Source of the DNA: a virus
Lineage: Duplodnaviria > Heunggongvirae > Uroviricota > Caudoviricetes
Virus record (IMG/VR): IMGVR_UViG_2529292882_000018
Location: 1 to 34,246 of that record
DNA: 34,246 nt
Reading direction: 5' to 3' (one strand)
Shown here: positions 1-34,246 of the stretch, piece after piece
Numbering within the stretch: the first letter of the stretch is position 1
How the letters are laid out: every line of letters begins with the position of its first letter
Program-made: the position numbers and the translations under genes
The notes under the pieces: generated by a model
Told to the model about the DNA's origin: nothing
The model's database searches: none
What the model saw: the letters and a program-made list of their open reading frames with translations, nothing else

Positions 1-96
1 AAATTAGATACTAAATACATATGTGAAGGGTGTTGAACGGGTCAACGCCTACGGGGGAGAACATCCCCCGCTTAACTTTTAAGAGGATATAAAACT

Positions 97-381
97 ATGG
101 CTACTTTTATTACCTATGCTGTCATCATTACTATTCTGGCTGTTATTTCTGCTTATAAACTCGGAACCGAACCGAAAGAACGAGGCGAATTATTCTTAGG
201 TGCGTTTGTTGCATTTGCTAGCCTTGCGTTAATTGTCGAAGGAATTTCTTATATTGTTGGCCTAGTTAGTATGACACTTTTTAACTTCCATCCAACTATT
301 GCTATGCATTTACTACTGACGGTATTCTGGGTATATTGCTTAATCGAATTTTTAACGTTTGTTTTCAAACAGACTAAATAA
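97..381 (+). CDS. small integral membrane protein, function unknown
   Basis: 94-aa ORF with ATG preceded by AAGAGGA RBS; translation shows about three hydrophobic helix-length segments; followed by two + strand terminators. Confidence 0.5.
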   Translation: MATFITYAVIITILAVISAYKLGTEPKERGELFLGAFVAFASLALIVEGISYIVGLVSMTLFNFHPTIAMHLLLTVFWVYCLIEFLTFVFKQTK

Positions 382-539
382 TATTGTAATCTGCCATTTC
401 TCCTTATGTGGTTTTAACAGGGGGCTTTCGAAAGAGAGTTCCCGATTAAAAGCCATAAAACACATTCAGTACAGTGTTTTCATAGTCAGTGACTATACAA
501 CATAAAAACATAACAAGTATAGATTGAGTATTAATCCTC

Positions 540-565
540 CCGCCCCGAAGGGGGCGGTTATTTTT
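540..565 (+). terminator. intrinsic terminator
   Basis: CCGCCCC-GAAG-GGGGCGG hairpin followed by TTATTTTT. Confidence 0.7.
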
Positions 566-642
566 CTGGCTTTACTAGATAATGTAGCATTATGTTCATT
601 ATAACCTCATCTTTGTTGTGCAACCCTAACCTAAACTACTAG

Positions 643-671
643 GGAGTCTCTTAAATGGGACTCCCTTTTTT
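643..671 (+). terminator. intrinsic terminator (possibly bidirectional)
   Basis: GGGAGTC...GACTCCC hairpin followed by TTTTTT; T-run overlaps the stop codon of the converging minus-strand gene. Confidence 0.6.
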
Positions 672-1611
672 ATTGGCAGTAAGAAAAGTTAGTACCGTAC
701 ATTTCATCATGAAGCATTGCAGCATTGCGTTTCTGTTCTTCTTCCTCATCTTCTACATCACTAGAAAAATGAGATTTGCCCTTAAAAGAACGAAGTAATT
801 GCAGTGCAGCCATCGGATCACGCATCACATCGATTTTCACTTCTACTTCATCATTTGCGGCCTCATCAGCCGCGTTTTCAACTACTGCCACCGGAGCAAC
901 TTCTTTAGCTTTCAGTTCTTCAATCTCAGCTTTCTGTGCTTCGATAATCTGGTCTTTTTCTTCCAGTGCAGCTTTCAGTTCTGCGATCTGTGCTTCCAGT
1001 GCAGCAAAGCGATCTTCAACAACCGGAGAAACAGCATTCACCTGTGCTTCCAGTTCCAGAAATGCTTCGCAAGATTCAATACGTTCTTTCTCTTCACCTT
1101 CATAAGCAACCAGTTCTACAACTTCTTTTTCGGTAGCGTGGCTGTTAAAGAATACAGCAAAGTAAGGATTGCCGGATTTAGTGAAGTTCAGTTTAGCTTT
1201 TCCGGTAACTTCTTTACGACGACCGAAGGTGATCTGGCAATCAGAGGTATCCTGAAAATCCATGTTAGGAGCGGAAACGATAGCAGTATCACCAGCAATA
1301 ACCAGGTGGAACAGTTCAGAAGAGTTCTTAACGGTAAAAGTAACGATGTGGTCTACTGCAACGTCTTTAGCAGGTTTAACGCGGTCGATTGCTTTACGAA
1401 TGCCGTTAGGCAGTTTACCGTCAACACCAAAGCCAGCCGCGATCAGTGCTTCACGATGTGCTTTAAAGCCAGCGAAAGCGGATTTCTGCTGTGCAAAGGA
1501 AACATGAGCAACAACTTTCGGCTGAATCTTCTTGTTTGCTTCGGTGCCAAATTTGATAACTGCTTTAGCGTTGGTTACTTCGTTAGTGAAAAAGTTAGCG
1601 GAAAATAACAT
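670..1611 (-). CDS. hypothetical protein with central coiled-coil and acidic C-terminal tail
   Basis: 313-aa ORF, ATG with GGAG RBS; heptad-like EAQ/ELK-rich central segment, DVEDEEEE acidic tail; no family recognised by eye. Confidence 0.55.
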   Translation of the reverse strand: MLFSANFFTNEVTNAKAVIKFGTEANKKIQPKVVAHVSFAQQKSAFAGFKAHREALIAAGFGVDGKLPNGIRKAIDRVKPAKDVAVDHIVTFTVKNSSELFHLVIAGDTAIVSAPNMDFQDTSDCQITFGRRKEVTGKAKLNFTKSGNPYFAVFFNSHATEKEVVELVAYEGEEKERIESCEAFLELEAQVNAVSPVVEDRFAALEAQIAELKAALEEKDQIIEAQKAEIEELKAKEVAPVAVVENAADEAANDEVEVKIDVMRDPMAALQLLRSFKGKSHFSSDVEDEEEEQKRNAAMLHDEMYGTNFSYCQ

Positions 1612-1654
1612 TATAAATACTCCGTGGAAAGTTAGTTTTAATTGTTCATTTCAA

Positions 1655-1692
1655 GCCTCCTTTGCTGCAACAAGGGAGGCTTTTTCTTTTTT
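1655..1692 (+). terminator. intrinsic terminator oriented for + strand
   Basis: GCCTCC...GGAGGC hairpin followed by TTTTTCTTTTTT; sits between two minus-strand genes. Confidence 0.55.
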
Positions 1693-1724
1693 AAAGCCAT
1701 CATATAATTCTCAGTGAAAGGTTA

Positions 1725-1907
1725 TTACCACACCTCTGCGGTAATCTTTACTTTAATGTCATACTTCTTTAAGAGTTTGTGGAAGGTTGATTGATCAATA
1801 CCTTCACCTTTAAACCATTCACCCATCACTACATCAGGTGTCAGTTCAAAATAACGCTTTGCCATTTCTAAAACGATTTCACGAGTGAACTTAACAGGTC
1901 GTGCCAT
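1725..1907 (-). CDS. small putative HTH DNA-binding protein
   Basis: 60-aa ORF with AGGAGG RBS; shares RP..F ... GI..STF..LKKYDIK pattern with the protein at 5281-5514 (paralogs). Confidence 0.5.
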   Translation of the reverse strand: MARPVKFTREIVLEMAKRYFELTPDVVMGEWFKGEGIDQSTFHKLLKKYDIKVKITAEVW

Positions 1908-2426
1908 CTTAAATCCTCCTAAATCTGGATTAATGATTTCTTAAAAAAGAGCGTTAACCGCTCACTATTATTTATATGGGGATTGTATTTTATTTTTCAA
2001 CCCCTCACATTTATCTCTTATATATGTATTTATAACAGAGATATGTTAAAATGTTATTCAGATGTTATCAGACGTGTTAAATGTGTTAAACCGCAGCACG
2101 AATTGCTAAAGAGAAGAACACGAATTAACCAAATTGATGTTTATTCAATCAATTTAGAAAATTGCATAGCACTTTTTGCTAAAGCGGTGAGCATTAATTG
2201 AGCTATGAATTGTAAAGATTTGTTACAAGATTTTCTCTCAGATCCAAATCTTCACAAACATATAACAATTTAACACGATGATAACAATAGGAAGGAAAAT
2301 CGGTAAATTTTCACTTTCAATACAAATATTATACCACATTTTTTCTCGAATTGTCAAGTATAGCACCAAACCTACATAGTGTCAAGAAAGGACTTTCAAA
2401 CCTACACTAGCCCTACACTATGAAAA

Positions 2427-2612
2427 TTGCCCCTGAATTTTGCCCCTGAACCAAAATCCCCTAGATTTCACTATCCCATTTTTGCCCCTGAAACCTACTA
2501 TTTTTGCCCCTGAAATTCTGGGAAACAGTGATTTTGCCCCTCATTTTTGCCCCTGAAATGCCAATAATTGCCCCTGAAAATCTAATTTTTGCCCCTGAAA
2601 TTTGCCCCCGAA
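2427..2612. repeat. array of nine direct 11-bp repeats TTGCCCCTGAA (seven exact, two one-base variants)
   Basis: Copies start at 2427, 2440, 2482, 2504, 2534(variant), 2547, 2568, 2589, 2602(variant); spacing 13-42 bp; inverted variant copy at 2655-2665; same 11-mer forms the left arm of the terminator at 5125. Confidence 0.85.
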
Positions 2613-2813
2613 AAGGATTGGTAAGAAAAACTCTTTATAAAACATTGACTTAGTGAGGGGCAAAAACGGGGAATCGGGCGTGCATAGATATTATATGACA
2701 CATTCGCTACGCTCATGTGTAAAACCAAAAACAACAAATAACCAAAAAGATATTAGGAGGGCGTAGCCCGACTGCGCGAAGCGCTAACCAATTACTTCTA
2801 GTAACACTAATTT

Positions 2814-3036
2814 AAACTAGATGATACTAGATGGTCTTAGAAGGAATTAACTAGTTTGCTCGCTCGCTTCGCTCACTCTCAAACGTCTGCGACGCCACTG
2901 CGTGGCATCGAGAATCACTTCTGAAAGGATTTTCTTGAAAGGGATTTTAAACTAGTTACTAACTGATTCTAGAAAGATAGTAATAATCACTTTGAAGATA
3001 ATAGTAGTTAACTGGTTACTAGATGATTCTAGATCA
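2814..3036. repeat. three copies of a ~20-27 bp CTAG-rich element (core ACTAG-TGAT-CTAGA)
   Basis: Copies at about 2814-2844, 2949-2976 and 3009-3036; eight CTAG tetranucleotides within roughly 250 bp of non-coding DNA. Confidence 0.55.
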
Positions 3037-3293
3037 CTTTAATGATCATGAAAGGTATTGGTATCCCTTCGGGATTGCAACCTTCGGTTGCTAAATTGCT
3101 TCCTAATTATTATTTCTCCAAAAGAAAGATTCTTATATTCTAAAGATACTTCTTCGTTTTGATGATGATTTAATCAAAATCTATGAAGGAGGCGAAGCCG
3201 ACTGAATACCAATTCCTTTCAAATTAGACAAAAATTTCTCGTTATAAATAATAGTGAACTTACTTTGATTCACTTTTTTAGAGGATTTCCACT

Positions 3294-3746
3294 ATGATCA
3301 ATACTAAAACTCCTTTCATTCTTCTGGGTCTGAACCATGATGATAATCTGGCTATGATGCATGTTTTCGCTAATCGTGGTTATAACATCATTCGTCATTC
3401 CGAAGACTCCAATTTCTCAACTGCTTTCTATGCTCTTAAACGTAATGGTCGCCCTACGGTGATCGTAGACTGCTTTACTGATGAAGGTCGTGAACAATAC
3501 AACAACATTCCGGCAATTATTGTTCGTGATGACCTGCCGTTTGATGTTCGTGAATATGACGTTGATTTAGGCTCTTACTATGGGATCGCCGATCTTGACC
3601 AGATTATGGCTGATTACGGTAAACAACCCGCTCAGGAAGCCCCAGAACACGATGAACAAGACGAAGATGACGACGACTACACACCAATCTGTTTCTCTTC
3701 TCACGGTGGCTTCTACGGTTACGATGAAGGCTTAGATATGCTGTAA
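3294..3746 (+). CDS. acidic hypothetical protein
   Basis: 150-aa ORF; strongly acidic with C-terminal EHDEQDEDDDDY run; leader shares a 22-bp element with the gene at 30200. Confidence 0.6.
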   Translation: MINTKTPFILLGLNHDDNLAMMHVFANRGYNIIRHSEDSNFSTAFYALKRNGRPTVIVDCFTDEGREQYNNIPAIIVRDDLPFDVREYDVDLGSYYGIADLDQIMADYGKQPAQEAPEHDEQDEDDDDYTPICFSSHGGFYGYDEGLDML

Positions 3747-3781
3747 TTTAGGTCAACCCTTTGGCGTCTTGTCAAGGGGTA

Positions 3782-3810
3782 TTGACAAAAATTTCTGACT
3801 TTTTTATGAT
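3782..3810 (+). promoter_or_regulatory. sigma70-like promoter with overlapping inverted repeat
   Basis: TTGACA (3782-3787), 17-bp spacer, TATGAT (3805-3810); inverted repeat TTGTCAA-6bp-TTGACAA at 3769-3788; further TTGACA/TTGACC boxes downstream. Confidence 0.45.
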
Positions 3811-3866
3811 TATCGCACTTGACAACTTTGAACCTATTTGACCTAGATTTGTAAAGAGGATGTAAC

Positions 3867-4199
3867 ATGAAAGAATTTACCATCACTAAATCCCTGTATG
3901 ACTGGACTGTTAAAATCTCCGGCAAAACCGTTTCTGTAACCCCTAGCCATGTAGAAAATGATTGGGGCGTATCCCGTGAAACTATCTCCCGTAGTATGCA
4001 TGTTCCGTTTGATCTGATGACCTTAACTGGTATTCATGCAATGCTGGAAGTTCGCGAACAATTCGAAGCTGGTAATCACAATGCGACTCCAGTTAGCAAT
4101 CACCTTCTTACTAATGAAGAACGTGAAATCATCGAAAACTGGCGTTATGAATATGCGATTCCTTATTATGAAGAAGATCAGGTAGAAATCGATTGGTAA
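3867..4199 (+). CDS. hypothetical protein
   Basis: 110-aa ORF with AAGAGGA RBS, downstream of the predicted promoter. Confidence 0.6.
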   Translation: MKEFTITKSLYDWTVKISGKTVSVTPSHVENDWGVSRETISRSMHVPFDLMTLTGIHAMLEVREQFEAGNHNATPVSNHLLTNEEREIIENWRYEYAIPYYEEDQVEIDW

Positions 4200-4288
4200 T
4201 AAATTTCTATTATAAATAAAATTGTTCCGGCGGTGATGCCGGAACTAGGAGGACCAAATCATTAAACCGTTTAAGGGGAATTAATACT

Positions 4289-5116
4289 ATGAATACTGTT
4301 ACCGTTATGAATACTGCTAAAACTGCTTCCGTGTCTCTGGTTGTTGATAACACCAAACCGCTGACCATGTCTTCTCGTCAGATCGCTGAATTTACCGGAA
4401 AAGAACATAAGCATGTTAAACGTGATATTAAAACTATGCTTACTTCTCTTGAATTAGATGAGTCCAAATTTGGACGCATCTTTTTTGACCAATATGGACG
4501 TGAACAAACCGAATATCACCTTGACGAAGAACTTACGCTGACTCTTGTTACTGGTTACGATGTTAAGCGTCGAATGGTTGTTATTCAGGAATGGAAGCGA
4601 CTGAAAGAAGAAAATGAAAAACTGCGTTCTCAGCAAATCAACCCTTACGCAAACATGACTAAGCTCGACTGGATTCGTGAGGCAATGGAATTGGAAGCCG
4701 CAAACGAACAACTGATTCAAGAAAAGAAACAACTGGTTGAATTGCATGTTCGTAAAGCTATCGACACACACAGTCTTAGCCGCTTATTAGGCGAAAAACG
4801 AGGCTCTACGACGGTACAAATGATTCTGAAAGGTTTATGTGCTGCTGGTGTTCTTGAGCGTCGTCTGGATGCTTCTGGTAAGCCTAAAGGCTATGATCTG
4901 CTTCCTCCTGGCTATATGTTCGCTCGTATGTCGGCACACGGTCAGATCGAGTTCACTGCTGATGCTATCCCGCATCTCGTAAAACTCGGATTGCTTGAAG
5001 AAGAAAAGGCCGCAACTTTGAAATTGCCACAGCCGAACAACTCACGAGCAATCATTAATAACACTGCTTTGCTGATTCGTCAGAATGCTGGCTCTCTGGA
5101 AGTCTTCGGACTGTAA
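4289..5116 (+). CDS. Rha-family phage regulatory protein (antirepressor-like)
   Basis: 275-aa ORF; N-terminal segment MSSRQIAEFTGKEHKHVKRDIKTML matches the Rha N-terminal signature as I recall it; central coiled-coil. Confidence 0.65.
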   Translation: MNTVTVMNTAKTASVSLVVDNTKPLTMSSRQIAEFTGKEHKHVKRDIKTMLTSLELDESKFGRIFFDQYGREQTEYHLDEELTLTLVTGYDVKRRMVVIQEWKRLKEENEKLRSQQINPYANMTKLDWIREAMELEAANEQLIQEKKQLVELHVRKAIDTHSLSRLLGEKRGSTTVQMILKGLCAAGVLERRLDASGKPKGYDLLPPGYMFARMSAHGQIEFTADAIPHLVKLGLLEEEKAATLKLPQPNNSRAIINNTALLIRQNAGSLEVFGL

Positions 5117-5124
5117 TAATTTTT

Positions 5125-5149
5125 GCCCCTGAATTTCAGGGGCTTTTTT
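5125..5149 (+). terminator. intrinsic terminator
   Basis: GCCCCTGAA / TTCAGGGGC inverted repeat followed by TTTTTT directly after the Rha-like gene. Confidence 0.8.
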
Positions 5150-5241
5150 GTATCTGTAGATGCGCTCAGAGTTGAGTACATCCCCTCAATTTTGAGGGCA
5201 TCTATAGATCTCACCAAAACTGGCGAGATTGTTTTACATAC

Positions 5242-5265
5242 AAAAAAGCCACTCCGAAGAGTGGC
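5242..5265 (-). terminator. intrinsic terminator for the minus-strand cassette
   Basis: GCCACTC-CGAA-GAGTGGC hairpin preceded on + strand by AAAAAA (U-run on minus transcript). Confidence 0.65.
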
Positions 5266-5280
5266 AAAGAGAATCAAAAC

Positions 5281-5514
5281 TCAAAAACCTGTTGCTTCTA
5301 CGATCTGACCATCACCGATCTGAACATAGAATTTAATGTCTAACTTCTTCATATTCTTATAGAATTGGGCGATTGAGATCCCATGTTCACTAAGAATCTG
5401 TTCTTTCGCTTCCTTACCACGATCCGCTGTATAGTAAGCGTAGGCAATATCAGCCATCTGTTCAGCGTTAAAACGGGCAGGACGACCGCGAGTAGCTTTA
5501 GTAGTCATAGTCAT
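5281..5514 (-). CDS. small putative HTH DNA-binding protein (paralog of 1725-1907)
   Basis: Track ORF 5281-5541 begins at GTG; an ATG at 5514 with GGAGA RBS gives MTMTTKATRGRPARF...; C-terminal FYKNMKKLDIKF motif shared with the 60-aa protein. Confidence 0.5.
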   Translation of the reverse strand: MTMTTKATRGRPARFNAEQMADIAYAYYTADRGKEAKEQILSEHGISIAQFYKNMKKLDIKFYVQIGDGQIVEATGF

Positions 5515-5543
5515 TTTCTCCAAATTAAAGTGAATGTTCACCT

Positions 5544-6146
5544 TTATTTAGAGGACTTACATTTTATCGGAAAAAGTTCTCCATCGTCAATACTCATAAA
5601 GAACTCTGCCTTAATCCCGTACTTCTTCAACCGTGAATAGTATGTACCCCGACTTATATCAACCTTGCGAAGCACTTCAAAGAACCCTTTAGGATCGTTG
5701 TAATAGTGGCTATAACGCACGTTAGCGAGTTCAACGAATAGTTCCCTTGTATCACCATAGCCTTTCTTGAAAGCCTCGTTACGATAGCGTGTAATTGCGT
5801 GATTCAATCTCTTCTGTTTCAACACTTCTCGGATCGGCTTCCACTGCAACCGATAGATAGGACCGTCATCCACTCGATAATAACGCTTGATATCAAAATC
5901 AAACCAATCTCGGACTCTCCGAAACTCTGTATGTGATGTTCTATGCTTCTTAAAGAAGTTGTGAACGTCTGTATAACCATTATCGCGGTAAAACTCTATT
6001 AAAATCTCTTTCGCTTCCTCACGACTAAAGCCAGATGTTGTGTAGTCGGTTTTTAAATGCTTATGCTTAACTGGTAAACGATATTCATGATCGGTACAAG
6101 ACAAGGCTAATTCTAATTCATCTCTTTGTTGCTGATTAATTAGCAT
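5544..6146 (-). CDS. hypothetical basic protein with C-terminal HTH-like motif
   Basis: 200-aa ORF with AAGGGGGG RBS; C-terminal [16 protein letters not shown] resembles the HTH of the two small paralogs; arginine/lysine rich. Confidence 0.5.
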
Positions 6147-6234
6147 ACAACCCCCCTTAAATCTTAATACCCGTATTTATCAAAAAATCAACAATTTAAT
6201 AAATACCTTCATATTTCGTAATGAGGGTAATTAC

Positions 6235-8139
6235 ATGAAACTGATTTCTAATAAGGCCAAATTAAAAAAGATTCTCAGAAATGCAGCCAAATATATTACG
6301 CCACCGCCTAAACTCCTTCCTTCGGAATGGTGCGAAGCGAATATGGTGCTGGTAGATGGTCCTCAAGCTGGGGATAAAGTTAAATTGCTGTCATTTCAGA
6401 AAGGCATGATTGATGCTCCTTTCCTTGAGAACAAGAAAAAGTATGTTCTGATGACCAGTGCGCAGATCGGAAAGACTACCATCTTGAACGGCATCCTGTT
6501 TAACCAGATGGCTAACGATCCATGCAATATGATTATCGGACAATCAACCGCTAAAGAAATGTCTCAATATCTCGCTGGTAAGATCCGACCGTCTATCGAA
6601 GCATGTGATGCATTAAAAGACGTGGTTACAGACAAGAATGATCGCAATGCGGTTAACAACAATAACCAGCTACAGCTAAAAACGAATCACTTCCTTTACA
6701 TGGTATCGCTTACCAGTCCATCAACCCTACGCGGTAAGACCGCAAAGGTTGGATTACTTGACGAAATCGATGCTGCTACAGCCTCAGAAGAAGGTGATCC
6801 GGTGGCACTGGCTGCTAACCGTTTAACTACCTTTGGCGATGAAGGTCGATTAGTCGTATCCAGTACCCCGACCAGTAAGCTGGGAAGCATTAACCAGCAA
6901 TGGTTATCAAGTGATATGCGTATGTTTTTTGTTCCGTGTCCTCATTGCGGGGAACACCAGGTGATCGAGTGGGAAAACGTTCAATTTGAATGGCGTAACA
7001 TCGATGGTAAGAACTTACCCGATCCTGATACCGCTCGTTATATTTGCCCCCACTGTAAGAACGCATGGACCGAAGGGGAACGAATCAGGGCAGTAGCGCA
7101 AGGCGAGTGGAGAGCAACCCGTGAAAGTGAAGTAGCAGGATTCTGGATTAGCCGTCTGTATTCACCTTTCAGTAGTATCCGCGCTTGTGTGGTTGATTTT
7201 AGTCATGCGTGGCAATCCTTTGATTTACAATCATTTTATAACACCGTGTTAGGTAAGGTATACGACGATCAGGACACGGCAGTAGAAGCAAATGAACTGG
7301 AACAACTCAAAACAGATGTTTCTATCGAGAATATCCCTGATGACGTGATTTTCTTATGTGCGGGTACTGACCAGCAATTAGATCGCGCAGAAACTACCAT
7401 CTTAGGTGTAGCGAAAGATAAGGTTTACATTCTGGATCACCGCAGCTTTTACGATCATAACTGTGAACGATATGAATCCCCTGTATGGGATAGATTAATC
7501 AACTTCCATAAAACCAAATTTACTACTGTATCGGGTGATCGTGTTCCTATGCTCGCCAGCTTCCTTGATACATCGAACGGTCGATTCACTCAAGCTGGAT
7601 ACCGTATTTGCGGCAAGTGGAAGAACTTACACGCTATCAAAGGTAGTTCTGCTGGTAACGCTCCGATCATTCCGGTTAAACCTACCCGCACAGGTGGTCA
7701 TGAATTGCTTATGTTGGGTGTTAACGTGGGTAAAACTGCATTTCGTGAAATGTTGGCTAGGAACCTGAAAGATAATCCTCATATTGCCTTAGAAATATCA
7801 GACACCGTTCCTGATGATTATCTCGATCAGCTTTTAAGTGAATCTGTTAAGCGTACTACTACTGGCGTGAGATGGGTAAAAAATCCAGGCGTTAGGAACG
7901 AGGCGCTCGACTGTGCCGTGTATGCTACAGCGGCTTCTCGCTACGTCCTTTCAAAAATGTCATGGGATAAACTCATCGCAATGAAAGACAGCTTAAACCG
8001 TGTTGTCGAAGAACCCGTAAAAGCTCCTAAATCGCAATCTAACGAGCAAACCGAAGAAACTAAGCCAATCACACGACCACAACGTAAAAACATCGCCAGA
8101 CGTCCAAATAGAGGCCGTAGTTGGGTAACATCGTTCTAA
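6235..8139 (+). CDS. terL: terminase large subunit, lambda GpA type
   Basis: 634-aa ORF; Walker A-like SAQIGKT; blocks [35 protein letters not shown] and [13 protein letters not shown] match lambda gpA blocks as I recall them. Confidence 0.9.
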
Positions 8140-8211
8140 TAACTCGCCGTCCTTCGGGGCGGCTTACTCCTAAATATTGTTAATCCAATAACAATTAAAT
8201 AAGGGGTAATT

Positions 8212-8709
8212 ATGAGTTTAGAACTAATTCCCTTAGTAATTCGTAAAGGCGAAAAAGTCACGCTTGCGAATGAAGAGGGTGTAACAATTCAGGTAGGAAA
8301 TAGTAATAAAGGTATCATTTATCAGGTTGATGATACTCCGGCTAATCATGAGATTAAAACCTTAGATTTTGCCGAAGGTAAATATACCATCGTAATAACT
8401 TTTGAAGAAGAACTGGTATCAATGCAGGAATTAACTGTTTTGCCAGTATTCGCCAAACAATCCAAAAAAGAATATCTGCGGGAAACTATCGCCATTTTGG
8501 AACAAGTCATCTTTTCTCGTTTATCTGGGGACGAAGCCGCATTATCTCAAATGACCGTGAAAGGGAATACTTTCGCCTATGAGTCATTGGGTGTTCTCCA
8601 GCAATTGAAGACTGATTATGAACGTCAGTTATCTAAATTAATTCAAGCCGAACGACGTAAACAGGGAATTAGCCCGATTAAAAATATCAAATTACGTCTT
8701 ACGCGATAA
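8212..8709 (+). CDS. hypothetical protein (head-assembly position)
   Basis: 165-aa ORF with AAGGGGTAAT RBS, between terminase and portal. Confidence 0.55.
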   Translation: MSLELIPLVIRKGEKVTLANEEGVTIQVGNSNKGIIYQVDDTPANHEIKTLDFAEGKYTIVITFEEELVSMQELTVLPVFAKQSKKEYLRETIAILEQVIFSRLSGDEAALSQMTVKGNTFAYESLGVLQQLKTDYERQLSKLIQAERRKQGISPIKNIKLRLTR

Positions 8710-8719
8710 GGGGTAAATC

Positions 8720-10231
8720 ATGTTTAATCTTTTTCGACGCAAAAAGGCGGTAGAAACTCCAGTTAAAACTAATCACCGCCAGCAACAACCAAAAATTTTC
8801 ATCGACAAACAAGTAGAAAAATTCCAGAAAGATTTGTCTAAGCGTTCTTTGGGCTTAGTTGGTGATCGCATTGATGGATCGCTTCAACAAGATACCATTA
8901 CAGGAACCTTCAATAAGGCTCTCAAATCGAACGGTAAGCGCCTTTATGATCAGGGTCGTACTCTGGCTATAAACAATGCTGTAGGTAAGCGATACAAGCA
9001 GTATATCGTTGACCAAGTTGTTGGCACGGGGCTTGATCCGAAGCCATCAATCGTTAAATCAAATGGCAAACTTGACACCGCACTGAATAAGCAAATCGAG
9101 AATGCTTTCTGGAAGTGGGCGCAGAGTGCTAAACGCTTCTCTCGCAACGGTCGCTTTAACTTCCGTGAAATGCTGGCAATGGCAGAATCTGAACGTGTTC
9201 AGGGTGGAGAATGTTTCATCGTTTTAACCAAAGAAAACAACGAGTTACAAGTTTCTATTCTGTCTGCTGATAGGTGTGACTGGTCGCTTAGTCGTGAAAT
9301 AAGCAAAGACCGCGCGATCTATCAAGGGATTGAGTATGACGTAGAAACAATGCGCCCTGTAGCATACTGGTTTAGAAAAATCAATCTACTGACTCAGACC
9401 TACACTGGCGAAAATTATCGCGTAGATGCTTCTCAGGTGTGCCACTACTACCAGCCACTGTGCGCGGAAAGTTTACGTGGCGTGACTGACTTCCTGCCAG
9501 TGATTAAGGATATCGCACATCAAGACGCATTCCGCGAAGCTGTACTGGTCATGAAACGAATTTCAGCTTGTAACATGGCGTTCATCGAGCGTCCGAAAGA
9601 TTCTGGTGACGATTTTGATACTGGTGAAGATGATGAACAGTATCAAGCGCCAGAAGTTATTCACGATTTCGCGCCAGGTACTATTCAGGAATTACCGGAA
9701 GGGGCAACGATTAAATCAATCCAATCTACTCAATCAGGCGATGATTTTAACAGCTTCAATGATGCGATGTTTACTAGCGTATCAATGGGATTGGGCGTGT
9801 TCAAACAGGGCTTGACTGGTGATACTTCCCAGATCAACTACTCAGCCGCACGTTTCGGTGAATTAACCCAGCGCACACGAGTTAAAGCACTGCAAAACAA
9901 ATTAATTGAAACAGTGGTATTGCCAATTTTCGAAGCATATCTACGCCATTATTCCGCGCGTGGTATTGTTCCGATTCGTATTACTGCAATTCCGCATATT
10001 ATCGATAATACAACTATTATCCGTCCGCGTTTTGAATCCGTCGATCCATTTAAAGACGTAAGCGCCGAGATTGCTTTAATTGATAACGGACTTAAATCAC
10101 GTACTGCCGTTATATTAGAACGTGGTGATGATCCTGAAAAAGTATTCTCAGAGATTCAAGCCGAAAAGAGCGCACTAAATATTATCGTTGATGGTGAGGG
10201 TGAAGAAAAAAATTCCCCAGCCGATCCCTAA
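8720..10231 (+). CDS. portal protein (by position and size)
   Basis: 503-aa ORF directly between large terminase and prohead protease/capsid; strong RBS. Confidence 0.75.
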   Translation: MFNLFRRKKAVETPVKTNHRQQQPKIFIDKQVEKFQKDLSKRSLGLVGDRIDGSLQQDTITGTFNKALKSNGKRLYDQGRTLAINNAVGKRYKQYIVDQVVGTGLDPKPSIVKSNGKLDTALNKQIENAFWKWAQSAKRFSRNGRFNFREMLAMAESERVQGGECFIVLTKENNELQVSILSADRCDWSLSREISKDRAIYQGIEYDVETMRPVAYWFRKINLLTQTYTGENYRVDASQVCHYYQPLCAESLRGVTDFLPVIKDIAHQDAFREAVLVMKRISACNMAFIERPKDSGDDFDTGEDDEQYQAPEVIHDFAPGTIQELPEGATIKSIQSTQSGDDFNSFNDAMFTSVSMGLGVFKQGLTGDTSQINYSAARFGELTQRTRVKALQNKLIETVVLPIFEAYLRHYSARGIVPIRITAIPHIIDNTTIIRPRFESVDPFKDVSAEIALIDNGLKSRTAVILERGDDPEKVFSEIQAEKSALNIIVDGEGEEKNSPADP

Positions 10232-10276
10232 TAACCAACGGGGGCGCAATGCCCCCAATTAATTAAAGGTGATTAA

Positions 10277-12277
10277 ATGCTTAAATTTCGCCGCGATCTT
10301 AACGGTTACGGTGGAGTTATTAACGAAGGGCATAACGATCAATACGAGTTTGAAATTGCTTTCTCCAGTGAACAGCCTTATCAGCGCCAATTCTGGGATG
10401 AGCAAAATCAAGAAATGGTGGTATTAGATGAAATTCTGGTACATACACCGGAAGCGGTTGATCTGTCTCGTCTGAATAATAACGCTCCGTTGCTGTTCAA
10501 TCATAATTTCGATAATCACATTGGTGTTGTTTGTAACGCTCGAATCGATGCGGATAACGTAGGTCGTGCTCTGGTTAAATTCTCTAAGCATGGGACTATG
10601 GCTAACGATATTCGTAATAAAGTCATTGAAGGTACGATGGAAAAAATTTCTGTCGGCTATGACATTAAAGAATATCACATCGATTATGCCAAAGGGCAAT
10701 TGATTGTTACTAAGTGGGCACCCTATGAACTCTCATTTGTCACCGTTCCTGCTGACGATACGGTTGGTTTAAATCGCTCTCTAAATACTATCACAGTTAA
10801 TTTGGAGGCTAAACGCGATATGACTAAAGAACAAATCGAAGAAATCAAAGAAGAACAAGAAGCCGCTCAGGTTGAAGAAACTCCGGTAGAAGAAAATAAA
10901 GAATCGGAAGTTGAAGAAACTCAAGAGCGCCAAGTTGAAGAGAATAAAGAAGATGAAAATCTCGAAGACGGAAAAGACGCTGAACATCCTGAAAGTGTTG
11001 ATGATGATAGTTCAACTGTTCGGGAAACAGAAGAAGTAAAAGAAGAACGTGAAGCCGCTCCGGTTGAAGAAGAAAAAACCGAAGAAGTGGCTGAACGTTC
11101 CGAAGAAGACGAAGAAGAAATTCGCGAAATTGCACGCGAACTAAATATTGATGACTCTGAATTAGCACGCGCATTGGCAATTAAAGACATGACGCCGGAA
11201 GCATTCCGCACTAAGGCACTAAATAATCTCGTCAATGCTCAACGTAATAACGAACAAATTAAGGACTCTAAAATGGAAAAAACTTTTGACCTGAACAACG
11301 TAATTCGCTCTCTGGTAGATGGTGCTGCTCTGGGTGCTAACGAAGCTGAATATTCCGCTATGGCTGCTGGTGCTGCAATGCAGCGTGGTCGTGCTGCTCG
11401 CGGTGGCTCTGTATTCGTTCCGGCTGCTGCTATGCGTGCTGCTTCTGCTGGTAACACCAAAGCCGACCTGACCGCTATCACTGACGAAAAACTGATGACT
11501 GAATCCTACATCGAAATGCTGATGCCGGAATCTGTTCTGGGTCGTCTGGGTGTGACTGTTTACAGTGGCTTGAACTCACCGACCGCTATTCCAAAAATGA
11601 CTAAATCCAGCGTTGACGCTTTCGGCTTCGTTGATGAAAACGGTGCTGCACCGGAAAGCAAAGCTGAATTTGCAAACGTGAAACTGTCTCCTAAGACTTT
11701 TGCTGGTGGCAACCCGATCAGCCGTCAGTCGCTGAAAACCGTTCCGGGCATCGCTACCCTGATCACTGATCACATTAACAAAGCTGTTCGCATCAAACTG
11801 GAACAACTGATTCTGTCTGATAAAGCTAACGACCGTGGTCCGGCTGGTCTGGTTAAGCAACTGGTAGACGCTAGCCGCGTTACCAAGAAAGCTGCTTTCT
11901 CTTATAAAGACTTCCTGAAAGAAATTGCAGCACTGACCGACGCTGGCGTTCCTGCTCAGGCGATCAAGTTTGCAATGAGCGGTGCAACTGCTGCTGAACT
12001 GGAATCTACCCTGAAAGATAACGGCGTTTCCGGTTATATCATCGAAAACGGCAAACTGGCTGGTTACGAAGTAGTTACTTCTGGCGTTATCCCGGCAGAC
12101 CACATCGTTCTGGGTGACTTCTCCGGTATTACTATCGGTGAGTGGGGAGGTCTGGAACTCGACATGGATCTAACTACATATAGGGATCGTGGTGCGGTAG
12201 TGCCTCGTATCTTTGTAGATTTGGACTACGTTGTAGCACAGCCGGAAGCTCTGAAAGTTCTTCACATCTCCGAATGA
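10277..12277 (+). CDS. prohead protease - acidic scaffold-like linker - major capsid protein fusion
   Basis: 666 aa; N-terminus has ELSFVTVPADD motif typical of HK97-type prohead proteases; middle is Glu-rich with repeated EAA(Q/P)VEE units; C-terminal ~330 aa is capsid-like with highly biased codons. Confidence 0.75.
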   Translation: MLKFRRDLNGYGGVINEGHNDQYEFEIAFSSEQPYQRQFWDEQNQEMVVLDEILVHTPEAVDLSRLNNNAPLLFNHNFDNHIGVVCNARIDADNVGRALVKFSKHGTMANDIRNKVIEGTMEKISVGYDIKEYHIDYAKGQLIVTKWAPYELSFVTVPADDTVGLNRSLNTITVNLEAKRDMTKEQIEEIKEEQEAAQVEETPVEENKESEVEETQERQVEENKEDENLEDGKDAEHPESVDDDSSTVRETEEVKEEREAAPVEEEKTEEVAERSEEDEEEIREIARELNIDDSELARALAIKDMTPEAFRTKALNNLVNAQRNNEQIKDSKMEKTFDLNNVIRSLVDGAALGANEAEYSAMAAGAAMQRGRAARGGSVFVPAAAMRAASAGNTKADLTAITDEKLMTESYIEMLMPESVLGRLGVTVYSGLNSPTAIPKMTKSSVDAFGFVDENGAAPESKAEFANVKLSPKTFAGGNPISRQSLKTVPGIATLITDHINKAVRIKLEQLILSDKANDRGPAGLVKQLVDASRVTKKAAFSYKDFLKEIAALTDAGVPAQAIKFAMSGATAAELESTLKDNGVSGYIIENGKLAGYEVVTSGVIPADHIVLGDFSGITIGEWGGLELDMDLTTYRDRGAVVPRIFVDLDYVVAQPEALKVLHISE

Positions 12278-12420
12278 ACTAGCGTAGAACCTTCTGAACC
12301 TTCCCCCGATTTGGGGGAAGAAAATCTGATTCCATCTCAGGAAGAAGAATCCCAGACGGTTACGGCGAAAGCCACAGCTAAAAAGGTGGGACGTCCACCG
12401 AAAGCAAAATAATAATAATT

Positions 12421-12448
12421 AGCCCTGCCTAACGGTGGGGCTTTTTTG
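12421..12448 (+). terminator. intrinsic terminator after capsid region
   Basis: AGCCCTGCC-TAAC-GGTGGGGCT hairpin followed by TTTTTT. Confidence 0.7.
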
Positions 12449-12477
12449 TATGTAAATACTCCATAAAGGGGGTAACT

Positions 12478-12768
12478 ATGTTCAAATTATCAGAATCACA
12501 ATTATCAAGAATGTTCCGAAGTGCTCCTGTATTTTCGGTGGAAGGTGGTAAATCAATTCGTGCTTATCATGAAATTACTACTACCGACGAACAAGGGGTA
12601 ATGACAGAGACAGAATTTCTATTTTGTCGTGAGGGAGACTTAAAGCAAGGTGATATTGTCATTGTAGAAAATCAGCGTTTCAAAGTTCAATACGTTAAGC
12701 GCAATGGTGACAATACCGCAGATTGCTTTATCACTCTGGCAGGGGGTACACATGCTCGCTACCGTTAA
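12478..12768 (+). CDS. hypothetical head-tail connector candidate
   Basis: 96-aa ORF with AAGGGGGTAA RBS immediately after capsid gene. Confidence 0.55.
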   Translation: MFKLSESQLSRMFRSAPVFSVEGGKSIRAYHEITTTDEQGVMTETEFLFCREGDLKQGDIVIVENQRFKVQYVKRNGDNTADCFITLAGGTHARYR

Positions 12769-13174
12769 TAATATGCCTAGACTGAAAATCAAACGCGCCT
12801 TGCAAGATATTATCGAACAAGATTTAGGTCTGGCTTTAAACGTAGAACAAACTCAGCAAGGCTTTAGTGATGACGTGGTTTGTTGGATCACCGGAATGAA
12901 TGAGACTTACACGCGTGTTCGTGGCGGTAATGCAATGCAAGCTGAATGTGTTATCGAAATGCAATTGTATTCTCAGATTCATGAAACCAAAATTCATGAG
13001 GGTATTTGCCAGATAATCCAGATTCAGCCGGATAACCCACGTTTTAAAGATTTGGGCTTCTCAATTTCAGATATCACTCCAGTAGCTTCTAATACCGATT
13101 ATGACGATGATTCTAGTGATGGTGGTATCGTTGGGACACTTAGCCTTAAATTTTCTTATGTAGCGCGTTTTTAA
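12752..13174 (+). CDS. hypothetical head-tail joining candidate
   Basis: Track ORF starts 12704; internal ATG at 12752 has a GGGGG RBS and overlaps the upstream stop by 17 nt. Confidence 0.5.
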   Translation: MLATVNNMPRLKIKRALQDIIEQDLGLALNVEQTQQGFSDDVVCWITGMNETYTRVRGGNAMQAECVIEMQLYSQIHETKIHEGICQIIQIQPDNPRFKDLGFSISDITPVASNTDYDDDSSDGGIVGTLSLKFSYVARF

Positions 13175-13183
13175 GGGGTAATA

Positions 13184-14017
13184 ATGAATATTACACAAGA
13201 TAACTTAGACATTTTCACGGGGTCGCATGTTGAAGTTTCCGTGTCTACTATGGTGGATAACCAGCCGGACTTTTTCGATCCTGCATTTAGTCCTATCGAG
13301 AACATCGCAGCATTCCCGACGATAACCGAATCTACAGAGATCCAGACGTTAGAAGAGTATGATCAGGACGCTACGGGGAAACTTGCTGGTTATCGTAAAC
13401 TTGAATCAACTACGTTAGTAGTAAACCGTGTTCTGGATGACGAACATCAAGACATGTTGATGAAAGCGGTAGAGGATAAAACACCTTTACGCTTCCGAAT
13501 GTTCTATGTTGTGAACTCTGGCTATAGTGCTGCTAACACTGGTTACTATGTCATCTATGATGCTTACGTCACATCACATAAAACCCGTGGTAGCGATAAC
13601 AAAGCGGTAACACTGGAATTTAAACTTGAACCAGATGGCGGGATTCTTGCAAGGGGTATCGCGACCGAAGGCCGGATCTTACGTCAAGGTGATTTTGGTT
13701 TGGGTGCTGGTGTACATCCATTCACAGGTCCGATTGATAGCGAAGCATTAGCCGGAAACCGTTTCGTAACTTATCAGGGATCGAGCGCATCTAATCCATT
13801 TAGTGCTGATACTTCACTAATTCACGTTCAACCTAATGAAGATGGTGGATGGCAATTAACTTGCACCGCTTCCGGCGCACCACGTTTACGAGTTCGCACA
13901 GTCCAGAAAGACGGTAATTCGGGATGGGTGAAAGTGTATTCCACAGAAGAAAAACCGACACCAGCCGAGATTGAAGCCGTTTCTATCCATGACCGGATCG
14001 ATTTCGGTGAGTTCTAG
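13184..14017 (+). CDS. putative virion structural protein
   Basis: 277-aa ORF with strong RBS; C-terminal EEKPTPAEIEAVS motif is shared with the side fibre (KPTPAEIGAYS). Confidence 0.55.
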   Translation: MNITQDNLDIFTGSHVEVSVSTMVDNQPDFFDPAFSPIENIAAFPTITESTEIQTLEEYDQDATGKLAGYRKLESTTLVVNRVLDDEHQDMLMKAVEDKTPLRFRMFYVVNSGYSAANTGYYVIYDAYVTSHKTRGSDNKAVTLEFKLEPDGGILARGIATEGRILRQGDFGLGAGVHPFTGPIDSEALAGNRFVTYQGSSASNPFSADTSLIHVQPNEDGGWQLTCTASGAPRLRVRTVQKDGNSGWVKVYSTEEKPTPAEIEAVSIHDRIDFGEF

Positions 14018-14044
14018 TATTCACTTCCTAAATAAAACATGACG

Positions 14045-14072
14045 CGGGGAGGTTAACGCCTCCCTTATTCCT
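14045..14072 (+). terminator. intrinsic terminator
   Basis: GGGAGG-TTAACG-CCTCCC hairpin followed by T-rich tract, upstream of fibre gene. Confidence 0.55.
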
Positions 14073-14092
14073 GTTTTATGTGAGGTGATTAG

Positions 14093-17000
14093 ATGCAATC
14101 AATCCAATTTAAACGAACTAATGTTTCTGGCAAAAAGCCAACGCCGGAACAATTACAGGTCGGTGAGGTGGCAATCAACCTTAAAGACCATGTTATTTTT
14201 ACCAAAGACCGAGATCATGAAGTAGTTCAAATCTCTGTTTCTCCTGAAACTCACGCGGCACTAGAATCTAAAGTTGATGCTAACAAACAAGAATTGGATA
14301 GCACAATTGCAGTAAATGACCGCAATATTCACGCTAAAGTAGATGAAATTAAACAAACTACTGATTCTACTATCGCAGCAAATCATGCAGAAATTAACAA
14401 TAAAGTTGATGTAATTAAACGCGAAACCGACGCGACAATCGAAGCTAATAAAAATAAAGCTGCTTCCGATCTTGCTGGTGTTAAAGCTGAATTGTCGGAT
14501 ACCATCAACGCTAATAAAAATGCGGCTGCTGTAGCAACTCAGGAACTGGACACCCGCATCAATAAAAAAGTTGATGATATTAAATCCCGTACAGATGCAA
14601 CCATCGCAAGCAATGACAAAGCAATCAATGACAAAGTTGATTTGATTAAGACAGAAACTGACCGCACTATCGCAGCAAATAAAGTCTATGCGGAAAATCA
14701 GTTAACTGACACCTACAATAACCTTACTGGTGTGATTGCAGCTAATAAGCAAGAGGCAGCGGATAACGTTGCGGCATTAACCCGTGATGTTGAAGCCAAA
14801 AATACAGCAATTCATAGCAAAGTTGACAATAACAAGTCTTACACTGATTCTGAACTGGCACGTTTAGAAAGCCGTATTGATGCAGCCGATGGATCTGCTG
14901 ATGGCAAGTACATCAAAAAACACGTAAACACTTATACTGATGGTTATTTGCTGTCTAAGACCGCAAACTATTTTGATGATCCAAATGCGCGTAATCTTGA
15001 TTACTTTGGTGCATTCCGCATGAATGACCTGGCGGGTCATATTGCAATGATCTTGCATGTTCCGCATCCATCTGGTGTTAATCATGCTCGTGGCTTTGAG
15101 TTCACTTATGGGTCTAATCCACATGCTACTGTAAGAACATACGGCTATGATGAATTAGGTAATTTGTCATATTCTCACCGCATGTATCATGAAGGTGATA
15201 AACCTACTCCGGCTGAAATTGGCGCATATTCGAAAGCAGAAATTGACCGGATGTTCCAGAAGACCATCAACTTTGGTGTAGAAACTGGATGGTTTAAAAT
15301 TGCTACCGCCTTTATTCCGCAAAATGACGGACGTAGCTTGAAAATTAGATTGATTGGTGGAAATGGGTGGAACGTAGGACAAACTGGACAATGTAATATT
15401 ATTGAACTTGTTATAAGGACTAGCAACGGTTCGCCTAAAGGAATTAACTTTGTTGCGTATCATCATGTTTCTGGTTACGAAAATCAATTTTGTGCCATTA
15501 ATACAGGTGATGACACTTATGATATCTATGCATATTACTTCGAATTTACTAATATGGTAATGGCTGAATATCAAGCGTCCAGCGATGTTAATTTAACTGT
15601 ACTTGATCGACCTGAATATGTAGGCGATAAACCTGTAGCTGACCATATCTATGATGCATATACAATACACTCCTTTAACAGTTTCAGTAACCGTGGAACG
15701 TTAAATTTTGCTGGAAACCATCAAGGCCAATATGACATTGAGCATATGAACGAACAACCGACAAATGCTAAAAAGATGTTGCGTCGGTTTAGAAGCTCTG
15801 CCCTCGCGACAATCTGGCATGAAACCGTTGATGATAACGCATATCGTCTTGCCACTGGCGGTACAGATTCAGGTCAACAATTATTGCTGACAACAACCGG
15901 GTTACATGTCAAGAGATTAACATTGGATGGCGGTGCTGCGGGTGGAAATGCTGGTATTGATATTCGTCGAGGACCAAACGAAGCAAGCCATTTTAATTTT
16001 ATGGATTATCGCACTGGTCAAGATGTTCGTAATGGCTGGTTTGGTTTTGGTGATTTGACGACCAAAGATTTTATTTGGTGTAACGATAACGGTCAAAACT
16101 CGATAAACTTGATTGAAAACGGTGAATTACATATTACTGGTGGTAAAGGCCAGAAAATTGTAATGAATAGCGAAGTCGCATTGTCTGAAAATGCTCGTTT
16201 GGCTGTTAAAGGTGGTAATTATGGCTTAATTTTTAGAAATGATGGTACTAGTTTCCATATACTGACTACCGATTTAAAAGATTCTTTTGGAAATTGGAAT
16301 AATCGTAGACCATTCAGCTATGATTTCGCCGAAGGTGGATTAGATCTAGGTGGCACAACGACCGAACGCTGTTTACATCTGGGAATTGATGGTAGTACCC
16401 GCATCGAGGAGAACTTAGTTTTCCGATCTGGGTCGCGTCAATCAATGGACTATATTGAAATGATCCATTGGGGTAACAGTAATATCGCTCGTGACAACGT
16501 TTTGAGTATGAAAGACTCAAAAGGATTCCTTGCTGAATTTGAACGAGTGGGTGGGACTAACGGCGTTAAAACCAGATTCTTTGGTGAAACATTCACTGAT
16601 GGTACATTATACCTAAATCAGATGAATAATAGCTCTGAACGATTCTCTATCAACAATTGGGGAAATTCAGAAGTTGGACGCGCGGCAGTAATGGAAATCG
16701 GCGATTCCAAAGGTTATCACTTCTATACGGAACGTAGAACAGATAACAGTTTGATGTTTGATGTTGCTGGCGCTTTTACTGTGCATGGACCTAGCGGGAT
16801 CACTATCAAAAACTCTGATGGTGCTCGTCACATCTGGTTTAGAGATAACAGCGATACAGAAAAGGCTGTTATCTGGGCTACAGATGAGGGTATTTTACAT
16901 ATTCGCAATAACCACGGTGGACAATTTAGTCATCACTTCCAGGGTGCAATGATTAAAGCGGGAGAGCGTGTTCCATATAATAGTGAATACGCTCTTATCC

Positions 17001-17602
17001 GTGGTGATATTTCCGGTGGTGCATGGGTAGACTGGCGAGCGCGTCCGGCTGGATTGTTGGTAGACTGTCAGGACTCACGAAATCAAGCATATAACATTTG
17101 GAAAGCTACTCATTGGGGCGAACAGCACCTTGCGGCGATGGGTGTTCATGCTGGCGGTGGTAATCCTCATGTTGTATTGCATGTGGGTGGGAATGATTAT
17201 GCATTTGCATTTAACGGTGATTTTACTGCTGGTGCTGCTGTATATTGTAACGACGTTTATATTCGTTCTGACCGTCGTCTGAAAATTAATGTTGAAGACT
17301 ACGAAGAGAATGCGGTGGATAAGGTAAATAAACTCAAAGTTAAAACCTATGATAAAGTTAAATCTCTTTCTGACCGCGAAGTTATCGGCCATGAGATTGG
17401 TATTATCGCACAGGATTTGCAAGAAGTATTACCGGAAGCTGTTAGCACTTCTAGTGTCGGATCTCAGGATAACCCAGAAGAAATTTTAACAATTTCAAAC
17501 TCCGCAGTGAACGCGCTTTTAATTAAAGCGGTCCAAGAAATGAGCGAAGAAAATAAAATCCTTCGTGAACGTCTTGCTGCAATTGAGGCTAAATTAGGGT
17601 AA
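14093..17602 (+). CDS. side tail fibre / tailspike-like protein with C-terminal intramolecular chaperone (S74-type) domain
   Basis: 1169 aa; N-terminal tandem ~21-aa KVD..IK..TD.TIAAN repeats; C-terminal SDRRLKINVED...IGIIAQDLQEV... matches the auto-cleaving chaperone domain known from T5 L-shaped fibre and K1F endosialidase. Confidence 0.8.
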   Translation: MQSIQFKRTNVSGKKPTPEQLQVGEVAINLKDHVIFTKDRDHEVVQISVSPETHAALESKVDANKQELDSTIAVNDRNIHAKVDEIKQTTDSTIAANHAEINNKVDVIKRETDATIEANKNKAASDLAGVKAELSDTINANKNAAAVATQELDTRINKKVDDIKSRTDATIASNDKAINDKVDLIKTETDRTIAANKVYAENQLTDTYNNLTGVIAANKQEAADNVAALTRDVEAKNTAIHSKVDNNKSYTDSELARLESRIDAADGSADGKYIKKHVNTYTDGYLLSKTANYFDDPNARNLDYFGAFRMNDLAGHIAMILHVPHPSGVNHARGFEFTYGSNPHATVRTYGYDELGNLSYSHRMYHEGDKPTPAEIGAYSKAEIDRMFQKTINFGVETGWFKIATAFIPQNDGRSLKIRLIGGNGWNVGQTGQCNIIELVIRTSNGSPKGINFVAYHHVSGYENQFCAINTGDDTYDIYAYYFEFTNMVMAEYQASSDVNLTVLDRPEYVGDKPVADHIYDAYTIHSFNSFSNRGTLNFAGNHQGQYDIEHMNEQPTNAKKMLRRFRSSALATIWHETVDDNAYRLATGGTDSGQQLLLTTTGLHVKRLTLDGGAAGGNAGIDIRRGPNEASHFNFMDYRTGQDVRNGWFGFGDLTTKDFIWCNDNGQNSINLIENGELHITGGKGQKIVMNSEVALSENARLAVKGGNYGLIFRNDGTSFHILTTDLKDSFGNWNNRRPFSYDFAEGGLDLGGTTTERCLHLGIDGSTRIEENLVFRSGSRQSMDYIEMIHWGNSNIARDNVLSMKDSKGFLAEFERVGGTNGVKTRFFGETFTDGTLYLNQMNNSSERFSINNWGNSEVGRAAVMEIGDSKGYHFYTERRTDNSLMFDVAGAFTVHGPSGITIKNSDGARHIWFRDNSDTEKAVIWATDEGILHIRNNHGGQFSHHFQGAMIKAGERVPYNSEYALIRGDISGGAWVDWRARPAGLLVDCQDSRNQAYNIWKATHWGEQHLAAMGVHAGGGNPHVVLHVGGNDYAFAFNGDFTAGAAVYCNDVYIRSDRRLKINVEDYEENAVDKVNKLKVKTYDKVKSLSDREVIGHEIGIIAQDLQEVLPEAVSTSSVGSQDNPEEILTISNSAVNALLIKAVQEMSEENKILRERLAAIEAKLG

Positions 17603-17641
17603 TTGGAAAGCGGGGCGAAAATCCCCGCTAAGGATTCTTAT

Positions 17642-17938
17642 ATGGGATATTGGGTAAGTAGTGAAATTAATACTAAAATCGATGCTTTAAAATGGCATGT
17701 ATTTGATATTCCTAACGGCTATGGTACTGCTCGTGCTGGTGTCGCTGTAATGCGTCATAATGCTGGTGGTGGGTGGTCTGATGCACATATTAACGTAGAT
17801 GGTTTGACCGTTGCTCGTCGTCGTGGTGGGACCAATTGGGGATCTACTATAAATTCGTTTGTTCCTGCTGGCTGCACCGTCTCCTTTGGTTTAGGGGGTG
17901 AAGGTGGTGTTGAATATTTTAAATTCATGGAGTTTTAA
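17642..17938 (+). CDS. small Gly-rich protein, paralog 1 of 3
   Basis: Track ORF starts at TTG 17603 inside a hairpin; ATG 17642 with AAGGA RBS gives MGYWV...FDIPNGYG. Confidence 0.55.
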   Translation: MGYWVSSEINTKIDALKWHVFDIPNGYGTARAGVAVMRHNAGGGWSDAHINVDGLTVARRRGGTNWGSTINSFVPAGCTVSFGLGGEGGVEYFKFMEF

Positions 17939-17940
17939 TT

Positions 17941-18246
17941 ATGGCTGGATGGATAAATCAAAGAATGTCAAACGCTATTAGTATTTGGGCTAATGGTGGA
18001 TATTTTGATATCCCCAACGGTTGGGTCACTGATTCATGCGGAATTGTCTTTGCTCATATGGAAGCCATTAACGGTGCTGGTGATCTTGATTCTGAATTGG
18101 CTGTAAATGGATTGATTGAATCAGGTCATCATGCTGGTGATGCTGGGAGTTGGGGCGCTAGTTCTTTAGTTGGCGCTGGTGCTACCGTTAGCTTTACATT
18201 GGGTAAAGGTAGTTTGCATTATTTCAAATTCAGGAGAATGCACTAA
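17941..18246 (+). CDS. small Gly-rich protein, paralog 2 of 3
   Basis: 101 aa, MAGWI...FDIPNGWV; DNA-level similarity to neighbours around the GATATTCCTAACGG block. Confidence 0.55.
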   Translation: MAGWINQRMSNAISIWANGGYFDIPNGWVTDSCGIVFAHMEAINGAGDLDSELAVNGLIESGHHAGDAGSWGASSLVGAGATVSFTLGKGSLHYFKFRRMH

Positions 18247-18548
18247 TGGCATTTTGGGTAGATGGCGCTTTGGGGAATAGGGCGGGTAAAGCAAATCAAG
18301 GATGGTTTGATATTCCTAACGGGTGGACAGCCGACGCTTTCGGGACTATTTCATTTTCCGCTCATTCTTCCGGTGGTGGCGGTGGTGACTCTGAATTGCT
18401 TATTCATGGTTTGTGTGTTTCTGGAAGTCATAAGGGTCATGATTGGGGACAGATTCATTCTTGTATTGCACCGCAAGGGGCGGTAATTACCGTTAGCACG
18501 AATAGAGGGATTGCTCATCTTCGTTATAGACGCTTGAGCAACCGCTAA
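18246..18548 (+). CDS. small Gly-rich protein, paralog 3 of 3
   Basis: 100 aa, MAFWV...FDIPNGWT; start overlaps previous stop (TAATG); AGGAG RBS. Confidence 0.55.
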   Translation: MAFWVDGALGNRAGKANQGWFDIPNGWTADAFGTISFSAHSSGGGGGDSELLIHGLCVSGSHKGHDWGQIHSCIAPQGAVITVSTNRGIAHLRYRRLSNR

Positions 18549-18602
18549 ATAAATAGAATTACGGGTATGTGCCCTATTGTTTAAAATAGAAGGAAAAGAA
18601 TA

Positions 18603-19073
18603 ATGACTACTAAATTTGATATTTTCTCTGGTGGCCTCGTTGGTCTGTTTCTGCAAGAAGACGTAAACAATAAAGACCTTGATGCTGAAACCTATCTGGA
18701 AATTCCAGAATGTGCGGCTTTCCCGGAAACTGGTGTAGAACGTTCTACGATCGATGTTCCAAACTTCTCTGGTGCTTATAACCGCAAGCTGGTTGGCCGT
18801 ATGTCTGTACCGGATATCGAACTTTCGATCAACTACATGCCGGGTAACGAAGTACACGAAAAACTGATTAAAGCAACCGAAGACGGTAAGCGCGTACAGC
18901 TTAAAATTGCTTACTACATCGATGCTACGAAAAAATCTGGTGTACATATCGCTTATAACGGCTTCCTGTCTAAAACTACCATGACTGGTGGTGAGGATGC
19001 TGTAGTAGGCCGTACCTTCACCTTTGTAGTAGATGGTGCTCCGGTTAAACAAGCTGTTTTCCAGACTCTCTAA
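18603..19073 (+). CDS. major tail tube protein, lambda gpV-like N-domain
   Basis: 156 aa; INYMPGNEVHEKLIKATEDGKRVQLKIAYY resembles the lambda gpV block LAWMPGEQ...EGDTRAYKIRF as recalled; canonical position before the G/T chaperone genes. Confidence 0.7.
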   Translation: MTTKFDIFSGGLVGLFLQEDVNNKDLDAETYLEIPECAAFPETGVERSTIDVPNFSGAYNRKLVGRMSVPDIELSINYMPGNEVHEKLIKATEDGKRVQLKIAYYIDATKKSGVHIAYNGFLSKTTMTGGEDAVVGRTFTFVVDGAPVKQAVFQTL

Positions 19074-19081
19074 TATTATCT

Positions 19082-19107
19082 AGCCATCCTTCGGGGTGGC
19101 TTTTTTG
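19082..19107 (+). terminator. intrinsic terminator after tail tube gene
   Basis: GCCATCC-TTCG-GGGTGGC hairpin followed by TTTTTTG. Confidence 0.7.
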
Positions 19108-19155
19108 TTTCCAATTCTAAATAAACATATCGAATTAACTTAAGAGGAAACAATA

Positions 19156-19464
19156 ATGAATATTAACGAAATGTTAGCCGCACTCTCTCCGAAACGCGAA
19201 TCTTTGACCATCGGTGGATTCACTTTCTATGCTCGCCCTATGTCAGTAAAAGAATTTAACGAACATGTTTTCAATACTGATAAAGAAGACCGTGATGAAC
19301 GCTCTATTCTTCGTTGTATTGAAGATGAAGACGGTAAGCCAGTATTTGAATCTATGGAACAAGTTAAGGCACTGTATACTAACGTTCGAAGTGAATTAAT
19401 CGGTTTGGTTGCTCAAGCATCATTGATGCAAGATCCGGCAGTAATTGAAAACGAGGTAAAGTAA
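19156..19464 (+). CDS. tail assembly chaperone (G-like)
   Basis: 102-aa ORF with AAGAGGA RBS, between tail tube and tape measure. Confidence 0.6.
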   Translation: MNINEMLAALSPKRESLTIGGFTFYARPMSVKEFNEHVFNTDKEDRDERSILRCIEDEDGKPVFESMEQVKALYTNVRSELIGLVAQASLMQDPAVIENEVK

Positions 19465-19493
19465 ACCCGCTTCTGAATTTCTACTTTCGGCAA

Positions 19494-19844
19494 ATGATGA
19501 GATCGGGGCTTAGTAAAGATGAAATGGATAATATGCCAATCACTCTGTTTTGGAAATTATACATTTTCGACACCTACTTAGAACCACAAAGCCCCGCGTT
19601 TCATGATATGCAGAATGCGATGTTGCAATATTCCATGTATATGACTTCGCAAGGAATGACACGCGAAACTGCACGTAAACTCAAGCCTAACCAATTCCAA
19701 TTAATTAGAGAAGAAAAACTCTTTAAAACTAAAGAAGAACTGGAAGAACTTGCACGCAAGAAAGAAGAAGAACGTAAAGCTGCAACATTGAGCATGTTCG
19801 ATCCATCTTTGCTTGAGAAACTCAGAAGCGCACAAACGGGGTAA
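19494..19844 (+). CDS. tail assembly chaperone T-like segment, probably made as a G-T fusion
   Basis: 116-aa ORF lacking a convincing RBS; its frame is open from 19449 and is the -1 frame relative to the upstream ORF. Confidence 0.45.
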   Translation: MMRSGLSKDEMDNMPITLFWKLYIFDTYLEPQSPAFHDMQNAMLQYSMYMTSQGMTRETARKLKPNQFQLIREEKLFKTKEELEELARKKEEERKAATLSMFDPSLLEKLRSAQTG

Positions 19845-19847
19845 TTT

Positions 19848-22277
19848 ATGACAAGACATATAGTAACAATAGAAGGGGATAATAAAGGTCTAAGGAGAAG
19901 TACCAATGAAGCCGCCGACCTTCTCGATCGTTTGTCTGAAAAGGCAAGTAATATTGATTTTGGTGGTGGCTTATCTGGTCTGACTGGATCTCTTCGTGGG
20001 ATCGCTGGCTCTGCTGGTTTGGCTGCTGGTGGTATCGGCTTAGTTGCGACCGCAGTGGTTGCAGCCGCTAAAGCTGGCGCGGAATACGTTAAACAGTATT
20101 CAGAAGTATCTAAGGCGACCGGACTCTCGATTGAATCCCTTCAAAGACTGGAAAAGGAATTTTCTGGTACTGGCTTAACAGTTGAAAAATTTGGCGATAT
20201 CAACAAAGACACCTTAGATAAAATGGGTGATGCGTGGGCTAATGGTGGTGGTATTGCCGATGACTTAGAATCGGTTGGTCTTAAGTTAGAAAACTATGCT
20301 CACTTCATGACAGATCCGCAAGGTGGTATGAAAGCGGCGATCCAAGTGTTCTATGACATGAAGAAAGCCGGAAAATCAATGGCTGAAATCAAGTTCATGA
20401 TGGAATCTTTAGCCAGTGATTCAAGCCATATGACCAGCCAGCTTGAGAAATATAATAGTGCTCAAGAGGCGATGATCGCTATTCAGAATCAATCTGTTAA
20501 CGTCACCGAAGAAAACGCTAAAAAATATGATAAATTTTCTCAAAATATCAATAAGCTGGAAAATAACCTGAAAGGGGTCGGCATGACCATTACTGGTCCG
20601 CTGGTTGATAGTTTAAACTGGTTATTTGACTGGTTTAATATTGATTGGGAAAAGAGTTCTCTATTCAGGGCATTAGATCGACTGAATAAAGAAGGCAAGA
20701 CCGCAACTGGCGGTATTCTTAACGCCAACCATAAAGACGCTCAAAAAATTATTGACAAGTACAATAAAGAAAAGCGTTGGAATAATCTGGCAGATTGGGA
20801 AAAGGCCGCGATCCGTGGTGCTGGTGTCGATCCTCGTACTGCTGGCTTTGATGTAGAAGCATATAAGAAACGTTTTGGTAATTCTTATAAGAAAAATGGC
20901 TCTCTGATTGTAGTCGATAACGGGGAACATCTAACCCGCAAGGCAGATCCTAATACTGATTTAACTCTACCAAATAAACCAGTAAGACCAGAATCATTGG
21001 GTAAGTCTGGTAATGAGAAGAAAGAAGAGGAAAAAGCCAAGAAGAAAGCGGAAGAGAAAGCTAAAAAGGCTAAGGAAGCCGCAGAAAAAGCACAGAAAGA
21101 ACGTGAGGATGCAATCAAGCGTCTGAATGCACTTGATGTTAAATTGCAAGGGCAGGTCGCCGCGTCTATTGCTTCTCAAAACAAGCAATTAGAATCCAGT
21201 TTGAAAGATTTGGACACTGCTTTAGATCTGGGCTTAATCTCTCAGCAAGACGCAGCCGCGAAACGCCAATCCTTAATCGATCAGAATACTGAAAACGTAT
21301 ACAAAATGGTTTTAGGTGCTGATCCGGTTGATGCTTTGAATGCCTTAACACAATTGCAACAAATCAGGGACAACGAGTTAGAAAGCCATAAACGGTTACT
21401 TGATGGTAAGGCTATCTCCTACGAAGAATATATGCGTCGTGTGAATGATACCGAACAAAGTTATTCGCAGATTGAAGATTCTTTGCATGGAATGGATGGT
21501 TTTAAAACCAATCAGTTGACCAATAGCTTAGACTATCAGGATTCAAATAACCCGTTTGCTAAATTTAATGCAATCGATAAAGAGAAATCGGAAGCGGAAC
21601 AAGATTATAAGACCGATAAACTCAAGATTGATGGGATCACCGATCCGGCTAAACGGATGGAAGCATTAGAAAAACTCAATGAAAACCATCAAAAACGAAT
21701 GGCTGCAATTGAAAAGAAATATGCTGATGCTCGCCAGTCAATAGCCGATGATATGTACGGCGGTTTTGCTGCTGCAATGACTCTCTTCGGGCAGGAAAAC
21801 ACTAAAGCTATGCAGATGGCTTTCAATGCTCATAAAGCATTCTCCATTGGACAAGCGACGGTGAACATGTGGACGGCTGCTACCGATGCATGGAACGATC
21901 CGACCAACGTAACCACAGGTCAAAAAATCGCTGCTGCTGCATTGGCTGTTTCTCAGAACATGGGGAACATCGCAAACATCAAGTCTACTAACGTTAGCGG
22001 TATGGCTCATGATGGTATTGATAACATCCCTCGTGAGGGTACATGGTTGCTTGATAAGGGTGAACGAGTAGTTGATCAGCGTACTAACGGTGATTTGAAA
22101 GACTTCTTATCTGCTCAAAAATCAGGTGGTGGTAACTCTCAGCCGATTGAAGTTAATGCGCCTTTGAACATTAACGGCAACGTTAATAGCTCAGACAAGA
22201 TGGTCATGGATGCTATCAAACGTCACGCTAAGTTAGTTGCTCAGGCGGTAGAAGACGCACAGCGCCGTAAGATGTAA
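19848..22277 (+). CDS. tail tape measure protein
   Basis: 809 aa, Gly/Ala-rich N-terminal region, long helical K/E/Q-rich middle, position after G/T pair. Confidence 0.85.
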   Translation: MTRHIVTIEGDNKGLRRSTNEAADLLDRLSEKASNIDFGGGLSGLTGSLRGIAGSAGLAAGGIGLVATAVVAAAKAGAEYVKQYSEVSKATGLSIESLQRLEKEFSGTGLTVEKFGDINKDTLDKMGDAWANGGGIADDLESVGLKLENYAHFMTDPQGGMKAAIQVFYDMKKAGKSMAEIKFMMESLASDSSHMTSQLEKYNSAQEAMIAIQNQSVNVTEENAKKYDKFSQNINKLENNLKGVGMTITGPLVDSLNWLFDWFNIDWEKSSLFRALDRLNKEGKTATGGILNANHKDAQKIIDKYNKEKRWNNLADWEKAAIRGAGVDPRTAGFDVEAYKKRFGNSYKKNGSLIVVDNGEHLTRKADPNTDLTLPNKPVRPESLGKSGNEKKEEEKAKKKAEEKAKKAKEAAEKAQKEREDAIKRLNALDVKLQGQVAASIASQNKQLESSLKDLDTALDLGLISQQDAAAKRQSLIDQNTENVYKMVLGADPVDALNALTQLQQIRDNELESHKRLLDGKAISYEEYMRRVNDTEQSYSQIEDSLHGMDGFKTNQLTNSLDYQDSNNPFAKFNAIDKEKSEAEQDYKTDKLKIDGITDPAKRMEALEKLNENHQKRMAAIEKKYADARQSIADDMYGGFAAAMTLFGQENTKAMQMAFNAHKAFSIGQATVNMWTAATDAWNDPTNVTTGQKIAAAALAVSQNMGNIANIKSTNVSGMAHDGIDNIPREGTWLLDKGERVVDQRTNGDLKDFLSAQKSGGGNSQPIEVNAPLNINGNVNSSDKMVMDAIKRHAKLVAQAVEDAQRRKM

Positions 22278-22282
22278 TTAAA

Positions 22283-22327
22283 AGCCCTCATAGTGATAAA
22301 TAATCATAAAACTATGGGGGCTTTTTC
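22283..22327 (+). terminator. stem-loop with T-run after tape measure gene
   Basis: AGCCCTCATAG ... CTATGGGGGCT imperfect inverted repeat followed by TTTTT. Confidence 0.45.
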
Positions 22328-22328
22328 T

Positions 22329-22889
22329 ATGTTCAAATCCAAAAATATTAAAATCACAGATTTTACTCTTAAATCAAAACAACCTTTCTTCAAGGCGCAA
22401 TCTATTTCTGGTAAATTTCAACGTCGCTTTACTGGCATTCATTTTTATGAAGCAGAATTTACAGCTAATTTCATGGCTCAGGATATTAACGAAGTAAAAG
22501 AATTTGTAGCACGTCACCTTTTTGGTCGTCCTTTCAGTGTGCCCCTGTCTTACTTTTCAAAATATACAGGTGATGTACGCCAGATGGTTACGGCTGCTGC
22601 TGGTACTGCTCGCGGTGGGCGTAAGGTGAGAATCTCCAACTTCACCGGAACACTGAAAGCGGGAACTATCATCCAGTTTGAGAACCACAAGAAAATCTAC
22701 ACGATCACCGAAGATGTGAAATCAGGTGGTGAAATGAAACTCTTCCCTAACTTGCGTCAGAACGTCCTGGCGGGTGAGGTGATCAAGTATCAGAACGTAG
22801 AAGGCGAATTTGTTCTCAAAACTGAAAACATCGATTGGAAGATCGCCCAGATTGGCAAGATGAAATTCGAATTAGTGGAGAATGTATAA
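22329..22889 (+). CDS. minor/distal tail protein (gpM-position)
   Basis: Track ORF starts at GTG 22293 within the hairpin loop; ATG at 22329 follows a GGGGG tract; 186 aa. Confidence 0.5.
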   Translation: MFKSKNIKITDFTLKSKQPFFKAQSISGKFQRRFTGIHFYEAEFTANFMAQDINEVKEFVARHLFGRPFSVPLSYFSKYTGDVRQMVTAAAGTARGGRKVRISNFTGTLKAGTIIQFENHKKIYTITEDVKSGGEMKLFPNLRQNVLAGEVIKYQNVEGEFVLKTENIDWKIAQIGKMKFELVENV

Positions 22890-23542
22890 TGGCAACTATT
22901 CAAGAATCATTCAGCAAACTATGCACTAATCTTGACTTCATCGAGGTCTACAACGACCAGACAGGTCAGAACGTGTCTAGATTGACGCTACCGCAGCTTT
23001 TCTCCACTGGATCGATGTTTCACATTATCGAAGTGATAACAGCGTCAGGGGACGTTCTACGGCTTACAGATGGGTATTTCGATTTGGACTATAACGGATT
23101 TACGTATCTCGCAACGGGTGATTTTCTTAAAATCTCATCGAATACCGAAGAGAAGGAGATCAACAACAACGGGATCAACGTAACTGTTTCTAACGTTCGC
23201 GAAGAATACATTACCCTGATTCGAAACAAGCAATTCGATAAATCTGATGTGAAAATCGAGATGGTTTTCCTTAACCCCAACACGGGCAAGGTTGAAACCA
23301 CTTACCCGGTTTTCCGTGGGGTAGTCGATTCCATCGGTATTAACATCGAACATGAAGATGATGAGTGTAAAAACGAATCAGAATTTCAGCTTAATAGTAT
23401 CTGGGAAGTTCTAGATAAAAACGCTCGTAGTCATGCCTCCGATGGTATCCACCGATCCTATGTTGGAAACGAGAACGATCTATTCTTCTCCCGTGCCGGG
23501 AAGTGGAATAGCGAAAGCAAGTGGCATTCATCGAAGAAATAA
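22889..23542 (+). CDS. minor tail protein, gpL-like
   Basis: Track ORF starts 22835; ATG 22889 overlaps upstream stop (TAATG) with GGAGA RBS; about 217 aa, close to lambda gpL size. Confidence 0.6.
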   Translation: MATIQESFSKLCTNLDFIEVYNDQTGQNVSRLTLPQLFSTGSMFHIIEVITASGDVLRLTDGYFDLDYNGFTYLATGDFLKISSNTEEKEINNNGINVTVSNVREEYITLIRNKQFDKSDVKIEMVFLNPNTGKVETTYPVFRGVVDSIGINIEHEDDECKNESEFQLNSIWEVLDKNARSHASDGIHRSYVGNENDLFFSRAGKWNSESKWHSSKK

Positions 23543-23588
23543 TCCCTTCTCCCTAAGCCTAGTAAATAACAGCATGGAGGTATTCAAC

Positions 23589-24008
23589 ATGCTAAAAACT
23601 AGGCTTATCACCGATTATATCAATTCTTTAATAGGTCAGGAGTTCGTTCAAGGCGAGAATGATTGCAATCTCATTGCATGTAAGATCATCGATATTCTCG
23701 CTGGTACTGACCTATATAATTCTCTTTATAAAAAATATTCAACTAAAGAAGAAGGCTTGAAAATCTGCAAAGAATTAAGCGGGTATTCAAATATCCTTCA
23801 ACCAATTAAGAAACATTTCAAATTAGTCACTGATGACTTACAGGACGGCGACTTACTGGTCACAGCCCACAAATTAGGGAACCGCAAATATTATTCCGTA
23901 GTTCCTCATTATTCCGGTTATGGCCTCGTTGAAGAAGATGGTATCTGGATGACCATTCCTGTTTCAGACATTGACTATGAACAAGTTTATAGATTCGGGG
24001 GTGAATAA
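23589..24008 (+). CDS. tail assembly protein, gpK-like with Cys/His (NlpC/P60-like) residues
   Basis: Track ORF starts 23433 overlapping upstream gene; ATG 23589 with GGAGG RBS; GENDCNLIACKI Cys block and downstream His. Confidence 0.5.
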   Translation: MLKTRLITDYINSLIGQEFVQGENDCNLIACKIIDILAGTDLYNSLYKKYSTKEEGLKICKELSGYSNILQPIKKHFKLVTDDLQDGDLLVTAHKLGNRKYYSVVPHYSGYGLVEEDGIWMTIPVSDIDYEQVYRFGGE

Positions 24009-27000
24009 TGGGATTTGAAGTATTGGTAGGCGCGGTTATTGCTGGTGCGTCTGCTGGGATGGCGGCAGCCGCAACATTTTCTGTTATGACCGCAGTCGCT
24101 ATCGGTATGGCTGCTGGTGCAATGACCTTGATCGCTTCCACTGTAGGCGCACCAAAAACACCGAAAGTACAAAGCCCAGATAATGCGGTGACACTAGGAA
24201 CATCAAACGATCCTAAGACAGTATTACCCGTTCTTTTCGGTACTACCCGAACTGGTGCAATCTGCGTTTACAAAGCAATTTCACAGCGTGAAAATAACAA
24301 ACTGGTACAAATTTTTGCTATTGCCGAAGGTGAGATCGATCACTTTAAAGCACTGCACATCGATAATAAAAATGTTCTCATTAGTCAGAATATGACAATT
24401 CGTGATGGCATTCTCGATAAAGGAAACATTAAAGACGAATATCGCAAAGTGTTAGAAGTCGAGTTTCGCACGGGTAAAAATCCTAACACTGCATTAGATC
24501 TTGCTAAACATCATTTGGGCGCTGATTGGGATGATCGGTATCAGGGTAACGGCATTGCGACCATGTGTATTGTTTTACGTCGTGATGACAAATCTTTGGC
24601 TGCTGGTGTTGATATTCTCCAGCCTAATAGCCAGGTAGCGGTCGATGTTATGGGCTTAAAAATCCGTAACCTCGAAACCAATGCTATTGAGGCTAGCACT
24701 AACGGCGTGGACCAGATTTTCCACTACCTAACAAATGAAAAATATGGATTATCCGTACCGATTGAAAACATTAACGTTGATTCATTCCTGAAAGTACGTA
24801 AGCAAGTACGCCAGATGGATTTGCATTCAAACGGTGCATGTGATCCGAACGCCAGCTTTAAAGAGAACTTGACTAGCCTTATGCAGACTTTCGGCGGGGT
24901 AATGTTCGAATCCTTTGGACGTATTACTCTGAAACTGGATGCTCCTGATATTGTTAAGCATACCTTCAATGAAGACAATATCATGATGGGAAAAGTATCA
25001 CTGAAAACAGGTGGCACTAACGGTTATTTCAATACCATTAACGCGATGTATCAAGAACCATCAATTGACTATTCCGAGCAAATGCTACGTTATCCGGCTG
25101 ATGCTGAAAACGATGCTACTATTCGTCAAGATGGTCGAATTATCGCTAAAGATATTGAATATCGTTTTGTTAAGTCTAAAGCCCAGATTGATAAACTCGC
25201 GAGCATTGAGCGAAATAAATCTCGTATCACTCAGGTTATCAGCTTTATGACTACTGACGCATTCACTGCCGAAGTTTGGGACGTTATCAGCGTAACCTAT
25301 GATGAATTGAAACTGAATAATTCACTTTGGCGCATTACTGCAATTGATCGTTCTATTGATTCTGGTATTGCTGGGATGATGACTATCACCGCTACAGAAT
25401 ATAATTCTCAGGTTTATACTGACCTGAACTATGCGGCGACTCCAGACAATAGACCTACTGGTTTACCGGATTCAATGACAGTACAGAAACCGACTAATTT
25501 CAGAATTAAGGCAACTGGTGAGACAATCCACGGTAAAAACGTAACTTTGACATGGGACGCACCGGAAGATTTTAACCGCTACGGTTTCCAGATTGATTAT
25601 CGTGTGAGTGGATCACCTAACTGGATTAAGCTGGGACAGACTTCACAGCAAATTTTCAATATCAATGCACTGGCAAAAGATCGCTCCTACGATTACCGCG
25701 TTTGTGCTTTCGGTATTATTGCTCGTTCCGAATGGGTGGAACTGGTTAACCAGAATCCAGAAGTTACCTATGAACTGCCTACGCCAGTGATCCGCATCAA
25801 AAATCAGGGTAGCTCACCTGGTACTTTCGAAGGCAATGATCTGATTATCGAATGGGAAAATCAGCAAGCCTTAGATGTGGTTATCAACGGTGAAGCTAAC
25901 AAGTTTAGTGACCTGTTTGAAGCATACATTATCAAGGTAACTAACAAGGCTGGTAAGTCTATTCAGTACCGTACCCGCGATCCTGAATCATGGACCTATA
26001 CGCTTGATATGAACCAGTTTAACGGCCTTTCCCGTGAATTGACGGTAGAAGTATCAGTCAAGGGCTATAACAACTCAGAGAGCGCCCCAGCGCGTTTAGT
26101 GGCTATTAACCCACAGCATAAGCCAATGAAAGGTTTTAGTGCGCGTGGTGGCTTTAATACTGCGTTTGTTAGCTGGGCGGATGACGTAGAACATGACTAT
26201 GCAGGGTCAATCATCCAGTATGCAACCGATAACACTTTCTCAGATGCAAGGGCAGTAAGCACGAATAGTGTTAGCCATACTTCCTTTGATTTGGCTGACG
26301 GTGATTATTATATCCGTGGTGCTCACTATGATATTTTCGGTATGGATGATGCTGTTTGGTCTGAACCGTATTTCATGCAAATGAAATCTACCATTAGTTG
26401 GGACGATCAGGACAAAGAAGCACTGGAAGACCTGATTGGTTTACAAGACCGCTTAGATGAAACTATCGCGGATGCTATTGCTCAAGCTGGCGCTAATGCC
26501 GATGCTAAAATTGATGCAATGCATAAGCAAATCACTACCGAAACAGGGCAGACGGTCCAAGCCTCAGCCAATACCTTAAAGAGTCTGATTGCTACCAGCG
26601 AGCAAGCTAGCTCCACTAAGATTGATCAGGTTAAAGCTGAACTGAAAGGCGATATCACCAAAGAAGTTAGCGCATCCGCTACTACCCTGAAACAAGCAAT
26701 TGCTACCAGTGAGGCAGCAAGCGCAAGTAAGATTGATCAAGTTCGGGTAGAAATGGATGGCAAGATTGCTGGTGTGAATCAGGAAGCAGATGTAAAAATC
26801 GATGCTTTGAAGGGAACCATTAACAGCAAATATAATCTGGCAGTTAATGCAGATGGTCGCGTGGCTGGTATTCATATGAGCGCAACCAACGATCCGGCAG
26901 AACCGACGAGAATCATCTTTACGGCTGATAAAATCGCGGTAGCTCCACAAGACGGATCAGAAGTTTGTCCGTTTGGCATCGAAGATAACAAAGTTTATCT

Positions 27001-27784
27001 CGATAATGCGATGATTCGTAATGCTGCAATTGGCACAGCCCAGATTAGTGATGCTAGTATCACCACGGCTAAGATCGGCACAGCCCAGATTAACGGCGCT
27101 CACATCCAACACGCACAGATCGGAACAGGTCATATCATTGATGGCTCTATCGATAATGCTAAAATTGGTAACTATATCCAGTCTTATAACTGGAATGGTA
27201 ACGATGGATGGTATATCGGCAAAGATGGCACTTGTCATTTTAGACACGCTAATATTCGTGGTCATTTGGTGGCTGATTCCGGAGAAATGAACAACGTAAC
27301 GATTAATTCAAGTTGCCGCATTTTGGGTATGCTTGATGCTAATCAGGTGCGTGGTGACTTCGTGAAAGCTATTGGTCGTCGATTCCCACATTGGGACGAA
27401 AACCCATCATTGGGCTATCCCGGTTATCCGCAAGGTACAATCACTGTTCGAATTGAAGATGATCACCCGTTTGATCGTCAGATTATCGTTCCGGCTATTA
27501 GCTTTGGTGGTCTTAATGCGCGTGAAGGCTCGAATAACAATACTTACTATGATAACTGTCGCTTGATTGTTCGCAAGAACGGTGCTGAATTATATAACCG
27601 TGCATATGGTAGACAGACTGGATTGTATAGTGCTGTTATTGATATGCCAGCCGGACACGGACCAGTTACGCTAACTTTTGAAGTAAGTTCAAGCGCAATC
27701 AACAACTGGACTCCCAGCACATGGATCAGCGATCTTTCTGTAATTGTTACTAAGAAAGCCGCTACGGGTATTTCTGTTTCTTAA
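24008..27784 (+). CDS. central tail fibre / host specificity protein, lambda J-like
   Basis: 1258 aa; C-terminal blocks DDHPFDRQIIVP, DMPAGHGPVTLTF and TKKAATGISV resemble the lambda J C-terminus as recalled; hydrophobic Gly/Ala-rich N-terminal 45 aa. Confidence 0.85.
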   Translation: MGFEVLVGAVIAGASAGMAAAATFSVMTAVAIGMAAGAMTLIASTVGAPKTPKVQSPDNAVTLGTSNDPKTVLPVLFGTTRTGAICVYKAISQRENNKLVQIFAIAEGEIDHFKALHIDNKNVLISQNMTIRDGILDKGNIKDEYRKVLEVEFRTGKNPNTALDLAKHHLGADWDDRYQGNGIATMCIVLRRDDKSLAAGVDILQPNSQVAVDVMGLKIRNLETNAIEASTNGVDQIFHYLTNEKYGLSVPIENINVDSFLKVRKQVRQMDLHSNGACDPNASFKENLTSLMQTFGGVMFESFGRITLKLDAPDIVKHTFNEDNIMMGKVSLKTGGTNGYFNTINAMYQEPSIDYSEQMLRYPADAENDATIRQDGRIIAKDIEYRFVKSKAQIDKLASIERNKSRITQVISFMTTDAFTAEVWDVISVTYDELKLNNSLWRITAIDRSIDSGIAGMMTITATEYNSQVYTDLNYAATPDNRPTGLPDSMTVQKPTNFRIKATGETIHGKNVTLTWDAPEDFNRYGFQIDYRVSGSPNWIKLGQTSQQIFNINALAKDRSYDYRVCAFGIIARSEWVELVNQNPEVTYELPTPVIRIKNQGSSPGTFEGNDLIIEWENQQALDVVINGEANKFSDLFEAYIIKVTNKAGKSIQYRTRDPESWTYTLDMNQFNGLSRELTVEVSVKGYNNSESAPARLVAINPQHKPMKGFSARGGFNTAFVSWADDVEHDYAGSIIQYATDNTFSDARAVSTNSVSHTSFDLADGDYYIRGAHYDIFGMDDAVWSEPYFMQMKSTISWDDQDKEALEDLIGLQDRLDETIADAIAQAGANADAKIDAMHKQITTETGQTVQASANTLKSLIATSEQASSTKIDQVKAELKGDITKEVSASATTLKQAIATSEAASASKIDQVRVEMDGKIAGVNQEADVKIDALKGTINSKYNLAVNADGRVAGIHMSATNDPAEPTRIIFTADKIAVAPQDGSEVCPFGIEDNKVYLDNAMIRNAAIGTAQISDASITTAKIGTAQINGAHIQHAQIGTGHIIDGSIDNAKIGNYIQSYNWNGNDGWYIGKDGTCHFRHANIRGHLVADSGEMNNVTINSSCRILGMLDANQVRGDFVKAIGRRFPHWDENPSLGYPGYPQGTITVRIEDDHPFDRQIIVPAISFGGLNAREGSNNNTYYDNCRLIVRKNGAELYNRAYGRQTGLYSAVIDMPAGHGPVTLTFEVSSSAINNWTPSTWISDLSVIVTKKAATGISVS

Positions 27785-27802
27785 AATTTAATTTTTATAA
27801 TT

Positions 27803-27843
27803 AATCCCGCTTAATTCTTTGTGGTTAGGCGGGATTATTTTTA
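27803..27843 (+). terminator. stem-loop with T-rich tract after J-like gene
   Basis: AATCCCGC ... GCGGGATT inverted repeat followed by ATTTTTAT. Confidence 0.55.
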
Positions 27844-27889
27844 TCTAAATAATTTTGCCATTAAACTATATAAAAATATCGGGGGCGTA

Positions 27890-28168
27890 ATGACTGAAAT
27901 TATATATGGCGGTATCGGTGTTATCGCCTTAATTTGTGGTGGATTATGGAGACTTCACCGAAATCAATTAGCCACAGAAAATAGATTGTCGAAATTAGAA
28001 TCCAGCGACGCATTGTTAAACCAGAAGTTTGAGACGATGCAGAATAACCATACTCAGATCGCCGAGAGAGTTTATCGCATGGAACAAACCCTTCACGGTA
28101 TAGAAAAGAAAGTGGTTGCGATGGACGCTAAATTTGACCAAGTTCTCGACATACTCAAACAAAAATAA
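27890..28168 (+). CDS. membrane-anchored coiled-coil protein (lysis-associated candidate)
   Basis: Track ORF starts at GTG 27821 inside the terminator; ATG 27890 with GGGGG RBS gives MTEIIYGGIGVIALICGGLW (TM segment) followed by a helical region. Confidence 0.45.
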   Translation: MTEIIYGGIGVIALICGGLWRLHRNQLATENRLSKLESSDALLNQKFETMQNNHTQIAERVYRMEQTLHGIEKKVVAMDAKFDQVLDILKQK

Positions 28169-28186
28169 TAATAAAGGGGTGAATAT

Positions 28187-28357
28187 ATGAAGAATAAACT
28201 TAAGAAATATTTTGGTTATCTCTTGATTGTCGCCCTCACTTATAACGTAGCAATTAGACCTCTGCTAACGTCCTTTGGGCTTGAACTCCCGGCTATGACC
28301 GTGGATGAACAATTGCTAAGGACACTGGCGGGGGTCTTTTCGTTATTAGGGGGCTAA
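28187..28357 (+). CDS. small membrane protein, holin candidate (not in ORF track)
   Basis: 56-codon ORF with AAAGGGGTGA RBS; MKNKLKKYFGYLLIVALTYNVAI... contains hydrophobic stretches; stop abuts next gene start. Confidence 0.35.
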   Translation: MKNKLKKYFGYLLIVALTYNVAIRPLLTSFGLELPAMTVDEQLLRTLAGVFSLLGG

Positions 28358-28358
28358 C

Positions 28359-29042
28359 ATGGCAACCAGTACCAATAAACGAAACGCTCTAAGGACTAAG
28401 AAAGCGTTGAGGCAATGGTCTGAAAAGGCAACAGATACATTCGAAAGGGCACTAGGGGAAGGGGCGATCTTTGCTTCCAGAGCACTCCAGAAGAAGATTA
28501 ACAAGAATGTTGATAGACCTACTCGCTGGACTCAGCAAGCTGTAGGTAATACCAACTACAAGAACCGATCAGGGACGAGACACCAAATCTTCATCAAGGG
28601 TGCAAGGGATAAGGATAAGAAGATCGGCAGTCAGGACGACTATCTGAAACACTATTTCGATGGTGGCAAAATCAATAAGCTAGTTCCAATCGCCAACGGT
28701 AAGGTCTTAGACGCTCACGGGAACATTAAGGCCATCAAAGGCGGTAAGATGATGCGTAACCTCGAAAACGGCAACTTCATCAAGGTAGAGAACAAGGAAG
28801 GGACTTTTATCATGAAGAAGTACAAGCCTAAGAAATCCCGAACCAAACGCGCTAGGAATGGATCGGCGGTGGCAAAACGTCGCTTAGAGAAACGCATACA
28901 GAAACAGAGCAAGCGAATTGTTGCCGTTAAATCGGATAAAATTTCTACTCGTTATTCGACGCTAGGATCGTGGGAAAGCAACGAAGCAATGATGCTTGAA
29001 AACATCAATAAGCACATTAAATCGCGCATGAAATACGTTTAA
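28359..29042 (+). CDS. highly basic hypothetical protein
   Basis: 227-aa ORF, Lys/Arg-rich throughout. Confidence 0.5.
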   Translation: MATSTNKRNALRTKKALRQWSEKATDTFERALGEGAIFASRALQKKINKNVDRPTRWTQQAVGNTNYKNRSGTRHQIFIKGARDKDKKIGSQDDYLKHYFDGGKINKLVPIANGKVLDAHGNIKAIKGGKMMRNLENGNFIKVENKEGTFIMKKYKPKKSRTKRARNGSAVAKRRLEKRIQKQSKRIVAVKSDKISTRYSTLGSWESNEAMMLENINKHIKSRMKYV

Positions 29043-29080
29043 TCAATAAATACCCTCATAGAATCTTATGGGGGTATAAC

Positions 29081-29428
29081 ATGGCTAAAAATATTTTCAC
29101 TGAATTTCCTACTTATCCGGTCGATCAGCTTTCCGGTATTTTTATTAATGGCATTAGCCCAGAATCTATGACACATGATTTTGAGGCGAAGAGAGTTAAA
29201 CATAAACAATATAAAGAATGTATCCGCGATCATGAAAAAGGGACCGTGTTTTGTGTCGCTACATTGGCTAAACGTCCTAAGTATCGTTTTCGTGTAGGAC
29301 AAGAAGTTGATGTGGTTAATCCTTATAGCTTTAACTGTCTGGGCGATGCACGCGCGGTGTGTGTAGGCACTGCTCCTTATTATATCAAGGGTATGCGCTT
29401 TATTGGTTATATCTTCGAAATGATCTAA
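29081..29428 (+). CDS. hypothetical protein
   Basis: 115-aa ORF. Confidence 0.5.
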   Translation: MAKNIFTEFPTYPVDQLSGIFINGISPESMTHDFEAKRVKHKQYKECIRDHEKGTVFCVATLAKRPKYRFRVGQEVDVVNPYSFNCLGDARAVCVGTAPYYIKGMRFIGYIFEMI

Positions 29429-29437
29429 GGGGGTAAT

Positions 29438-29791
29438 ATGTTAAGTAAGCATTTTTCTCGCAAGGAATTTAAATGTAAATGCGGAAAATGTGATTATGAT
29501 ACAATCGACGCTGAATTACTGGTGATTCTTGAGGATGTACGAGAGCACTTCGGTAAACCAGTGATTATTAACAGTGGCAACCGTTGCCCGACTCATAACA
29601 AGAATGTAGGCGGGGCAGCCAATAGCTATCACGTTCGAGGCCGCGCGGCTGACATTGTTATCAAGGGTGTCTCGCCTGATATTGTTCATGCTTATCTTGA
29701 TGGGAAATATCCTACTCAATACGGCTTAGGAAAATATAAAACCTTTACGCATATTGATTCCAGATCAAAAAAATCACGGTGGAATGGATAA
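29438..29791 (+). CDS. endolysin, peptidase M15-type
   Basis: 117 aa; SGNRCPTHNKNVGGAANSYHVRGRAADI and THIDSR fit the zinc-binding H/D/H pattern of M15 peptidase endolysins. Confidence 0.8.
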   Translation: MLSKHFSRKEFKCKCGKCDYDTIDAELLVILEDVREHFGKPVIINSGNRCPTHNKNVGGAANSYHVRGRAADIVIKGVSPDIVHAYLDGKYPTQYGLGKYKTFTHIDSRSKKSRWNG

Positions 29792-30155
29792 AACAAAAGC
29801 GCCTCTGGTGGGCGCTTTTTTGTTAGAATATGCTGGCGACGTTAGCTATATTTCTGACCATTTTTTCATTATAGACAAATATACCGCAGATGATAAAGTG
29901 GTATTCGACGAAGTTGATCCGTCTCTGGTTGAAGCAATGAAAGAACCTGAGATCGTCATTGAAGAAACAAAAGAAGAATCTCCGGCAATTGAACCAGTGG
30001 TCGAAGAAGTTACGTCAGATGTTGAAGAAGCACCGGAAGTTAAAGTAGAATCTCCGGTAGCAAACATTTTCTCTGACGAAGCAGAGCATCGTTCTCCTGC
30101 ACATGATACTGATTCATTTTGTGATCTTACTGGTTTCCAAAACTACAATAATTAA
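29754..30155 (+). CDS. acidic Glu/Pro/Val-rich hypothetical protein, start uncertain
   Basis: Track ORF starts at TTG 29754 and runs through the terminator; in-frame GTG 29898 or ATG 29937 are alternative starts. Confidence 0.35.
   Translation: MIPDQKNHGGMDKTKAPLVGAFLLEYAGDVSYISDHFFIIDKYTADDKVVFDEVDPSLVEAMKEPEIVIEETKEESPAIEPVVEEVTSDVEEAPEVKVESPVANIFSDEAEHRSPAHDTDSFCDLTGFQNYNN
29798..29822 (+). terminator. intrinsic terminator after endolysin
   Basis: AGCGCC-TCTGGTG-GGCGCT hairpin followed by TTTTTTG. Confidence 0.75.
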
Positions 30156-30199
30156 TTCTTATAAATAGTAGTGAACTTATTATTTTCGAGGACACTACT

Positions 30200-31198
30200 A
30201 TGAATACTACTTTAGCAAAGGATATCGAATTTACCACAAAAAGCAAACGTGCGACCCCTCCGGTCGAATATGAAACCAGAATCATTAAAGTTTGTCAAGT
30301 GCATGGGTGGTTATACAGTGGTTTTGTGCTTCCTGTAAAGAAACCATTCCAGAACACCAAAGTTTGCATAGAAGTTAACGGAAAGGTTAAAACGCCATGT
30401 ATTAGTCATGTTCTAACTGGTCAGTTTACTGGCAAAGATAGAGTATCACCGCCTAAGAAGAAGTTTAGATTTACCGAAGAAGAACACTTAGAAAACGCTC
30501 GCAAGTTCTACAAGCCGATAGGGTGGGATGTGTTAGGTCTGGCTGAACCTTATCAGGGTGTTGACACTAAACTAATTCTTCGTTGTAAGTGCCACGGAAA
30601 GATTCACAAGAAAGGTGATTTACACAATAACCGCAGACAAGGCGGGTTAACATGCCCTTTGGTTAGGGGTGTACTTAAATCAATTCAGAATGGTAGAAAA
30701 CAGGTTATCAGAAACAAGTTTGCACAGCGCCCTATGCACTTTTATCTAATTCGTGTTGGCGAGAAGTTTTTCAAATATGGAATTACCACTCGCAAAGATC
30801 CGATGCAACGGGTAAGAGAACACCAGAAGCACACCAGCGAGAAAATCACCTTTGAATGCTCACATTTGTTTAACATTGGATGGAAAGCTGGTGATTTAGA
30901 AATGGGGATTAAAAAGAATATTCAGGGCAAGAAAATCCCACGTAAGGTAATGAATAGCGGATTCACAGAAACGCTACCGATTAGCAAGTTGAAAGATGTT
31001 AAATCATTCATCAATGAATACATCCACACCAACCCATCTAAGCCAATGTATTTTGATGATACCAACGCAATCAATCTGAACAACTACATTAGTGATGAAG
31101 ACATAGAACGAGATTTATCGCAGTGGATGAATGCACCGTTAGCTGATTTAACACCGGAAGACTTAGAACTCGATTTAAGCCCTTTAGAGGCTCTTTAA
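30200..31198 (+). CDS. Cys/His-rich protein with GIY-YIG-like (T5orf172-like) segment
   Basis: 332 aa; FYLIRVGEKFFKYGITTR...RVREHQ resembles the GIY-YIG core; N-terminal Cys/His clusters suggest zinc binding; leader shares 22-bp element with gene at 3294. Confidence 0.5.
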   Translation: MNTTLAKDIEFTTKSKRATPPVEYETRIIKVCQVHGWLYSGFVLPVKKPFQNTKVCIEVNGKVKTPCISHVLTGQFTGKDRVSPPKKKFRFTEEEHLENARKFYKPIGWDVLGLAEPYQGVDTKLILRCKCHGKIHKKGDLHNNRRQGGLTCPLVRGVLKSIQNGRKQVIRNKFAQRPMHFYLIRVGEKFFKYGITTRKDPMQRVREHQKHTSEKITFECSHLFNIGWKAGDLEMGIKKNIQGKKIPRKVMNSGFTETLPISKLKDVKSFINEYIHTNPSKPMYFDDTNAINLNNYISDEDIERDLSQWMNAPLADLTPEDLELDLSPLEAL

Positions 31199-31213
31199 TA
31201 CAATTAAATTAAA

Positions 31214-31235
31214 AAGGGGTACAGATGTACCCCTT
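31214..31235 (-). terminator. perfect 10-bp inverted repeat AAGGGGTACA-GA-TGTACCCCTT, probable terminator of recombinase gene
   Basis: Lies between converging genes; on minus transcript the hairpin is followed by TTTTAATTTAATT. Confidence 0.5.
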
Positions 31236-31271
31236 AAAGTGTTTAGCTCGTTATACGTCGATTTAGGCCGC

Positions 31272-32951
31272 TTAAATTCCAAATTCCTGTAATGGACCTG
31301 GTATTTCCTCTTCTGGTTTCCAGTTCTTATCTGTCAGCATGTCTAAACATGGATGCAAAACAAGCCCGTTACTTTCCAGAATCTGTCTATCATTGATAGT
31401 TTTCAAATCAATGAATATCCGGCCTTTCCTCGTTCCTCTTGAATTTTCTATTACAACTCTCTGGGTCTTTCCATCGATGTATTCCAGTACAAACAAGTTT
31501 TTGTTTCTGTCAATCCTGCTACACCCGATCCGCTTTAGAGCTTGCTTAATCTTAAACCGGACCTTTAGTCGTTCCTCGTTATAAACATCTTCTAAATCAA
31601 ATTCTGCGAGCTTCTCCCAGCCTTGAGAGTCCACAGAATACATTTCCTCTTCTGCCATCTTGATCTGATTGTAGAGTGTTTCACGCTCGCTATTGAGGGT
31701 AGTAATCTGATCGGCTAGCTCCTTCGTTGCTCCTGTCATAGCAGAAAGGGCAATCAGGTTATCAATCTTGCGTGATATCTCATCAACCTGTACTTTCAAA
31801 GCCGGAACCGGATTAGCCTTATCCTCAGCAATCCAGATTTTATCAGCCAGCAATTGCAATACAGCTTTCTCTAATTGATCCCCTCGAAAACTCCAGTTTG
31901 GATGCTCGCAATCAAGTCTACGTGAACGGGTCGCATCACATGTATAACGATACTGGTCAGAACGTTTGTTTGTTCCCTTCACTTTAACCATAGCGCAACC
32001 GCAATGATCACATTTCAATAGGCCAATGCCACTAAGCAGGGGGATCGGTTTAGCTTCTTCCTTGTCTCCAAAGTTCCATGCTCTAGCACCAATATTTTTC
32101 TTAAGGTGATAGAACGTAGCATCATCAATAACACGAGGGTAATAATCCTTTAACTCATAGTTAACGCCATCTACAGAGACTTCCTTGATACCAATCAAAG
32201 CGCGGGTATGGAACAACCTTTCAACCATTGCCCGTGACCATTTTGAATGCTTCTTATTACTAACCGCTGGTGGCGGTGTATATGTCTCGTTAAGGTGATC
32301 CAGTATTTCGGCGGTTGAACGTCCATTCTTCCGTAATTCCACAATCTCCTGAACAACAGGGAAGTACACCGGATGAGGCAGCACATAACCGGAAGTGGTA
32401 TCAGTCCACCACATATTCTTTCCAACTTCCTCGATAGCCACTGCCGGATTTTGTGGATTTTCTTGATGAGCTTTAATCTTAATCAATGCGCTTGAGTTAG
32501 TACGATTGCGCTTAGTCTGGCTTTCCTCATTACCACGGATGAATAAAAGGATGGAGAACATCAGGTCCATCGGGTTAGCGGTAACAGTATCCAGCGAGTA
32601 GATCTTGTTATCCATGCCAGTAACAATGGTTATTCCCCTACGGATGATTGAAAGGAATAACTCCTGCGCACTGACAATATCGGCACGGGATAAACGGTCC
32701 AAGTTTTCGATGAATAGCCAGCTACCAACAGGAACGGATCTACCTATTGCATCAAGGAAACGAGATAGCGCCCCTGTTTTGGAGTTAGCACCTTTAAACG
32801 CAGATACACCCAGATCCTGATAATCATTTACCAGTTCAAGGTCATACTTTGCCGCAATCTCTCTCGCCATCCTGATTTGTCGTTCATAACTCGAACCATC
32901 ATTCTGACGCATAGACGAGAAGCGAATATACGAATATAGTTTAGTTTTCAT
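31272..32951 (-). CDS. large serine recombinase
   Basis: 559 aa; N-terminal YIRFSSMRQ serine-recombinase catalytic motif and ENLDRLSR block; CDHCGC...C...C zinc-ribbon; C-terminal coiled-coil. Confidence 0.85.
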   Translation of the reverse strand: MKTKLYSYIRFSSMRQNDGSSYERQIRMAREIAAKYDLELVNDYQDLGVSAFKGANSKTGALSRFLDAIGRSVPVGSWLFIENLDRLSRADIVSAQELFLSIIRRGITIVTGMDNKIYSLDTVTANPMDLMFSILLFIRGNEESQTKRNRTNSSALIKIKAHQENPQNPAVAIEEVGKNMWWTDTTSGYVLPHPVYFPVVQEIVELRKNGRSTAEILDHLNETYTPPPAVSNKKHSKWSRAMVERLFHTRALIGIKEVSVDGVNYELKDYYPRVIDDATFYHLKKNIGARAWNFGDKEEAKPIPLLSGIGLLKCDHCGCAMVKVKGTNKRSDQYRYTCDATRSRRLDCEHPNWSFRGDQLEKAVLQLLADKIWIAEDKANPVPALKVQVDEISRKIDNLIALSAMTGATKELADQITTLNSERETLYNQIKMAEEEMYSVDSQGWEKLAEFDLEDVYNEERLKVRFKIKQALKRIGCSRIDRNKNLFVLEYIDGKTQRVVIENSRGTRKGRIFIDLKTINDRQILESNGLVLHPCLDMLTDKNWKPEEEIPGPLQEFGI

Positions 32952-32960
32952 ACCATTTCC

Positions 32961-33000
32961 AAAACAAAAAGCCCCTACCGCGTATTATAACGATAGGGGC
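32961..33000 (-). terminator. intrinsic terminator for minus-strand gene 33017-33262
   Basis: GCCCCTA...TAGGGGC hairpin preceded on + strand by AAAACAAAAA. Confidence 0.65.
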
Positions 33001-33016
33001 ATTGGTTAGTAAGTCA

Positions 33017-33262
33017 TTAATATTTCTTTCCAGTTAGTTTTGCATCACGTTTATTAATATCCTCGATATGACTCCATACACACGCAGTAATAAAGTCGTC
33101 ATCGTCACCAACTCCGGCAACCTGTGCTAATTCAGTACACAGTTGATTTAAAGAAGGTGCAACGGCAGCACGCTTGACACTATCACCCTGTACATATTGT
33201 TCGGCATTTGCAGCACCAACCAAACCCAGAGCAAGAACAACACCCGCGATAATCTTTTTCAT
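33017..33262 (-). CDS. small secreted/periplasmic protein
   Basis: 81 aa; N-terminal MKKIIAGVVLALGLVGAANA signal-peptide-like segment, two Cys, DDDD run. Confidence 0.55.
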   Translation of the reverse strand: MKKIIAGVVLALGLVGAANAEQYVQGDSVKRAAVAPSLNQLCTELAQVAGVGDDDDFITACVWSHIEDINKRDAKLTGKKY

Positions 33263-33307
33263 AGTAGAATTTCCTCTTGTTATTTGAATTACGATATATT
33301 TATATCG

Positions 33308-33433
33308 TTAAAAATTGATGCTAATTACCAGACCAAACACAACCGCACCAATCAAATCAATCCAGTTAATACACAATCCGCTATATTCTTTCTTGAATGT
33401 CTTAGATGAAATGCCATCATGAAATTGTTTCAT
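33308..33433 (-). CDS. 41-aa peptide with C-terminal hydrophobic segment (not in ORF track)
   Basis: Hand translation MKQFHDGISSKTFKKEYSGLCINWIDLIGAVVFGLVISINF; GGGGTG upstream; start is 4 nt from upstream peptide stop. Confidence 0.35.
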   Translation of the reverse strand: MKQFHDGISSKTFKKEYSGLCINWIDLIGAVVFGLVISINF

Positions 33434-33436
33434 TGC

Positions 33437-33517
33437 TCACCCCATACTAACGACAAGATAAGAAAGACTAATCATAGTTGTGAGACTACCTCCCACGAAT
33501 GAGATAAAAGCTAACAT
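33437..33517 (-). CDS. 26-aa hydrophobic peptide (not in ORF track)
   Basis: Hand translation MLAFISFVGGSLTTMISLSYLVVSMG; GGAGA RBS 7 nt upstream. Confidence 0.3.
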   Translation of the reverse strand: MLAFISFVGGSLTTMISLSYLVVSMG

Positions 33518-33534
33518 GTTTGATTCTCCAGTTT

Positions 33535-33560
33535 AAAAAGCGGTGGGAATTGCACCCACC
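33535..33560 (-). terminator. intrinsic terminator after gene 33575-33961
   Basis: GGTGGG-AATTGCA-CCCACC hairpin preceded on + strand by AAAAAG. Confidence 0.65.
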
Positions 33561-33574
33561 AAATTAGAAATTAA

Positions 33575-33961
33575 TTAAGCGCGAACGATGGTCAGAGTAT
33601 CCAGCAAACCTTTTTCGTATAATTCGAAACACGTTTTATATTGCTCAATCTGGAAACCATAGCGGGTGATCTTATTCAGTAGGACAATCGCGCTATTCTC
33701 ATCTAGGTATTGTCCTTGCTTACCAATTACATATGACTCGCGGGATAGTTTCAGCTTACGGAAACCTTTAACACCTAATTCCTTAGCCACCGCTTTAATC
33801 TCTTTAATCTCACCCTCAGCCGCAACATATTCAGCGTCGATAATCTCAGGTGATGATCTCAGTGCTACCAGAACTAAGGCCATTGCTTCTTCTTCGGTAC
33901 GAGCAACACCAGCTTTCTCGAAAGTCATCTCACCAAATTTACGAATCATGATATTGAACAT
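33575..33961 (-). CDS. hypothetical protein
   Basis: 128-aa ORF. Confidence 0.55.
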   Translation of the reverse strand: MFNIMIRKFGEMTFEKAGVARTEEEAMALVLVALRSSPEIIDAEYVAAEGEIKEIKAVAKELGVKGFRKLKLSRESYVIGKQGQYLDENSAIVLLNKITRYGFQIEQYKTCFELYEKGLLDTLTIVRA

Positions 33962-33973
33962 TGTTTTGCTGCC

Positions 33974-34246
33974 TTACTTCTTGCTGATAAACTCTTTAGC
34001 GATAAAGTTGATTACTTCTTTCAGCTTCTTGTCTGTATCGATGCACGCCGGTAATTCTTCTTTAATCTCCTGCGGCAGATACACATTGCCTTTAAAGTGG
34101 AGGAAACCATCATTACCAATCATGTAGGAGAACATCCATTCACAATCGTTATCCGCTTCCCAGAACGCTACGGTCTCATCGCCAATCAAGGTAATGTCCA
34201 TGTTGCGACGTGCTGCGTAGTTGATGATTGCTTTGCCGATGTTCAT
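33974..34246 (-). CDS. hypothetical protein, may extend beyond window edge
   Basis: 90-aa ORF whose start codon is the last three bases of the window. Confidence 0.45.
   Translation of the reverse strand: MNIGKAIINYAARRNMDITLIGDETVAFWEADNDCEWMFSYMIGNDGFLHFKGNVYLPQEIKEELPACIDTDKKLKEVINFIAKEFISKK

Follow-up and report, generated by a model that had tools for sequence, protein, structure and literature searches.

Small proteins encoded on the minus strand of an E. coli-type prophage, at two loci separated by several genes, appear to carry the same helix-turn-helix (HTH) motif. This raises two questions: whether these proteins form one family of real genes, and what such a family does in the phage. 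The window analysed here, a stretch of 34,246 nucleotides considered as a whole, covers nearly the whole of a ~36.6-kb prophage. In E. coli ES2 this element interrupts ycdX; its left end lies ~1.2 kb to the left of window position 1, and it stops just past the right window edge.

The prophage has a lambda gpA-type large terminase gene (TerL, 6235–8139, plus strand) and portal, protease-capsid fusion, tail and M15 endolysin genes; the integrase is a large serine recombinase (31272–32951, minus strand). Repressor, Cro, replication and excision genes were not recognisable in the prophage. A 332-aa endonuclease-like gene (30200–31198, PHROG 681) adjoins the integrase; in E. coli ES2 its place is taken by a DEAD/DEAH helicase gene, indicating a variable accessory slot.

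The 1500–6300 region is carried by 58 of 5426 complete E. coli genomes (~1%), and the prophage lineage is also present in Salmonella, Proteus and Edwardsiella, with 27 IMG/VR contigs of 15.6–45 kb assigned to it. A nucleotide search of GenBank phages with this region returned no match, and tblastn against GenBank phages found nothing for the 200-aa protein P3 described below, for the P1-like protein P0093 or for the 204-aa protein of a T4-like contig (L012). The closest GenBank TerL belongs to phage DCP80, where unrelated small ORFs precede the terminase gene. A search of the literature on ycdX prophages found nothing relevant.

Three genes on the integrase strand

All three ORFs lie on the integrase strand, opposite to every structural gene, at the positions and in the orientation given by the sequence-only reading. 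P1 (1725–1907) encodes 60 aa with an ATG start and a GGAGG ribosome-binding site, contains a single HTH module and is the first gene of an operon that continues into a gene for a 313-aa protein, here called 'big'. P2 (5281–5514) is a 77-aa ORF, annotated in RefSeq as a 75-aa form starting two codons later, and comprises a single HTH module with a full beta-hairpin. P3 (5544–6146, 200 aa), transcribed divergently from TerL, starts with a short helix, after which come two HTH modules in tandem. The shared motifs proposed earlier are present in all three proteins (ARPVKF...GIDQSTFHKLLKKYDIK in P1 and GRPARF...GISIAQFYKNMKKLDIK in P2), with two corrections: P2 has AQF in place of STF, and the motif of P3 occupies residues 167–180 and not the very end of the protein.

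Orthologues of P1 with 54–100% identity were found in E. coli, Salmonella, Edwardsiella, Proteus and IMG/VR contigs, and the database homologues of P1–P3 are all 'hypothetical proteins' of Enterobacteriaceae. Comparison between relatives revealed purifying selection on each of the three genes, with dN of 0.07–0.46 at saturated synonymous sites and dN/dS of 0.13–0.33 where computable. Since dN is low while synonymous sites are saturated, P1, P2 and P3 are real genes.

Four copies of one module

BLASTP aligned P1 with P2 (E = 3e-6, 33% identity over 52 aa) and each of them with two parts of P3, residues ~40–97 and ~133–182 (P1 to P3 133–182, 5e-4; P2 to P3 40–97, 4e-4). The internal repeat in P3 was clear in an alignment of 25 P3 homologues. 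Family alignments were then built from database homologues, and the module families were compared with hhalign. The four families matched with probabilities of 87–97% and E values from 1e-10 to 4.5e-6: P3 module a (residues 36–104, 5835–6041, minus strand) scored 3.5e-9 against the P1 family and 1.3e-8 against the P2 family, and module b (residues 128–200, 5547–5765, minus strand) scored 2.9e-8 against each of these and 4.5e-6 against module a; AlphaFold supported the same two modules.

To avoid circularity, HMMs of single families were run against 1220 six-frame ORF fragments, and for any one family the other two proteins were the sole matches above noise. The P1-based HMM recovered P2 at 7.9e-9 and P3 at 9.5e-4, the next match being at 7.4. 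A joint HMM resolved P3 into two domains and detected no fifth copy in the window or the flanking prophage DNA. On these comparisons, P1, P2 and P3 are homologous and contain one module of ~60 residues four times over. That the resemblance is accidental, or that the short, AT-rich ORFs, matching no known family, are not genes, has a practically negligible probability given profile-profile E values of 1e-10 to 5e-6, reciprocal recovery by single-family HMMs, orthologues that keep their length across genera, dN far below dS, and the presence of ribosome-binding sites.

The earlier proposal of three paralogous proteins with one HTH-type module is thus borne out by BLASTP, hhalign, HMMs and AlphaFold, and pairwise and profile alignments yield significant similarity, but the number of modules is four, with two in P3. 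The term 'dispersed' overstated the arrangement: there are two loci, P3 and P2 form a tandem pair, and P3 itself results from an internal duplication.

The predicted structures agree with the alignments. In each module AlphaFold places a basic arm (R-P-x-x-F, predicted to be unstructured) and then three helices, the last of which leads straight into a beta-hairpin; the P1 arm reads ARPVKF, and the P1 hairpin is truncated. The P2 model (pLDDT 81) has helices at 17–29, 34–43 and 48–57 and strands at 63–66 and 70–73. The P3 model (pLDDT 76 overall, ~85–90 inside the modules) has helices at 42–56, 61–67 and 72–82 and strands at 86–92 and 97–99 in module a, and helices at 134–147, 152–161 and 166–175 and a strand at 180–186 in module b. 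The modules thus have the three-helix bundle with a helix-turn-helix and the recognition helix last that defines the homeodomain-like fold. The recognition helix follows the pattern GI(S/D)xxxF(Y/H)Kxx(K)K, and the P2 version, GISIAQ(F/Y)YK, was unvarying in the six loci compared.

Searches of P1–P3 against Pfam, PHROGs, NCBIfam and PADLOC gave nothing at curated or meaningful thresholds, with no Pfam match at E ≤ 0.1 for the window proteins; a profile search of PDB sequences gave nothing significant (best E 0.23), and BFVD held no match to the module. Against 1.84 billion representative sequences, the module profile recovered 37 proteins at E ≤ 1e-3. Matches outside the family were proteins with 4–7 tandem HTH repeats (Pfam HTH_23, HTH_28, HTH_Tnp_1 and HTH_7) and single IS3-OrfA-like proteins. 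HTH_Tnp_1 (PF01527) gave matches in 9 of 30 family members, all below its gathering cut-off of 24.1 bits (best E 0.017). No transposase partner was found near the module genes, whose neighbours were phage genes in every locus. Because no curated family was reached and the profile matches belong to HTH classes, we file the module in the homeodomain-like HTH superfamily, outside the Pfam families. Judged by its profile relationships, it is an unclassified, lineage-restricted offshoot of the IS3-OrfA (HTH_Tnp_1) / HTH_23 / resolvase-type class. The family is new and narrow in distribution, but proteins of its kind are very common.

Two distant single-module proteins, P0109 and P0112, are encoded on very short contigs. 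The protein downstream of P0109 has a coiled-coil layout like that of 'big', with sequence similarity to 'big' that is not significant.

Gene order and control DNA

The gene order around the three genes is kept in seven diverse relatives, whose P3 proteins are down to 43% identical; they derive from E. coli, Salmonella, Proteus columbae and a metagenome. TerL and P3 are divergent; after P3 come P2, plus-strand genes whose make-up varies, a non-coding gap of ~1.4 kb, and P1 followed by 'big'. A two-module P3 and P1 are present in every locus, and P2 is missing from a single one (L011). Since the arrangement is shared across relatives, the duplications are old and the genes are core to the lineage. 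The plus-strand set often includes Rha and always a 150-aa protein (3294–3746 in the window). The latter matches no family and ends in a strongly acidic tail, EQDEDDDDYTPICF...GLDML, which resembles the C-terminal tip of bacterial SSB.

The P3-P2 unit ends in an intrinsic terminator (5248–5265, minus strand) with equivalent hairpins in relatives. It lies back-to-back with the terminator that follows Rha, GCCCCTGAATTTCAGGGGC (5123–5143, plus strand, the terminator itself spanning 5125–5143). At its other end, an 88-bp divergent control region (6147–6234) separates P3 from TerL and contains the boxes GTATTTAT (6173–6180) and TAATAAATA (6197–6205). Directly upstream of the P1 ribosome-binding site, a terminator-like hairpin, GAGCG-GUUAA-CGCUC followed by U6 (1943–1963, minus strand, -8.3 kcal/mol), is conserved in seven loci, with a compensatory GGGC/GCCC change in L004. 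Further upstream lies a TTATAAATA box (2027–2035, minus strand), whose core TATTTATAA is identical in all seven loci, and ~420 nt upstream of P1 are two leftward near-consensus sigma-70 promoters (2328–2385, minus strand; 12/12 and 11/12 matches). From this layout, transcription upstream of P1 may yield a leader or non-coding RNA of ~400 nt, or the P1-'big' operon may be under attenuation control; the non-coding regions gave no match in Rfam or tRNA scans.

The AT-rich boxes share the sequence TWATAAATA, which occurs six times in the window against 1.7 expected (1611–1619, 2027–2035 on the minus strand, 3242–3250, 4210–4218, 6197–6205 and 30159–30167). All copies are intergenic, and five point to the downstream gene. 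The genes that they precede are P1, the 150-aa gene, Rha, TerL and the gene at 30200; the complement, GTATTTAT, precedes P3. The boxes at P1, at the 150-aa gene and in the P3-TerL spacer are conserved in relatives. TWATAAATA may serve these genes as a common operator or be a -10 element that they share. It contains TATAAATA, the late-promoter consensus of phage T4.

The non-coding gap houses an iteron array (2427–2612, plus strand) of eight 11-bp TTGCCCCTGAA units, one with a mismatch, spaced by 13 to 43 bp, mostly ~21 or ~42. The whole window has nine matches to the unit against 0.48 expected. The ninth (5123–5133), an exact copy, forms one arm of the Rha terminator hairpin, and the same hairpin is found in L010. 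The gap also contains two CTAG-rich 24-mers, 88% identical to each other (2950–2973 and 3010–3033), and two copies of a GC-rich motif, GGAGG(G)CG(T/A)AGCC(C)GACTG (2757–2776 and 3188–3205). On the far side of P1 and co-transcribed with it, 'big' (670–1611, minus strand) combines a variable N-terminal domain with a coiled coil and is 309–380 aa long in the relatives.

The same combination occurs in a T4-like phage. Contig L012 (5189–6323), and likewise L013, carries between the homologues of genes 3 and 2 a cassette made of an (A/T)GCGATTAC repeat array, a 64-aa P1-type gene whose product is identical to P1 over its first 12 residues, and a 204-aa 'big' homologue (phmmer E 4.5e-17 against the L008 protein and 1e-16 against that of L006, in a seven-sequence comparison). 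GC-rich hairpin segments similar to those of the gap stand ahead of its iterons. The joint presence of array, P1 and 'big' in a T4-like phage indicates a unit portable between temperate and lytic phages; for the same reason, P1 is not specific to lysogeny.

Possible functions and comparison with known systems

Taken as a whole, the observations are best explained, in our estimation with slightly better than even confidence, by P1–P3 acting as sequence-specific DNA-binding regulators at two control points. We infer DNA binding, targets and a regulatory role from the fact that the proteins are compact HTH proteins encoded promoter-proximally on the integrase strand of a prophage that has no other recognisable phage regulator; the conserved boxes in the P1 leader and the P3-TerL intergenic region provide supporting context. 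The proposed scheme concerns a family of ~36-kb prophages whose large serine recombinase integrates them in ycdX. At the first control point, P1, as the first gene of the portable module of iteron array, P1 and variable 300–380-aa protein, would act on a conserved site in its own leader or promoter through a recognition helix that is conserved whatever the iteron type, and would thereby set expression of the P1-'big' operon. The second is P3-P2, a terminator-bounded leftward unit diverging from the promoter region of TerL and the structural operon. A P3 monomer may bind a bipartite site through its two modules, and together with P2 it may control the divergent late/packaging promoter or help to keep the prophage silent.

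Three points count against parts of this scheme. The conserved AT-rich boxes could be plain -10 promoter elements and not operators; P1, at least, is no regulator specific to lysogeny, given its occurrence in a T4-like lytic phage; and, for P3 as a local regulator, exchange of its core leaves both neighbouring control regions unchanged. This core (5625–6152, minus strand) is replaced between otherwise near-identical prophages. The DNA of the window and L010 is 94% identical over 12–5151, 83% over 5239–5625 and 84% over 6152–6282, and similarity is absent over 5625–6152. L008 and L009 display the same replacement pattern, so that in two independent prophage pairs the DNA flanking the core is 83–94% identical. 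Meanwhile, the window and L010 still share ~94% identity in the non-coding gap, and L008 and L009 ~90% in the P3-TerL spacer. Conservation in P3 is highest in the hairpins, and the recognition helices are the most variable structured elements, unlike the nearly invariant recognition helices of P1 and P2. Such a fast-evolving core suggests a specificity that differs between competing phages, and if the specificity of P3 does differ, its target lies elsewhere, as the neighbouring control DNA does not change with the P3 type.

These observations lend some weight to a different role for P3, that of an immunity or superinfection-exclusion determinant acting on other phages and not on its own promoters. 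Such a role would explain why the core, between conserved ends, is exchanged as a cassette in two independent pairs; the variation is concentrated in the recognition helices next to unchanged control DNA, and the P3-P2 unit carries a terminator of its own, as a prophage-expressed 'moron' does. On the other side, P3 occurs throughout the lineage, which is not typical of accessory genes, and it matches no defence family; we regard this role as rather unlikely.

We consider it improbable that P1 or P2 is the recombination directionality factor (excisionase) of the serine recombinase at 31272–32951. The prophage needs such a factor, none is recognisable, and P2 is dispensable in one lineage (L011). 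Some serine-integrase directionality factors are small proteins of 58–64 aa. However, both genes lie more than 25 kb from the integrase, similarity searches linked neither protein to excisionase families, and P1 occurs in the T4-like phage, where the genes called in the 13.6-kb L012 locus include no integrase.

The sequence-only reading also implied a link between the HTH proteins and the repeat families. P1 adjoins the gap, iteron arrays need a binding protein, and P1 accompanies such an array even in the T4-like phage. The comparison of the window with L004, L006, L008–L011 and L019–L045 contradicts this link. Relatives carry in the same place at least five iteron types, A (TTGCCCCTGAA), A' (TTGTCCGTGAA), B (CTAGGGAT), C (ACTAG(T/A)AA) and D (CCTACACT), two loci lacking a recognised unit, and across the 34 loci iteron type corresponds one-to-one with the sequence cluster of 'big'. 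None of the HTH proteins co-varies with the iterons: one P1 cluster (≥75% identity) is found with five iteron types, P1 proteins that are 100% identical adjoin arrays of type A or of type D, the recognition helix of P2 stays constant across types, and P3 identity is unrelated to type. Binding of the iterons by P1, P2 or P3 is therefore very improbable and we exclude it; the likely binder is 'big', which from its tracking of the repeats is probably an iteron-binding initiator or a centromere-type protein.

A role of P3, with or without P2, as the small terminase subunit or a packaging-site recognition factor is scarcely credible, and we reject it. P3 does adjoin a lambda gpA-type TerL, at the usual place of Nu1, and no small terminase gene lies inside the window; Sf6/Terminase_2 small terminases start with a similar arm and HTH, and PF20901 is among the matches of a related multi-HTH protein. 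However, a 184-aa ORF that ends at the left window edge (L001:17955–18509, ending at window position ~1–8) is matched along its entire length by PHROG 57, 'terminase small subunit' (E 2.8e-15), and has a Nu1-like N-terminus, ...AKKWQERGMPF. P3 lies on the other strand, no oligomerisation domain is predicted in it, P1, P2 and P3 have no terminase match in PHROG or Pfam, and P3 does not co-vary with TerL: L008 and L009 share 95% identity in TerL and 45% in P3. The Nu1-like gene lies ~6.2 kb from TerL, with the whole putative early/regulatory region in between; this separation is an unusual split for a lambda-type terminase.

A combined reading, which we offer tentatively as possible and not as probable, joins two features that may be undescribed: a portable iteron-P1-'big' module, possibly a phage origin/initiator or an incompatibility cassette, and P3 as a new kind of immunity or exclusion specificity determinant. 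If it is true, P1 would be the conserved regulator of a self-contained module that moves between temperate ycdX prophages and T4-like lytic phages, and the DNA-reading core of P3 would swap as a cassette beside the packaging operon. As three of the few conserved non-structural genes, P1–P3 are a natural entry to the control circuit of the prophage, and the module profile can be used to annotate these 'hypothetical proteins'. The tracking of iterons by 'big' and the separate Nu1-like small terminase redirect the obvious experiments, while the P3 cassette and the P1-iteron module in a T4-like phage offer concrete material for testing how phages exchange modules. What stands out as more unusual is the hypervariable P3 cassette, the sharing of the iteron module with a T4-like phage and the split between the terminase genes.

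Among known systems, oriE of phage T4 (12-nt iterons, repEA/repEB) likewise places an iteron cluster beside small genes. The L012 cassette, however, is inserted between the homologues of genes 3 and 2 and not at oriE, and T4 itself has no insert there. The T4 genes repEA and repEB, ORFs of 50 and 45 codons, run antisense to gene 5 in another part of the map; on ORF size and map position they were set aside as candidate homologues of P1 and 'big'. For the module itself, the IS3-family OrfA proteins (HTH_Tnp_1, PF01527) and HTH_23/HTH_28 are close relatives, with the module staying below the Pfam cut-off. Compared with IS3 OrfA, it is without a leucine zipper, a frameshift site and a transposase partner, adds a C-terminal beta-hairpin, and belongs to core prophage genes instead of an insertion sequence. 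Unlike the resolvase/Hin-type HTH_7 proteins and the HTH of Sf6/Terminase_2 small terminases, it comes without a catalytic or oligomerisation domain. Near systems also include tandem homeodomain-like HTH proteins that read bipartite sites, such as Tc3 transposase, CENP-B, Myb repeats and the two-HTH protein of PDB 2lvs.

Follow-up and report, generated by a model that had tools for sequence, protein, structure and literature searches.

A phased repeat array in an Escherichia coli prophage that follows the N-terminal domain of a coiled-coil protein, a candidate replication origin

The early region of an Escherichia coli prophage contains a 1.4-kb stretch without genes in which nine short direct repeats are lined up in the same orientation, and this raises the question of which protein reads these repeats and which process they serve. 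The original prediction, made from the letters of the DNA, considered the repeats to be a protein-binding array and offered three readings: the iterons of a replication origin, a terminase recognition site at cos or pac, or a partition site. The window referred to below is the whole stretch of DNA that was analysed, i.e. the 34,246 nucleotides of the IMG/VR virus record IMGVR_UViG_2529292882_000018.

The prophage and its gene-free region

Exact-protein look-ups place the window in E. coli, where it belongs to a prophage of 36-38 kb with a low G+C content of approximately 41% that is inserted in ycdX and, in other strains, in hicB. A related element is present in 57 of the 5,426 complete E. coli genomes (~1%). 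The gene content is siphovirus-like: besides siphovirus tail genes it includes a lambda-type portal, a protease-capsid fusion and an M15 endolysin. A large terminase (TerL) of the lambda gpA type is encoded at 6235-8139 and a large serine recombinase at the right end of the prophage. No close isolated phage relative was found, with megablast of the first 8 kb against phages giving no match, and a search of the literature on ycdX in combination with a prophage found nothing on this element. Among the proteins of the early region, family assignment was limited to a Rha-like protein and, remotely, a Nu1-like small terminase.

The array is located within positions 1908-3293, between a leftward operon, in which the gene of the 60-aa protein P60 comes first and is followed by that of the 313-aa protein P313, and a rightward operon that extends from 3294 onward (Table 1). 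A gene-free stretch of 1.2-1.6 kb occupies this position in every relative examined, including those in Proteus, Providencia and Salmonella, and the PGAP annotation of E. coli RefSeq genomes has no gene there, in agreement with the original description of the region as non-coding. An open reading frame at 2504-2653 (49 aa) was rejected as a gene: it is broken by a 22-bp spacing in a Salmonella orthologue, and its apparent codon-phase signal is caused by two polymorphic hot sites. Rfam searches, using both gathering and E-value thresholds, and a tRNA scan returned nothing meaningful in the window or in the gap. A scan of the genome contig collection for two copies of the repeat pattern yielded 79 loci, essentially all of which are chance matches or unrelated tandem repeats, and none of which is window-like.

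Table 1. Features of the gene-free region and its surroundings, with positions in the window
Feature	Position	Strand	Remarks
Gene of P313, a 313-aa coiled-coil protein and the proposed array binder	670-1611	-	Coding by codon-phase test
Gene of P60, a 60-aa HTH-like protein, first gene of the P60-P313 operon	1725-1907	-	Varies with 1908-2420, not with the array
Two tandem near-consensus sigma-70 promoters toward P60-P313	2328-2385	-	12/12 and 11/12 matches, both with TG
Three CCTACA(C/T)TA copies	2371, 2401, 2412 (2371-2420)	+	Overlap or flank the upstream promoter
Array of nine ~16-bp units	2423-2617	+	11-mer cores from 2427, 2440, 2482, 2504, 2534, 2547, 2568, 2589, 2602
A+T-rich block GTAAGAAAAACTCTTTATAAAACATTG, candidate unwinding element	2620-2646		27 bp, directly right of the array
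G-rich patch containing the inverted unit (2654-2666)	2647-2680	-	Hypervariable among near-identical relatives
Cassette-specific segment travelling with the array	2681-2920		95-100% conserved; only with the window-type N-domain
Right part of the gene-free region, common to all E. coli array types	2921-3293		CTAG-rich repeats, GAAAGGNATT motifs
Terminator hairpin after the Rha-like gene	5123-5143	+	Hairpin 5125-5143 and T-run; left arm is the 11-mer

Repeat units, spacing and flanking DNA

A pattern search located the 11-mer TTGCCCCTGAA in exact form at seven positions of the plus strand within the array (2427, 2440, 2482, 2504, 2547, 2568 and 2589), as had been counted originally. The array is completed by two deviating copies, which had both been described as one-base variants; the copy at 2602 (TTGCCCCCGAA) indeed has one mismatch, but that at 2534 (TTGCCCCTCAT) has two. 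In the window, nine matches to the 11-mer pattern are found where 0.48 would be expected by chance, and none of 100 shuffles gave nine or more; these nine are the seven exact copies of the array, its one-mismatch copy (2602) and a further exact copy that stands alone at 5123, and do not include the copy at 2534. Position 2371, from which the array had been said to start, is not an 11-mer and marks the first of the three CCTACAYTA copies (2371, 2401 and 2412).

The start-to-start steps of 13, 42, 22, 30, 13, 21, 21 and 13 bp, giving a total of 186 bp, group the nine units as three doublets with a 13-bp step plus three single units, all in plus orientation. The actual unit is longer than the 11-mer and measures approximately 16 bp, with ATTTTTGCCCCTGAAA as its consensus and an invariant A at position -4. 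The inverted copy that had been reported downstream of the array is present as TGAGGGGCAAAAA at 2654-2666, 42 bp past the last unit. The sites are phased along the helix with a best period of 10.8 bp (R 0.84-0.89; p ~2e-4 versus random placement, Rayleigh test), and the phasing of the Proteus array reaches an R of 0.95. In the two Salmonella loci L133 and L134 all nine units are present with a spacing identical to that of the window, and even the variant units keep their places. Compared with the window, the 16-bp units of these loci are 92% identical and the spacers 51-61% (Fisher 4e-10 and 5e-7), while within E. coli the contrast is weak, with 94.8% conservation of repeats versus 90.9% of spacers (p 0.06). 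At the level of sequence, selection on the units and on their geometry is strongly supported, because the spacing is fixed in Salmonella, the units are conserved as the spacers drift and the sites keep to the 10.8-bp phase.

CRISPR arrays consist of repeats of 23-50 bp that alternate with unique spacers of similar length. The units described here are ~16 bp long, the gaps between their 11-bp cores range from 2 to 31 bp and the positions of the spacers are conserved among relatives, so that the original dismissal of a CRISPR array holds.

The isolated 11-mer at 5123 had been recognised as the left arm of a terminator at 5125, and positions 5123-5133 do form the left arm of the hairpin 5125-5143; the match to the array unit even extends over 16 nt (5118-5133). 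It was considered as a tenth functional site and rejected, as it is unchanged in the type B and type C prophages described below. The terminator is for the same reason tied to the end of the Rha gene and not to the array type, and a copy that does not co-vary with the array type cannot be counted in favour of the array reading, in which it had been included. The terminator is thus probably outside the array system. Several GCCCCT-NN-GGGGC hairpins are found in the gap of the Salmonella relatives, and the GCCCCT core may itself be of hairpin origin.

To the left of the array, the -35 element of the upstream leftward promoter lies 42 bp from the first unit. Other variants of the region have an equivalent strong leftward promoter with a leader of 330-400 nt and a hairpin with a T-run ahead of P60. 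The CCTACA(C/T)TA motif is the sole array motif in the type C relatives, and the pair CCTACACTAGCCCTACACTATG also adjoins the array in the Salmonella locus L135. To the right of the array, the A+T-rich block is invariant in the E. coli type A loci and recognisable in Salmonella. It is short in type A; AT-rich tandem copies of ATGATTTT are more evident in type B and Proteus, where they separate the repeat clusters. The G-rich patch that follows exists in 24 distinct versions among 29 type A loci, with both of its flanks invariant, and an inverted unit copy is also found to the right of the array in L133, L135 and the type B locus L108.

The cassette-specific segment beyond the patch contains small G+C hairpins of the d(GCGNAGC) type on both strands, at 2761 and 2776 on the plus strand and at 2706 and 2866 on the minus strand, and the window has ten GCGNAGC matches, five of them within 2706-3198. 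The stem of the first hairpin carries compensatory changes between types (GGGC/GCCC, CGGC/GCCG and GGCC/GGCC). Farther to the right, within 2921-3293, there are two hairpins of the C(UUCG)G type (3064-3090), an inverted repeat of 37 nt (3049-3085 / 3185-3221) and unusually stable folds on both strands, and the fold z values of the 600 nt downstream of the array are -4.9 and -8.4.

P313 and the co-variation of its N-terminal domain with the array

In an AF2 model of only moderate confidence (pLDDT 65), P313 has a variable N-terminal alpha/beta domain (residues ~1-170), followed by a long coiled coil (182-236), a linker that is acidic and disordered, and a short C-terminal helix that is conserved. 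The protein has no match in Pfam, PHROG or NCBIfam, no relation in sequence or fold to the known initiator families was detected, and a rolling-circle Rep fold of the HUH type is unsupported. The P313 family is very small (12 representatives in a set of 1.84 billion proteins) and modular: the variable N-terminal domain, the coiled coil and the acidic linker are combined with one of two unrelated C-terminal types. A first homologue search retrieved only E. coli copies with 99% identity, and tblastn gave no match in phages and none in 72,556 plasmids. No prophage nuclease that shares the N-terminal domain of P313, in the manner of the Odn-like chimeric nucleases, was found. Several homologues end in -AA, -VA or -KAA, which recalls ClpXP tags. 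P60, encoded in the same operon, is paralogous to a 75/86-aa protein (5281-5541) and to two repeats within the 200-aa protein P200 (5544-6146).

The identity of each gap segment and of each neighbouring protein to the window was tabulated for approximately 45 loci. The same place is occupied by other arrays (TCCCCG, ACCTACACTA, ATCCCTAG, TTTTTGTCCGTGA and ATTTTTGCCCCT) in relatives from E. coli, Salmonella, Providencia and Proteus, and the type of the P313-family N-terminal domain corresponds to the type of the array in all of the ~50 loci. Six motif classes are found in the four genera, or seven if the window 11-mer and the truncated ATTTTTGCCCCT unit are counted apart. In type A, the window-type domain (at least 98% identical) pairs with TTGCCCCTGAA. 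In type B, a pair of proteins of 333 and 337 aa goes with TCCCCG, as in strain ETEC4090, which has many of these units, some at an exact 11-bp period. In type C, E. coli proteins of 330-335 aa pair with ACCTACACTA, of which O55:H7 DEC5A and two further E. coli have nine to ten units. The Proteus mirabilis array comprises at least 15 units of the ATCCCTAG type (15 by pattern) in three clusters with the A+T-rich ATGATTTT repeats between them, and runs of exact 11-bp periodicity are found in both type B and Proteus.

The Salmonella proteins extend this correspondence to intermediate degrees of divergence. Two of them, with N-terminal domains 75-78% identical to that of P313, are accompanied by arrays of the window 11-mer; one with 50% identity is accompanied by ATTTTTGCCCCT and one with 37% identity by TTTTTGTCC(G/T)TGA. 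A graded series of putative recognition results, running from TTGCCCCTGAA via TTTTTGCCCCT to TTGTCCGTGA as the domain diverges. Furthermore, a Providencia protein has an N-terminal domain 66% identical to that of E. coli type C in combination with the other C-terminal type; a ACCTACACTA array was predicted for this locus and then found. One of the two Salmonella proteins with 75-78% identity also has the other C-terminal type. Owing to these two swaps, the motif can be said to follow the N-terminal domain only, and not the C-terminus.

Natural recombinants delimit what is exchanged. A window-type N-terminal domain of P313 is always accompanied by the array (2420-2680) and by the 240 bp that follow it (2680-2920), and neither segment is found with any other type of domain. 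P60 and the left-hand gap segment (1908-2420) with its promoters are exchanged independently of the array. In nine recombinants (L114-L119, L005, L016 and L018), P60 and the segment 1763-2433 have been replaced with P313 and the array retained. Conversely, L110 and L111 have kept P60 (100% and 87% identical) and the segment 1908-2200, and both the protein gene and the array have been replaced. In these recombinants the physical linkage between P313 and the array is broken, and the co-variation nevertheless persists. Moreover, the loci L114 (type A), L109 (type C) and L108 (type B) have one common left flank as far as the first repeat, which makes the array a precise cassette.

P150, P110, Rha, P86, P200 and TerL vary independently of the array type. 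Together with P60 and the small terminase TerS, each of these proteins was rejected as the array binder for its independent variation, and this includes P60 as a representative of the small HTH proteins that had been put forward in the original prediction. The general idea of a protein-binding array, in turn, is well borne out by the co-variation of motif and domain and by units and spacing that are conserved as the spacers drift. Judged by this pattern in the sequences, the array is very likely where the N-terminal domain of P313 docks. One and the same strand is rich in C and poor in G in all six motif classes, a bias that hints at a strand-specific constraint (RNA or single-stranded DNA) and that pure duplex binding does not explain.

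Candidate functions of the array

The best reading of the array and P313, with a probability of about one half, is an iteron-type replication origin and its initiator. In this mechanism, the N-terminal domains of P313, encoded 0.8 kb to the left, would dock on the nine sites, the iterons, which lie roughly on one face of the helix, and the bound molecules, joined through their coiled coils, would assemble into one large nucleoprotein complex that constitutes the origin. The adjacent A+T-rich block would be the place of strand opening, and the strong promoters beside the array, which drive P60-P313, could aid opening through upstream negative supercoiling. More speculatively, the conserved mini-hairpins on both strands beyond the A+T-rich block may serve as priming signals, and the C-terminus of P313 may recruit host replication proteins; the latter is proposed because no helicase, primase or polymerase is recognisable in the prophage.

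Read in the leftward direction, the region presents hairpins, the inverted unit, the A+T-rich block, phased direct repeats, the promoter and the gene of the binder. The iteron replicons pSC101, P1 and RSF1010 have such a layout, with the array upstream of the promoter of the initiator operon. The nine plus-strand units at a period of 10.8 bp are the phased, same-orientation direct repeats typical of iterons, and a cognate protein with a matching N-terminal domain is encoded nearby, the match being one of association. The origin reading is also favoured by elimination, since a replication gene is recognisable nowhere in the prophage and the HTH-like proteins P60, P75 and P200 are available for transcription control. 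In phage G4 and in ssiA of RSF1010, hairpins of the d(GCGNAGC) type mark the places where primase enters (PMC13037366). P313 matches none of the known Rep families (Rep_3, RepA_N, lambda O and RepC). Two kinds of host-factor site, the DnaA box and the IHF site, were examined as possible origin marks and discarded: the single DnaA-box-like match, a relaxed one at 2716-2724, is not conserved in Salmonella, and no IHF consensus is found in the region. The diversification into many specificities, moreover, suits an immunity module of repressor and operator equally well and in this respect speaks against an origin.

In the lambdoid phages, the N-terminal domain of the O initiator and the iterons of ori-lambda are exchanged together, and several specificity types exist. 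The system described here resembles ori-lambda in its phased repeats beside an A+T-rich stretch, in the strong early promoter nearby and in the putative use of the host replisome. P313 would likewise resemble O as a modular initiator whose N-terminal domain varies in step with the repeats and whose C-terminal part recruits partners. However, lambda has four 19-mers that contain inverted repeats and lie inside the O gene, whereas the nine units described here are asymmetric, measure 16 bp and are located 0.8 kb away from the gene of the binder; P313 has no sequence similarity or detectable fold similarity to O, and a P-like loader is not recognisable. In the PLE satellites of Vibrio cholerae, the N-terminal domain of RepA and the iteron origin are exchanged as one module (PMC8263062). 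The likeness extends to the position of the origin in a non-coding region, to the swapping of domain and repeats between otherwise similar elements and to the restructuring of iterons in natural variants (PMC8263062; PMC7145576). The PLE origin differs in having three semi-palindromic iterons of ~30 bp and a RepA_N initiator, a family to which P313, with no Pfam match, does not belong, and an origin-directed chimeric nuclease with the P313 N-terminal domain was not found. The oriV of RSF1010 shares the succession of iterons, an A+T-rich stretch and mini-hairpins on opposite strands (ssiA/ssiB) (PMC13037366), but a helicase, a primase and RepC are encoded by RSF1010 itself and have no recognisable counterpart here, where priming at the hairpins is putative.

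Of the other readings, that of a terminase recognition site (cosB or pac), to which the small terminase would bind to begin packaging, follows from the lambda gpA type of TerL, for which a cos with repeated TerS-binding sites is to be expected somewhere to the left of the TerL gene, and the G+C-rich patch to the right of the array would fit it. The gene directly left of the window encodes a 183-aa Nu1-like TerS (phrog_57, E 1.5e-16, and a weak match to Pfam Phage_Nu1) whose N-terminus resembles the winged helix of Nu1. Types A and B have this TerS under one and the same protein accession, and in type C its identity is still 90-95%; for TerL, identity between array types amounts to 98-100%. As both terminase subunits are unchanged in prophages with entirely different arrays, the array is not the site of terminase specificity and the original cos/pac reading falls away as highly improbable. 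The terS gene is 2.4 kb from the array, outside the window, and directly upstream of it lies a G+C-rich stretch of 300 bp with the dyad GTCGC-TAC-GCGAC; a search of the terS region against phages gave no DNA match. This stretch is a better cos candidate than the array, the cos of lambda being located immediately upstream of terS, and the hypervariability of the G-rich patch beside the array is unlike a cleavage site. The partition site of the original prediction would, in its present form, be a centromere-like or anchoring site of the parC or tubC type, with P313 as an autoregulating adaptor for segregating or positioning the replicating or excised genome. The direct repeats of ~11 bp upstream of the operon of their binder would then be analogous to parC and ParR of plasmid R1, in which approximately ten 11-bp direct repeats on one face of the DNA precede the binder operon and for which autoregulation is plausible here as well; the runs of exact 11-bp periodicity in type B and Proteus and the long coiled coil in the model of P313 are consistent with this. 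However, no NTPase of the ParA, ParM or TubZ type is detectable among the prophage proteins scanned, all copies found are integrated in the chromosome and adjoin the serine recombinase, no plasmid homologue of P313 exists in the set searched, and the binder is a 313-aa coiled-coil protein instead of a small ribbon-helix-helix (RHH) or winged-helix protein, which renders a partition function unlikely.

The main rival to the origin is an immunity or regulatory operator array of the Mu type, in which P313 would repress or activate early transcription through a roadblock, looping or action on a weak rightward promoter beside the inverted unit, and in which the motif types would be heteroimmune variants. 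In the c repressor of Mu, the N-terminal domain binds DNA, a coiled-coil region serves oligomerisation and the C-terminus is sensitive to protease; the protein binds about nine 11-bp sites across ~190 bp. The array described here resembles its operators O1-O3 in the number, length and extent of the sites and in their location between divergent operons, and the layout of the binder is similar, so that Mu provides a close architectural precedent by analogy. Co-variation and cassette swapping are typical of immunity regions, the tails of several P313 homologues that recall ClpXP tags would fit a repressor, and no other repressor is recognisable in the prophage. On the other hand, the sites of Mu lie across its early and its repressor promoters, whereas the units here overlap no predicted sigma-70 promoter, a weak test as it relies on prediction only, and there is no sequence similarity to Mu. 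In other variants the strong promoter is ~200 bp from the array, the strongest promoters read outward from it, and the co-varying cassette extends ~300 bp past the sites with hairpins on both strands, which exceeds the needs of an operator. In addition, the switch is more plausibly assigned to the HTH-like family of P60, P75 and P200, of which P60 varies together with the promoter region. An operator array is less likely than an origin. An element acting at the level of RNA would account for the C-rich, G-poor motifs on one strand in all six classes, which in a rightward transcript would form a Rho-loading (rut-like) tract or RNA sites for P313, and the stable folds with C(UUCG)G hairpins in the downstream 600 nt and a weak rightward promoter left of the array in some variants are in line with it. 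As the window has no good rightward promoter upstream of the array, the ~10.8-bp phasing and fixed spacing favour the geometry of duplex DNA and Rfam gave no match, this reading too is improbable.

The protein-binding array is thus probably composed of iterons, and not of a cos/pac or partition site. As a broader proposal, put forward tentatively, the array and the ~300 bp of hairpin DNA beside it would be the origin cassette of an unrecognised host-dependent phage replicon. The P313 family would be its initiator, a new protein family in which the DNA-binding domain is likewise new; cassette and N-terminal domain would have diversified into at least six motif classes in E. coli, Salmonella, Providencia and Proteus, and the hypervariable patch would be a trace of conflict, e.g. 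with origin-targeting nucleases or through replicon competition between co-infecting relatives. The system works like a module of iteron and initiator or of operator and regulator, and it is a member of no known initiator family.

By linking one orphan protein to the DNA that it appears to read, the array offers a handle on the early region of this prophage and indicates where replication or a genetic switch is controlled, and the graded series of domains and motifs could be used for working out a new recognition code. If the origin reading is true, the prophage would be a phage replicon with a new initiator family and exchangeable specificity cassettes, and its relatives would supply, for use in enterobacteria, naturally occurring origin/initiator pairs that are mutually orthogonal.

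Conservation and folding of the gene-free region

The 1.4 kb region without genes that lies between the leftward and rightward operons has an equivalent of 1.2–1.6 kb in all relatives, which span four genera, and it is more strongly conserved than many of the adjacent genes. Its right-hand part (2660-3295), which harbors two C(UUCG)G hairpins and a long inverted repeat, folds far better than shuffled sequences on both strands (z of -4.9 and -8.4). A search of the whole region against Rfam yielded no match. The region could encode one or several structured RNAs.

Features of the window and of related prophage loci (L numbers)
Feature	Position	Strand	Remark
Nu1-like small terminase gene	L106 5244-6093		directly left of window position 1
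T5orf172/GIY-YIG-like nuclease genes	window 30200-31198; L107 22201-23376; L131 3481-4137; L135 6839-7924
Gene-free region	1908-3293
Tandem near-perfect sigma-70 promoters (two)	2385-2357, 2357-2328	-
Hairpin and T-run	1963-1940	-	just ahead of P60 start
C(UUCG)G hairpins (two)	~3064-3090		within 2660-3295
37-nt inverted repeat	3049-3085 / 3185-3221		within 2660-3295
GAAAGGNATT motif	2386, 2610, 2923, 2937, 3050, 3211(-), 3308(-)		gap cluster
CTAG-rich repeats	2815-3034		ACTAGATGATACTAGAT twice; AACTAGTTACTAACTGATTCTAGA / AACTGGTTACTAGATGATTCTAGA
Long spacer within array	2451-2481
G-rich patch	2647-2680		30 bp
Terminator behind Rha-like gene	5118-5143
P60 gene	1725-1907	-
75/86-aa protein gene	5281-5541	-
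200-aa protein gene	5544-6146	-
1,169-aa protein gene	14093-17602

Repeats in and around the array

The GAAAGGNATT motif is concentrated in this gene-free gap, where seven of its 21 near-matches and all three of its exact matches in the window are found. Copies flank the direct-repeat array on both sides and accompany every array type, including those of Proteus and Providencia. The motif is a likely binding site of a conserved phage or host protein. Furthermore, the gap contains repeats rich in CTAG, a rare tetranucleotide in E. coli, and several relatives have a deletion of one of these repeat units.

The array itself varies in size. In the gap of the related locus L114 (580-700), a 62-bp block of two units and a spacer is tandemly duplicated, yielding a larger array; some E. 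coli relatives with this duplication have 10–11 units, and other loci have 6–8. The long spacer within the array, in the window and in relatives, contains ATCCCCTAG and TATCCCA, which are similar to the repeat unit of type B arrays (TCCCCG) and to that of the Proteus array (ATCCCTAG). These motif classes may have an ancestry or a second binder in common. The terminator behind the Rha-like gene has 16 nt in common with the array unit, and prophages with other array types carry the same terminator unaltered.

The G-rich patch containing the inverted repeat copy is present in 24 versions among 29 E. coli loci that are otherwise near-identical, with invariant flanks on both sides. This variability could stem from diversifying selection or from template-switch mutation involving the inverted copy and its nine direct counterparts.

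Terminase arrangement and cargo genes

The Nu1-like small terminase gene is separated from the gpA-type large terminase by ~6 kb, with the entire early region in between. The G+C-rich region upstream of the small terminase gene, with its GTCGC-TAC-GCGAC dyad, is likely the cos site. The T5orf172/GIY-YIG-like nuclease genes differ in position between prophages, as for homing-endonuclease cargo, and none of the nucleases of the window, L107, L131 and L135 shares the N-domain of the coiled-coil protein P313. Between the head and tail-tube genes lies a gene, unusual in size and position, for a 1,169-aa protein annotated in RefSeq as 'tail fiber domain-containing'.

P313 homologues, P60 paralogues and the P60 leader

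Many P313 homologues (P0124, P0128, P0135, P0137, P0139 and the L108 and L109 proteins) terminate in -AA, -KAA, -RAA, -YAA or -VA, resembling the ssrA-like tails recognized by ClpXP, which suggests regulated proteolysis; P313 of the window ends in YCQ. P60, the 75/86-aa protein and the 200-aa protein, the latter through two internal repeats, are paralogues with a common HTH-like motif, GIxxxTFyKxLKKydIK; this family of small proteins is unannotated, and its members are putative DNA-binding proteins.

An untranslated leader of 370–420 nt separates the tandem promoters from P60, and the same arrangement of promoter, leader and terminator upstream of P60 is also found in the other variants. By analogy with phage P4 immunity, this layout suggests that regulated termination is the means of control.

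Follow-up and report, generated by a model that had tools for sequence, protein, structure and literature searches.

A 1.4-kb non-coding region combining a repeat array, a folded leader and a hairpin cluster in an undescribed Escherichia coli prophage family

A gene-free region in an Escherichia prophage

The window analysed was the whole 34,246-nt stretch of the virus record IMGVR_UViG_2529292882_000018. Between positions 1908 and 3293 it contains a gap of 1.4 kb, which an initial annotation had described as gene-free. This description was borne out. The largest ORF encoded 72 aa (TTG start, antisense to the leader described below), RefSeq annotates no feature in this interval, and no ORF was conserved in position or length across 38 homologous intergenic regions of related Escherichia prophages (length 1169–1399 nt). 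Plus-strand ORFs of 72 and 92 aa were discarded as not conserved, and a small peptide at 3183 (ATGAAGGAGG...) was rejected because hairpin variants shift its frame. The gap is genuine non-coding DNA in the centre of the prophage early region.

The host element is a prophage of ~37 kb, inserted in ycdX or codB and found in ~1% of complete E. coli genomes. The family is undescribed, and a literature search for it gave nothing relevant. The rightward operon consists of 150-aa, 110-aa and Rha-like genes; no replication gene was recognisable anywhere in the prophage. Rfam 15 gave no matches for the whole window at gathering thresholds, and a permissive search of positions 1600–3500 returned only sub-threshold matches at chance level. 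Nothing was found by a tRNA/tmRNA scan, and megablast against phage records gave no match. When the small proteins encoded nearby were compared leniently with Pfam, all matches stayed below threshold. A scan of genome contigs with an alignment of the 150-aa protein detected no relative, since the prophage is missing from the genome that represents the species. Features seen here in addition to those of the initial annotation were the promoters, the folded leader, the link between repeats and a 313-aa protein, the CTAG enrichment, the TATAAATA boxes and an element resembling one of phage RB49.

Leftward promoters, leader and terminator-like hairpin

The left third of the region contained the following features:

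2328–2385, minus strand: two tandem sigma-70 promoters, TTGACA-17-TATACT and TTGACA-18-TGgTATAAT (11/12 and 12/12 consensus matches)
1940–2322, minus strand: untranslated leader RNA of ~380 nt of the leftward operon (minimum free energy compared with shuffles)
1978–2004, minus strand: GGGG...CCCC stem-loop between TTGAAA and TATAAAT (read from the sequence)
1943–1963, minus strand: terminator-like hairpin (attenuator) with stem GAGCG/CGCTC, 5-nt loop and T6 (−8.3 kcal/mol)
1725–1907, minus strand: 60-aa gene, the first of the leftward operon

Of the 38 variants, 37 had a promoter with at least 10 of 12 consensus matches at a distance of 330–450 nt upstream from the 60-aa gene, and the order promoter, leader, terminator was kept in all variants. 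The minimum free energy of the leader was −103.2, as opposed to −65.7 ± 5.2 for shuffled sequences (z = −7.3). The plus strand of the same region folded less stably (−87.5), and the minus strand was the more stable one in both leader alleles. In a 14-sequence alignment of the other leader allele, 67 pairs were found with 98.9% of cells paired and three compensatory pairs, compared with 31–49% in slid controls. The leader contains a conserved loop, UCUUCUCUUUAG, and a GCAAUUCGUGC box (2095–2117); a CU-rich loop is common to the two otherwise unrelated leader alleles. No antisense target of the conserved loop was found in the window.

The minus-strand hairpin with a U-run that had been pointed out previously was present in every variant. 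Its stem (1949–1963) and T-run (1943–1948) lie ~35 nt upstream of the start codon of the 60-aa gene (1907), and, with wobble pairs and shifted stems among the variants, it took the form GAGCG-GUUAA-CGCUC, AGAGC-GAAAA-GCUCU or GAGGGC-GAAAA-GCUCUU (with G·U pairs). The stem at 1978–2004 showed changes from A-U through G·U to G-C. The block 1966–2005 corresponds to positions 290–329 of the intergenic regions of relatives L024, L007 and L010. The sequence at 1978–2004 resembles a cassette of promoter and stem-loop and is placed elsewhere in the other leader allele.

Transcription from the strong sigma-70 promoters at 2328–2385 would proceed leftward through the folded ~380-nt leader and the weak terminator-like hairpin into the 60-aa and 313-aa genes. 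Read-through of the attenuator may set the expression of both genes.

Hairpins, GC-rich islands and CTAG repeats in the right half

The right half (2750–3290) includes a conserved segment of 250 nt, at the end of which an invariant TATAAATA box precedes the rightward operon. The features noted in the right half were:

2755–2784, plus strand: GC island 1, with AGGAGG, hairpin GGGC-GTA-GCCC, GACT and hairpin GCGC-GAA-GCGC
2798–3035, no strand assigned: CTAG-rich repeats of ~10 bp (ACTAGATGAT and similar; repeat families D4, D6 and D7)
2886–2913, plus strand: extended hairpin with inner stem GCCAC-TGC-GTGGC (−12.6 kcal/mol, z = −2.8)
3063–3091, plus strand: two adjacent UUC-loop hairpins with stems of 5 and 6 bp
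3187–3204, plus strand: GC island 2, with (A)GGAGG, hairpin GGC-GAA-GCC and GACTG

The proposal that the GC-rich islands share a motif was confirmed, both being composed of AGGAGG, a short hairpin and GACTG. In island 1, the segment with GGGC-GTA-GCCC (2755–2774) is followed by GCGC-GAA-GCGC (2774–2784). Its variants had the stems GGCC-GTA-GGCC (L076) and CGGC-GTA-GCCG (L010), and the loops GTA, TTT, TTTA and a GAA-to-GTA change. Island 2 appeared as GGGC-GCCC stems with the loops TTT, TTTA, TA, TAT or GATA between invariant flanks. Likewise, between conserved flanks, the inner stem at 2886–2913 read GTCCC-TAC-GGGAC in L076, and L010 had ACGCC-TAC-GGCGT. The GC-rich triloop stems of the right half are kept by compensatory double changes across variants. 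GCGAAGC occurred eight times in the window (3.0 expected), with three of the eight copies in the 1.4-kb gap, which makes up 4% of the window. The CTAG-rich repeats formed blocks at 2815–2845, 2950–2973 and 3010–3035, giving eight CTAG in 235 nt versus 49 in 34,246 nt.

The adjacent hairpins at 3063–3091 had been described as paired UUCG tetraloops. The hairpins were present, but the description as tetraloops was not borne out. The fold gave a 3-nt UUC loop on each stem (3063–3067/3071–3075, 5 bp; 3077–3082/3086–3091, 6 bp), and a stem in the C(UUCG)G register would have to continue with a C·A (hairpin 1) or C·U (hairpin 2) mismatch. The pair folded with −12.4 kcal/mol, compared with −6.9 ± 2.3 for shuffles (z = −2.3). 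The hairpins were invariant in 28 of 36 variants, so that their conservation is uninformative. The loop changed from UUC to UGC on the plus strand in L042 and L045, other hairpins stood in this place in L052 and L076, and the pair was deleted in L018. RNAalifold with 18 variants gave a covariation term of +0.38, i.e. no covariation support. Conspicuous as they are, these "UUCG" hairpins tell us less than any other part of the region. A 16-bp long-range helix (3049–3064/3206–3221) is not claimed, because one variant compensated and four did not. The right half may bind a protein or form a leader in the service of the rightward operon.

The suggestion that the region encodes structured non-coding RNA was supported for the left third (leader z = −7.3), and not for the hairpins at 3063–3091, where covariation was lacking. 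A broader version of this suggestion, which we consider improbable, is that non-coding RNAs are the main products: the leftward transcript of ~380 nt, ending at 1949–1963, would be a free regulatory RNA, similar in action to the P4 immunity RNA or to the 6S RNA/put-type antitermination modules of lambda, and the right-half hairpins would belong to a second structured leader. The fold of the leader, the strand asymmetry in favour of the transcribed strand, its compensatory and wobble changes, the constant order of promoter, leader and terminator and the CU-rich loop kept between unrelated alleles are all consistent with it, as are the covarying stems of right-half hairpins and the plus-strand UUC-to-UGC changes in two variants. 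Constitutive promoter, long leader and terminator also form modules in the PLE/immunity RNA of phage P4 and the PR'-6S RNA-tR' of lambda. The prophage region is like these in its near-consensus promoter, its several hundred folded untranslated nucleotides and its intrinsic terminator before the first gene. In contrast to them, it matched no C4- or CI-type or other Rfam family, no complementary target sites were found in the window for the conserved loop, and no Q-like or N-like gene was recognisable in the prophage. Furthermore, the right domain as a whole was without covariation support and deleted in L018, no promoter for a rightward RNA was found across 2650–3240, and C-G-closed triloops, GAA and GTA among them, are no less characteristic of hairpins in DNA than in RNA. 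RNA products would also leave the link between repeats and protein, described below, unexplained.

A repeat array whose type matches a 313-aa protein

Between the leftward promoters and the right half lies a repeat array, the probable partner of which is encoded downstream in the leftward operon:

2371–2420, plus strand: CCTACA(C/T)(T/A)A, the unit repeated in type-C relatives, in three copies
2427–2611, plus strand: nine direct repeats with the core TTGCCCC(T/C)(G/C)A (13 matches versus 3.0 expected, 0/100 shuffles)
2654–2663, minus strand: inverted repeat copy, also present in the distant relative L076
2716–2724, minus strand: TTTTACACA, the one site of the window that fits the DnaA-box pattern TTWTNCACA
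670–1611, minus strand: 313-aa gene, the putative partner of the repeats

The array (2427–2663) comprises nine direct and one inverted TTGCCCCTGA repeats. The direct repeats start at 2427, 2440, 2482, 2504, 2534, 2547, 2568, 2589 and 2602, i.e. with spacings of 13, 42, 22, 30, 13, 21, 21 and 13 nt. Type-C repeats were spaced by 13, 21, 23, 22, 22 and 11 nt, and spacings near 11 and 22 nt recurred in all three repeat types. The flanks are AT-rich; IHF sites, 13-mers and GATC clustering were searched for and not found. Relatives carried a different repeat, CCTACACTA or TCCCCG, at the place of the array. One of the three CCTACA(C/T)(T/A)A copies sits in the spacer of the outer leftward promoter.

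A total of 37 unique loci could be compared, and repeat type agreed with protein allele in 37/37: TTGCCCC repeats occurred with the 313-aa allele (24/24 loci), CCTACAC repeats with the 339-aa allele (10/10) and TCCCCG repeats with the 337- and 333-aa alleles (3/3). None of 13 other genes co-varied with repeat type (0/13). The 60-aa gene, which lies between the repeats and the 313-aa gene, reassorted freely and its alleles were independent of repeat type. In a relative with a 55%-identical N-domain, the TTTTTGCCCCT core was kept and its 3' flank changed. Since repeat type tracks the 313-aa allele and no other tested gene, we infer that the repeats are the binding sites of this protein.

The 313-aa protein has a beta-rich N-domain, a predicted coiled coil at ~182–236 and an acidic tail. 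Two homologue searches returned only near-identical Escherichia proteins, and an exhaustive search of representatives gave 11 proteins, with only two useful full-length relatives among them; no relative outside Escherichia prophages was detectable. PDB sequence searches with the 313-aa, 339-aa and 200-aa proteins gave nothing, and neither phages nor plasmids yielded a tblastn match to the 313-aa protein. The structural model had a pLDDT of 45 from the single sequence and a mean pLDDT of 57 from a 5-sequence alignment; fold searches with the latter gave no significant match.

The terminator that follows the Rha-like gene has a perfect copy of the repeat as its 5' arm. This would be in line with repeats acting in RNA, where they would offer the variable protein many sites as a platform or sponge. 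HutP, TRAP and CsrA bind repeated motifs. We regard this as very unlikely, however: fold matches were not significant with a model of mean pLDDT only 57, no promoter was seen to transcribe the array, and the spacing of ~11/22 nt in all three types is as expected for sites on one face of duplex DNA.

The region had also been proposed as a packaging hub. A packaging role is unlikely, and a cos or pac site with the repeats as binding sites of the small terminase is hardly credible. Such a site would agree with a terminase large subunit of the lambda gpA type, with the resemblance of GC-rich islands in AT-rich DNA to cosN and with that of the repeated sites to the R sites of cosB. However, the gene of the Nu1-like small terminase (phrog_57, E = 5e-13) is found 3 kb further left, beyond the start of the window, and has its own GC-rich upstream region. 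Alleles of the small and large terminase subunits did not track repeat type, which follows a different gene, that of the 313-aa protein. A lambda-type cos immediately precedes the small terminase gene and has repeats that the small terminase recognises, a description that the region does not fit. The region is better described as an array, a folded leader and a hairpin cluster than as a single, simple RNA gene or a site of packaging.

TATAAATA boxes and a sequence shared with RB49-like phages

Both flanks of the region carried the same motif, and a third element pointed to virulent phages:

1969–1976, minus strand: TATAAATA box beside the 60-aa gene (invariant in 36/36 variants, flanks vary)
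3243–3293, plus strand: TATAAATA box, hairpin AGTGAA/TTCACT with T-run, and ribosome-binding site of the 150-aa gene (box invariant, 36 variants)
3138–3179, plus strand: 41-nt element including the inverted repeat TTTTGAT-N9-ATCAAAA, common to RB49-like phages

TATAAATA occurred seven times in the window (2.6 expected), and five of the seven copies were located 33–71 nt upstream of start codons. As a motif only, it corresponds to a T4-type late promoter (TATAAATA at −10, without a −35 box at proper spacing) before both flanking genes in 36 variants. Genes for gp55/gp33-type factors were not seen in the prophage. The 41-nt element was 90% identical to a repeat of which each of the 59 Krischvirus records has ~4 copies per genome; outside Krischvirus, it was found only in this prophage family.

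PeSL cassettes are defined by a near-consensus promoter, TTGACA-N17-TATAAT, to which a Gn-loop-Cn stem-loop is attached (PMC2839356, PMC4122927). The 41-nt element was considered as such a cassette and rejected, because neither the window copy nor RB49 has a TTGACA-N17-TATAAT promoter there. Separate from this element, the GGGG...CCCC stem-loop at 1978–2004 is similar to the PeSL cassettes of RB49/phi1 in lying between −35-like and −10-like boxes. The succession of box, stem-loop and ribosome-binding site before several prophage genes is a further likeness to the intergenic repeats and PeSL of RB49/phi1. In contrast to these T4-type phages, the host element here is a temperate prophage with lambda-like packaging.

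The invariant T4 late-promoter motifs, behind which the accessory and early genes of the prophage lie, and the RB49-like element led us to hypothesize that the prophage could sense, exploit or interfere with T4-type phages. The full form of this hypothesis is speculative, and we would give it little weight: a novel class of sequence-specific, coiled-coil, protease-labile protein with swappable repeats would be an origin/initiator or master switch gated by the ~380-nt attenuator RNA, and components without known relatives would control replication and lysogeny, in a prophage wired to superinfecting T4-type phages.

A possible replication origin or immunity region

Our best explanation, held tentatively, is that the gap is a divergent early-control region of a temperate phage family, composed of the leftward unit, the repeat array with its partner as a proposed origin and initiator, and the right half. 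Each 313-aa-type protein allele comes with its own repeat sequence, as judged by co-variation, and the array is situated just upstream of the leftward promoters. Array and protein would be the phage replication origin and its initiator, and the array may feed back on the adjacent promoters. An origin at this place, as suggested in the initial annotation, is plausible from the iterons-promoter-gene layout and from the repeat type tracking the protein.

This proposal is based on the match with iteron replicons (P1 oriR/repA, F oriS/repE, R6K gamma/pir, pSC101) in the order of repeats, promoter and gene, in the ~11/22-bp spacing and in the DnaA-box-like site. In these replicons, repeats of the same orientation follow each other at about one or two helical turns and immediately precede the promoter for the gene of the repeat-specific protein, an arrangement that is predicted here. 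An iteron origin has at least three direct repeats of the same orientation at about helical spacing, and the array has nine copies; the adjacent gene for a repeat-specific protein is present as judged by co-variation only. One extra inverted copy and the nearby DnaA-box-like site are further likenesses. The joint change of repeat sequence and protein allele between relatives resembles lambdoid O/ori pairs. In contrast to iteron and lambda O systems, the 313-aa protein is neither a winged-helix Rep nor an O protein, and it could be placed in none of the established families of initiators (Rep_3/RepA winged helix, lambda O, TrfA or similar). A 380-nt folded leader and the 60-aa gene separate the promoter from the 313-aa gene, and the repeat core is only 10–13 bp; the role in replication is that of a candidate. 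Mini-hairpins of the d(GCGAAGC) type have been reported in single-strand phage origins. The likeness here is one of sequence: the region has GCGAAGC three times, and a C-NNN-G triloop, in several cases GAA or GTA, is the form of most of its small hairpins, but the loops vary freely (TTT, TAT, TTTA, TGC, TTC).

Several observations speak against an origin. A DnaA-box pattern, the single TTTTACACA, was restricted to intergenic regions with TTGCCCC (type-A) repeats and absent from type-B and type-C regions. Spacings of 13 and 30 nt misfit a strict helical phase. No helicase loader or other replication partner was identifiable in the prophage, and the module was absent from 72,556 plasmid records.

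The close rival is an immunity region, in which the variable 313/337/339-aa protein would be the prophage repressor or another master regulator, the array its operators and the repeat types heteroimmune types. We consider this somewhat unlikely, yet it has much in its favour. No CI-like repressor was recognisable anywhere in the prophage, and the mosaic in which the pair swaps specificity is exactly as expected of immunity modules. The variable protein has a predicted coiled coil, and several of its alleles end in -AA, -LVA or -IVA, with the look of an ssrA-type degron. Three type-C repeat units overlap the leftward promoter in the window, and one double lysogen, UTME-9, contains a type-A and a type-C prophage. 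The immunity region of phage Mu has about nine repeats in 200 bp between divergent promoters, forming the operators O1-O3, and in its c repressor, DNA binding resides in an N-terminal domain, which is combined with a coiled coil and with a C-terminal tail through which degradation by ClpXP is controlled. The many repeats in ~200 bp between divergent early operons are similar, and the predicted DNA-binding domain, coiled coil and protease-sensitive-looking tail of the prophage protein would fit a Mu-type repressor as well as an initiator. No sequence or fold similarity to the Mu repressor came up in the searches described above. In contrast to Mu, the phage is not transposing, and its repeats are nearly all in one orientation and overlap no mapped promoter. 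The type-A repeats are located 42–280 bp upstream of the leftward −35 box, with no recognisable promoter-like site inside the array on either strand. Nine to twenty copies in the same orientation are unusual for operators, and a strong, constitutive-looking promoter with an attenuator is atypical of repressor maintenance. One genome, BS74R-D, had two copies of the type-A 313-aa gene, the place of the second of which was not located. On the sequence evidence as a whole, we favour the origin/initiator pair.

With current libraries, the early genes, origin and repressor of a prophage in ~1% of complete E. coli genomes are unrecognisable. The match between repeat type and variable gene names one protein together with its likely site, a testable pair, and a candidate RNA switch is seen in the folded leader and its attenuator. 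From the sequence in common with RB49-like phages, it would seem that temperate and virulent coliphages exchange DNA or interact. Whether origin and initiator or repressor and operator, the pair would define a new family of DNA recognition with at least four natural specificities.

An intergenic region without genes in an Escherichia coli prophage

The window covers most of a ~37-kb Escherichia coli prophage, inserted in ycdX through a large serine recombinase; a variant prophage was integrated in codB instead. The prophage was present in 57–58 of 5426 complete E. coli genomes, and its intergenic region (1908–3293) was identical to that in GCA_000261385.1. It encodes a lambda-gpA-type large terminase, a portal and a major capsid protein, while neither a replication protein nor a CI-type repressor was recognisable among its genes. 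A megablast search of the phage database yielded no close relative (no match), and the top match of the large terminase there was 45% identical. In some family members, a cargo block of a GIY-YIG nuclease, a DEAD/DEAH helicase and a small gene adjoined the integrase (related prophage loci L039, 12398–14445 and 11056–12231, and L079, 12245–15634). It looks like a putative defence system. At this position, the window has a different, endonuclease-like gene (30200–31198, phrog_681).

The initial annotation had described ~1.4 kb as gene-free, which was borne out. The longest ORF in the region was 72 aa with a TTG start, and RefSeq held no annotation within it. IMG/VR, NCBI and Logan assemblies provided 38 distinct versions, which were 1169–1399 nt long throughout and shared no ORF in place or length; the gap itself is thus a conserved feature. 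The GC-rich islands and the minus-strand hairpin of the initial annotation were in place. No Rfam match was found for the region.

Features of the region and its flanks
670–1611, minus strand: 313-aa gene
1907–1725, minus strand: 60-aa gene
2357–2328, leftward: promoter, 12/12 sigma-70 consensus positions
2385–2357, leftward: promoter, 11/12 sigma-70 consensus positions
2427–2611: nine direct repeats, TTGCCCC(T/C)(G/C)A
2654–2663: one inverted copy of the repeat
2755–2784: GC island 1
2798–3035: CTAG-rich units
3138–3179: 41-nt element shared with RB49-like phages
3187–3204: GC island 2
3294–3746, plus strand: 150-aa gene

Repeat array and variable partner protein

The window contained 13 matches to the repeat TTGCCCC(T/C)(G/C)A, where 3.0 were expected. 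At the equivalent position, other prophages carried approximately seven copies of CCTACACTA, or 11–12 copies of (A/T)TCCCC(G/A). In all 37 unique loci, the type of repeat corresponded to the gene lying downstream of the 60-aa gene.

Repeat types and downstream proteins (unique loci)
Type A: TTGCCCC repeats; 313 aa; 24/24
Type B: TCCCCG repeats; 337 aa plus 333 aa; 3/3
Type C: CCTACAC repeats; 339 aa (plus 80-aa ORF); 10/10

The 60-aa gene and the leader reassort freely, though they lie between the repeats and the variable gene: locus L051 combined the window's 60-aa allele with a type-C pair, and L024 a 60%-identical allele with a type-A pair. Of 13 other genes compared (small and large terminase; the 94, 60, 150, 110, 86 and 200-aa genes; Rha; integrase; the 81, 128 and 90-aa genes), none co-varied with repeat type. 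In a more distant prophage, in which the N-domain of the variable protein was 55% identical, the TTTTTGCCCCT core was kept in seven direct copies and one inverted copy, and the 3' flank was changed. The variable proteins share a plan and not a sequence, namely a variable ~170-aa N-domain, a coiled coil and an acidic tail. Strong comparative evidence points to the repeats as putative binding sites of the variable (313/339/337+333-aa) protein.

Two complete genomes, NZ_CP157110.1 (prophages at 2806354 and 3413984) and NZ_CP063332.1, contained two prophages of this family. One double lysogen combined prophages of types A and C; the other had the 313-aa (type-A) gene in two copies, the second of which was not located. 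Most variable-protein alleles ended in -YAA, -FAA, -RAA, -KAA, -LVA or -IVA (minus-strand genes L010:2128–3147 and 1870–2112, L033:3431–4444 and 2402–3403; proteins P0122 and P0127). Such C-termini are reminiscent of the ssrA-type tags that direct degradation by ClpXP; in the window, the 313-aa protein ended in -SYCQ. Downstream of the Rha-like gene, the intrinsic terminator (5119–5146; GCCCCTGAAtttCAGGGGC then T6) had a perfect repeat copy (TTTTTGCCCCTGAA) as its 5' arm.

Leftward promoters and leader

In 37 of 38 variants, a promoter like the two tandem leftward ones preceded the 60-aa gene by 330–450 nt. The ~380-nt leader from promoter to gene folded at −103.2 kcal/mol, against −65.7 ± 5.2 kcal/mol for shuffles (z = −7.3). 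The leader occurred as two mutually unrelated alleles, and in both the minus (transcribed) strand was more stable than its complement, as expected if G·U pairs are used. The second allele, represented by 14 distinct sequences, had 67 predicted pairs; 98.9% of cells were paired, against 31–49% with the partners slid. Many changes were between A-U and G·U, and three pairs were altered on both sides, which was matched by 13 of 500 shuffles. Pairing and covariation are suggestive, not strong, support for the predicted fold. Only two elements were common to both alleles, in different order: a CU-rich loop with a GCAAUUCGUGC box and a GGGG...CCCC stem-loop. In every variant, the leader's 3' end had a short hairpin with allele-dependent stem sequence and a U-run, 30–40 nt before the ribosome-binding site.

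A strong, bidirectional-looking terminator (1653–1682, 12-bp stem) lay between the 60-aa and 313-aa genes, so their co-expression may not be strict. A weak, sub-threshold Rfam L10_leader match at 1600–1695 is explained by the same terminator.

Hairpins and CTAG units in the right half

Six small GC-rich hairpins, every one a C-NNN-G triloop, lay between 2750 and 3210. Their stems were maintained through paired changes in divergent relatives, and their single-stranded flanks, AGGAGG and GACTGAAT, were invariant. Hairpin formation is therefore under selection, whether as RNA or as DNA.

Stem changes in hairpins of the window and its relatives
Island 1, first hairpin: window GGGC-GTA-GCCC; L076 GGCC-GTA-GGCC; L010 CGGC-GTA-GCCG
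Inner stem, 2894–2906: window GCCAC-TGC-GTGGC; L076 GTCCC-TAC-GGGAC; L010 ACGCC-TAC-GGCGT
Island 2: window GGC-GAA-GCC; variants GGGC-(TTT, TTTA, TA, TAT or GATA)-GCCC

RNAalifold gave no covariation support for the domain 3043–3233 as a whole. The two hairpins reported as UUCG tetraloops were present at their coordinates but folded with three-base UUC loops, on stems of 5 and 6 bp. They were invariant in most variants, UGC in two and replaced in two. One variant, L018 (IMGVR_UViG_2534682338_000010), lacked 229 nt equivalent to window 2975–3203, covering both UUC hairpins, the RB49-like element and island 2, all of which are therefore dispensable for prophage persistence.

CTAG, rare elsewhere in the window, occurred eight times in 235 nt (~24-fold enriched). 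The copies sat in ~10-bp tandem units, e.g. ACTAGATGAT, which suggests a second putative protein-binding array.

Links to T4-type phages

Window 3138–3178 matched, at 90% identity, a repeat that all 59 Krischvirus (RB49-like) records contain ~4 times per genome. The 41-nt element includes the inverted repeat TTTTGAT-N9-ATCAAAA and, in the phage database and IMG/VR, was found only in this prophage family and Krischvirus. Positions in RB49 (L054) were 497–522 and 633–673. One RB49 intergenic region contained two tandem copies, and also GCGAAGC and a TTGCTCGCT...GCTCGCTTC stretch resembling window 2857–2880. An RB49-type PeSL was ruled out for the element, as the consensus promoter is absent.

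A T4-late-promoter-like octamer, TATAAATA, occurred seven times in the window (2.6 expected), with five copies 33–71 nt upstream of start codons in gene orientation.

Positions of five TATAAATA octamers
1969–1976, minus strand
3243–3250, plus strand
4211–4218, plus strand
30160–30167, plus strand
33297–33304, minus strand

These octamers had no −35 box; a stem-loop usually lay between octamer and ribosome-binding site, and three copies had the extended motif TATAAATA(A/G)TAGTGA. The octamer before both flanking genes was invariant in 36 variants and was also present in the distant relatives L075 and L076.

Possible functions of the region

A packaging hub, as proposed initially, is unlikely: 3 kb separate the region from the small terminase gene, which has a GC-rich upstream stretch of its own, and both terminase subunits vary independently of repeat type. 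This Nu1-like gene (L031:2153–2707 in a related locus) lies just left of window position 1, with ~6 kb of early genes between it and the large terminase gene. The upstream stretch (L031:1940–2060, GCAGCCCACCAGCGCGGTCGCTACGCGAC) is a candidate cos site.

We tentatively favour the reading that the array and the variable protein are an origin/initiator pair, because the layout reproduces that of iteron replicons and the phage is otherwise without a visible origin or initiator. The likeness extends to the repeats-promoter-gene order, the single-orientation array at ~11/22-bp spacing, the extra inverted copy and a DnaA-box pattern nearby; the confinement of this pattern to type A counts against an origin. 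It also speaks against an origin that searches with the variable protein found no membership of an initiator family and no significant sequence or fold relative. The main rival, a repressor with its operators, is somewhat less probable. It would account for a prophage with no repressor recognisable elsewhere, the mosaic resembles immunity swapping and the domain plan is reminiscent of the Mu repressor, but the repeats overlap no detectable promoter.

The gene-free region is real and more structured than initially seen, and the features first highlighted are secondary. Its component parts are without known relatives. As a composite control hub, the region belongs to a known general type, in which early promoters diverge, a leader carries an attenuator and a repeat array is paired with its cognate protein.

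Follow-up and report, generated by a model that had tools for sequence, protein, structure and literature searches.

CTAG-rich repeats in the conserved gene-free gap of an uncharacterised temperate phage family form what may be an array of protein-binding sites

In phage P22 the Arc and Mnt operators of immI carry TAGA boxes and control the antirepressor gene, and in phage lambda the O protein and the repeats of ori vary together. Here we describe a cluster of CTAG-rich repeats lying between two divergent early operons of a prophage, and compare it with elements of both kinds. We hold, with moderate confidence, that the CTAG enrichment reflects repeated motifs that make up an array of double-stranded DNA sites, at which phage-encoded proteins would regulate the flanking early operons.

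The window, by which we mean the whole stretch of 34,246 nt that was analysed, is part of a ~38-kb temperate siphovirus prophage with its insertion site in ycdX of E. coli, and the prophage encodes a portal of the lambda family and a fused protease-capsid gene. Region 2300-3400 was carried by 57 of 5426 complete E. coli genomes, in every case on the chromosome; the prophage family, found in about 1% of the complete genomes of E. coli, extends to Salmonella and Proteus. The best terminase match among sequenced phages was only 45% identical (record DCP80, a chimeric assembly containing T4-like DNA), so that the family has no close sequenced phage; megablast of 2300-3400 against phage records, a distant blastn search of the same region against plasmids and a large-terminase scan of one genome per species gave no match. 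Relatives were collected as sixty-odd loci from E. coli genomes, IMG/VR, metagenomes, Salmonella and Proteus. The family is uncharacterised, its repressor and replication genes are not recognisable and its early proteins match no known family. The 1.4-kb gap described here is its most conserved early-region DNA, and hence the obvious place to seek phage control.

This gene-free gap covers 1386 bp (1908-3293) and separates two divergent small operons, a layout common to all the relatives fetched, in which the gap is 1.25-1.48 kb long. The genes and signals around it are as follows.

670-1611, minus strand: gene for a 313-aa protein, left of the gap, with a variable N-terminal domain, a coiled coil and an acidic tail
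1725-1907, minus strand: gene for a 60-aa protein, left of the gap
2328-2385, minus strand (leftward): two near-consensus sigma-70 promoter-like sites (12/12 and 11/12 matches), TG preceding the second hexamer in both
2423-2666: iteron array, with nine copies of TTTTGCCCCTGAA (2427-2613) and one inverted copy (2654-2666)
3243-3250, plus strand: TATAAATA promoter-like box lacking a first (-35) hexamer, ~45 nt upstream of the 150-aa start codon and invariant among relatives
3294-3746, plus strand: gene for a 150-aa protein, right of the gap
downstream of the 150-aa gene, plus strand: gene for a 110-aa protein, then a Rha-family regulator gene
5544-6146, minus strand: gene for a 200-aa protein that models as two helix-turn-helix-like modules and is a candidate to bind the GAAAGGnATT half-sites described below
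6235-8139: gene for a large terminase of the lambda gpA type
31272-32951, minus strand: gene for a large serine recombinase (serine integrase)

No promoter-like sites were found within 2400-3200, the nearest being at 2328-2385 (minus strand) and 3225-3252 (plus strand), and no sigma-70-like promoter overlapped the CTAG elements, the nearest sites being 210-450 bp distant. The TATAAATA boxes were considered as T4-type late promoters and rejected, as TAATAAATA stands in their place in distant relatives.

A preliminary description had reported eight CTAG tetranucleotides in about 250 bp of non-coding DNA, and this was borne out, with CTAG at 2798, 2817, 2827, 2851, 2952, 2969, 3019 and 3029, that is, eight within 235 bp (2798-3032) and all inside the gene-free gap. 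At the rate of 1.19 per kb seen outside 1908-3293, only 0.30 would be expected in 251 bp (Poisson P ~1e-9), and dinucleotide-preserving shuffles of 2790-3040 held a mean of 1.9, with 0.04% of 5000 shuffles reaching eight; every other 251-bp stretch of the window has three at most. Scarcity of CTAG elsewhere had been set beforehand as a check on the claim, and the tetranucleotide proved to be depleted window-wide, with 49 observed against about 86-87 expected from dinucleotide-preserving shuffles (observed/expected ~0.57). CTAGA and ACTAG each occur eight times in 2700-3293, where 0.3-0.4 of each would be expected, and sequences with at most one mismatch to TGATTCTAGA and ACTAGATGAT cluster in the gap.

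The preliminary description had also seen three copies of a ~20-27-bp element, which was roughly right; the units are ~25-40 bp long and the first copy is diverged. These units and the other features to the right of the iterons are listed below in order.

after the iterons and before 2759: A-rich tract
2759-2784: two GC mini-hairpins, GGGC-GTA-GCCC and GCGC-GAA-GCGC
2795-2857: unit 1, tandem 10-bp repeats ACTAATTTAA / ACTAGATGAT / ACTAGATGGT / CTTAGAAGGA, with CTAG at 2798, 2817, 2827 and 2851 and CTTAG at 2836
2837-2848, plus strand: half-site TTAGAAGGAATT
2858-2910: hairpin domain
2890-2910: hairpin CGACGCCAC-TGC-GTGGCATCG
2913-2920: AATCACTT, a reverse-oriented half-site variant, with more copies at 2985-2993 and 3032-3040
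2922-2946, plus strand: two tandem half-sites, TGAAAGGATT and TGAAAGGGATT, invariant in relatives
2943-2980: unit 2, the core unit, GATTTTAAACTAGTTACTAACTGATTCTAGAAAGATAG, with CTAG at 2952 and 2969
3004-3040: unit 3, AACTGGTTACTAGATGATTCTAGATCACTTT, with CTAG at 3019 and 3029, 88% identical to unit 2
3049-3061, plus strand: half-site TGAAAGGTATTGG (motif GAAAGGTATTGG), the left arm of a long-range inverted repeat
3063-3091: two adjacent hairpins, ATCCC-TTC-GGGAT and GCAACC-TTC-GGTTGC (z -3.4 on the plus strand, -4.5 on the minus strand)
right of these hairpins: conserved AT-rich stretch
3191-3199: hairpin, just before the inverted half-site
3209-3221, minus strand: half-site in the opposite orientation, reading CCAATTCCTTTCA on the plus strand, 34 nt before the TATAAATA box

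Units 2 and 3 contain the 24-nt copies AACTAGTTACTAACTGATTCTAGA (2950-2973) and AACTGGTTACTAGATGATTCTAGA (3010-3033), which are 88% identical, and five members make up a 17-nt repeat family, ACTAGATGATnCTAGAT. The CTAG repeat unit appears in diverged form in the first cluster (2798-2854), where (C/T)TA(G/A) steps at 2798, 2807, 2817, 2827 and 2837 recur with a period of 9-10 bp. The units are largely asymmetric direct repeats, not dyads, and their copy number ranges from one to three across relatives.

Conservation in relatives was the second check set beforehand, and 22 of 24 distinct relatives retained the CTAG pair at 2952 and 2969 with its 17-bp spacing unchanged. Unit 2 is nearly invariant in 18 of 20 aligned relatives; its core reads AACTAGTTACTAACTGATTCTAG in nearly all of them, with ACTAGATGATAACTGATTCTAG among the variants and one relative having CCAG in place of CTAG. 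These variants track no neighbouring protein allele, and the core unit is independent of iteron type. Unit 3 is found in only about half of the relatives, with an indel of ~21-24 bp, and unit 1 is limited to those having TTGCCCC iterons and the window-type 313-aa protein (two of them, L002 and L008, are short of one 10-bp repeat). All relatives with CCTACAC iterons have a CTAG-free sequence in its stead, and four of the eight CTAGs are absent from type-B relatives, which have another iteron type. Within the window's own type, a comparison of 19 distinct sequences showed hardly any variation over 2840-2960 and 3060-3180.

More distant relatives, in which the terminase is only 45-54% identical, have a stretch homologous to unit 2 that reads TTGATTGTTTC(T/C)AGAAACCTTGTAGAACC, also given as TTGATTGTTTC(T/C)AGAAACCTTGTAGAACCATTATAAC, and they keep the same grammar, with iterons of their own by a small leftward gene followed by GC mini-hairpins alternating with AT-rich stretches. 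In a Salmonella relative the motif is TCTTAGATGATTCTTAGAAGGATT, which indicates that CTTAG is able to replace CTAG. Several candidates were dropped. The pattern TGAAGG..GACTGAA..TATAAATAA, scanned in viral contigs, gave four extra matches, all by chance and inside coding DNA; a Fur-box-like stretch (2977-2995), a likeness to the TrpR operator, an ARG box (3203-3216) and leftward promoters using TAGAAT, all picked out by eye, were not kept in relatives.

Such repeats could have little function, being products of slippage and duplication in non-coding DNA where the constraint on the TAG stop codon is lifted, and carried along with functional neighbours. The unit-length indels by which copy number varies would fit this, as would the four of eight CTAGs that type-B relatives dispense with and the appearance of other CTAG-bearing repeats in the gap of relatives (the ATCCCTAG iterons). 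We nevertheless give this explanation a small probability, as the core unit and its flanks are invariant where adjacent coding genes are strongly diverged (the 150-aa protein drops to 60% identity in the wider relative set, against a near-invariant core at 2943-2980), a related element persists at 45-54% terminase identity, and the enrichment exceeds what local composition predicts.

A second repeated motif of the gap, GAAAGGnATT / AATCACTTTC, has the half-site form TAGAAAG(G/T)nATT. When its density was compared in the window and six relatives, Salmonella and Proteus included, the pattern GAA[AG]G[GT]?NATT occurred 2-4 times per kb in the gap against 0.14-0.58 times per kb elsewhere, an enrichment of 5-15x, or about 10-fold. 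The inverse pattern AAT(N0-2)CCTTTC has six occurrences in the 38-kb prophage, four of them at 2922-3221; of the other two, one falls between the 60-aa gene and the 313-aa gene and one precedes the small-terminase gene, where the arrangement of half-site and box seen at 3209-3250 recurs. The sequence AATCACTTT, at 2913, 2985 and 3032, is the reverse complement of the half-site variant AAAGTGATT; the latter was seen in relatives L026 and L104, and L021 has four copies of the reverse-oriented variant.

At the place of window positions 3032-3061, 12 of 20 aligned relatives have a CTAG-centred palindrome. Ten of these palindromes are AATCACTTTCTAGAAAGGTATT, that of L006 is a variant, and that of L026 is perfect over 22 bp through a two-base change; in most relatives the counterpart of the half-site at 3049-3061 is the right half of AATCACTTTCTAGAAAGGTATT. 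The Proteus palindrome is CCTTTCTAGAAAGG and the Salmonella one AATCCTTCTAGAAGGGATT. We rejected the idea that every CTAG of the window centres two GAAAGG half-sites, since just one of the 16 flanks of the eight CTAGs fits the half-site well (9 of 11 positions), so that CTAG units and GAAAGG motifs may represent distinct site families that are interleaved.

No homologues of CI, Cro, Arc or Mnt were detected. As candidate binders, and as candidates only, we considered the 200-aa protein, its 60-aa and 75-aa paralogues and Rha. The first three appear, as read from their sequences, to share a helix-turn-helix-like module, and the fold matches of the 200-aa protein, all below significance, were to Myb, CENP-B, sigma region 4 and a phage immunity repressor. 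The core persists in distant relatives without the 200-aa and 150-aa proteins, so the binder of the core, if there is one, must be another protein.

We then considered whether the region acts as RNA. On either strand, segment 2740-3293 has a stronger fold than its shuffles (z -4.3 and -5.3), because of its small GC hairpins; the single-strand fold of the CTAG stretches themselves is no better than that of shuffles (z -0.4 and -0.2). The small hairpins are conserved. At 2759-2784 the stems are kept and the loops vary (GTA/TTT/TTTA), with GGCC-GTA-GGCC in the Salmonella relative L105; the place of the hairpin at 2890-2910 holds other hairpins in relatives (ACGCC-TAC-GGCGT and CCGCG-CGAG-CGCGG); and L004 and L021 have paired substitutions on the two sides of stems in the hairpins at 3063-3091. 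Among 24 GC hairpins from eight representative family members, pairing is almost purely Watson-Crick (one G-T and two A-C), and 14 of 17 three-base loops, read by eye from the hairpin list, are G-N-A on either strand, so that no single transcribed strand is indicated. Small open reading frames across the hairpins were dropped because 1-nt indels in relatives break the frame.

A long structured leader or non-coding RNA transcribed from the region, in which the self-complementary CTAG motifs (ACUAGU, UCUAGA) would take part in RNA-RNA pairing as in the RNA-based immunity of P4 or P1, could account for the fold of the whole segment and for the two-sided changes in stems. It could also draw on a 7-bp helix (~2837-2843 with 2918-2924) that still pairs between type A and type B, and on a conserved -10-like box near 2685-2694. 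We think it improbable all the same: an Rfam scan of 1500-4000 with E up to 5 gave chance-level matches only, covariation contributes just -0.81 kcal/mol to the consensus fold of 20 relatives, the CTAG stretches lack a conserved, covarying one-strand structure, and no rightward promoter was predicted in the window. Almost no G-U pairs occur in the stems, stable loops lie on both strands, and type B keeps the core yet loses the partner of a proposed pairing between 2848-2857 and 2949-2958. These results favour the CTAG units acting as double-stranded DNA rather than as RNA. The whole of 2700-3250 might instead work through extruded single-stranded mini-hairpins (C-GNA-G three-base loops on both strands) set between bendable, CTAG-phased spacers, which we regard as highly improbable; if this were so, the temperate siphovirus would possess a control element that senses supercoiling or replication.

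The iterons, spaced ~21 bp apart, raise the question of an origin. Their type (TTGCCCC, CCTACAC, TCCCCG, ATCCCTAG or TTGTCCGTGAA) switches with the N-terminal half of the 313-aa protein, and the C-terminal coiled coil and acidic tail are common to all iteron types. The 60-aa gene, which lies between the 313-aa gene and the iterons, assorts independently, so the coupling is functional and goes beyond linkage, and the paired switching makes the 313-aa protein a likely binder of the iterons, in parallel to lambda O and its ori repeats. No match to this protein was found in Pfam, PHROGs, NCBIfam or PDB sequences; a large word-index search yielded nothing beyond E. coli proteins of 99% identity, and an exhaustive HMMER search returned 12 matches, two of which were repeat-rich giant proteins of no help. 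Its AlphaFold model (pLDDT 52) was unusable.

On this basis the CTAG elements could belong to a phage replication origin, with the 313-aa protein as initiator on the iterons, the AT-rich, 10-bp-phased CTAG units melted or wrapped, and the GC mini-hairpins stabilising or marking the unwound strands. The switch of iterons with the N-terminal domain is what would be expected of direct repeats and their initiator, unit 1 shares the switch, and the prophage has no other recognisable replication genes. The near-pure pairing and G-N-A loops of the hairpins would suit single-stranded DNA better than one transcribed strand, and 2943-3042 ranks third for instability among 100-bp stretches of the window, although other stretches are equally or more unstable. 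We judge an origin unlikely nonetheless, since a scan of the gap gave no good DnaA box, the 313-aa protein resembles no initiator family in the family and structure searches, and the universal core unit is independent of iteron type: unit 1 follows the switch and units 2 and 3 do not.

The likeness of the half-site to the lambda R sites, GAAAGGAAACG, points in another direction, that of a cosB-like packaging site, in which the GAAAGG-type sites would be targets of a Nu1-like small terminase and the DNA bend would come from the bendable CTAG units. In favour of this are the gpA type of the large terminase and a 184-aa protein from the left end of the prophage, whose gene lies immediately to the left of the window; this protein can be aligned to the N-terminal, DNA-binding part of lambda Nu1 (pairwise E 4e-5), its match to the Pfam Nu1 family being weak (E 0.016, below the cut-off). 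The large gap of distant relatives is found a short way upstream of the large terminase gene, and in one of these relatives an HNH endonuclease gene intervenes. In the prophage described here, by contrast, the small-terminase gene is ~3.5 kb to the left and is preceded by a GC-rich segment of its own, and upstream of it are a GC hairpin, two R-like motifs and a TCGTTATAAA box, spaced as they are upstream of the 150-aa gene. As this is the classical lambda layout, the cos site is more likely there than in the gap. The gap is not immediately upstream of the small-terminase gene, a scan of it found no IHF consensus, and a 58%-identical large-terminase allele occurs with unchanged gap sequence; there is thus little chance that the CTAG elements are a packaging site.

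A binding-site array therefore remains the best reading of the CTAG repeats, given CTAG stretches without a fold, half-sites that are enriched and interleaved with them, and CTAG-centred palindromes in relatives. Protein binding, the identity of the binder and the effect of binding we infer from these patterns. The three ~25-40-bp CTAG units and the half-sites among them would be sequence-specific docking sites on double-stranded DNA for proteins most likely encoded by the prophage, placed in the gap from which the 60-aa/313-aa operon runs leftward and the 150-aa/110-aa/Rha operon rightward. The enrichment of CTAG would follow from the presence of (C)TAG(A) in the recognised core and from half-sites meeting head to head, with TAG at the dyad centre, and the 10-bp phasing of easily bent TA steps may align a protein oligomer on one helix face or allow DNA to be wrapped. 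The role would be control of the flanking early promoters, and of the 150-aa/Rha operon above all.

The preliminary description had suggested a selected binding-site array such as an operator. An array is the best reading of repeats that are conserved, enriched and unfolded, as described above, but a strict operator fits less well: no site overlaps or abuts a promoter-like site (one half-site, 3209-3221, is 34 nt upstream of the TATAAATA box), and dyad symmetry is found in the palindromes of relatives, the window's own units being mostly asymmetric direct repeats in one to three copies. Two further observations stand beside these on the side against an array, namely that type B does without the CTAGs of unit 1 and that variants of the core follow no protein allele. 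The repeat map, with its core unit, half-site, pairs of iteron and protein specificity and promoter-like boxes, provides concrete targets for experiments.

Compared with known systems, the extruded mini-hairpins would recall the hairpin promoters of phage N4 and the priming signals of single-stranded phages, whereas the element here is in a lambda-like prophage without recognisable replication or repressor genes. Relative to lambda cosB, the gap is not next to the small-terminase gene and lacks an IHF consensus, and the prophage resembles lambda in its gpA-type terminase, Nu1-like small subunit and GAAAGG motif similar to R sites. Iteron-type origins (lambda ori with O, plasmid oriV with Rep) differ in that the CTAG units are not the iterons of this window, which has no DnaA boxes in the gap and a 313-aa protein without detectable relation to initiators; like them, the locus has an array of ~21-bp spacing whose specificity switches with the N-terminal domain of a neighbour, adjoined by an AT-rich repeated segment and palindromes. 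The arrays of lambda OR/OL and P22 immI differ from this one in that the sites here overlap no recognisable promoter and extend over ~450 bp, with direct and inverted copies mixed with GC hairpins. As in those operator arrays, short repeated sites are clustered in a gene-free region between divergent operons, relatives have dyads centred on TAG/TAGA, a Rha/Ant-like regulator gene lies downstream, and small helix-turn-helix-like proteins are encoded on both sides. The finding overturns nothing known of phage regulation, and the CTAG array would be a fresh example of a familiar kind of phage cis-regulatory DNA.

The sequence TATAAATA was present in 7 copies in the window, against 2.6 expected. 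Six of these 7 copies lay upstream of genes and were oriented as those genes, and three shared an 18-nt consensus, TATAAATA(A/G)TAGTGA(A/G)C. No -35 hexamer was found at any of the copies. The boxes look like a promoter class specific to the prophage family, and one that is probably activator-dependent.

Positions of six copies of TATAAATA in the window
1969
2027
3243
4211
30160
33297

At least five iteron types were found in the prophage family: TTGCCCCTGAA, CCTACAC, TCCCCG, ATCCCTAG and TTGTCCGTGAA (window and relatives L005, L021, L104, L105 and L106). The N-terminal domain of the 313-aa-type protein was a different one for each type (in the window, gene 670-1611 on the minus strand, with iterons at 2427-2613 and 2654-2666). 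These pairs of iteron type and N-terminal domain form a clean natural series of putative specificity swaps. The 60-aa gene, positioned between the gene for the 313-aa-type protein and the iterons, assorted freely.

The small module RPxKF...GIS..TFYK.LKKYGIK was common to three proteins, with two copies in the 200-aa protein:

1725-1907, minus strand, 60-aa protein gene
5281-5508, 75-aa protein gene
5544-6146, 200-aa protein gene

The 150-aa protein (3294-3746, plus strand), which gave no match to any family, showed by eye the strand-helix alternation of a CheY-like fold. A very acidic linker connects this part to an invariant C-terminal peptide, FYGYDEGLDML.

Between the terminator of the Rha gene and the convergent 75-aa gene were small palindromic modules that varied in number: the window has 2 of them, the relative L004 about 9. 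The 5' half of this terminator had a perfect 14-nt match to the iteron present nine times at 2427-2613, and the terminator was also found in relatives with other iteron types.

5118-5150, intrinsic terminator 3' of the Rha gene, TTTTTGCCCCTGAATTTCAGGGGCTTTTTT
5150-5260 (window) and 6270-6530 (L004), small palindromic modules, e.g. ATCCAGATTTGGAT, CCCCTCAATTTTGAGGG and GCGCAGTTTTGCGC

The integration target of the family seems to be kept across genera, since the relative in Proteus columbae (L104) also adjoins a PHP-domain, ycdX-like gene (15087-15524 of L104). The record GenBank PQ671644.1 ('Escherichia phage DCP80'; L041 and L068) is a chimeric assembly: it joins T4-like DNA to a stretch of about 22 kb whose siphovirus structural genes are related to those of the prophage family, and rIIA is present in duplicate.

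The large-terminase gene (6235-8139) was replaced by a 58%-identical allele in otherwise more than 90% identical relatives (L077-L079 and L089), with the flanking 200-aa, 165-aa and portal genes unchanged. About 6 kb, with regulatory genes on both strands, separated it from a Nu1-like small-terminase gene just left of the window start:

8860-9693 of locus L001, Nu1-like small-terminase gene with its upstream region

The DNA upstream of this gene, probably the true cos region, carried a GC hairpin and two motifs resembling the R sites of lambda.

What the first reader, a model, noticed from the sequence alone, without database searches (positions are those of the whole stretch)
3240..3296. Shared 22-bp leader element upstream of two genes 27 kb apart
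The sequences upstream of ORF 3294 (TTATAAATAATAGTGAACTTA) and ORF 30200 (TTATAAATAGTAGTGAACTTA) are identical at 21 of 22 positions and sit at similar distance from the start codons; both leaders also contain inverted repeats flanking the GAGGA RBS. The TATAAATA core resembles the T4 late-promoter consensus, suggesting a phage-specific promoter or translational operator co-regulating the acidic protein and the GIY-YIG-like protein. A degenerate copy occurs near 2995-3015.
Basis: seen in the sequence. Interest (0 to 1): 0.6.

Follow-up and report, generated by a model that had tools for sequence, protein, structure and literature searches.

The report
T4-type late promoter cassettes in prophage
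The repeated 21-base element is a phage-T4-style "late" promoter plus the start of its transcript, one of about ten such promoter boxes in an E. coli prophage that has no detectable gene for the T4-type factor that normally reads them.

Summary
The repeat is real: TTATAAATA[A/G]TAGTGAACTTA at 3242-3262 and 30159-30179 (20 of 21 bases identical; none expected by chance). The window is almost the whole of a ~35-kb siphovirus-like prophage inserted in E. coli ycdX. It is mosaic with RB49-like T4-type phages (Krischvirus).

The TATAAATA core belongs to a family-wide motif. (N)ATAAATA occurs 12 times, 11 of them in the 11% of the window that is non-coding. Ten lie 27-119 nt upstream of a co-oriented start codon, including those of the large terminase, tail tube and lysis genes. 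The motif is depleted inside genes and is kept at matching positions in Salmonella and Proteus relatives. Sequence, A/T variation at -13, absence of a -35 element and leader lengths match T4/RB49 late promoters. No gp55, gp33 or gp45 homologue was found.

At site 2 the box-to-start region forms the 5' arm of a hairpin covering the start codon of a CapR/T5orf172 homing-endonuclease-like cargo gene. This resembles T4 e, I-TevI and mobE. The same leader precedes different cargo genes in relatives.

The 13 bases beyond the box are shared cassette sequence, not a universal operator. Which polymerase factor reads the boxes is unresolved.

The parts
3242..3262 (+). Site 1 repeat. TATAAATA box at 3243-3250; inferred transcription start at about G3256; followed by the leader of ORF 3294-3746.
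   Evidence: The box is invariant in about 20 relatives while the bases after it vary. A sigma-70-like TAGACA-16-AATAAT (10/12) overlaps it at 3225-3252.
30159..30179 (+). Site 2 repeat. TATAAATA box at 30160-30167; inferred start at about G30173; leader of ORF 30200-31198.
   Evidence: The sigma-70 consensus scan lists no site overlapping this box. The same leader precedes different cargo genes in relatives.
30165..30201 (+). Site 2 leader hairpin. The 5' arm ATAGTAGTG (30165-30173) pairs with the 3' arm CACTACTAT (30193-30201). The 3' arm covers the A and U of the AUG. The GAGGA Shine-Dalgarno sequence (30188-30192) lies in the loop.
   Evidence: The read-through RNA folds at -13.1 kcal/mol (z -3.5); RNA starting at 30173 folds at only -1.1. 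The commonest variant (L077 type) has a 12-bp stem at -15.2 kcal/mol (z -3.65). The stem never varies, so there is no covariation evidence.
3251..3295 (+). Site 1 leader with weaker pairings of the same topology: ATAGTG 3251-3256 with CACTAT 3290-3295. The alternative is AGTGAA 3253-3258 with TTCACT 3269-3274. Shine-Dalgarno GAGGA at 3281-3285.
   Evidence: -8.8 kcal/mol, z -0.5, not significant on its own.
1962..1976 (-). Third copy of the core, TATAAATAATAGTGA. It is followed by the hairpin GAGCGgttaaCGCTC plus a T-run, then the 60-aa ORF 1907-1725.
   Evidence: inverted repeat I2, 15/15. In relatives the box is kept and the hairpin plus T-run is kept with different sequence.
2027..2034 (-). 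TATAAATA box in tandem with the 1976 box, pointing leftward.
4211..4218 (+). TATAAATA box upstream of the Rha-family gene 4289-5116, followed from about +1 by the hairpin GTTCCGGCGGTGATGCCGGAAC.
   Evidence: In relatives both arms of this hairpin differ while a hairpin is kept (read by eye; pairs not counted).
6174..6180 (-). GATAAATA box 27 nt upstream of the 200-aa ORF 6146-5544.
   Evidence: Conserved in Salmonella and Proteus relatives as TATAAATAcggg.
6199..6205 (+). AATAAATA box 29 nt upstream of the large terminase gene (6235).
18549..18555 (+). AATAAATA box 47 nt upstream of the tail tube gene (18603).
29046..29052 (+). AATAAATA box (CATAAATA in relatives) 28 nt upstream of ORF 29081, the first gene of the group that ends in the endolysin gene.
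33297..33304 (-). TATAAATA box 34 nt upstream of the small signal-peptide protein gene 33262-33017.
   Evidence: invariant in 24 relatives and found in front of three different alleles.
30200..31198 (+). Cargo gene behind site 2: a CapR/T5orf172 (GIY-YIG-like) homing-endonuclease-like protein.
   Evidence: PHROG 681 'endonuclease'. Weak CapR and MUG113 hits for this protein; paralogues in the same slot pass the Pfam cut-offs. Distant homologues in T5 and Krischvirus phages.
3294..3746 (+). Gene behind site 1: a 150-aa protein with many divergent alleles, an alpha/beta domain, an acidic linker and a conserved C-terminal peptide.
29883..30138 (+). Fragment of the Krischvirus inh gene (95-98% nucleotide identity) immediately upstream of site 2.

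Best explanation
The shared element is a T4-type late promoter plus the first bases of its transcript. The promoter is a -10-only TATAAATA box occupying -13 to -6 with no -35 element. It is one of at least ten (N)ATAAATA boxes that head nearly every transcription unit of a ~35-kb prophage family integrated in ycdX. The family is siphovirus-like, occurs in E. coli, Salmonella and Proteus, and has repeatedly exchanged DNA with RB49-like T4-type phages (Krischvirus).

Shown:
- The repeat is real.
- The box is enriched between genes and depleted within them.
- Its position is conserved across genera.
- It matches Krischvirus late promoters in sequence and spacing.

Inferred:
- Transcription starts about 6 nt after the box, at the G of TAGTG.
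- At site 2 the bases from the 3' end of the box to the start site form the 5' arm of a hairpin whose 3' arm covers the AUG. Read-through RNA from the upstream operon would therefore be poorly translated, and RNA begun at the box would be open.
- This would give the homing-endonuclease-like cargo gene its own expression level or timing, as in T4 e, I-TevI, Aeh1 mobE and T4 segB.

The 13 bases shared beyond the box reflect a common promoter-plus-leader cassette of the form box-N-TAGTG. This cassette sits at the 5' edge of two variable gene slots.

Unresolved: which factor reads the boxes. My estimates are an unrecognised factor encoded by the element (about 0.4), gp55 of a co-infecting T4-type phage (about 0.3), sigma-70 alone (about 0.15), and that the boxes are not promoters at all (about 0.15).
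For: - Repeat: two matches, none expected by chance. A third copy of the core lies at 1976-1962 on the minus strand.
- ATAAATA occurs 12 times, 11 intergenic. Ten of the 11 lie 27-119 nt upstream of a co-oriented ATG.
- Non-coding DNA: 11 observed against 2.9 expected, reached in 0 of 2000 shuffles. Coding DNA: 1 observed against 8.7 expected. Host flanking genes show no depletion, while phage JSE does (33 against 63).
- The boxes never vary at each site in 20-27 relatives although the flanks vary. They are kept at matching positions in Salmonella and Proteus relatives.
- JSE late genes (23, 20, 3, inh, alt, homing endonucleases) use NATAAATA at similar distances from the ATG.
- Published descriptions: the box occupies -13 to -6, and A or T at -13 is common in RB49 (PMC1524935). 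In T4, 32 of 50 late promoters are perfect and 9 have A at -13, with no -35 element (PMC2988020).
- One JSE late promoter shares 18 nt with site 1 (TATAAATAATAGTGAACT). By my own arithmetic, not a tool result, that is about 13/4^9 ≈ 5e-5 by chance for the 9 bases after the box.
- Site 2 hairpin: -13.1 kcal/mol (z -3.5) against -1.1 for RNA started at the box. The 12-bp variant gives -15.2 kcal/mol.
- The JSE homing-endonuclease gene EpJSE_00015 has the same arrangement: a -12 kcal/mol hairpin with the box in the loop and the Shine-Dalgarno sequence paired.
- Known precedents for this arrangement are T4 e, soc, 49, I-TevI, mobE and segB (PMC3014915).
- The same leader precedes four different CapR/T5orf172 genes in relatives.
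Against: - No gp55, gp33 or gp45 homologue was found in the window or its relatives by tblastn, by a 60-sequence gp55 HMM, or by hhalign. Only gp55 was tested beyond tblastn.
- No transcription start has been mapped.
- Site 1 overlaps a plausible sigma-70 promoter (TAGACA-16-AATAAT, 10/12). That promoter shares GACAAAAATTTCT with the sigma-70 promoter at 3782.
- The site 2 stem never varies across relatives, so there is no compensatory covariation.
- The site 1 fold is not better than shuffled sequence (z -0.5).
- If the same factor reads both the upstream operon and the site 2 box, the hairpin cannot give early/late discrimination. It could only uncouple translation from the upstream operon.
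- Neither full leader is present in any sequenced phage in the collection searched.
Confidence: 0.6

Rival explanations
1. The boxes are ordinary sigma-70 promoters. The true -10 hexamer would lie a few bases downstream (AATAAT, AATAGT or TAAAAT), and the shared TAGTGAACTTA would be an operator for a prophage repressor or regulator that overlaps the start site.
For: Site 1 has TAGACA-16-AATAAT (10/12) and site 4211 has TTGGTA-18-TAAAAT (9/12). Site 1 shares GACAAAAATTTCT with the sigma-70 promoter at 3782-3810. AGTGAA/TTCACT at site 1 forms an inverted repeat. The element encodes three paralogous small helix-turn-helix proteins.
Against: The sigma-70 consensus scan lists no site overlapping the site 2 box, and by inspection most other boxes lack a -35 or TGn element. 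The constraint falls on ATAAATA itself, while the two bases that would complete the shifted hexamer vary (AT, GT, CT, CC, AA, TA, GA). The spacing of the inverted repeats differs between sites (10, 15 and 19 nt), which suits RNA hairpins rather than a dimeric operator. The TAGTGAAC part is replaced in many site 1 alleles.
Confidence: 0.15
2. The shared sequence is an RNA-level translational operator, a site where one RNA-binding protein (RegA-like) or small RNA co-represses ORF 3294 and ORF 30200.
For: The two leaders also resemble each other around the start codon (ACTATGA..AATACT).
Against: If transcription starts about 6 nt after the box, only about 7 of the 21 shared bases are in the RNA. 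The downstream part varies among site 1 alleles. ORF 4289 shares the same sequence around its start codon without sharing the leader. No RegA homologue was noticed, though this was not tested specifically.
Confidence: 0.07
3. The repeat is a neutral scar of recombination or duplication. One promoter-leader cassette was copied to a second slot and has no function beyond that of any promoter.
For: The cassette marks the edge of variable slots. In L079 and L081 the breakpoint lies exactly at the box, and different genes follow the same leader. Krischvirus PeSL cassettes behave as recombination junctions (PMC2839356).
Against: This is compatible with the best explanation rather than an alternative to it. 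The box-N-TAGTG form recurs at five different promoters across genera. The leader is far better conserved than the genes that follow it.
Confidence: 0.15

Closest known systems
T4-type late promoters (TATAAATA, read by gp55 with gp33 and the gp45 clamp), including the RB49/Krischvirus form (A/T)ATAAATA
   Same: Identical 8-mer. The same tolerated variation at -13. No -35 element. Leaders of about 20-60 nt. Location in front of virion, lysis and homing-endonuclease genes. Avoidance of the motif inside genes (PMC1524935, PMC2988020).
   Different: The host genome is a temperate, integrase-bearing, siphovirus-like prophage with lambda-type terminase and portal genes. It has no detectable gp55, gp33 or gp45. 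Activity has not been shown.
Hairpins that sequester the translation start and have a late promoter in the 5' arm: T4 e, soc, 49, I-TevI; Aeh1 mobE; T4 segB
   Same: At site 2 the box and start site lie in the 5' arm, and the 3' arm covers the start codon of an endonuclease-like gene. RNA started at the box is unstructured. The homing-endonuclease gene EpJSE_00015 of Krischvirus JSE shows the same design.
   Different: Read-through here would come from the element's own box-driven operon, not from early or middle transcripts. The Shine-Dalgarno sequence sits in the loop rather than the stem. There is neither covariation nor experiment.
PeSL regulatory cassettes of RB49/phi1 (Arbiol et al. 2010, PMC2839356)
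   Same: Short conserved cassettes containing a promoter, found at the borders of variable ORFan or cargo genes, that act as recombination junctions in Krischvirus-related DNA.
   Different: PeSLs combine a sigma-70 early promoter with a terminator stem-loop. The present cassette is a late-type box plus leader, and there is no evidence for mini-circles.
CapR/T5orf172 homing-endonuclease family of phage ICP1 and its satellite PLE (PMC8096241)
   Same: The cargo genes behind the site 2 leader have CapR and MUG113/T5orf172 domains. They sit in an integrated element next to DNA copied from a lytic phage.
   Different: Different hosts and phages. No evidence here for repressor activity or for cleavage of a phage target.

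Membership tests
T4-type late promoter | TATAAATA (or A at -13) as the only conserved promoter element | tested here: met
   Exact 8-mer at seven sites and NATAAATA at four more intergenic sites. The box is invariant across relatives while the flanks vary.
T4-type late promoter | No -35 element | tested here: inconclusive
   The sigma-70 scan lists no site overlapping the site 2 box. Site 1 is overlapped by a 10/12 sigma-70-like promoter.
T4-type late promoter | Genome encodes the late sigma gp55 (with gp33 and gp45) | tested here: not met
   tblastn for gp55, gp33 and gp45. HMM built from 60 gp55 sequences against all ORFs of the window and 50 related loci (best E 1.9). hhalign probabilities at most 1.2%. 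Only gp55 was tested by profile methods. The one gene of the element outside the window is a Nu1-like small terminase.
T4-type late promoter | Transcription starts about 6 nt downstream of the box and depends on gp55-RNA polymerase | not testable with these tools
   Requires 5' end mapping or in vitro transcription.
T4-type late promoter | Placed in front of late (virion, lysis) genes with short leaders | tested here: met
   Boxes lie 27-47 nt before the large terminase, tail tube and lysis-group genes, as in JSE.
Late-promoter-embedded hairpin sequestering the translation start (T4 e / I-TevI / mobE type) | A stable hairpin in read-through RNA that includes the Shine-Dalgarno sequence and/or the AUG | tested here: met
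   Site 2: -13.1 kcal/mol, z -3.5; the variant gives -15.2 kcal/mol, z -3.65. Site 1 alone is inconclusive (z -0.5).
Late-promoter-embedded hairpin sequestering the translation start (T4 e / I-TevI / mobE type) | RNA started at the promoter lacks the 5' arm | tested here: inconclusive
   True if the start is 6 nt after the box: RNA from 30173 folds at only -1.1 kcal/mol. The start site is inferred from the literature, not mapped.
Late-promoter-embedded hairpin sequestering the translation start (T4 e / I-TevI / mobE type) | The stem is maintained by compensatory changes | tested here: inconclusive
   Eight pairs never vary, there is no change on both sides of any pair, and one sequence breaks a pair.
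PeSL cassette | A sigma-70 consensus early promoter joined to a terminator stem-loop | tested here: not met
   Neither site has a stem-loop plus T-run joined to a consensus sigma-70 promoter. It works like a PeSL as a junction cassette but is not one.

The most novel reading that the evidence does not exclude
The whole prophage family is wired with T4-type late promoters but carries no factor to read them. Its virion, lysis and cargo genes would then be switched on in trans by the gp55/gp33/gp45 machinery of an infecting T4-type phage with unmodified cytosine (Krischvirus). That would make it a virion-encoding hitch-hiker or an infection-triggered anti-phage element.

Under this reading, the Krischvirus-derived tail fibres, the Inh fragment, the uvsW pieces and the homing-endonuclease genes are the traces and tools of that interaction.
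Probability: 0.25. Interest if true: 0.9.

Novelty: new variant of a known kind. Interest (0 to 1): 0.62.

Why it matters
T4-type late promoters are described only for phages that encode gp55 (PMC2988020; my searches of the held literature found no other case). A temperate siphovirus-like prophage family in E. coli, Salmonella and Proteus uses the same box in front of almost all its operons, avoids it inside genes, and shows no gp55.

That implies one of two things. Either there is an unrecognised factor with gp55-like specificity, or these prophage genes are read by the transcription machinery of a superinfecting lytic phage. The second would be a new kind of helper dependence or infection sensing.

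Either outcome can be tested directly with a lysogen, an RB49-like phage and 5' end mapping. The promoter-leader cassette at the edge of cargo slots also extends the idea of regulatory cassettes as recombination junctions from lytic T4-type phages to prophages.

Tried and rejected
- **T4-like phage:** my first guess was that the window is a T4-like phage. PHROG and Pfam annotation shows lambda-type terminase and portal genes, an HK97-type capsid-protease fusion, a tape measure protein and a serine integrase. E. coli genomes show insertion in ycdX.
- **Search for gp55, gp33, gp45:** tblastn, a profile HMM and hhalign all gave nothing.
- **Rfam:** no match for the window or the non-coding arm.
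- **17-mer scan of viral contigs:** the matches outside the prophage family and Krischvirus contigs are roughly what chance would give in my rough estimate; they include a recurrent marine T4-like promoter in front of a gene whose product starts like a tail sheath.
- **Other collections:** scans of metagenome and genome collections for ORF 30200 and ORF 3294 found nothing.
- **Leaders against sequenced phages:** only chance-level matches.
- **Covariation in the site 2 hairpin:** none, because the stem is invariant.
- **Literature:** searches for T4 late promoters in prophages or satellites, and for a ycdX prophage, found no prior description.

Full report
**Observation.** TTATAAATAATAGTGAACTTA lies at 3242-3262 and TTATAAATAGTAGTGAACTTA at 30159-30179, both on the + strand. 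They are the only matches at up to three mismatches, and shuffles gave none. The quoted strings are 21 nt with one difference, so the identity is 20/21. The box ends 43 nt and 32 nt before the ATGs at 3294 and 30200. A third copy of the core, TATAAATAATAGTGA, lies on the minus strand at 1976-1962, upstream of a 60-aa ORF. The 'degenerate copy' is GATAATAGTAGTTAACT at 2997-3013. It has lost one A of the box and has no gene behind it.

**What the window is.** It is not a T4-like phage. It encodes:
- a lambda-type large terminase, a portal protein and an HK97-type capsid-protease fusion;
- a tail tube, a tape measure and a tail tip protein;
- a D-Ala-D-Ala carboxypeptidase-type endolysin;
- a Rha-family regulator;
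- a large serine recombinase.

About 60 of 5426 complete E. coli genomes carry the element, inserted in ycdX. The window is nearly the whole ~35-kb element. The one gene beyond its left end is a Nu1-like small terminase. G+C content is about 41%, close to the 40.5% of RB49 (PMC1524935).

Several segments are near-identical to Krischvirus (RB49/JSE-like) phages:
- the distal long tail fibre region, at 88-95%;
- a 256-nt piece of inh at 29883-30138, at 95-98%, directly upstream of site 2;
- homologues of two Krischvirus ORFans at the right end;
- an intergenic repeat and a terminator stem-loop.

**The box is a family-wide signal.**
- All seven TATAAATA in the window are intergenic.
- The 7-mer ATAAATA occurs 12 times, 11 of them in the 3.7 kb (11%) of the window that is non-coding.
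- Ten of those 11 lie 27-119 nt upstream of a co-oriented start codon. The genes are ORF 1907(-), ORF 3294, the Rha-family gene, ORF 6146(-), the large terminase, the tail tube, the first gene of the lysis group, ORF 30200 and ORF 33262(-).
- Shuffling gives 2.9 expected in non-coding DNA (11 observed, reached in 0 of 2000 shuffles) and 8.7 expected in coding DNA (1 observed).
- Flanking host genes show no depletion. Phage JSE does (33 observed against 63 expected).
- In 20-27 related loci from IMG/VR the box never varies at each site, while the flanks, and even the downstream genes, differ.
- In divergent relatives from Salmonella and Proteus, also inserted in ycdX, boxes sit at matching positions. 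The neighbouring 200-aa protein is 47% (Salmonella) and 68% (Proteus) identical to the window's.

A directional, conserved signal upstream of genes that is avoided inside genes is best read as a promoter element.

**Which kind of promoter.**
- The T4 late promoter is TATAAATA at -13 to -6 with no -35 element. T at -13 is often A in RB49 (PMC1524935). In T4, 32 of 50 sites are perfect and nine have A at -13 (PMC2988020).
- JSE uses NATAAATA in front of genes 23, 20, 3, inh, alt and its homing endonucleases, at distances from the ATG like those seen here.
- One JSE late promoter shares 18 nt with site 1 (TATAAATAATAGTGAACT). Only 13 exact boxes exist in that genome.
- A sigma-70 reading is weak. 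The scan lists no sigma-70-like site overlapping the site 2 box, and by inspection most other boxes have no -35 or TGn element. The invariant part is ATAAATA, not the shifted hexamer.
- Site 1 is the exception. It is overlapped by TAGACA-16-AATAAT (10/12), which shares GACAAAAATTTCT with the sigma-70 promoter at 3782.

**The leaders.** With the start inferred 6 nt after the box, site 2 RNA begins at G30173.
- Read-through RNA folds into ATAGUAGUG/CACUACUAU at -13.1 kcal/mol (z -3.5). This pairs the A and U of the AUG.
- RNA started at the box is unstructured (-1.1 kcal/mol).
- The commonest allele extends the stem to 12 bp (-15.2 kcal/mol, z -3.65).
- This is the design of T4 e, soc, 49, I-TevI, Aeh1 mobE and T4 segB (PMC3014915). 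It is also the design of the JSE homing-endonuclease gene EpJSE_00015.
- The stem never varies among ten alleles, so there is no covariation support.
- Site 1 has the same topology but is no better than shuffled sequence (z -0.5).
- A TTCTC tract just 5' of several boxes is complementary to the GAGGA Shine-Dalgarno sequence. It is a second candidate sequestering helix.

**Why two sites share more than the box.**
- Between the endolysin and integrase genes, relatives carry different cargo. Seven of the 25 relatives examined have nothing there.
- Others carry one of four different CapR+MUG113/T5orf172 genes (332, 391, 394 and about 390 aa), plus Krischvirus-like uvsW, uvsW.1, inh and gp51 pieces.
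- Where cargo is present, a rightward cargo gene, or in some relatives only its truncated remnant, is preceded by [T/A/G]ATAAATAGTAGTGA... through to ACTACTATG.
- The site 1 gene has many divergent alleles (43-96% identity), and its leader exists in five variants.
- The form box-N-TAGTG recurs at five different promoters across genera.
- The 21-mer is therefore a promoter-leader cassette at the edge of variable slots. It is functionally akin to Krischvirus PeSL cassettes (PMC2839356) but does not meet their definition.
- Neither leader occurs in any sequenced phage in the collection searched. The site 2 leader is in 34 of 5426 E. coli genomes, always chromosomal and at most twice per genome.

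**Verdict.** The promoter interpretation is supported on sequence, statistical and comparative grounds, but there is no experimental evidence. Specific co-regulation of the two genes, or a dedicated operator, is not supported. The unexpected result is the context: a regulon of T4-late-type boxes in a prophage family with no detectable gp55. Confidence in the promoter-plus-gated-leader explanation is about 0.6, and the identity of the reading factor is open.

Noticed in passing
window 2425-2613 (+), with an inverted copy at 2654-2671: An array of about 7-10 iterons, TTTTGCCCCTGAA, spaced 13-43 nt apart in a ~1.4-kb non-coding arm. It is a candidate replication origin or regulator-binding array. 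No replication gene is recognisable in the element.
   Followed up: partly
window 3049-3221 (+): A stretch of about 175 nt just upstream of site 1 folds into a very stable structure (-51.8 kcal/mol, z -4.9) closed by 37-nt arms. It contains two UUCG-loop hairpins and has no Rfam match. Its middle part (3106-3184) is about 80% identical to at least four intergenic repeats in phage JSE (65502-65568, 102138-102187, 102266-102338, 152391-152460).
   Followed up: partly
window 5242-5265 (-); JSE 61398-61421: A 24-nt stretch holding the terminator stem-loop GCCACTCTTCGGAGTGGC and a T-run is 24/24 identical to a JSE terminator. In JSE that terminator ends a ~170-nt non-coding unit driven by the TATAAATAATAGTGAACT late promoter, a possible late small RNA of Krischvirus.
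   Followed up: partly
window 29883-30138; relatives L126, L138, L140, L143: The slot between the endolysin and integrase genes holds Krischvirus-derived DNA. In relatives this includes inh at 98%, uvsW and uvsW.1 at 70-83%, and a gp51 piece at 92%. It is interleaved with several paralogous CapR/T5orf172 homing-endonuclease-like genes on both strands. This suggests endonuclease-driven exchange between prophage and lytic phage.
   Followed up: partly
window 14093-18564: A T-even-type distal long tail fibre gene (1169 aa) and three small downstream ORFs show 88-95% nucleotide identity to Krischvirus and T-even phages. Another family member (L003) carries a gp38-type adhesin instead.
   Followed up: partly
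window 1612-1619 (+) and 1653-1682: A TATAAATA box abuts the start codon of the minus-strand ORF 1611-670 and is followed about 35 nt later by a strong plus-strand terminator. A short antisense RNA across that gene's translation start is possible. The box is conserved even where the neighbouring gene is a different allele.
   Followed up: no
window 6199-6213 and 29046-29060: A second shared leader class, ATAAATACC(Y)TCATA, heads the large terminase gene and the lysis gene group. In Salmonella it also heads the tail fibre gene.
   Followed up: no
window 3294-3746: The ORF 3294 protein has many divergent alleles within E. coli and Shigella (43-96% identity). It has a P-loop-kinase-like fold without a Walker A motif, an acidic linker, and a strongly conserved C-terminal peptide DDYAPIxFSSxxGFYGYDEGLDML. 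The pattern looks like a protein-interaction tail.
   Followed up: partly
window 1725-1907 (-), 5281-5508 (-), 5544-6146 (-): Three proteins (60, 75 and 200 aa) share a helix-turn-helix segment ending in ...[FY]xx[LM]KK[YL][DG]IK. The 200-aa protein is conserved across E. coli, Salmonella and Proteus, diverges from the large terminase gene, and has its own box.
   Followed up: partly
window 2328-2385 (-) and 3782-3810 (+): Near-perfect sigma-70 promoters: TTGACA-18-TATAAT with TG, TTGACA-17-TATACT, and TTGACA-17-TATGAT. They are probably the element's early promoters. The rightward one precedes the 110-aa ORF 3867.
   Followed up: no
window 4283-4300, 30194-30211, 3289-3308: The regions around three start codons share ACTATGAATACT (ORF 4289 and ORF 30200) or ACTATGAtcAATACT (ORF 3294). 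This points to cassette exchange that extends into the first codons.
   Followed up: no

Follow-up and report, generated by a model that had tools for sequence, protein, structure and literature searches.

A sigma-70-type promoter set among conserved TTGAC boxes, and its possible repression, in an uncharacterised prophage of Escherichia coli and Salmonella

A 120-nt gap between p150 (3294-3746) and p110 (3867-4199), two ORFs without a known family, carries a near-consensus sigma-70 promoter surrounded by short TTGAC boxes. We favour, with moderate confidence, the reading that this is a repressible promoter with candidate operator boxes around it, placed at the head of a short operon. The strong promoter would drive a small, replaceable ORF, followed by the gene of a Rha-family DNA-binding protein and a terminator. 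A sequence-specific protein would bind the candidate TTGAC boxes and silence the promoter during lysogeny or shortly after infection. Its occupancy on both sides of the RNA polymerase site, and just downstream from it, would block the promoter. The single best candidate for this binder is the operon's own Rha, which would then act by negative autoregulation. "Repressible" and "early", the terms under which the site was first described by a sequence-only reading, are both plausible. A selected promoter cassette offers a handle on how an uncharacterised element is controlled, and it is a compact test case for the role of a Rha-family protein.

The prophage

The window, which is the whole stretch of DNA analysed (34,246 nucleotides), corresponds to a prophage inserted in ycdX. 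In strain ETEC1703 (NZ_CP122923) the prophage is about 38 kb long and its insertion splits ycdX. Of 5426 complete E. coli genomes, 58 (about 1%) match the window in their chromosome and 54 carry the promoter cassette; the copy in strain L3Cip3 (NZ_CP062211) is 100% identical. Syntenic prophages of the same family, which we reached via Rha homologues, are also hosted by Salmonella enterica. No near match to the window is present among deposited phage genomes or in the plasmid collection, and no relative is carried by the GTDB representative genomes. A literature search for papers on prophages in ycdX gave no result.

The structural genes comprise a lambda-type large terminase, a portal, a fused protease/major capsid gene and siphovirus tail genes, and the prophage also encodes an endolysin and a large serine recombinase. 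The capsid protein is only 28-45% identical to that of the closest isolated phages. The element is a temperate, siphovirus-like prophage found in E. coli and in Salmonella, and its lineage is uncharacterised. Family and profile searches of the prophage detected no recognisable repressor or replication gene; HTH_3, S24 and the other repressor families were all undetected. The operon described below has an origin-like gene-free region on one side and the packaging genes on the other.

The promoter and the TTGAC boxes

The -35 hexamer TTGACA (3782-3787) and the -10 hexamer TATGAT (3805-3810), both found on the plus strand by a consensus scan, are 17 nt apart and match the sigma-70 consensus at 11 of 12 positions. 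The sequence-only reading had called this element (3782-3810) close to consensus, and the E. coli relatives described below, in which the hexamers are kept, strongly support it. Together with the following A, the -35 hexamer forms box C, TTGACAA (3782-3788, plus strand), which is nearly invariant in the relatives and is kept in Salmonella. From the geometry, transcription is predicted to start at an A located 7 nt after the -10 hexamer (3817, plus strand). A Shine-Dalgarno sequence, AAGAGGA (3854-3860, plus strand), is read 6 nt before the ATG of p110 at 3867. The predicted leader is 50 nt long. It shows neither significant RNA structure (z = +1.0 against shuffles) nor an Rfam match, and thus has neither mark of a structured leader or riboswitch.

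The window has three promoter matches of at least 11/12 where 1.06 would be expected, and shuffled sequences reach three in 8% of cases. All three lie in gene-free DNA, each facing a gene. Conservation was assessed in relatives gathered via the p110 protein and, in IMG/VR and metagenomes, via the Rha C-terminal domain, independently of the boxes; within the E. coli lineage they provide 39 distinct intergenic sequences. The -10 hexamer is invariant in 39/39 of these, and the -35 hexamer has one real variant, TTGGCA. The spacer drifts in sequence and is 16 nt long in 4/39. The site thus combines near-consensus hexamers at a spacing of 17 ± 1 nt with hexamers that are more conserved across relatives than the spacer between them, both of which are expected of a sigma-70 promoter. 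This is very probably a real, strong sigma-70 promoter with a start predicted near 3817.

Four further boxes accompany the promoter. The left unit consists of the outer box A, AGGTCAA (3750-3756, which reads TTGACCT on the minus strand), placed 3 nt after the p150 stop codon, and the inner box B, TTGTCAA (3769-3775, minus strand). The right unit consists of the inner box D, TTGACAA (3819-3825, plus strand, about +3 to +9), and the outer box E, TTGACCT (3838-3844, plus strand), which follows box D after exactly 12 nt. Some of these elements had been recognised from the start: the inverted repeat TTGTCAA-GGGGTA-TTGACAA, with the -35 inside it, lies at 3769-3788 as the sequence-only reading stated, and so do the two further boxes downstream, TTGACA at 3819 and TTGACC at 3838. 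A pattern search for TTGTCAA-N6-TTGACAA returns exactly this site. Its left arm, box B, also belongs to a larger arrangement, in which A and B mirror D and E.

The distances from A to B and from D to E are each 19 bp, centre to centre, and the A/E and B/D pairs have a common dyad centre, at 3797, halfway along the promoter spacer. Only two exact copies of the 26-bp unit TTGACAA-N12-TTGACCT exist in the window, at 3750-3775 (minus strand) and 3819-3844 (plus strand). These two units, with 14 specified bases each, are inverted and 43 bp apart, and they enclose the -35, the -10 and the predicted start. Counted from position 3817, the left unit reaches from about -67 to about -42, and the right one from about +3 to about +28. 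All box-bearing relatives have box B near -45 and box D near +6.

Motif counts alone are not significant. TTGACAA is not enriched in the window (7 observed, 8 expected), and the inverted-repeat pattern, with up to two mismatches, is found in 27% of shuffles. Significance comes from the clustering and from the comparison with relatives. Five TTGAC boxes within 100 nt are the maximum for the window, a value reached by 1 of 1000 shuffles (P = 0.001), and two exact TTGAC-N14-TTGAC units have P = 0.003 by the same procedure. Neither the inverted repeat nor the 26-bp unit has a second copy elsewhere in the window. A cluster that is found once in the prophage is unlike the operators of a global phage repressor.

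Among the 39 E. coli-lineage sequences, 4 of the 41 columns in hexamers and boxes vary, compared with 42 of 66 elsewhere in the gap (Fisher p = 2e-8). The contrast persists for the non-promoter boxes A, B, D and E taken separately: only 2 of 28 columns vary (Fisher p = 2e-7 against the same 42 of 66), and both are terminal positions. Boxes A and E are invariant in this lineage, and in box B the outermost T alone varies, in 2/39 sequences. The N12 linkers inside the units change in sequence, never in length. Metagenome copies display the same pattern. The intergenic core is 88-98% identical where the flanking genes are 68-87% identical. Invariant boxes alternate with variable linkers on a finer scale than recombination tracts alone could produce, which argues for selection on the boxes. 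By this comparison, the non-promoter TTGAC boxes are under purifying selection. In one natural variant (L079) the whole cassette is deleted, so it is dispensable for carriage of the prophage.

The spacing between the boxes is less strict. Most E. coli copies have a B-to-C spacer of 6 nt; in 5/39 it is 7 nt, reached by two different insertions, and no compensation between its length and that of the promoter spacer was found in the 39 sequences. From B to D the relatives differ by one base in either direction. These loose lengths indicate that there is no fixed helical phase between the two sides. The term "operator-like", first applied to the inverted repeat, therefore holds in part: boxes outside the promoter hexamers are under purifying selection, but the TTGTCAA/TTGACAA dyad has a spacer of 6 or 7 nt, which makes a rigid dimer operator on that dyad unlikely.

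The Salmonella relatives keep box B with the GGGG after it, the -35 hexamer and, just past the start, box D. Most of them have an extended -10, TGnTAnnAT, in place of the -10, with a spacer of 17-18 nt, and a B-to-C spacer of 7 nt. Box A is degenerate in some (AGATCAA, AGATCAC) and missing in L098. Box E occurs at D+19, as in E. coli, in L101 and L133; in most Salmonella relatives AGGTCAA replaces it 19 nt after box D and overlaps the ribosome-binding site. Universal in E. coli and Salmonella are only box B (TGTCAA plus GGGG), the -35, a -10 and box D. The comparison identifies B, C and D as the constant core, and the symmetric A,B / D,E arrangement as a feature of one lineage. In IMG/VR the B-C-D pattern is confined to this prophage family.

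More distant relatives were reached through the neighbouring p200m protein. Two of them, L141 and L142, have neither rha nor any box; at the same position they carry the promoter TTGACA-17-TAGTAT with a TG, and it precedes a homologue of a 51-aa ORF. A Proteus prophage, whose insertion site adjoins a PHP-domain gene, has neither the promoter nor the small ORF nor rha, and keeps a hairpin directly after the p150 homologue.

Several other functions for the boxes were considered and rejected. A/B do not serve as the -35 of a leftward promoter, nor D/E as that of a second rightward one: no acceptable or conserved -10 lies at 16-19 nt, and in the E. coli and Salmonella copies none of boxes A, B, D and E has a conserved -10 partner. 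An invertible promoter switch is excluded by the 43 bp between the arms, which is too short, and by the common orientation of all of about 65 relatives. The region is not the attP of the serine integrase, whose true junctions are in ycdX, nor is it a cos or terminase-binding site, as the terminase gene is 2.4 kb off, beyond a convergent gene pair. Pairing between A/B and D/E over a distance, whether as RNA or as a cruciform, was rejected: the DNA fold reaches only z = -1.9, the invariant boxes show no covariation, and the equal 12-nt linkers fit protein sites better. An RNA-level role for boxes D and E was set aside with the leader fold, which is no better than that of shuffles, and the absence of an Rfam match.

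Known regulatory motifs were compared with the sequence as well. The TyrR box (TGTAAA-N6-TTTACA) is approached by TGTCAA-N6-TTGACA at 10/12 positions, but N6 becomes N7 in many relatives. For CRP, FNR, IHF, RutR half-sites, the CusR box, the PhoB box, sigma-54 and sigma-32, sequence and arrangement never both fit. The P2 Ogr-type motif TGT-N12-ACA is formally matched by boxes B and C, but the position is -38 instead of -55, the N is variable and the phage is unrelated. An SOS/LexA promoter was dismissed: CTGT-N8-ACAG is absent from 3745-3866, and the only stretch that contains CTG, the CTGAC in the promoter spacer, varies freely among the relatives. A literature search on the box motif gave no result.

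The operon and the candidate binders

The ORF list places p110, a 110-aa protein of no known family (3867-4199, plus strand), as the first gene behind the promoter. The second gene (4289-5116, plus strand) encodes a 275-aa protein of the Rha family, assigned by Pfam Phage_pRha (2.7e-12), PHROG "anti-repressor Ant" (1e-18) and NCBIfam phage_pRha. The operon ends at an intrinsic terminator, GCCCCTGAATTTCAGGGGC followed by a T-run (5125-5143, plus strand), which was found by a terminator scan and is also present in L079.

Among the relatives, the first slot behind the cassette is occupied by three unrelated ORF families. One comprises p110 and its Salmonella homologue, the second consists of ORFs of 48-68 aa with the common motif VDFxERQRR, and the third of ORFs of 50-59 aa with the common motif PSPLQMAL. 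None of the first-slot ORFs matched a family in PHROG or Pfam. The stretch GVSRETISRSM of p110 was considered as a possible HTH and rejected, as it is not conserved.

A Rha-family gene is present in every box-bearing relative and is always second. The N-terminal Phage_pRha winged helix of its product is mosaic, with at least six forms. The C-terminal half exists in two or three conserved forms that differ in the helix before the wing; many of its residues are invariant across E. coli and Salmonella. In an AlphaFold2 model (mean pLDDT 76), a long coiled coil joins the N-terminal winged helix to a second winged-helix-like domain. By this predicted architecture Rha resembles a DNA binder. A Foldseek search of the model against the PDB found nothing significant (best E = 0.2), the weak top matches being DNA binders of the MerR, MarR and RacA type, and sequence searches of the PDB found no match.

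The preferred reading leaves room for different binders. In its most specific form, which we advance tentatively, Rha binds the TTGAC boxes, probably via its conserved C-terminal winged-helix-like domain, and turns the strong promoter off once the variable first gene has been expressed in a burst, as an Aca protein would. The layout of a strong promoter, a hypervariable small gene, a conserved DNA-binding gene and a terminator is consistent with this, as are the domains of the model and the invariant C-terminal residues. Aca proteins are described as repressing acr promoters through inverted repeats (PMC6765145, PMC9410906). The boxes accompany rha in every relative and are absent from the rha-less L141 and L142, but this correlation amounts to a single phylogenetic contrast. 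Against a role for Rha, both of its putative recognition helices vary while the boxes are invariant, the model found no significant structural match, and a 2026 survey of Aca families makes no mention of Rha.

The mismatch between invariant boxes and variable proteins extends to the neighbours. Each of the Rha N-terminal domain, the first ORF, p60, p150 and p200m is more variable than the boxes, and the putative recognition helix of p60 varies among the relatives. Such invariance next to mosaic phage proteins would suit a conserved factor encoded away from the cassette, either a host transcription factor common to E. coli and Salmonella or a prophage repressor encoded elsewhere, for which p200m is a candidate. 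We consider this doubtful. No known E. coli factor fits among those whose consensus sequences were compared, and no repressor-like family was detected anywhere in the prophage. The protein p200m has two HTH-like modules, paralogous to p60 and p86m, and tandem modules would suit a bipartite direct repeat; its second, C-terminal module is fairly conserved across E. coli and Salmonella. However, the p200m forms and the two leader types do not vary in step, and p200m as the binder is only a guess.

It is also conceivable, if unlikely, that the promoter is unregulated and that the boxes are kept for other reasons: box B and the GGGG as part of a hairpin of p150, and D and E as leader or translation-initiation context, or as -35-like contacts of RNA polymerase. 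The gene p150 (plus strand) was taken from the ORF list; its translation is 150 aa long with an acidic C-terminus and has no match in Pfam, PHROG or NCBIfam. A homologue, 54-100% identical, is found in all relatives. Directly 3' of its stop codon lies the hairpin CCCTTTG-N9-CAAGGGG (3757-3779, plus strand), which overlaps box B and the GGGG of the B-to-C spacer. When pairing is compared across relatives, the hairpin is fully paired in 46 of 55 distinct sequences, with one compensated double change at 3758:3778 (C-G to A-T), of which both single-change intermediates occur. The 8 nt after the stem are TATTGACA. The hairpin is not an intrinsic terminator: it has no T-run and was not flagged by the terminator scan. 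The hairpin at the equivalent place in Proteus, where there is no promoter, suggests that it is part of the upstream gene's 3' end, and it is probably the 3' hairpin of p150.

Besides this maintained hairpin, the variable length of the inverted-repeat spacer and the single occurrence of the box cluster in the prophage agree with an unregulated promoter. While the hairpin accounts for the conserved GGGG, it does not account for the TTGT of box B, which is invariant in a loop that otherwise varies. Boxes D and E are likewise invariant, with 12 nt between them that change in sequence and never in length, and the leader RNA has no structure. Identical mirrored A/B and D/E units are not predicted by a hairpin combined with leader context.

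Finally, a chance consensus match unused in vivo is very improbable. A window of this length should by chance contain about one match of 11/12 or better, but this one lies between genes in the right orientation, 50 nt ahead of an ORF with a Shine-Dalgarno sequence, its hexamers are invariant where its spacer drifts, Salmonella has an extended -10 at equal distance instead, and L141 has a different promoter in the same position.

Comparison with known systems

A sigma-70 promoter with flanking putative protein-binding repeats is a familiar kind of feature. The cassette is ordinary in this sense, but it is better supported and more elaborate than was first noted.

As in lambda PL and PR, a strong sigma-70 promoter of a temperate phage is overlapped and flanked by repeated sites. 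The same holds for the dyad of a dimeric-repressor operator (lambda, 434, P22 c2), which overlaps a hexamer; here the right arm is the -35. In these operators, however, the half-site spacing is fixed, whereas here it is 6 or 7 nt. The prophage has a single cluster in place of the two operator sets of lambda, without multiple operators or an adjacent repressor gene, and no CI- or Cro-like gene is adjacent or detectable.

LexA-controlled antirepressor modules are known from the Gifsy phages, 186 (tum) and N15 (antC). The likeness lies in a promoter dedicated to an antirepressor-type gene that is to be silent in the lysogen.

In the immI region of P22, a near-consensus promoter, Pant, is dedicated to the short arc-ant operon, and the Arc/Mnt operators are found only there. 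The cassette shares with it the near-consensus promoter, the short operon, a larger product annotated as antirepressor-like and promoter-specific candidate operators. It differs in several respects. No ribbon-helix-helix gene was detected, either in the first slot or next to it, unrelated ORFs can take the place of the first gene, and p150 is co-directional, with no divergent mnt-like gene. The Arc/Mnt operators are compact 21-bp dyads that overlap the promoter, while the inner boxes here lie at about -45 and +6.

Aca proteins are described as repressors of acr promoters that bind inverted repeats (PMC6765145, PMC9410906, PMC8633003). The resemblance of the cassette to acr-aca operons consists in a strong promoter, one small and rapidly exchanged gene, a conserved DNA-binding gene and repeats around the promoter; a variable small gene and a conserved DNA-binding gene are indeed placed under one promoter here. 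The differences concern each of the parts. The second gene encodes a 275-aa Rha-family protein instead of a short HTH Aca, and, judged by the 2026 survey, from which "Rha" is absent, this Phage_pRha protein belongs to no described Aca family. The first-slot ORFs match no family, and the boxes are single 7-mers in bipartite units, not compact palindromes.

By analogy, the first gene could be an anti-defence or host-takeover slot run in the acr-aca style, in which the promoter would fire on entry or induction, any one of three or more unrelated small proteins would be made from the slot, and the co-transcribed Rha would shut the promoter off by binding the boxes with its second, conserved winged-helix domain. 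We regard this extension as improbable. If true, it would give a concrete role and a DNA target to a member of the Rha family, whose proteins are widespread phage "regulators" that are little understood, and it would make the small ORFs of the slot candidate inhibitors of host systems.

A gene-free region upstream of p150

The 1.4 kb between positions 1908 and 3293, upstream of the gene p150, carries no gene call and is present in all relatives. The persistence of such a gene-free stretch is out of the ordinary in a phage. About ten iteron-like repeats of TTTTGCCCCTGAAA lie at 2423-2613, and a further copy is inverted (2656-2671). The stretch also contains direct repeats of the ACTAGATGATTCTAGA type (2816-3034) and two hairpins with UUCG loops (around 3058-3090), as well as mini-hairpins of the GCGAAGC type. 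It matched no Rfam family. Its appearance is that of a replication origin, a non-coding RNA locus or both.

Within this region, 73 nt (3107-3179) are approximately 81% identical to positions 1201-1273 of the RB49 locus (L146). The counterpart in RB49, JSE, Phi1 and other Krischvirus phages is unannotated and intergenic. The shared core, TTCTAAAGAT..TTCTTCGTTTTGATnATnATTTAATCAAA, includes a 7-nt inverted repeat (TTTTGAT/ATCAAAA).

Other promoter-like sites and the rha terminator

Two tandem near-consensus promoters directed leftward are located on the minus strand at 2328-2385. They read TTGACA-18-TATAAT (12/12, with TG) and TTGACA-17-TATACT (11/12). A gene for a 60-aa protein (1725-1907, minus strand) lies about 420 nt downstream, and TGTTA repeats are abundant in the intervening leader. 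Promoter-like sites are also observed ahead of p150 (3225-3255), the first operon gene p110 (3788-3812) and the Rha-family gene rha (4200-4227). In all three, a shared AAATTTCT motif follows the -35 position and the -10 region is rich in A and T; conservation of the p150 site (TTCTCGTTATAAATAATAGTG) reaches Proteus. The stem of the terminator that follows rha (5119-5143) is formed by GCCCCTGAA and TTCAGGGGC; it contains TTTTGCCCCTGAA, which is also the sequence of the iterons 2.5 kb upstream.

Minus-strand genes and the insertion site

The 60-aa protein shares an HTH-like module of about 50 aa (RPxxFTxE...GIxxSTFxKLLKKYxIK) with the products of two further minus-strand genes, of 86 aa (5281-5541) and 200 aa (5544-6146), the latter bearing two repeats. 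Pairwise BLASTP comparisons gave E = 3e-6 and 5e-4. The three proteins matched no family and may serve this prophage lineage as regulators or packaging proteins.

A large serine recombinase is encoded on the minus strand at 31272-32951. According to the prophage ends (L001, L002, L140), the element lies in ycdX, a PHP-domain phosphatase gene, in E. coli and adjoins a PHP-domain gene in Proteus columbae. Together, these positions suggest an attachment site conserved across genera.

The first-gene slot

Behind the promoter cassette, the first slot (3867-4199 in the window; L026, L043, L098, L101, L133 and L141 in relatives) is occupied by three unrelated small-protein families. The cassette and the downstream rha stay while the gene between them is swapped, a pattern characteristic of slots for accessory or anti-defence genes. 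A natural deletion in one relative (L079, 2238-2492) creates an in-frame fusion between the N-terminal end of its p150 homologue and the 59-aa first-slot ORF. The entire cassette is thereby lost, so that rha would depend on the upstream promoter.

Follow-up and report, generated by a model that had tools for sequence, protein, structure and literature searches.

How does a procapsid get the right small dose of protease together with the right amount of scaffold? This is a classic assembly question, and genes in which protease, scaffold and capsid protein are fused seem to impose 1:1:1 proportions, an oddity that has been remarked on but left unexplored. The window analysed here, a stretch of 34,246 nucleotides that makes up positions 1 to 34,246 of a viral record (IMGVR_UViG_2529292882_000018), carries such a gene, and raises the question whether one chain or several are made from it.

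A single reading frame joins protease, scaffold-like region and capsid protein

10277 to 12277, plus strand: fused gene, a single ORF of 666 aa (73.3 kDa) encoding protease, linker, scaffold-like helical domain and major capsid protein
10267 to 10273, plus strand: SD-like AGGTGAT for the full-length start
10239 to 10257, plus strand: conserved hairpin rich in GC, CGGGGGC-GCAAT-GCCCCCA, in the gap from the portal stop to the fused gene

The start codon at 10277 is an ATG, immediately 3′ of an in-frame TAA. The duplex energy of the SD-like motif is −6.9 kcal/mol, and the local mRNA MFE is −5.8. The hairpin is identical in 30 of 34 close relatives (an extra G is present in the 5′ G-run in three) and has no U-run 3′ of it on the plus strand. 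Rfam contains no RNA element matching positions 10100–12600, the sole match having an E value of 0.88.

The window is a prophage of E. coli, and the fused gene is the head-maturation gene of a temperate phage. The element is carried by 49 of 5,426 complete E. coli genomes; in the lysogen E. coli 14EC007 (NZ_CP024131), the prophage lies at about 2.96–2.99 Mb. Megablast finds no near-identical phage genome among 50,697 phage records. The order TerL (gpA), gpW-like protein, lambda-type portal and fused gene is found in all 12 lineages. In this uncharacterised E. coli prophage lineage, the protein is currently annotated only as 'phage major capsid protein'.

A frameshift introduced by sequencing or assembly, or a lost stop codon, could falsely fuse two genes. 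The unusual length of the ORF would fit such an artefact, as would one relative (L034) with an ORF truncated to 393 aa and one genome in which an IS1 insertion splits the gene. However, an identical protein is present in NCBI and occurs on four contigs; of 34 close relatives, 33 keep an uninterrupted ORF of 666–670 aa, and 44 complete E. coli genomes have the gene unbroken. Homologues at E ≤ 1e-30 comprise 517 cluster representatives; nearly all of the best 150 of these are 560–700 aa long and have both domains. These comparative data, from close relatives and distant homologues alike, refute the artefact, which the original prediction had named as something that would overturn it; we regard its probability as negligible. 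Profile searches, advised there for each segment, place Peptidase_S78 at the N-terminus and Phage_capsid at the C-terminus, both above the curated cutoffs. The predicted joining of protease, linker and capsid protein in one 666-aa frame is thus borne out in every detail by the ORF, the Pfam matches and the codon data.

Such a protease-scaffold-capsid layout is already known and widespread, and this gene is in itself an unremarkable example of it. It is therefore less unusual than was first assumed. PHROG 617 matches the full length of the protein (E 7e-94), and PHROG 4523, 'major head and protease protein', matches with an E value of 6.5e-42. NCBIfam NF045541, 'prohead protease/major capsid protein fusion protein', scores 131.4 bits against a cutoff of 525, and the N-terminal half alone aligns. 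The architecture is as in NF045541, but the protein lies outside that narrow 'exception' model.

Domain organization and maturation

10337 to 10777, plus strand: prohead serine protease domain of the HK97 gp4 / S78 type, aa ~21–167
10502 to 10504, plus strand: catalytic His76, aligning with H65 of HK97 gp4
10649 to 10651, plus strand: catalytic Ser125, aligning with S114 of HK97 gp4
10820 to 11176, plus strand: acidic, largely disordered linker, aa 182–300, 35% Glu
11102 to 11449, plus strand: confidently predicted helical domain, aa 276–391, with family-conserved motifs in alignments
11444 to 11476, plus strand: predicted maturation-cleavage region, aa 390–400, SAGNTKADLTA
11498 to 12274, plus strand: HK97-fold major capsid domain, aa 408–666, with strongly E. 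coli-optimised codons

Pfam Peptidase_S78 (PF04586) matches aa 40–162 with 41.3 bits against a cutoff of 21 (E 2.2e-10); the stricter threshold of the NCBIfam equivalog TIGR01543 is missed by the protease domain (35.8 vs 59). H65 and S114 are the catalytic His and Ser of HK97 gp4. The corresponding H76 and S125 are invariant across 40 diverse homologues and have the same 49-residue spacing as in HK97 gp4. Fold comparison finds a herpesvirus-assemblin / T4 gp21-like fold, and a PDB sequence search with the protease profile gives no significant match. The HK97-type protease-like N-terminus of the original prediction is upheld by the S78 profile, the predicted fold and the conserved catalytic residues. 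Proteolysis of capsid and scaffold precursors inside the procapsid is a plausible predicted role of this domain.

The linker (aa 181–300) is 35% Glu with a net charge of −38, and AF2 pLDDT is below 50 for aa 198–271. The repeated EAA(Q/P)VEE units predicted in it are real: two 47-nt copies (10833–10879 and 11025–11071), 85% identical, lie 192 nt (64 codons) apart, surrounded by shorter VEE-type copies. In the helical domain, AF2 places helices at aa 276–288, 293–301, 307–335, 339–348, 354–369 and 383–391, with pLDDT of 77–93. The domain has no match in Pfam or NCBIfam, and is likely to be the equivalent of a scaffold or delta domain.

The capsid fold of the C-terminus, as predicted, is supported by profile, PDB match and predicted structure. 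Pfam Phage_capsid (PF05065) matches aa 409–663 with 93.1 bits against a cutoff of 24.2 (E 2.6e-26), and PDB 8GTA matches the domain by sequence (E 4e-24). Foldseek retrieves 8GTA (E 8e-18), HK97 1OHG (E 1e-10), and the RcGTA and D3 capsids. In hhalign, the probability of the match to HK97 gp5 is 93%; the capsid core aligns without the delta domain, and the K103/S104 cleavage site of HK97 is not mappable on it.

The capsid chain in virions of the homologue R4C (PDB 8GTA) consists of the last 268 of 629 encoded residues, the first 361 being absent. A proteolytic step that strips off all residues N-terminal to the capsid fold is plausible here too. G362 of R4C, the first residue in 8GTA, aligns with L398, and AF2 confidence falls at aa 394–407. 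From these positions, we infer a mature capsid protein of approximately aa 396–666 (271 aa, 28.8 kDa), with its N-terminus predicted close to K395/A396.

Codon usage changes sharply inside the ORF

The highly biased codons noted in the original prediction are evident in the capsid part (aa 346–666), with an Fop of 0.83 and an ENC of 33.7, as compared with 0.52 and 48.3 for the protease part and 0.46–0.55 and 44–56 for the remaining genes of the window. When amino-acid composition is controlled for, the codon z is 11.3 for aa 333–666 and 0.2 for the protease part. The linker (aa 182–332) has a z of 2.1, or 0.6 without Glu and Lys. The change point in codon optimality falls at codons 329–332, adjoining TAAGGA-N7-ATG (M333).

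Amino-acid composition and a GC-rich origin were considered as causes of the step and rejected, as the composition-controlled z remains high and GC3 is only 0.44. The codons used in the capsid part (GCT 74%, GGT 67%, CGT 67%, CTG 82%, AAC 100%) belong to the T/C-ending set that typifies highly expressed genes of E. coli. Together with the GC3, this points to translational selection rather than to a GC-rich donor.

The step recurs in relatives. In two sister lineages, DCP80 and L048, it coincides with the junction Met (z −1.2, 4.9 and 11.1, and −0.1, 4.0 and 8.7, respectively), and in ECOO78 it lies at M217. Across the family, a host-independent codon score is below zero in every protease bin and above zero from codon +20 past the junction ATG. 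Codon usage changes there from neighbour-like to capsid-like, the score being higher after the junction ATG than before it in 37 of 41 loci (Wilcoxon p 5e-9; this and the p-values below, from 41–68 family loci, overstate independence because the loci are related). The family score also dips just 5′ of the junction ATG and across the first 10 codons, a shape that resembles genuine gene starts.

Candidate internal starts at the protease/linker junction and at the codon-bias step

10804 to 10822, plus strand: candidate internal start 1, GGAGG (10804–10808), 11-nt spacer, ATG of Met182 (10820–10822)
11260 to 11275, plus strand: candidate internal start 2, TAAGGA (11260–11265), 7-nt spacer, ATG of Met333 (11273–11275)

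Met182 sits exactly at the protease/linker junction, and its predicted product has 485 aa (52.6 kDa). The SD duplex energy is −9.3 kcal/mol, within the top 1.4% of ORF positions, and the local MFE is −3.2, as compared with an ORF mean of −10.6. Met333 would give a product of 334 aa (35.2 kDa); its SD duplex energy is −5.8 kcal/mol, and its local MFE of −1.5 makes it the least structured of the in-frame start-codon sites. Among the in-frame start-codon sites of the ORF, M182 and M333 pair an ATG and an SD motif with the lowest degree of mRNA structure. The full-length, M182 and M333 products would begin MLKF..., MTKEQ... and MEKTF..., respectively.

An ATG with SD equivalent to M182 is found in 11 of 12 phage lineages. 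Among 68 non-redundant family loci, 64 have an in-frame ATG 6–75 codons past the PAD motif of the protease. In 36% of these, the SD energy upstream of the junction ATG ranks within the top decile of nearby positions, as compared with 10% expected (binomial p 2.4e-8; 64 of 68 loci), with chance SD-like purine runs in Glu/Lys/Gly-rich linkers controlled only against neighbouring positions. In approximately 6% of the loci, the junction stretch contains no ATG, and in several others the ATG lacks an SD. Sites equivalent to M333 are present only in the two sister lineages. An M333-type start was rejected as a family-wide feature (6 of 32 in the top decile, p 0.09) and is confined to the clade of the window.

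An internal promoter ahead of the capsid part was also considered and rejected, since a sigma-70 scan yields two weak sites, as compared with 4.0 expected by chance, none of them near M182 or M333. In the literature searched, we found no report of internal initiation in protease-capsid fusions, and searches on R4C, marine phage proteomics, phiXacJX1 and CBASS/prohead protease gave nothing relevant to processing or internal starts in homologues.

The 3′ end of the gene

12275 to 12418, plus strand: UGA stop and candidate read-through tail, an open in-frame 44-codon extension TSVEPSEPSPDLGEENLIPSQEEESQTVTAKATAKKVGRPPKAK, then TAA TAA TAA
12421 to 12448, plus strand: intrinsic terminator closing the capsid transcript, 9-bp stem plus T6

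The base after the UGA stop is A, and TGA-A with an open frame 0 is found in 33 of 33 relatives, in all of which frames 1 and 2 after the stop are closed. Among length variants of the extension, the size changes in steps of whole codons; the substitutions do not form a clearly coding pattern. The 44 codons are possibly a read-through tail. If UGA were read as Trp, the peptide across the junction would be ...VLHISE-W-TSVEPSEPSPDLGEENLIPSQEEESQ.... Read-through was rejected as a family-wide feature, frame-0 openness being not above that of other frames across 68 loci. The region 12255–12450 has a folding z of −4.9, and a hairpin lies downstream of the stop at 12300–12325.

Nested translation and its alternatives

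We propose that an HK97 gp4-like protease gene and an HK97 gp5-like gene (scaffold domain plus capsid) have been joined in one frame, and that the capsid part is probably also translated separately from internal in-frame starts, in the manner of lambda C/Nu3. The upstream start would give a minor full-length protease-scaffold-capsid chain, which would co-assemble as a capsid subunit and so carry the protease into the procapsid. The internal starts would give protease-less capsid precursors in large excess, with Met182 as the family-wide start candidate and Met333 as a clade-specific one at the codon-bias step. After assembly, the protease would trim the chain back to about residue 396, and a mature shell protein of ~29 kDa would remain. 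Such a gene would combine the 'nested' strategy of lambda C/Nu3 with the 'scaffold fused to capsid' strategy of HK97. As measures of translation level, codon usage and SD motifs are no more than proxies; read as such, they suggest that protease-less, capsid-containing products are made separately and in excess.

The original prediction had proposed a fixed protease:capsid stoichiometry. In that model, the 666-aa chain is the only product and each subunit bears its own protease and scaffold at 1:1:1, so that a T=7 procapsid would contain ~415 tethered proteases, which release themselves and their neighbours by cleavage and are then lost. An uninterrupted ORF with a good SD at its 5′ end fits this model, and such genes are handled in databases and papers as encoding single fusion proteins. 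M333 lies within the AF2 helical domain, in a predicted long helix of this confidently folded unit, so the product of that start would miss half of the domain. At M182, the spacer after GGAGG is long (11 nt), and the motif, present as GGAGG in 28 of 34 relatives, is GGGGG in the other six; both count against this start. In addition, the linker (aa 182–332) is not clearly codon-optimised in the window, which suggests that M182 may be weak here or that the linker was recently remodelled. However, a single product leaves unexplained the sharp codon difference within one translation unit (z 0.2 vs 11.3) and the coincidence of the switch with an ATG and SD here and with the junction ATG in 37 of 41 family loci. 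A 5′ 'ramp' spans tens of codons, not ~180. Optimisation of only the retained part fails as an explanation, since the scaffold part, which is discarded as well, shares capsid-like codons in the sister lineages. Because the two halves of the ORF differ in codon selection and SD-bearing ATGs such as M182 and M333 recur in the family, the ratio is probably not fixed, and we consider the single-product model unlikely.

Alternatively, the internal SD and ATG elements and the codon step may be functionless leftovers of ancestral gp4/gp5 genes or of recombination between modules with separate histories. Phage head genes are mosaic; among relatives, nucleotide diversity is blocky along the ORF and synonymous diversity is almost nil in the linker. 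In the two-gene layout of HK97, which also serves as a control for the nested reading, codon usage differs in the same direction, with Fop values of 0.57 for gp4, 0.72 for the gp5 delta domain and 0.65 for the mature part of gp5. The signals nevertheless persist, always in the same direction, across lineages at 25–45% identity; RBS signals and optimised codons that served no purpose would have been expected to erode. All 34 relatives retain AAGGA-N7-ATG while the residues between its elements vary (KDSK, KEQI, KEKN, KESI), and thus outlasts amino-acid turnover. The bias is toward E. coli-optimal codons at a GC3 of only 0.44, which argues against compositional import. A relic of this kind therefore seems quite improbable to us.

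If nested translation holds and the internal starts are used, start-site strength rather than a 1:1 ratio would set the protease dose, and a covalent tether would take the place of a targeting peptide, a simple and tunable answer to the dosage question. More tentatively, the fused genes of hundreds of lineages could all be multi-start nested genes, in which a minor full-length 'Trojan-horse' subunit delivers the protease and the shell is mostly built from internally initiated scaffold-capsid chains; this clade perhaps adds the M333 start and UGA read-through, for four or more isoforms. We consider this generalization a real possibility, somewhat short of an even one. If the internal starts are used, thousands of 'major capsid protein' entries in databases would hide two or three products, with a bearing on annotation, capsid engineering, phage-display design and defence systems that sense capsid or protease proteins.

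Comparison with known systems

One of the closest known systems is HK97 gp4 plus gp5. The protease family (MEROPS S78), the catalytic His and Ser with their spacing, and the capsid fold are alike, as are a scaffold function that is N-terminal of the capsid domain and removed by the protease, the portal-protease-capsid order and a terminator after the capsid gene. In HK97, however, gp4 and gp5 are separate genes, and gp4 is targeted non-covalently via its C-terminal tail. The HK97 delta domain has 103 residues, whereas an acidic linker plus a helical domain of ~115 residues (aa 182–395, ~215 residues together) are found here. The portal and terminase here are lambda-type (gpA/gpB families), unlike those of HK97.

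The same three-part ORF is found in actinophage clusters EE, AN and EL ('major capsid and protease fusion', 'protease-scaffold-capsid fusion') and in Rhodobacter RcC/Cronusvirus, R4C, phiHAP-1/VP882, Jilinvirus and Foxunavirus. The known fusion genes include direct homologues at 25–45% identity with the same head-module synteny; culturable homologues are ECOO78, ep3, Arya and Bas97. Gifsy-2 of Salmonella is likened to them by gene layout: the tripartite capsid gene of this enterobacterial prophage (Effantin et al., Virology 2010) is reported to encode a protease, a central putative scaffold of ~200 residues and an HK97-fold capsid protein. Its protease is said to be ClpP-like rather than S78, and a lambda gpD-like decoration protein is said to be present, unlike here. 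In the literature searched, we came across no description of a multi-start gene that merges the nested solution of lambda with the fused scaffold of HK97.

Nested genes of this general kind are known from lambda C/Nu3, HSV-1 UL26/UL26.5 and gp17/gp17.5 of the archaeal virus HFTV1, the last a nested protease/scaffold gene shown by ribosome profiling (bioRxiv 10.64898/2026.09.13.751334). In all three, an internal in-frame start past the protease gives an abundant protease-less assembly protein, and the full-length chain delivers the protease, as we propose here. The nested product in those systems is the scaffold alone and the capsid gene is separate, whereas the nested product we infer here would comprise scaffold and capsid, or else the capsid preceded by a short propeptide.

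The fused gene and its genomic setting

The fused gene (10277..12277, + strand) is a single frame of 666 codons in the window. Its ATG is preceded by an in-frame TAA and the Shine-Dalgarno (SD) motif AGGTGAT. Genes for a lambda gpA-type large terminase, a small gpW-like protein, and a lambda-family portal lie 5′ of it, and head-tail and tail genes lie 3′. No close match to the window was found at the DNA level among sequenced phages. The gene is chromosomal in 49 of 5,426 complete E. coli genomes; in strain 14EC007 (NZ_CP024131 2958621-3000605), the prophage adjoins a truncated ycdX and a tRNA-Ser. An exhaustive search for homologues yields 6,868 cluster representatives, 517 of them at E <= 1e-30; nearly all of the best 150 of the 6,868 are 560-700 aa long, with both halves matched. 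IMG/VR holds at least 568 stretches of the fused-gene type. A frameshift artefact is excluded by these full-length distant homologues, by an NCBI entry identical to the fused protein ('phage major capsid protein [Escherichia coli]'), and by an intact ORF of 666-670 codons in 33 of 34 close relatives.

The G+C content of the prophage is ~41%, well under the ~51% of E. coli, and the majority of its genes in 14EC007 are labelled 'hypothetical protein'. In strain FXCREC043 (NZ_CP195866.1 2067802-2070563), an IS1A insertion splits the fused gene, and PGAP names the halves 'HK97 family phage prohead protease' and 'phage major capsid protein'. A 1,169-aa tail-fibre-like ORF (14093-17602), whose N-terminal ~250 residues carry a repeated motif of the form '...KVD.IK..TD.TI.AN...', directly follows a 277-aa major-tail-like ORF. 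In 14EC007, a tail tube protein and a Gp38-like receptor-recognition protein come after it, an unusual gene order.

Domains of the fused protein

Pfam Peptidase_S78 ('Caudovirus prohead serine protease') matches aa 40-162 (E 2.2e-10) and Phage_capsid matches aa 409-663 (E 2.6e-26), both exceeding the curated cutoffs. Across 40 diverse homologues aligned together, H76 and S125 never vary; they align, with identical spacing, with the catalytic residues H65 and S114 of HK97 gp4. Residues 181-300 are 35% Glu with a net charge of -38, and the 'EAA(Q/P)VEE' repeat corresponds to a pair of 47-nt units (10833-10879 and 11025-11071) that share 85% identity at a distance of 64 codons. The original prediction of a protease-like N-terminus, a Glu-rich linker with internal repeats, and a capsid-fold C-terminus with biased codons is thus borne out at every position by Pfam, linker composition, repeat, and codon bias.

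Five regions of the AlphaFold model of the full-length protein (mean pLDDT 79)
aa 21-160, beta-rich domain, confident
aa 168-182 and 198-271, disorder
aa 276-391, helical domain, confident
aa 394-407, confidence dip
aa 408-666, confident domain

The capsid domain matches solved HK97-fold capsids (R4C 8GTA, E 8e-18; also HK97, RcGTA, and D3). The helical domain has no match in profile searches and is conserved in alignments across the fusion family; its position makes it the counterpart of the scaffold/delta domain.

The virion capsid protein of roseophage R4C, available as PDB 8GTA, is encoded by a fusion of the same type with 629 codons. Because 268 residues are deposited, ending at the C-terminus, the chain starts at R4C G362, which aligns with L398 of the window protein, within the low-confidence segment. 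From this alignment, we infer cleavage near K395/A396, which would leave a mature protein of ~271 residues (28.8 kDa). In most distant homologues, a conserved motif, (I/V)GL(S/T)xxE(V/A)(R/K)x(F/Y)S(F/L)xxA(I/V)R, lies ~60 residues N-terminal of the mature capsid start; in the window's clade, this motif has diverged (MEKTFDLNNVIRSL; aa ~325-350, nt ~11250-11325). It may be where the protease acts or where scaffold and capsid touch.

Codon usage changes within the ORF

Codon bias is strong in the capsid part (Fop 0.83, ENC 33.7), and the protease part (Fop 0.52, ENC 48.3) resembles all other genes in the window. The change point of codon optimality is at codons 329-332. The capsid part prefers GCT, GGT, CGT, CTG, and AAC, the codons of highly expressed E. 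coli genes (Ikemura; Sharp and Li). Because of this preference, and because GC3 is only 0.44, the bias reflects translational selection, not imported composition.

The original prediction proposed a fixed protease:capsid stoichiometry. A single product would have both halves translated equally often, yet the composition-controlled codon z is at background in the protease (0.2) and 11.3 from residue 333 onward, a step that one product leaves unexplained. We consider a single product unlikely and replace fixed stoichiometry with nested translation, which is reasonably probable on sequence grounds. Full-length chains would make up a minority of the subunits and tether the protease inside the shell, and the internal product, started within the ORF, would include the capsid domain. 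A weak point of nested translation is that the window's own linker is hardly codon-optimised.

In the sister lineages DCP80 and L048 (41-45% identity), the step is at the junction Met, with z of -1.2 in the protease, 4.9 between both internal Mets, and 11.1 in the rest for DCP80, and -0.1, 4.0, and 8.7, respectively, for L048. The step is at M217 in ECOO78 and weak, at about codon 220, in Arya. A host-independent score (log-ratio of codon usage, last 200 codons versus neighbouring genes, scored outside the training part) is negative in every protease bin and positive from +20 codons past the first ATG after the PAD motif of the protease domain. It is higher after than before in 37 of 41 loci, which are not fully independent (p 5e-9). 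The switch is sharp when aligned on the ATG, with a dip just 5′ and across the first 10 codons resembling real gene starts, and smeared when aligned on the protease motif instead. The two-gene control HK97 goes in the same direction (Fop: gp4, 0.57; gp5 delta domain, 0.72; gp5 mature part, 0.65).

Candidate internal starts

Two in-frame Met codons are candidate starts; the mean local MFE over the whole ORF is -10.6 +/- 4.6.

ATG 10820 (+), Met182: SD GGAGG, spacer 11 nt; duplex -9.3 kcal/mol, local mRNA MFE -3.2; first residue of the acidic linker
ATG 11273 (+), Met333: SD TAAGGA, spacer 7 nt; duplex -5.8 kcal/mol, local mRNA MFE -1.5; adjoins the codon-bias change point

An ATG with an SD-like motif lies directly past the protease domain in 11 of 12 phage lineages, and an in-frame ATG lies 6-75 codons past the PAD motif in 64 of 68 non-redundant loci. 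At 36% of these 64 loci, which are related and not fully independent, the SD energy 5′ of the first such ATG ranks in the top tenth of its neighbouring positions, versus 10% expected (p 2.4e-8); linkers rich in purines resemble SD motifs. The Met333-type site is not enriched family-wide (p 0.09), being found only in the window's clade, and Met333 interrupts the predicted helical domain, a further weak point of nested translation. That the internal signals are a relic or of mosaic origin is quite improbable; AAGGA-N7-ATG is kept in 34/34 relatives despite changing residues between SD and ATG (KDSK, KEQI, KEKN, KESI).

In the acidic linker (~10775-11080, aa 166-268), synonymous diversity among 33 relatives is 0.00-0.02 and amino-acid differences are 0.03-0.07; in the remainder of the gene, synonymous diversity is 0.02-0.34, mostly 0.05-0.3. 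A recent sweep, gene conversion of the linker, or RNA-level constraint are possible causes.

Flanking RNA features and the 3′ extension

A GC-rich hairpin (10239-10257; GGGGGC/GCCCCC stem) without a U-tract on the + strand separates the portal stop codon from the fused gene's SD. It is conserved in 34/34 relatives and might restrain translational coupling or be where the RNA is processed or stabilised.

At 12275-12418, an A comes after the stop UGA, and a further 44 sense codons (TSVEPSEPSPDLGEENLIPSQEEESQTVTAKATAKKVGRPPKAK) continue in frame up to TAA TAA TAA. The stop is TGA-A in 33/33 close relatives, with frame 0 open for 28-45 codons and frames 1 and 2 closed in all; length variants differ by whole codons, and the extension contains no conserved start codon in these relatives. 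It is a candidate C-terminal tail made by UGA read-through, analogous to Qbeta A1 or T7 10B. Against read-through, substitutions are mostly non-synonymous (18 columns versus 4), and the open extension is confined to the window's clade. The RNA at 12255-12450 is unusually structured (MFE -67.2 kcal/mol, z = -4.9), with a 9-bp hairpin (CUUCCCCCGAUUUGGGGGAAG) ~25 nt past the UGA and a strong intrinsic terminator at 12421-12448. This structure could stabilise the capsid mRNA or affect read-through.

Relation to known systems

The protease-scaffold-capsid fusion is a known architecture. The window protein matches NCBIfam NF045541 ('prohead protease/major capsid protein fusion protein') at E 4e-38, far under the cutoff; PHROG 4523 is labelled 'major head and protease protein', and GenBank labels homologues 'major capsid protein and peptidase U35' or 'major capsid protein and protease'. 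A paper on a 'tripartite capsid gene' of Gifsy-2 also exists. Terminase, small protein, portal, and fusion gene come in this order in 11/11 phage homologues, regardless of tail type. The protease of the Gifsy-2 gene is reportedly ClpP-like. The fused gene adds an uncharacterised member to a known class, and a phage specialist would find the observation itself ordinary.

The closest phage-database homologue (45% identity) is in 'Escherichia phage DCP80' (PQ671644.1), a 141-kb record classed as Straboviridae/Tevenvirinae, yet the head module around the homologue (terminase, portal, fusion) is lambda-like; this entry may be a chimera or wrongly classified.

The proposed nested translation and possible read-through tail are testable and, as far as we found in the literature, unreported. 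Nesting is the most economical reading of these genes, as in lambda C/Nu3, HSV-1 UL26/UL26.5, and HFTV1 gp17/gp17.5, the last demonstrated by ribosome profiling (bioRxiv 10.64898/2026.09.13.751334). Unlike in those three systems, the internal product proposed here would itself carry the capsid domain.

Follow-up and report, generated by a model that had tools for sequence, protein, structure and literature searches.

What is a single UGA doing at the end of the major capsid gene of a tailed E. coli prophage in which nearly every other gene stops on TAA, and why does the reading frame stay open behind it? The window, by which we mean the whole 34,246-nt stretch of viral DNA that we analysed, carries 33 genes: 31 end in TAA, one in TAG and one, the capsid gene, in TGA (12275–12277, followed by ACU in the mRNA; this and all features below lie on the plus strand). 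Apart from the capsid TGA, ~94% of the stops in the window are TAA. The capsid gene itself (10277–12277) is a single 666-aa ORF that fuses a prohead protease, an acidic scaffold and an HK97-fold major capsid protein. Pfam places a peptidase S78 domain at residues 40–162 (PF04586, E=2.2e-10) and a phage capsid domain at residues 409–663 (PF05065, E=2.6e-26), and the capsid domain also matches the capsid of phage R4C (PDB 8GTA, E=1.5e-24). With the S78 and capsid domains in one ORF, the product is an HK97-type capsid protein with a fused prohead protease. Its UGA, judged by stop usage in the window and by invariance among relatives, is a candidate leaky stop.

Past the TGA the same frame is open for 44 codons (TSVEPSEPSPDLGEENLIPSQEEESQTVTAKATAKKVGRPPKAK, 12278–12409), one fewer than the 45 reported in the sequence-only reading that drew attention to the extension. 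It is closed by three tandem TAA codons (12410–12418), and 2 nt past the last of these begins an intrinsic terminator (12421–12448) made up of a 9-bp stem (12421–12442) and a T-run, so that reading was right to have the extension end just 5' of the terminator. It was also correct that the extension holds no in-frame ATG; a TTG (12311) and a GTG (12386) are present in frame. The charges are ordered, with an acidic, Pro-rich linker (8 acidic and no basic residues) preceding a basic tail (no acidic and 6 basic residues). Searches of Pfam and PHROG matched the extension to no family and to no folded Ig-like or FN3 domain. The AT-hook profile (PF02178) scores 13.2–14.2 bits, below its gathering cutoff of 17.4, and is confined to the VGRPPKAK variant of the tail; the variants QRKTKE, ERKTKAK and RSRKAKD gave no AT-hook match in the Pfam search. 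In a single genome an open run of this length is not significant, since six of the 33 genes in the window are followed by at least 44 open codons (the median is 8), five of these six runs being explained by the next gene sharing the frame. The initial estimate that such a run would arise by chance about one time in ten was a fair one, and the significance of the open extension comes from the comparison with relatives.

We compared ~60 distinct relatives from E. coli prophages and metagenomes, in all of which A comes after the TGA and frame 0 is without stops. The capsid-cassette set comprises 32 distinct sequences taken from IMG/VR and from genomes of E. coli, and a further 13 contigs from metagenomes. 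Conservation of the open frame in related phages, which had been proposed as a check on the extension, proved strong. In all distinct capsid-cassette sequences the stop is TGA followed by A, a weak stop in a leaky 3' context (UGA-ACU in most, UGA-AAU in the remainder), and frame 0 behind it is open until TAA or TGA-TAA, the extension being closed by the tandems TAA TAA or TGA TAA. Not one stop interrupts frame 0 in 37 distinct extension DNAs, while frames +1 and +2 contain stops in 37 of 37. The extensions fall into nine length classes of 84–135 nt, every one a multiple of three, and encode 28–45 aa rich in Pro, Glu, Lys and Ala. They have diversified through substitutions (at least 59 and at least 36) and numerous indels, yet have acquired no stop and no frameshift: the same-frame downstream ORF is kept open by selection. 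The acidic-then-basic composition is retained over unrelated sequence variants of the tail, and the terminator is kept as well. These relatives constitute one prophage family, found in ~1% of E. coli genomes, and are closely related, so the counts are not independent of each other.

Constraint on the encoded amino acids is weak, and we place no reliance on it as evidence of selection. The pN/pS ratio is 0.66 for the capsid tail and 0.42 for the tube tail, lowest in frame 0 but just slightly so, and the variable sites of the tails show no enrichment at third positions; when substitutions alone are considered, the avoidance of stops has P~0.07 and P~0.2. Selection on RNA structure could account for a large part of the conservation at the nucleotide level. 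A profile of the tail peptides run against 5.8 billion protein clusters returned a single match, one 33-aa ORF call (P0121). None of the 120 capsid homologues listed runs past the stop, and no allele with a sense codon in its place was seen among them. A megablast search of 50,697 phage records with the region gave no match, and tblastn retrieved just distant capsid proteins, the best being that of DCP80 at 40%; the family has no isolated representative available. A protein-pattern scan of species-representative genomes yielded no matches, and the matches of a DNA pattern in these genomes were discarded as chance hits in unrelated taxa.

The cassette is not confined to one gene. It stands in frame behind three: the capsid gene of the window's lineage (lineage 1), a second capsid lineage with only 39.1% aa identity to the first, and, in relatives, the gene of the major tail (tube) protein. 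The cassette thus follows the C-termini of both a PF05065 capsid protein and a PHROG 158 tail protein, and one pattern, GTTAMGGYGAAAGCCMCAG, finds capsid and tail cassettes alike. The core and terminator DNA is nearly identical in the capsid and tail copies, a homologous terminator lying 3' of the tail cassette. The window's own major tail gene (18603–19073; PHROG 158, E=6e-20) lacks the cassette and ends in TAA immediately followed by a terminator, which indicates that the cassette is dispensable, at least on the tail. The choice of stop codon follows the presence of the cassette: all 19 distinct tail alleles with it end in TGA, and both alleles without it (those of the window and of L052) end in TAA. 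The TGA-ending genes of the relatives are the capsid and tail genes. One relative, L073, has a second TGA at the end of a 277-aa gene; we regard it as an ordinary stop, the next stop being only 3 codons on.

What follows the UGA is a structured RNA with fixed spacing. An unpaired 10-nt spacer (12278–12287), free of indels in every relative, separates the UGA from a helix that we call P1; of the six cassette variants folded, five leave the spacer unpaired in both MFE and centroid folds, and for the sixth (the L090-type tail cassette) the alignment consensus does so. P1, identified by folding and by covariation, has the 5' arm AACC-U-UCUG (12288–12296) and the 3' arm CAGA-C-GGUU (12353–12361), the latter directly 5' of the conserved core ACGGCGAAAGCC. 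P1 starts at nucleotide +11 after the UGA in all cassette types; the closed domain begins there in the folds of five of the six variants, and likewise in the consensus of the aligned tail cassettes. Across the alignment 90.9% of cells pair when the arms of P1 are in register, against 22–49% when the partner is slid; five of the eight pairs have changed on both sides, and in 500 shuffles the observed values were never reached. The compensatory changes of L031 alter amino acids. Compared with shuffled sequences, cassette RNA folds much better (z = -2.5 to -5.5).

Inside the P1 domain lies the 8-bp stem-loop that the sequence-only reading had located 22 nt past the stop. It is indeed there, at 12300–12320 (CTTCCCCC-GATTT-GGGGGAAG in DNA, or arms CUUCCCCC and GGGGGAAG around the loop GAUUU in RNA), and no long capsid cassette varies in its stem, the sole change being U to C in the loop (L041 and L130); L043, L093 and L137 carry a 27-nt deletion that leaves it intact. 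It is absent, though, from the short capsid cassette and the tail cassette, i.e. from two of the three cassette types, and in an 80-nt context its fold is unremarkable (z=-0.72), so we rejected it as the key element: what the cassettes keep instead is the larger helix P1. The core common to all cassettes contains a small hairpin with a GNRA loop, GGC-GAAA-GCC (12364–12373), which folding predicts for five of the six variants and which also appears in the consensus of the aligned tail cassettes; all of its cells pair, with one G-C to G-U change. A further hairpin, GGUGG-GACGU-CCACC (12385–12399), is predicted by folding in the VGRPP-coding variant of the tail, where a double change in L006 and L008 (GGCGG...CCGCC) keeps the pairing, and is absent from the other tail variants. 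Scanning 12150–12500 with Rfam 15 at E≤10 returned terminator-driven noise, with no SECIS and no other family.

We consider programmed UGA readthrough to be the best explanation of this arrangement, with a probability of roughly 0.7. Segment 12275–12448, which consists, in order, of the UGA, the 10-nt spacer, the structured RNA domain, the in-frame coding tail, strong TAA stops and the terminator, would act as a portable 3' cassette that causes readthrough of the capsid gene and supplies a minority of extended subunits. This is in essence what the sequence-only reading had suggested, and its proposal of readthrough finds support in the comparison of relatives. A small fraction of ribosomes would pass the capsid UGA, most likely inserting Trp by way of near-cognate tRNA-Trp competing with RF2, so that a minority of the major capsid subunits would be lengthened at the C-terminus by ~45 residues, first a flexible linker of acidic residues and proline, then a basic tail. 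With Trp at the UGA, the peptide expected at the junction is VLHISE-W-TSVEPSEPSPDLGEENLIPSQEEESQTVTAK. In relatives, the cassette would give the same extension to the major tail-tube protein. P1, which at +11 lies approximately where the mRNA enters the ribosome with the UGA in the A site, may stimulate the readthrough; we know of no established bacterial precedent for stimulation of readthrough by RNA structure, SECIS excepted. In E. coli K-12, readthrough of UGA amounts to 2–4% and reflects competition between Trp-tRNA and RF2 (PMC10570021). Wild-type-like RF2(B) terminates efficiently at UGAA, with NudL and PheL readthrough products undetected (PMC5373646), and passive readthrough in the natural hosts may therefore be well below 1%.

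The tails would probably project outside both head and tail. T7 display is consistent with an exposed capsid C-terminus, and it is from this, from encapsulin tagging and from tube-protein C-terminal domains only that we infer outward exposure, the R4C structure paper giving no location for the capsid C-terminus. Encapsulin tagging would point to an outward capsid C-terminus (PMC8229669), and C-terminal additions to tube proteins protrude outward (PMC8718954). We speculate that each virion would carry a few such tails as charged tethers, which would bind weakly to anionic polymers on surfaces.

Part of the evidence would also fit an untranslated structured 3' UTR element that moves between gene ends, with the open frame being incidental and the RNA serving to stabilise the mRNA, aid the terminator or provide a 3'-derived small RNA. 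Such an element would accommodate the strong, conserved and covarying predicted structure, the compensatory changes that override amino-acid identity, the near-identity of capsid and tail copies in core and terminator DNA, and the weak amino-acid constraint. We nevertheless rate it as unlikely, as it leaves unexplained why frame 0 is free of stops in every sequence when both other frames have them, why all nine length classes are multiples of three, why the junction is always in frame with three different upstream genes, why TGA is invariant amid ~94% TAA with cassette-free alleles using TAA, and why the acidic-then-basic composition is kept across unrelated variants; furthermore, the RNA matches no Rfam family. 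Diversification without one stop or frameshift is hard to reconcile with the extension being the decaying relic of an ancestral constitutive C-terminal tail that was cut off by a nonsense mutation. A relic would not hold TGA specifically, nor a covarying helix at a fixed distance, and the cassette is also found behind the 39%-identical capsid gene and behind the tail gene; we regard this origin as very unlikely, although the family is young and closely related and sister-clade capsid proteins do end in short fused K/A-rich tails (e.g. ...GTPAEAKAAKQ).

Three further alternatives concern how the UGA or the frame behind it is decoded. The mechanical ORF list contains a 33-aa ORF starting from TTG (12311–12412), and the database entry P0121, also 33 aa, is the same gene-caller call, which raises the possibility of a small gene of its own, with translation starting at a TTG or GTG inside the extension. 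We rejected an independent small ORF as highly improbable, the candidate start codons not being conserved: the TTG, which sits in the 8-bp hairpin, in the part of the loop next to the 3' arm, and has no Shine-Dalgarno sequence, is replaced by TCG in L041, L130 and the short variant L031 and by TTA in the short variant L009, and L041 is left without any in-frame ATG, GTG or TTG. The tail cassettes offer no start codon at the corresponding position, and the frame is kept from the first codon past the TGA, upstream of all candidate starts. The odds are also very slim that the UGA encodes selenocysteine under the direction of a SECIS-like hairpin. E. coli does possess the Sec machinery, the structured element begins 11 nt past an in-frame UGA, and the minimal E. 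coli SECIS is reported with a spacing of ~11 nt from the UGA; the resemblance is one of spacing, not of identity. A bacterial SECIS is a defined hairpin, while the element here is a large, variable multi-helix domain closed by P1, whose apical loops (GAUUU, GAAA) vary from cassette to cassette and are without what we take to be the loop/bulge signature of SelB binding; there was no SECIS or other Rfam match even at E≤10, and we see no evident reason for a redox-active residue to stand between a capsid and a disordered tail. Finally, a reassigned code or a suppressor tRNA that would make TGA a sense codon has a precedent in the stop-codon recoding of some gut phages. To this we attach almost no credence: the host is E. 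coli, no tRNA gene, suppressors included, is present within the window, and all 33 genes are intact under code 11, the single TGA falling exactly at a domain boundary.

To our knowledge, programmed readthrough in bacterial viruses is known essentially from the RNA phage Qbeta alone, functional stop-codon readthrough being textbook for Qbeta and otherwise very rare in bacteria and their viruses. The parallels are close: both viruses have E. coli as host, the leaky UGA that ends the major coat gene of Qbeta stands in the same context, UGA-ACU (NC_001890), as the capsid UGA, and the in-frame extension opens with a Pro-rich linker in Qbeta A1 and here. In Qbeta Trp is inserted at about 1 in 15 (PMC8067240), the Qbeta record annotates readthrough at ~5%, and the minority extended coat protein enters the capsid, for which the counterpart here is predicted from sequence. 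The evidence for Qbeta readthrough is experimental, and that for the readthrough proposed here comes from sequence comparison. Qbeta is, moreover, a 4.2-kb ssRNA levivirus with another coat fold and an extension of ~196 aa that forms a folded domain, in contrast to a dsDNA tailed prophage with an HK97-fold capsid and low-complexity tails of 28–45 aa; and unlike in Qbeta, the cassette also serves the tail-tube gene and has a covarying helix 11 nt downstream.

Recoding is known to extend the C-termini of capsid and tail proteins in T3/T7, Lactobacillus phage A2 and Listeria phages PSA, A118 and A500 (PMC5009743), and SPP1 gp17.1* is a C-terminally extended form of the tail protein, present in a 3:1 ratio (PMC8718954). 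T7 10A/10B, the Cps and Tsh proteins of PSA, A118 and A500, and gp17.1* are similar to our case in being long forms of capsid or tail proteins, and a single Listeria phage can have its capsid and its tail protein both extended, as in the window's relatives (PMC5009743, PMC8718954). Those long forms arise by +1 or -1 frameshifting, whereas in the window's clade it is frame 0 that continues past a stop, and most of them add a folded Ig-like/FN3 domain instead of a short charged tail. The literature searched, the coverage of which is incomplete, contained no readthrough-based extension of capsid or tail proteins in tailed phages. The MuLV pseudoknot and the extended stem-loops of alphaviruses and coltiviruses (PMC3159437, PMC5009743) resemble the cassette in combining UGA or UAG with a spacer of ~8–10 nt and a stable conserved RNA; they act on eukaryotic ribosomes and release factors, unlike P1, which would have its stimulatory role in bacteria.

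If readthrough does occur and is assisted by the RNA structure, tailed phages would have their first readthrough-based extension of a structural protein, and the structure-stimulated readthrough of eukaryotic viruses would have a counterpart in bacteria. It would offer a tractable system in E. coli, the organism with the best-understood termination, for asking whether mRNA structure can tip the competition between RF2 and tRNA-Trp, and it would reveal by what means phages control the proportion in which minor forms of their major virion proteins are made. Phage engineering could also benefit from a natural display site of low copy number on capsid and tail. Current pipelines (PGAP and Prodigal-type callers) would miss such products, as suggested by the five E. 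coli genome regions that we inspected, where nothing is annotated at the position of the extension. As to the wider class, we tentatively, and with somewhat less than even confidence, place the locus as an RNA-structure-assisted UGA-readthrough cassette of an E. coli dsDNA tailed phage that puts small numbers of flexible charged tails on head and tube, its sisters doing so by A-run -1 frameshifting or constitutive fusion. Some of the sister-clade relatives indeed have a -1-frame ORF after an A-run.

The prophage in the window is AT-rich (41.6% GC), of siphovirus type, and encodes a lambda-like terminase and portal, a capsid fusion, head-tail connectors, a long tail fibre, a major tail protein, tail chaperones and a tape measure. 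Judging by the close capsid homologues, all of which are named E. coli, Shigella or E. albertii, its host is E. coli; the region was found in 54 of 5,426 complete E. coli genomes, while the phage collection contained no close isolated phage. The prohead protease-scaffold-HK97 capsid fusion (666 aa, 10277..12277) ends with TGA (12275-12277), the sole TGA among the stops of the window (31 TAA, 1 TAG, 1 TGA). The sequence-only reading proposed that low-level readthrough of this UGA yields a C-terminally extended capsid variant. As it stated, the frame stays open and lacks an in-frame ATG (an in-frame TTG lies at 12311 and a GTG at 12386), although the run up to TAA TAA TAA (12410-12418) comprises 44 sense codons rather than 45. 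A 9-bp intrinsic terminator begins 2 nt past the triple stop. The encoded linker has 8 acidic and 0 basic residues, and the tail that follows it 6 basic and 0 acidic. Within the window by itself, such an open run is nothing unusual: in 6 of its 33 genes the stop is followed by 44 or more open codons. GC content and codon usage shift sharply within the single ORF (10277-12274), from 40.6% GC in the protease/scaffold part to 49.8% in the capsid domain, with its codons typical of highly expressed E. coli genes (gct, ctg, cgt, ggt).

We gathered relatives from IMG/VR, complete E. coli genomes and metagenomes. In all distinct sequences, an A follows the TGA, frame 0 stays open and a strong stop closes it immediately ahead of the terminator. 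Frame 0 is stop-free in the 37 distinct extension DNAs, while frames +1 and +2 are interrupted by stops in 37/37, these counts not being independent, as all sequences come from one closely related family. Extension lengths fall into nine classes (84-135 nt), each a multiple of three, and a 27-nt deletion preserves the frame. The extensions are mosaic, combining a short or long linker with one of the tail variants VGRPPKAK, QRKTKE, ERKTKAK or RGRKPKE. The same cassette, TGA plus extension, also lies in frame behind a second capsid lineage (39.1% identity in the capsid domain). The pN/pS ratio of the capsid tail is 0.66 and that of the tube tail 0.42, in each case the lowest among the three frames by a small margin, and variable sites are not enriched at third codon positions. 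Constraint on the amino-acid sequence is thus modest; the conserved features are the openness of the frame, composition and RNA structure. None of the 120 capsid matches listed reaches beyond the stop, and a tail-peptide profile searched against 5.8 billion protein clusters matched solely a 33-aa ORF call; hence no allele with a sense codon at the UGA came to light. PGAP has left the extension unannotated in all five of the regions examined from E. coli genomes, and we found no report of the readthrough extension in the literature searched. In one relative (L042, E. coli ETEC1703, NZ_CP122923), A5 replaces an A6 run ~12 nt upstream of the capsid stop, shifting the capsid frame beyond the TGA to terminate at KKLTELL-TAG; the missing A either reflects a sequencing error in the homopolymer or marks a prophage copy that has been inactivated.

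Many relatives contain two copies per genome of a 19-nt extension core, ~5.85 kb apart, the second sitting 3' of the major tail (tube) protein gene. At this second site, the tail gene ends as ...TAG-TGA-ACT, and the frame stays open through TNEELP...VTAKATAKRSRKAKD as far as a homologous terminator. Where the cassette is present (19 distinct tail alleles), the gene always ends with TGA; the two alleles without it, including that of the window (18603..19073), end with TAA. Between the tail fibre and major tail genes, the window has three tandem paralogous small genes (17603-18548; 111, 101 and 100 aa) with a common DIPNGW motif; these are missing, for instance, in the relatives L071 and L090, where the cassette-bearing tail gene lies directly 3' of the fibre gene. 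The N-terminal half of a 277-aa protein (13184-14017, the gene with the single TAG stop) is similar to PHROG 158, the family of major tail proteins (E=3e-9), marking it as a second tube-like paralogue, upstream of the tail fibre. The fibre gene itself contains a 66-nt (22-aa) periodic repeat x5 (14270-14680; KVD..IK...D.TI.AN).

The RNA fold of the extension is unusually stable: 12275-12420 folds at -45.6 kcal/mol versus -29.8 +/- 3.6 for shuffled sequences (z=-4.4), with z of -2.5 to -5.5 for the other cassette types. The common outline, found in 5/6 cassette variants folded and as the alignment consensus for the sixth, consists of the UGA, 10 unpaired nt and a helix, P1 (12288..12296 / 12353..12361). 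Its 5' arm, from nt +11, reads AACC.UCUG, AAUUGCCGGAA, AACUUC or AACAAC; the GUU end of its 3' arm immediately precedes the common core A[CA]GG[CU]GAAAGCC, a GNRA hairpin. The large indels lie inside the P1 domain, as does the 8-bp hairpin noted earlier (12300-12320, 22 nt past the stop). This hairpin is present, but is not the defining element: it is absent from short and tail cassettes, and elsewhere invariant save one loop change. In a spliced mini-alignment of 24 distinct rows anchored on the UGA and the core, 90.9% of P1 cells pair in register versus 22-49% after sliding, and 5/8 pairs are changed on both sides, values reached by 0/500 shuffles, with anchors picked after the folds were seen and perhaps 4-6 independent events. 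In the short cassette of L031, a compensatory U-A to C-G change alters the encoded residues.

An untranslated structured 3' UTR element would account for the conserved RNA, but leaves the frame, the in-frame junctions and the link between TGA and extension unaccounted for. Diversification without disruption and the presence of the cassette on three genes contradict a decaying relic, and a separate small ORF would be one without a conserved start codon. Were the UGA to encode selenocysteine, spacing alone would be shared: we found no SECIS match, and the loops are variable. Reassignment of TGA as a sense codon is excluded, the window having a single TGA and no tRNA gene.

The comparative evidence for readthrough is strong, and the tail-gene cassette and conserved helix extend the original claim. 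Most likely, near-cognate Trp-tRNA would decode the UGA in competition with RF2, which in E. coli K-12 gives 2-4% readthrough (PMC10570021); the Qbeta coat stop is read through ~1 in 15 times (PMC8067240). A Qbeta-group genome (NC_001890) has the identical hexanucleotide UGA-ACU, and its readthrough domain begins Pro-rich. With wild-type-like RF2(B), UGAA is terminated efficiently and NudL and PheL readthrough products were undetected (PMC5373646); therefore, either very few subunits are extended or P1 is a stimulator. A few extended subunits per ~400-subunit head are possible by our estimate. In its position, 10 nt past the stop, P1 resembles readthrough-stimulating 3' structures of eukaryotic viruses (PMC3159437), and by this analogy may stimulate readthrough. 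The finding joins known kinds, namely Qbeta-type readthrough and recoding-made long forms of virion proteins, and is directly testable in E. coli.

The same module would be attached to capsid and tube protein. T7 display places external tags on HK97-fold C-termini. Since C-termini of this fold serve for external tags (PMC8229669) and tube-protein C-terminal additions project outward (PMC8718954), the shared tails are probably external. We speculate that they tether the virion weakly, by electrostatic attraction, to anionic surface polymers; an AT-hook match was sub-threshold and restricted to one tail variant.

Capsid proteins of a sister clade (37-43% identical to that of the window) show two arrangements. 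In L101-L104, L108 and L109, a short K/A-rich tail is fused in frame; in L099, L100, L105, L107 and L045, the capsid stop is TAA and a -1-frame ORF reaching the terminator encodes linker and basic tail. An A-run in the capsid gene precedes each -1-frame ORF: A AAA AAG (L105), A AAA AAA (L100), A AAA C (L099), A AAA A (L107) and A AAG A (L045, Escherichia phage DCP80). A AAA AAG is a classical heptamer. These ORFs may represent the same device operated by -1 frameshifting, which fits an interchangeable recoding mode (PMC5009743), the sister-clade support coming from few sequences. DCP80 (PQ671644) is a 141-kb record classed as T4-like Straboviridae, yet bears a lambda-like terminase, portal and protease-capsid module related to the prophage family of the window, and may therefore be a chimeric assembly. 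Finally, the window encodes a tail assembly chaperone pair (19156-19464, PHROG 344, and 19494-19844); the second ORF, in the -1 frame, is open backwards across GUA AAG UAA (19456-19464), a layout expected for a G/GT-type frameshift, with a putative A_AAG slip site adjoining the stop.
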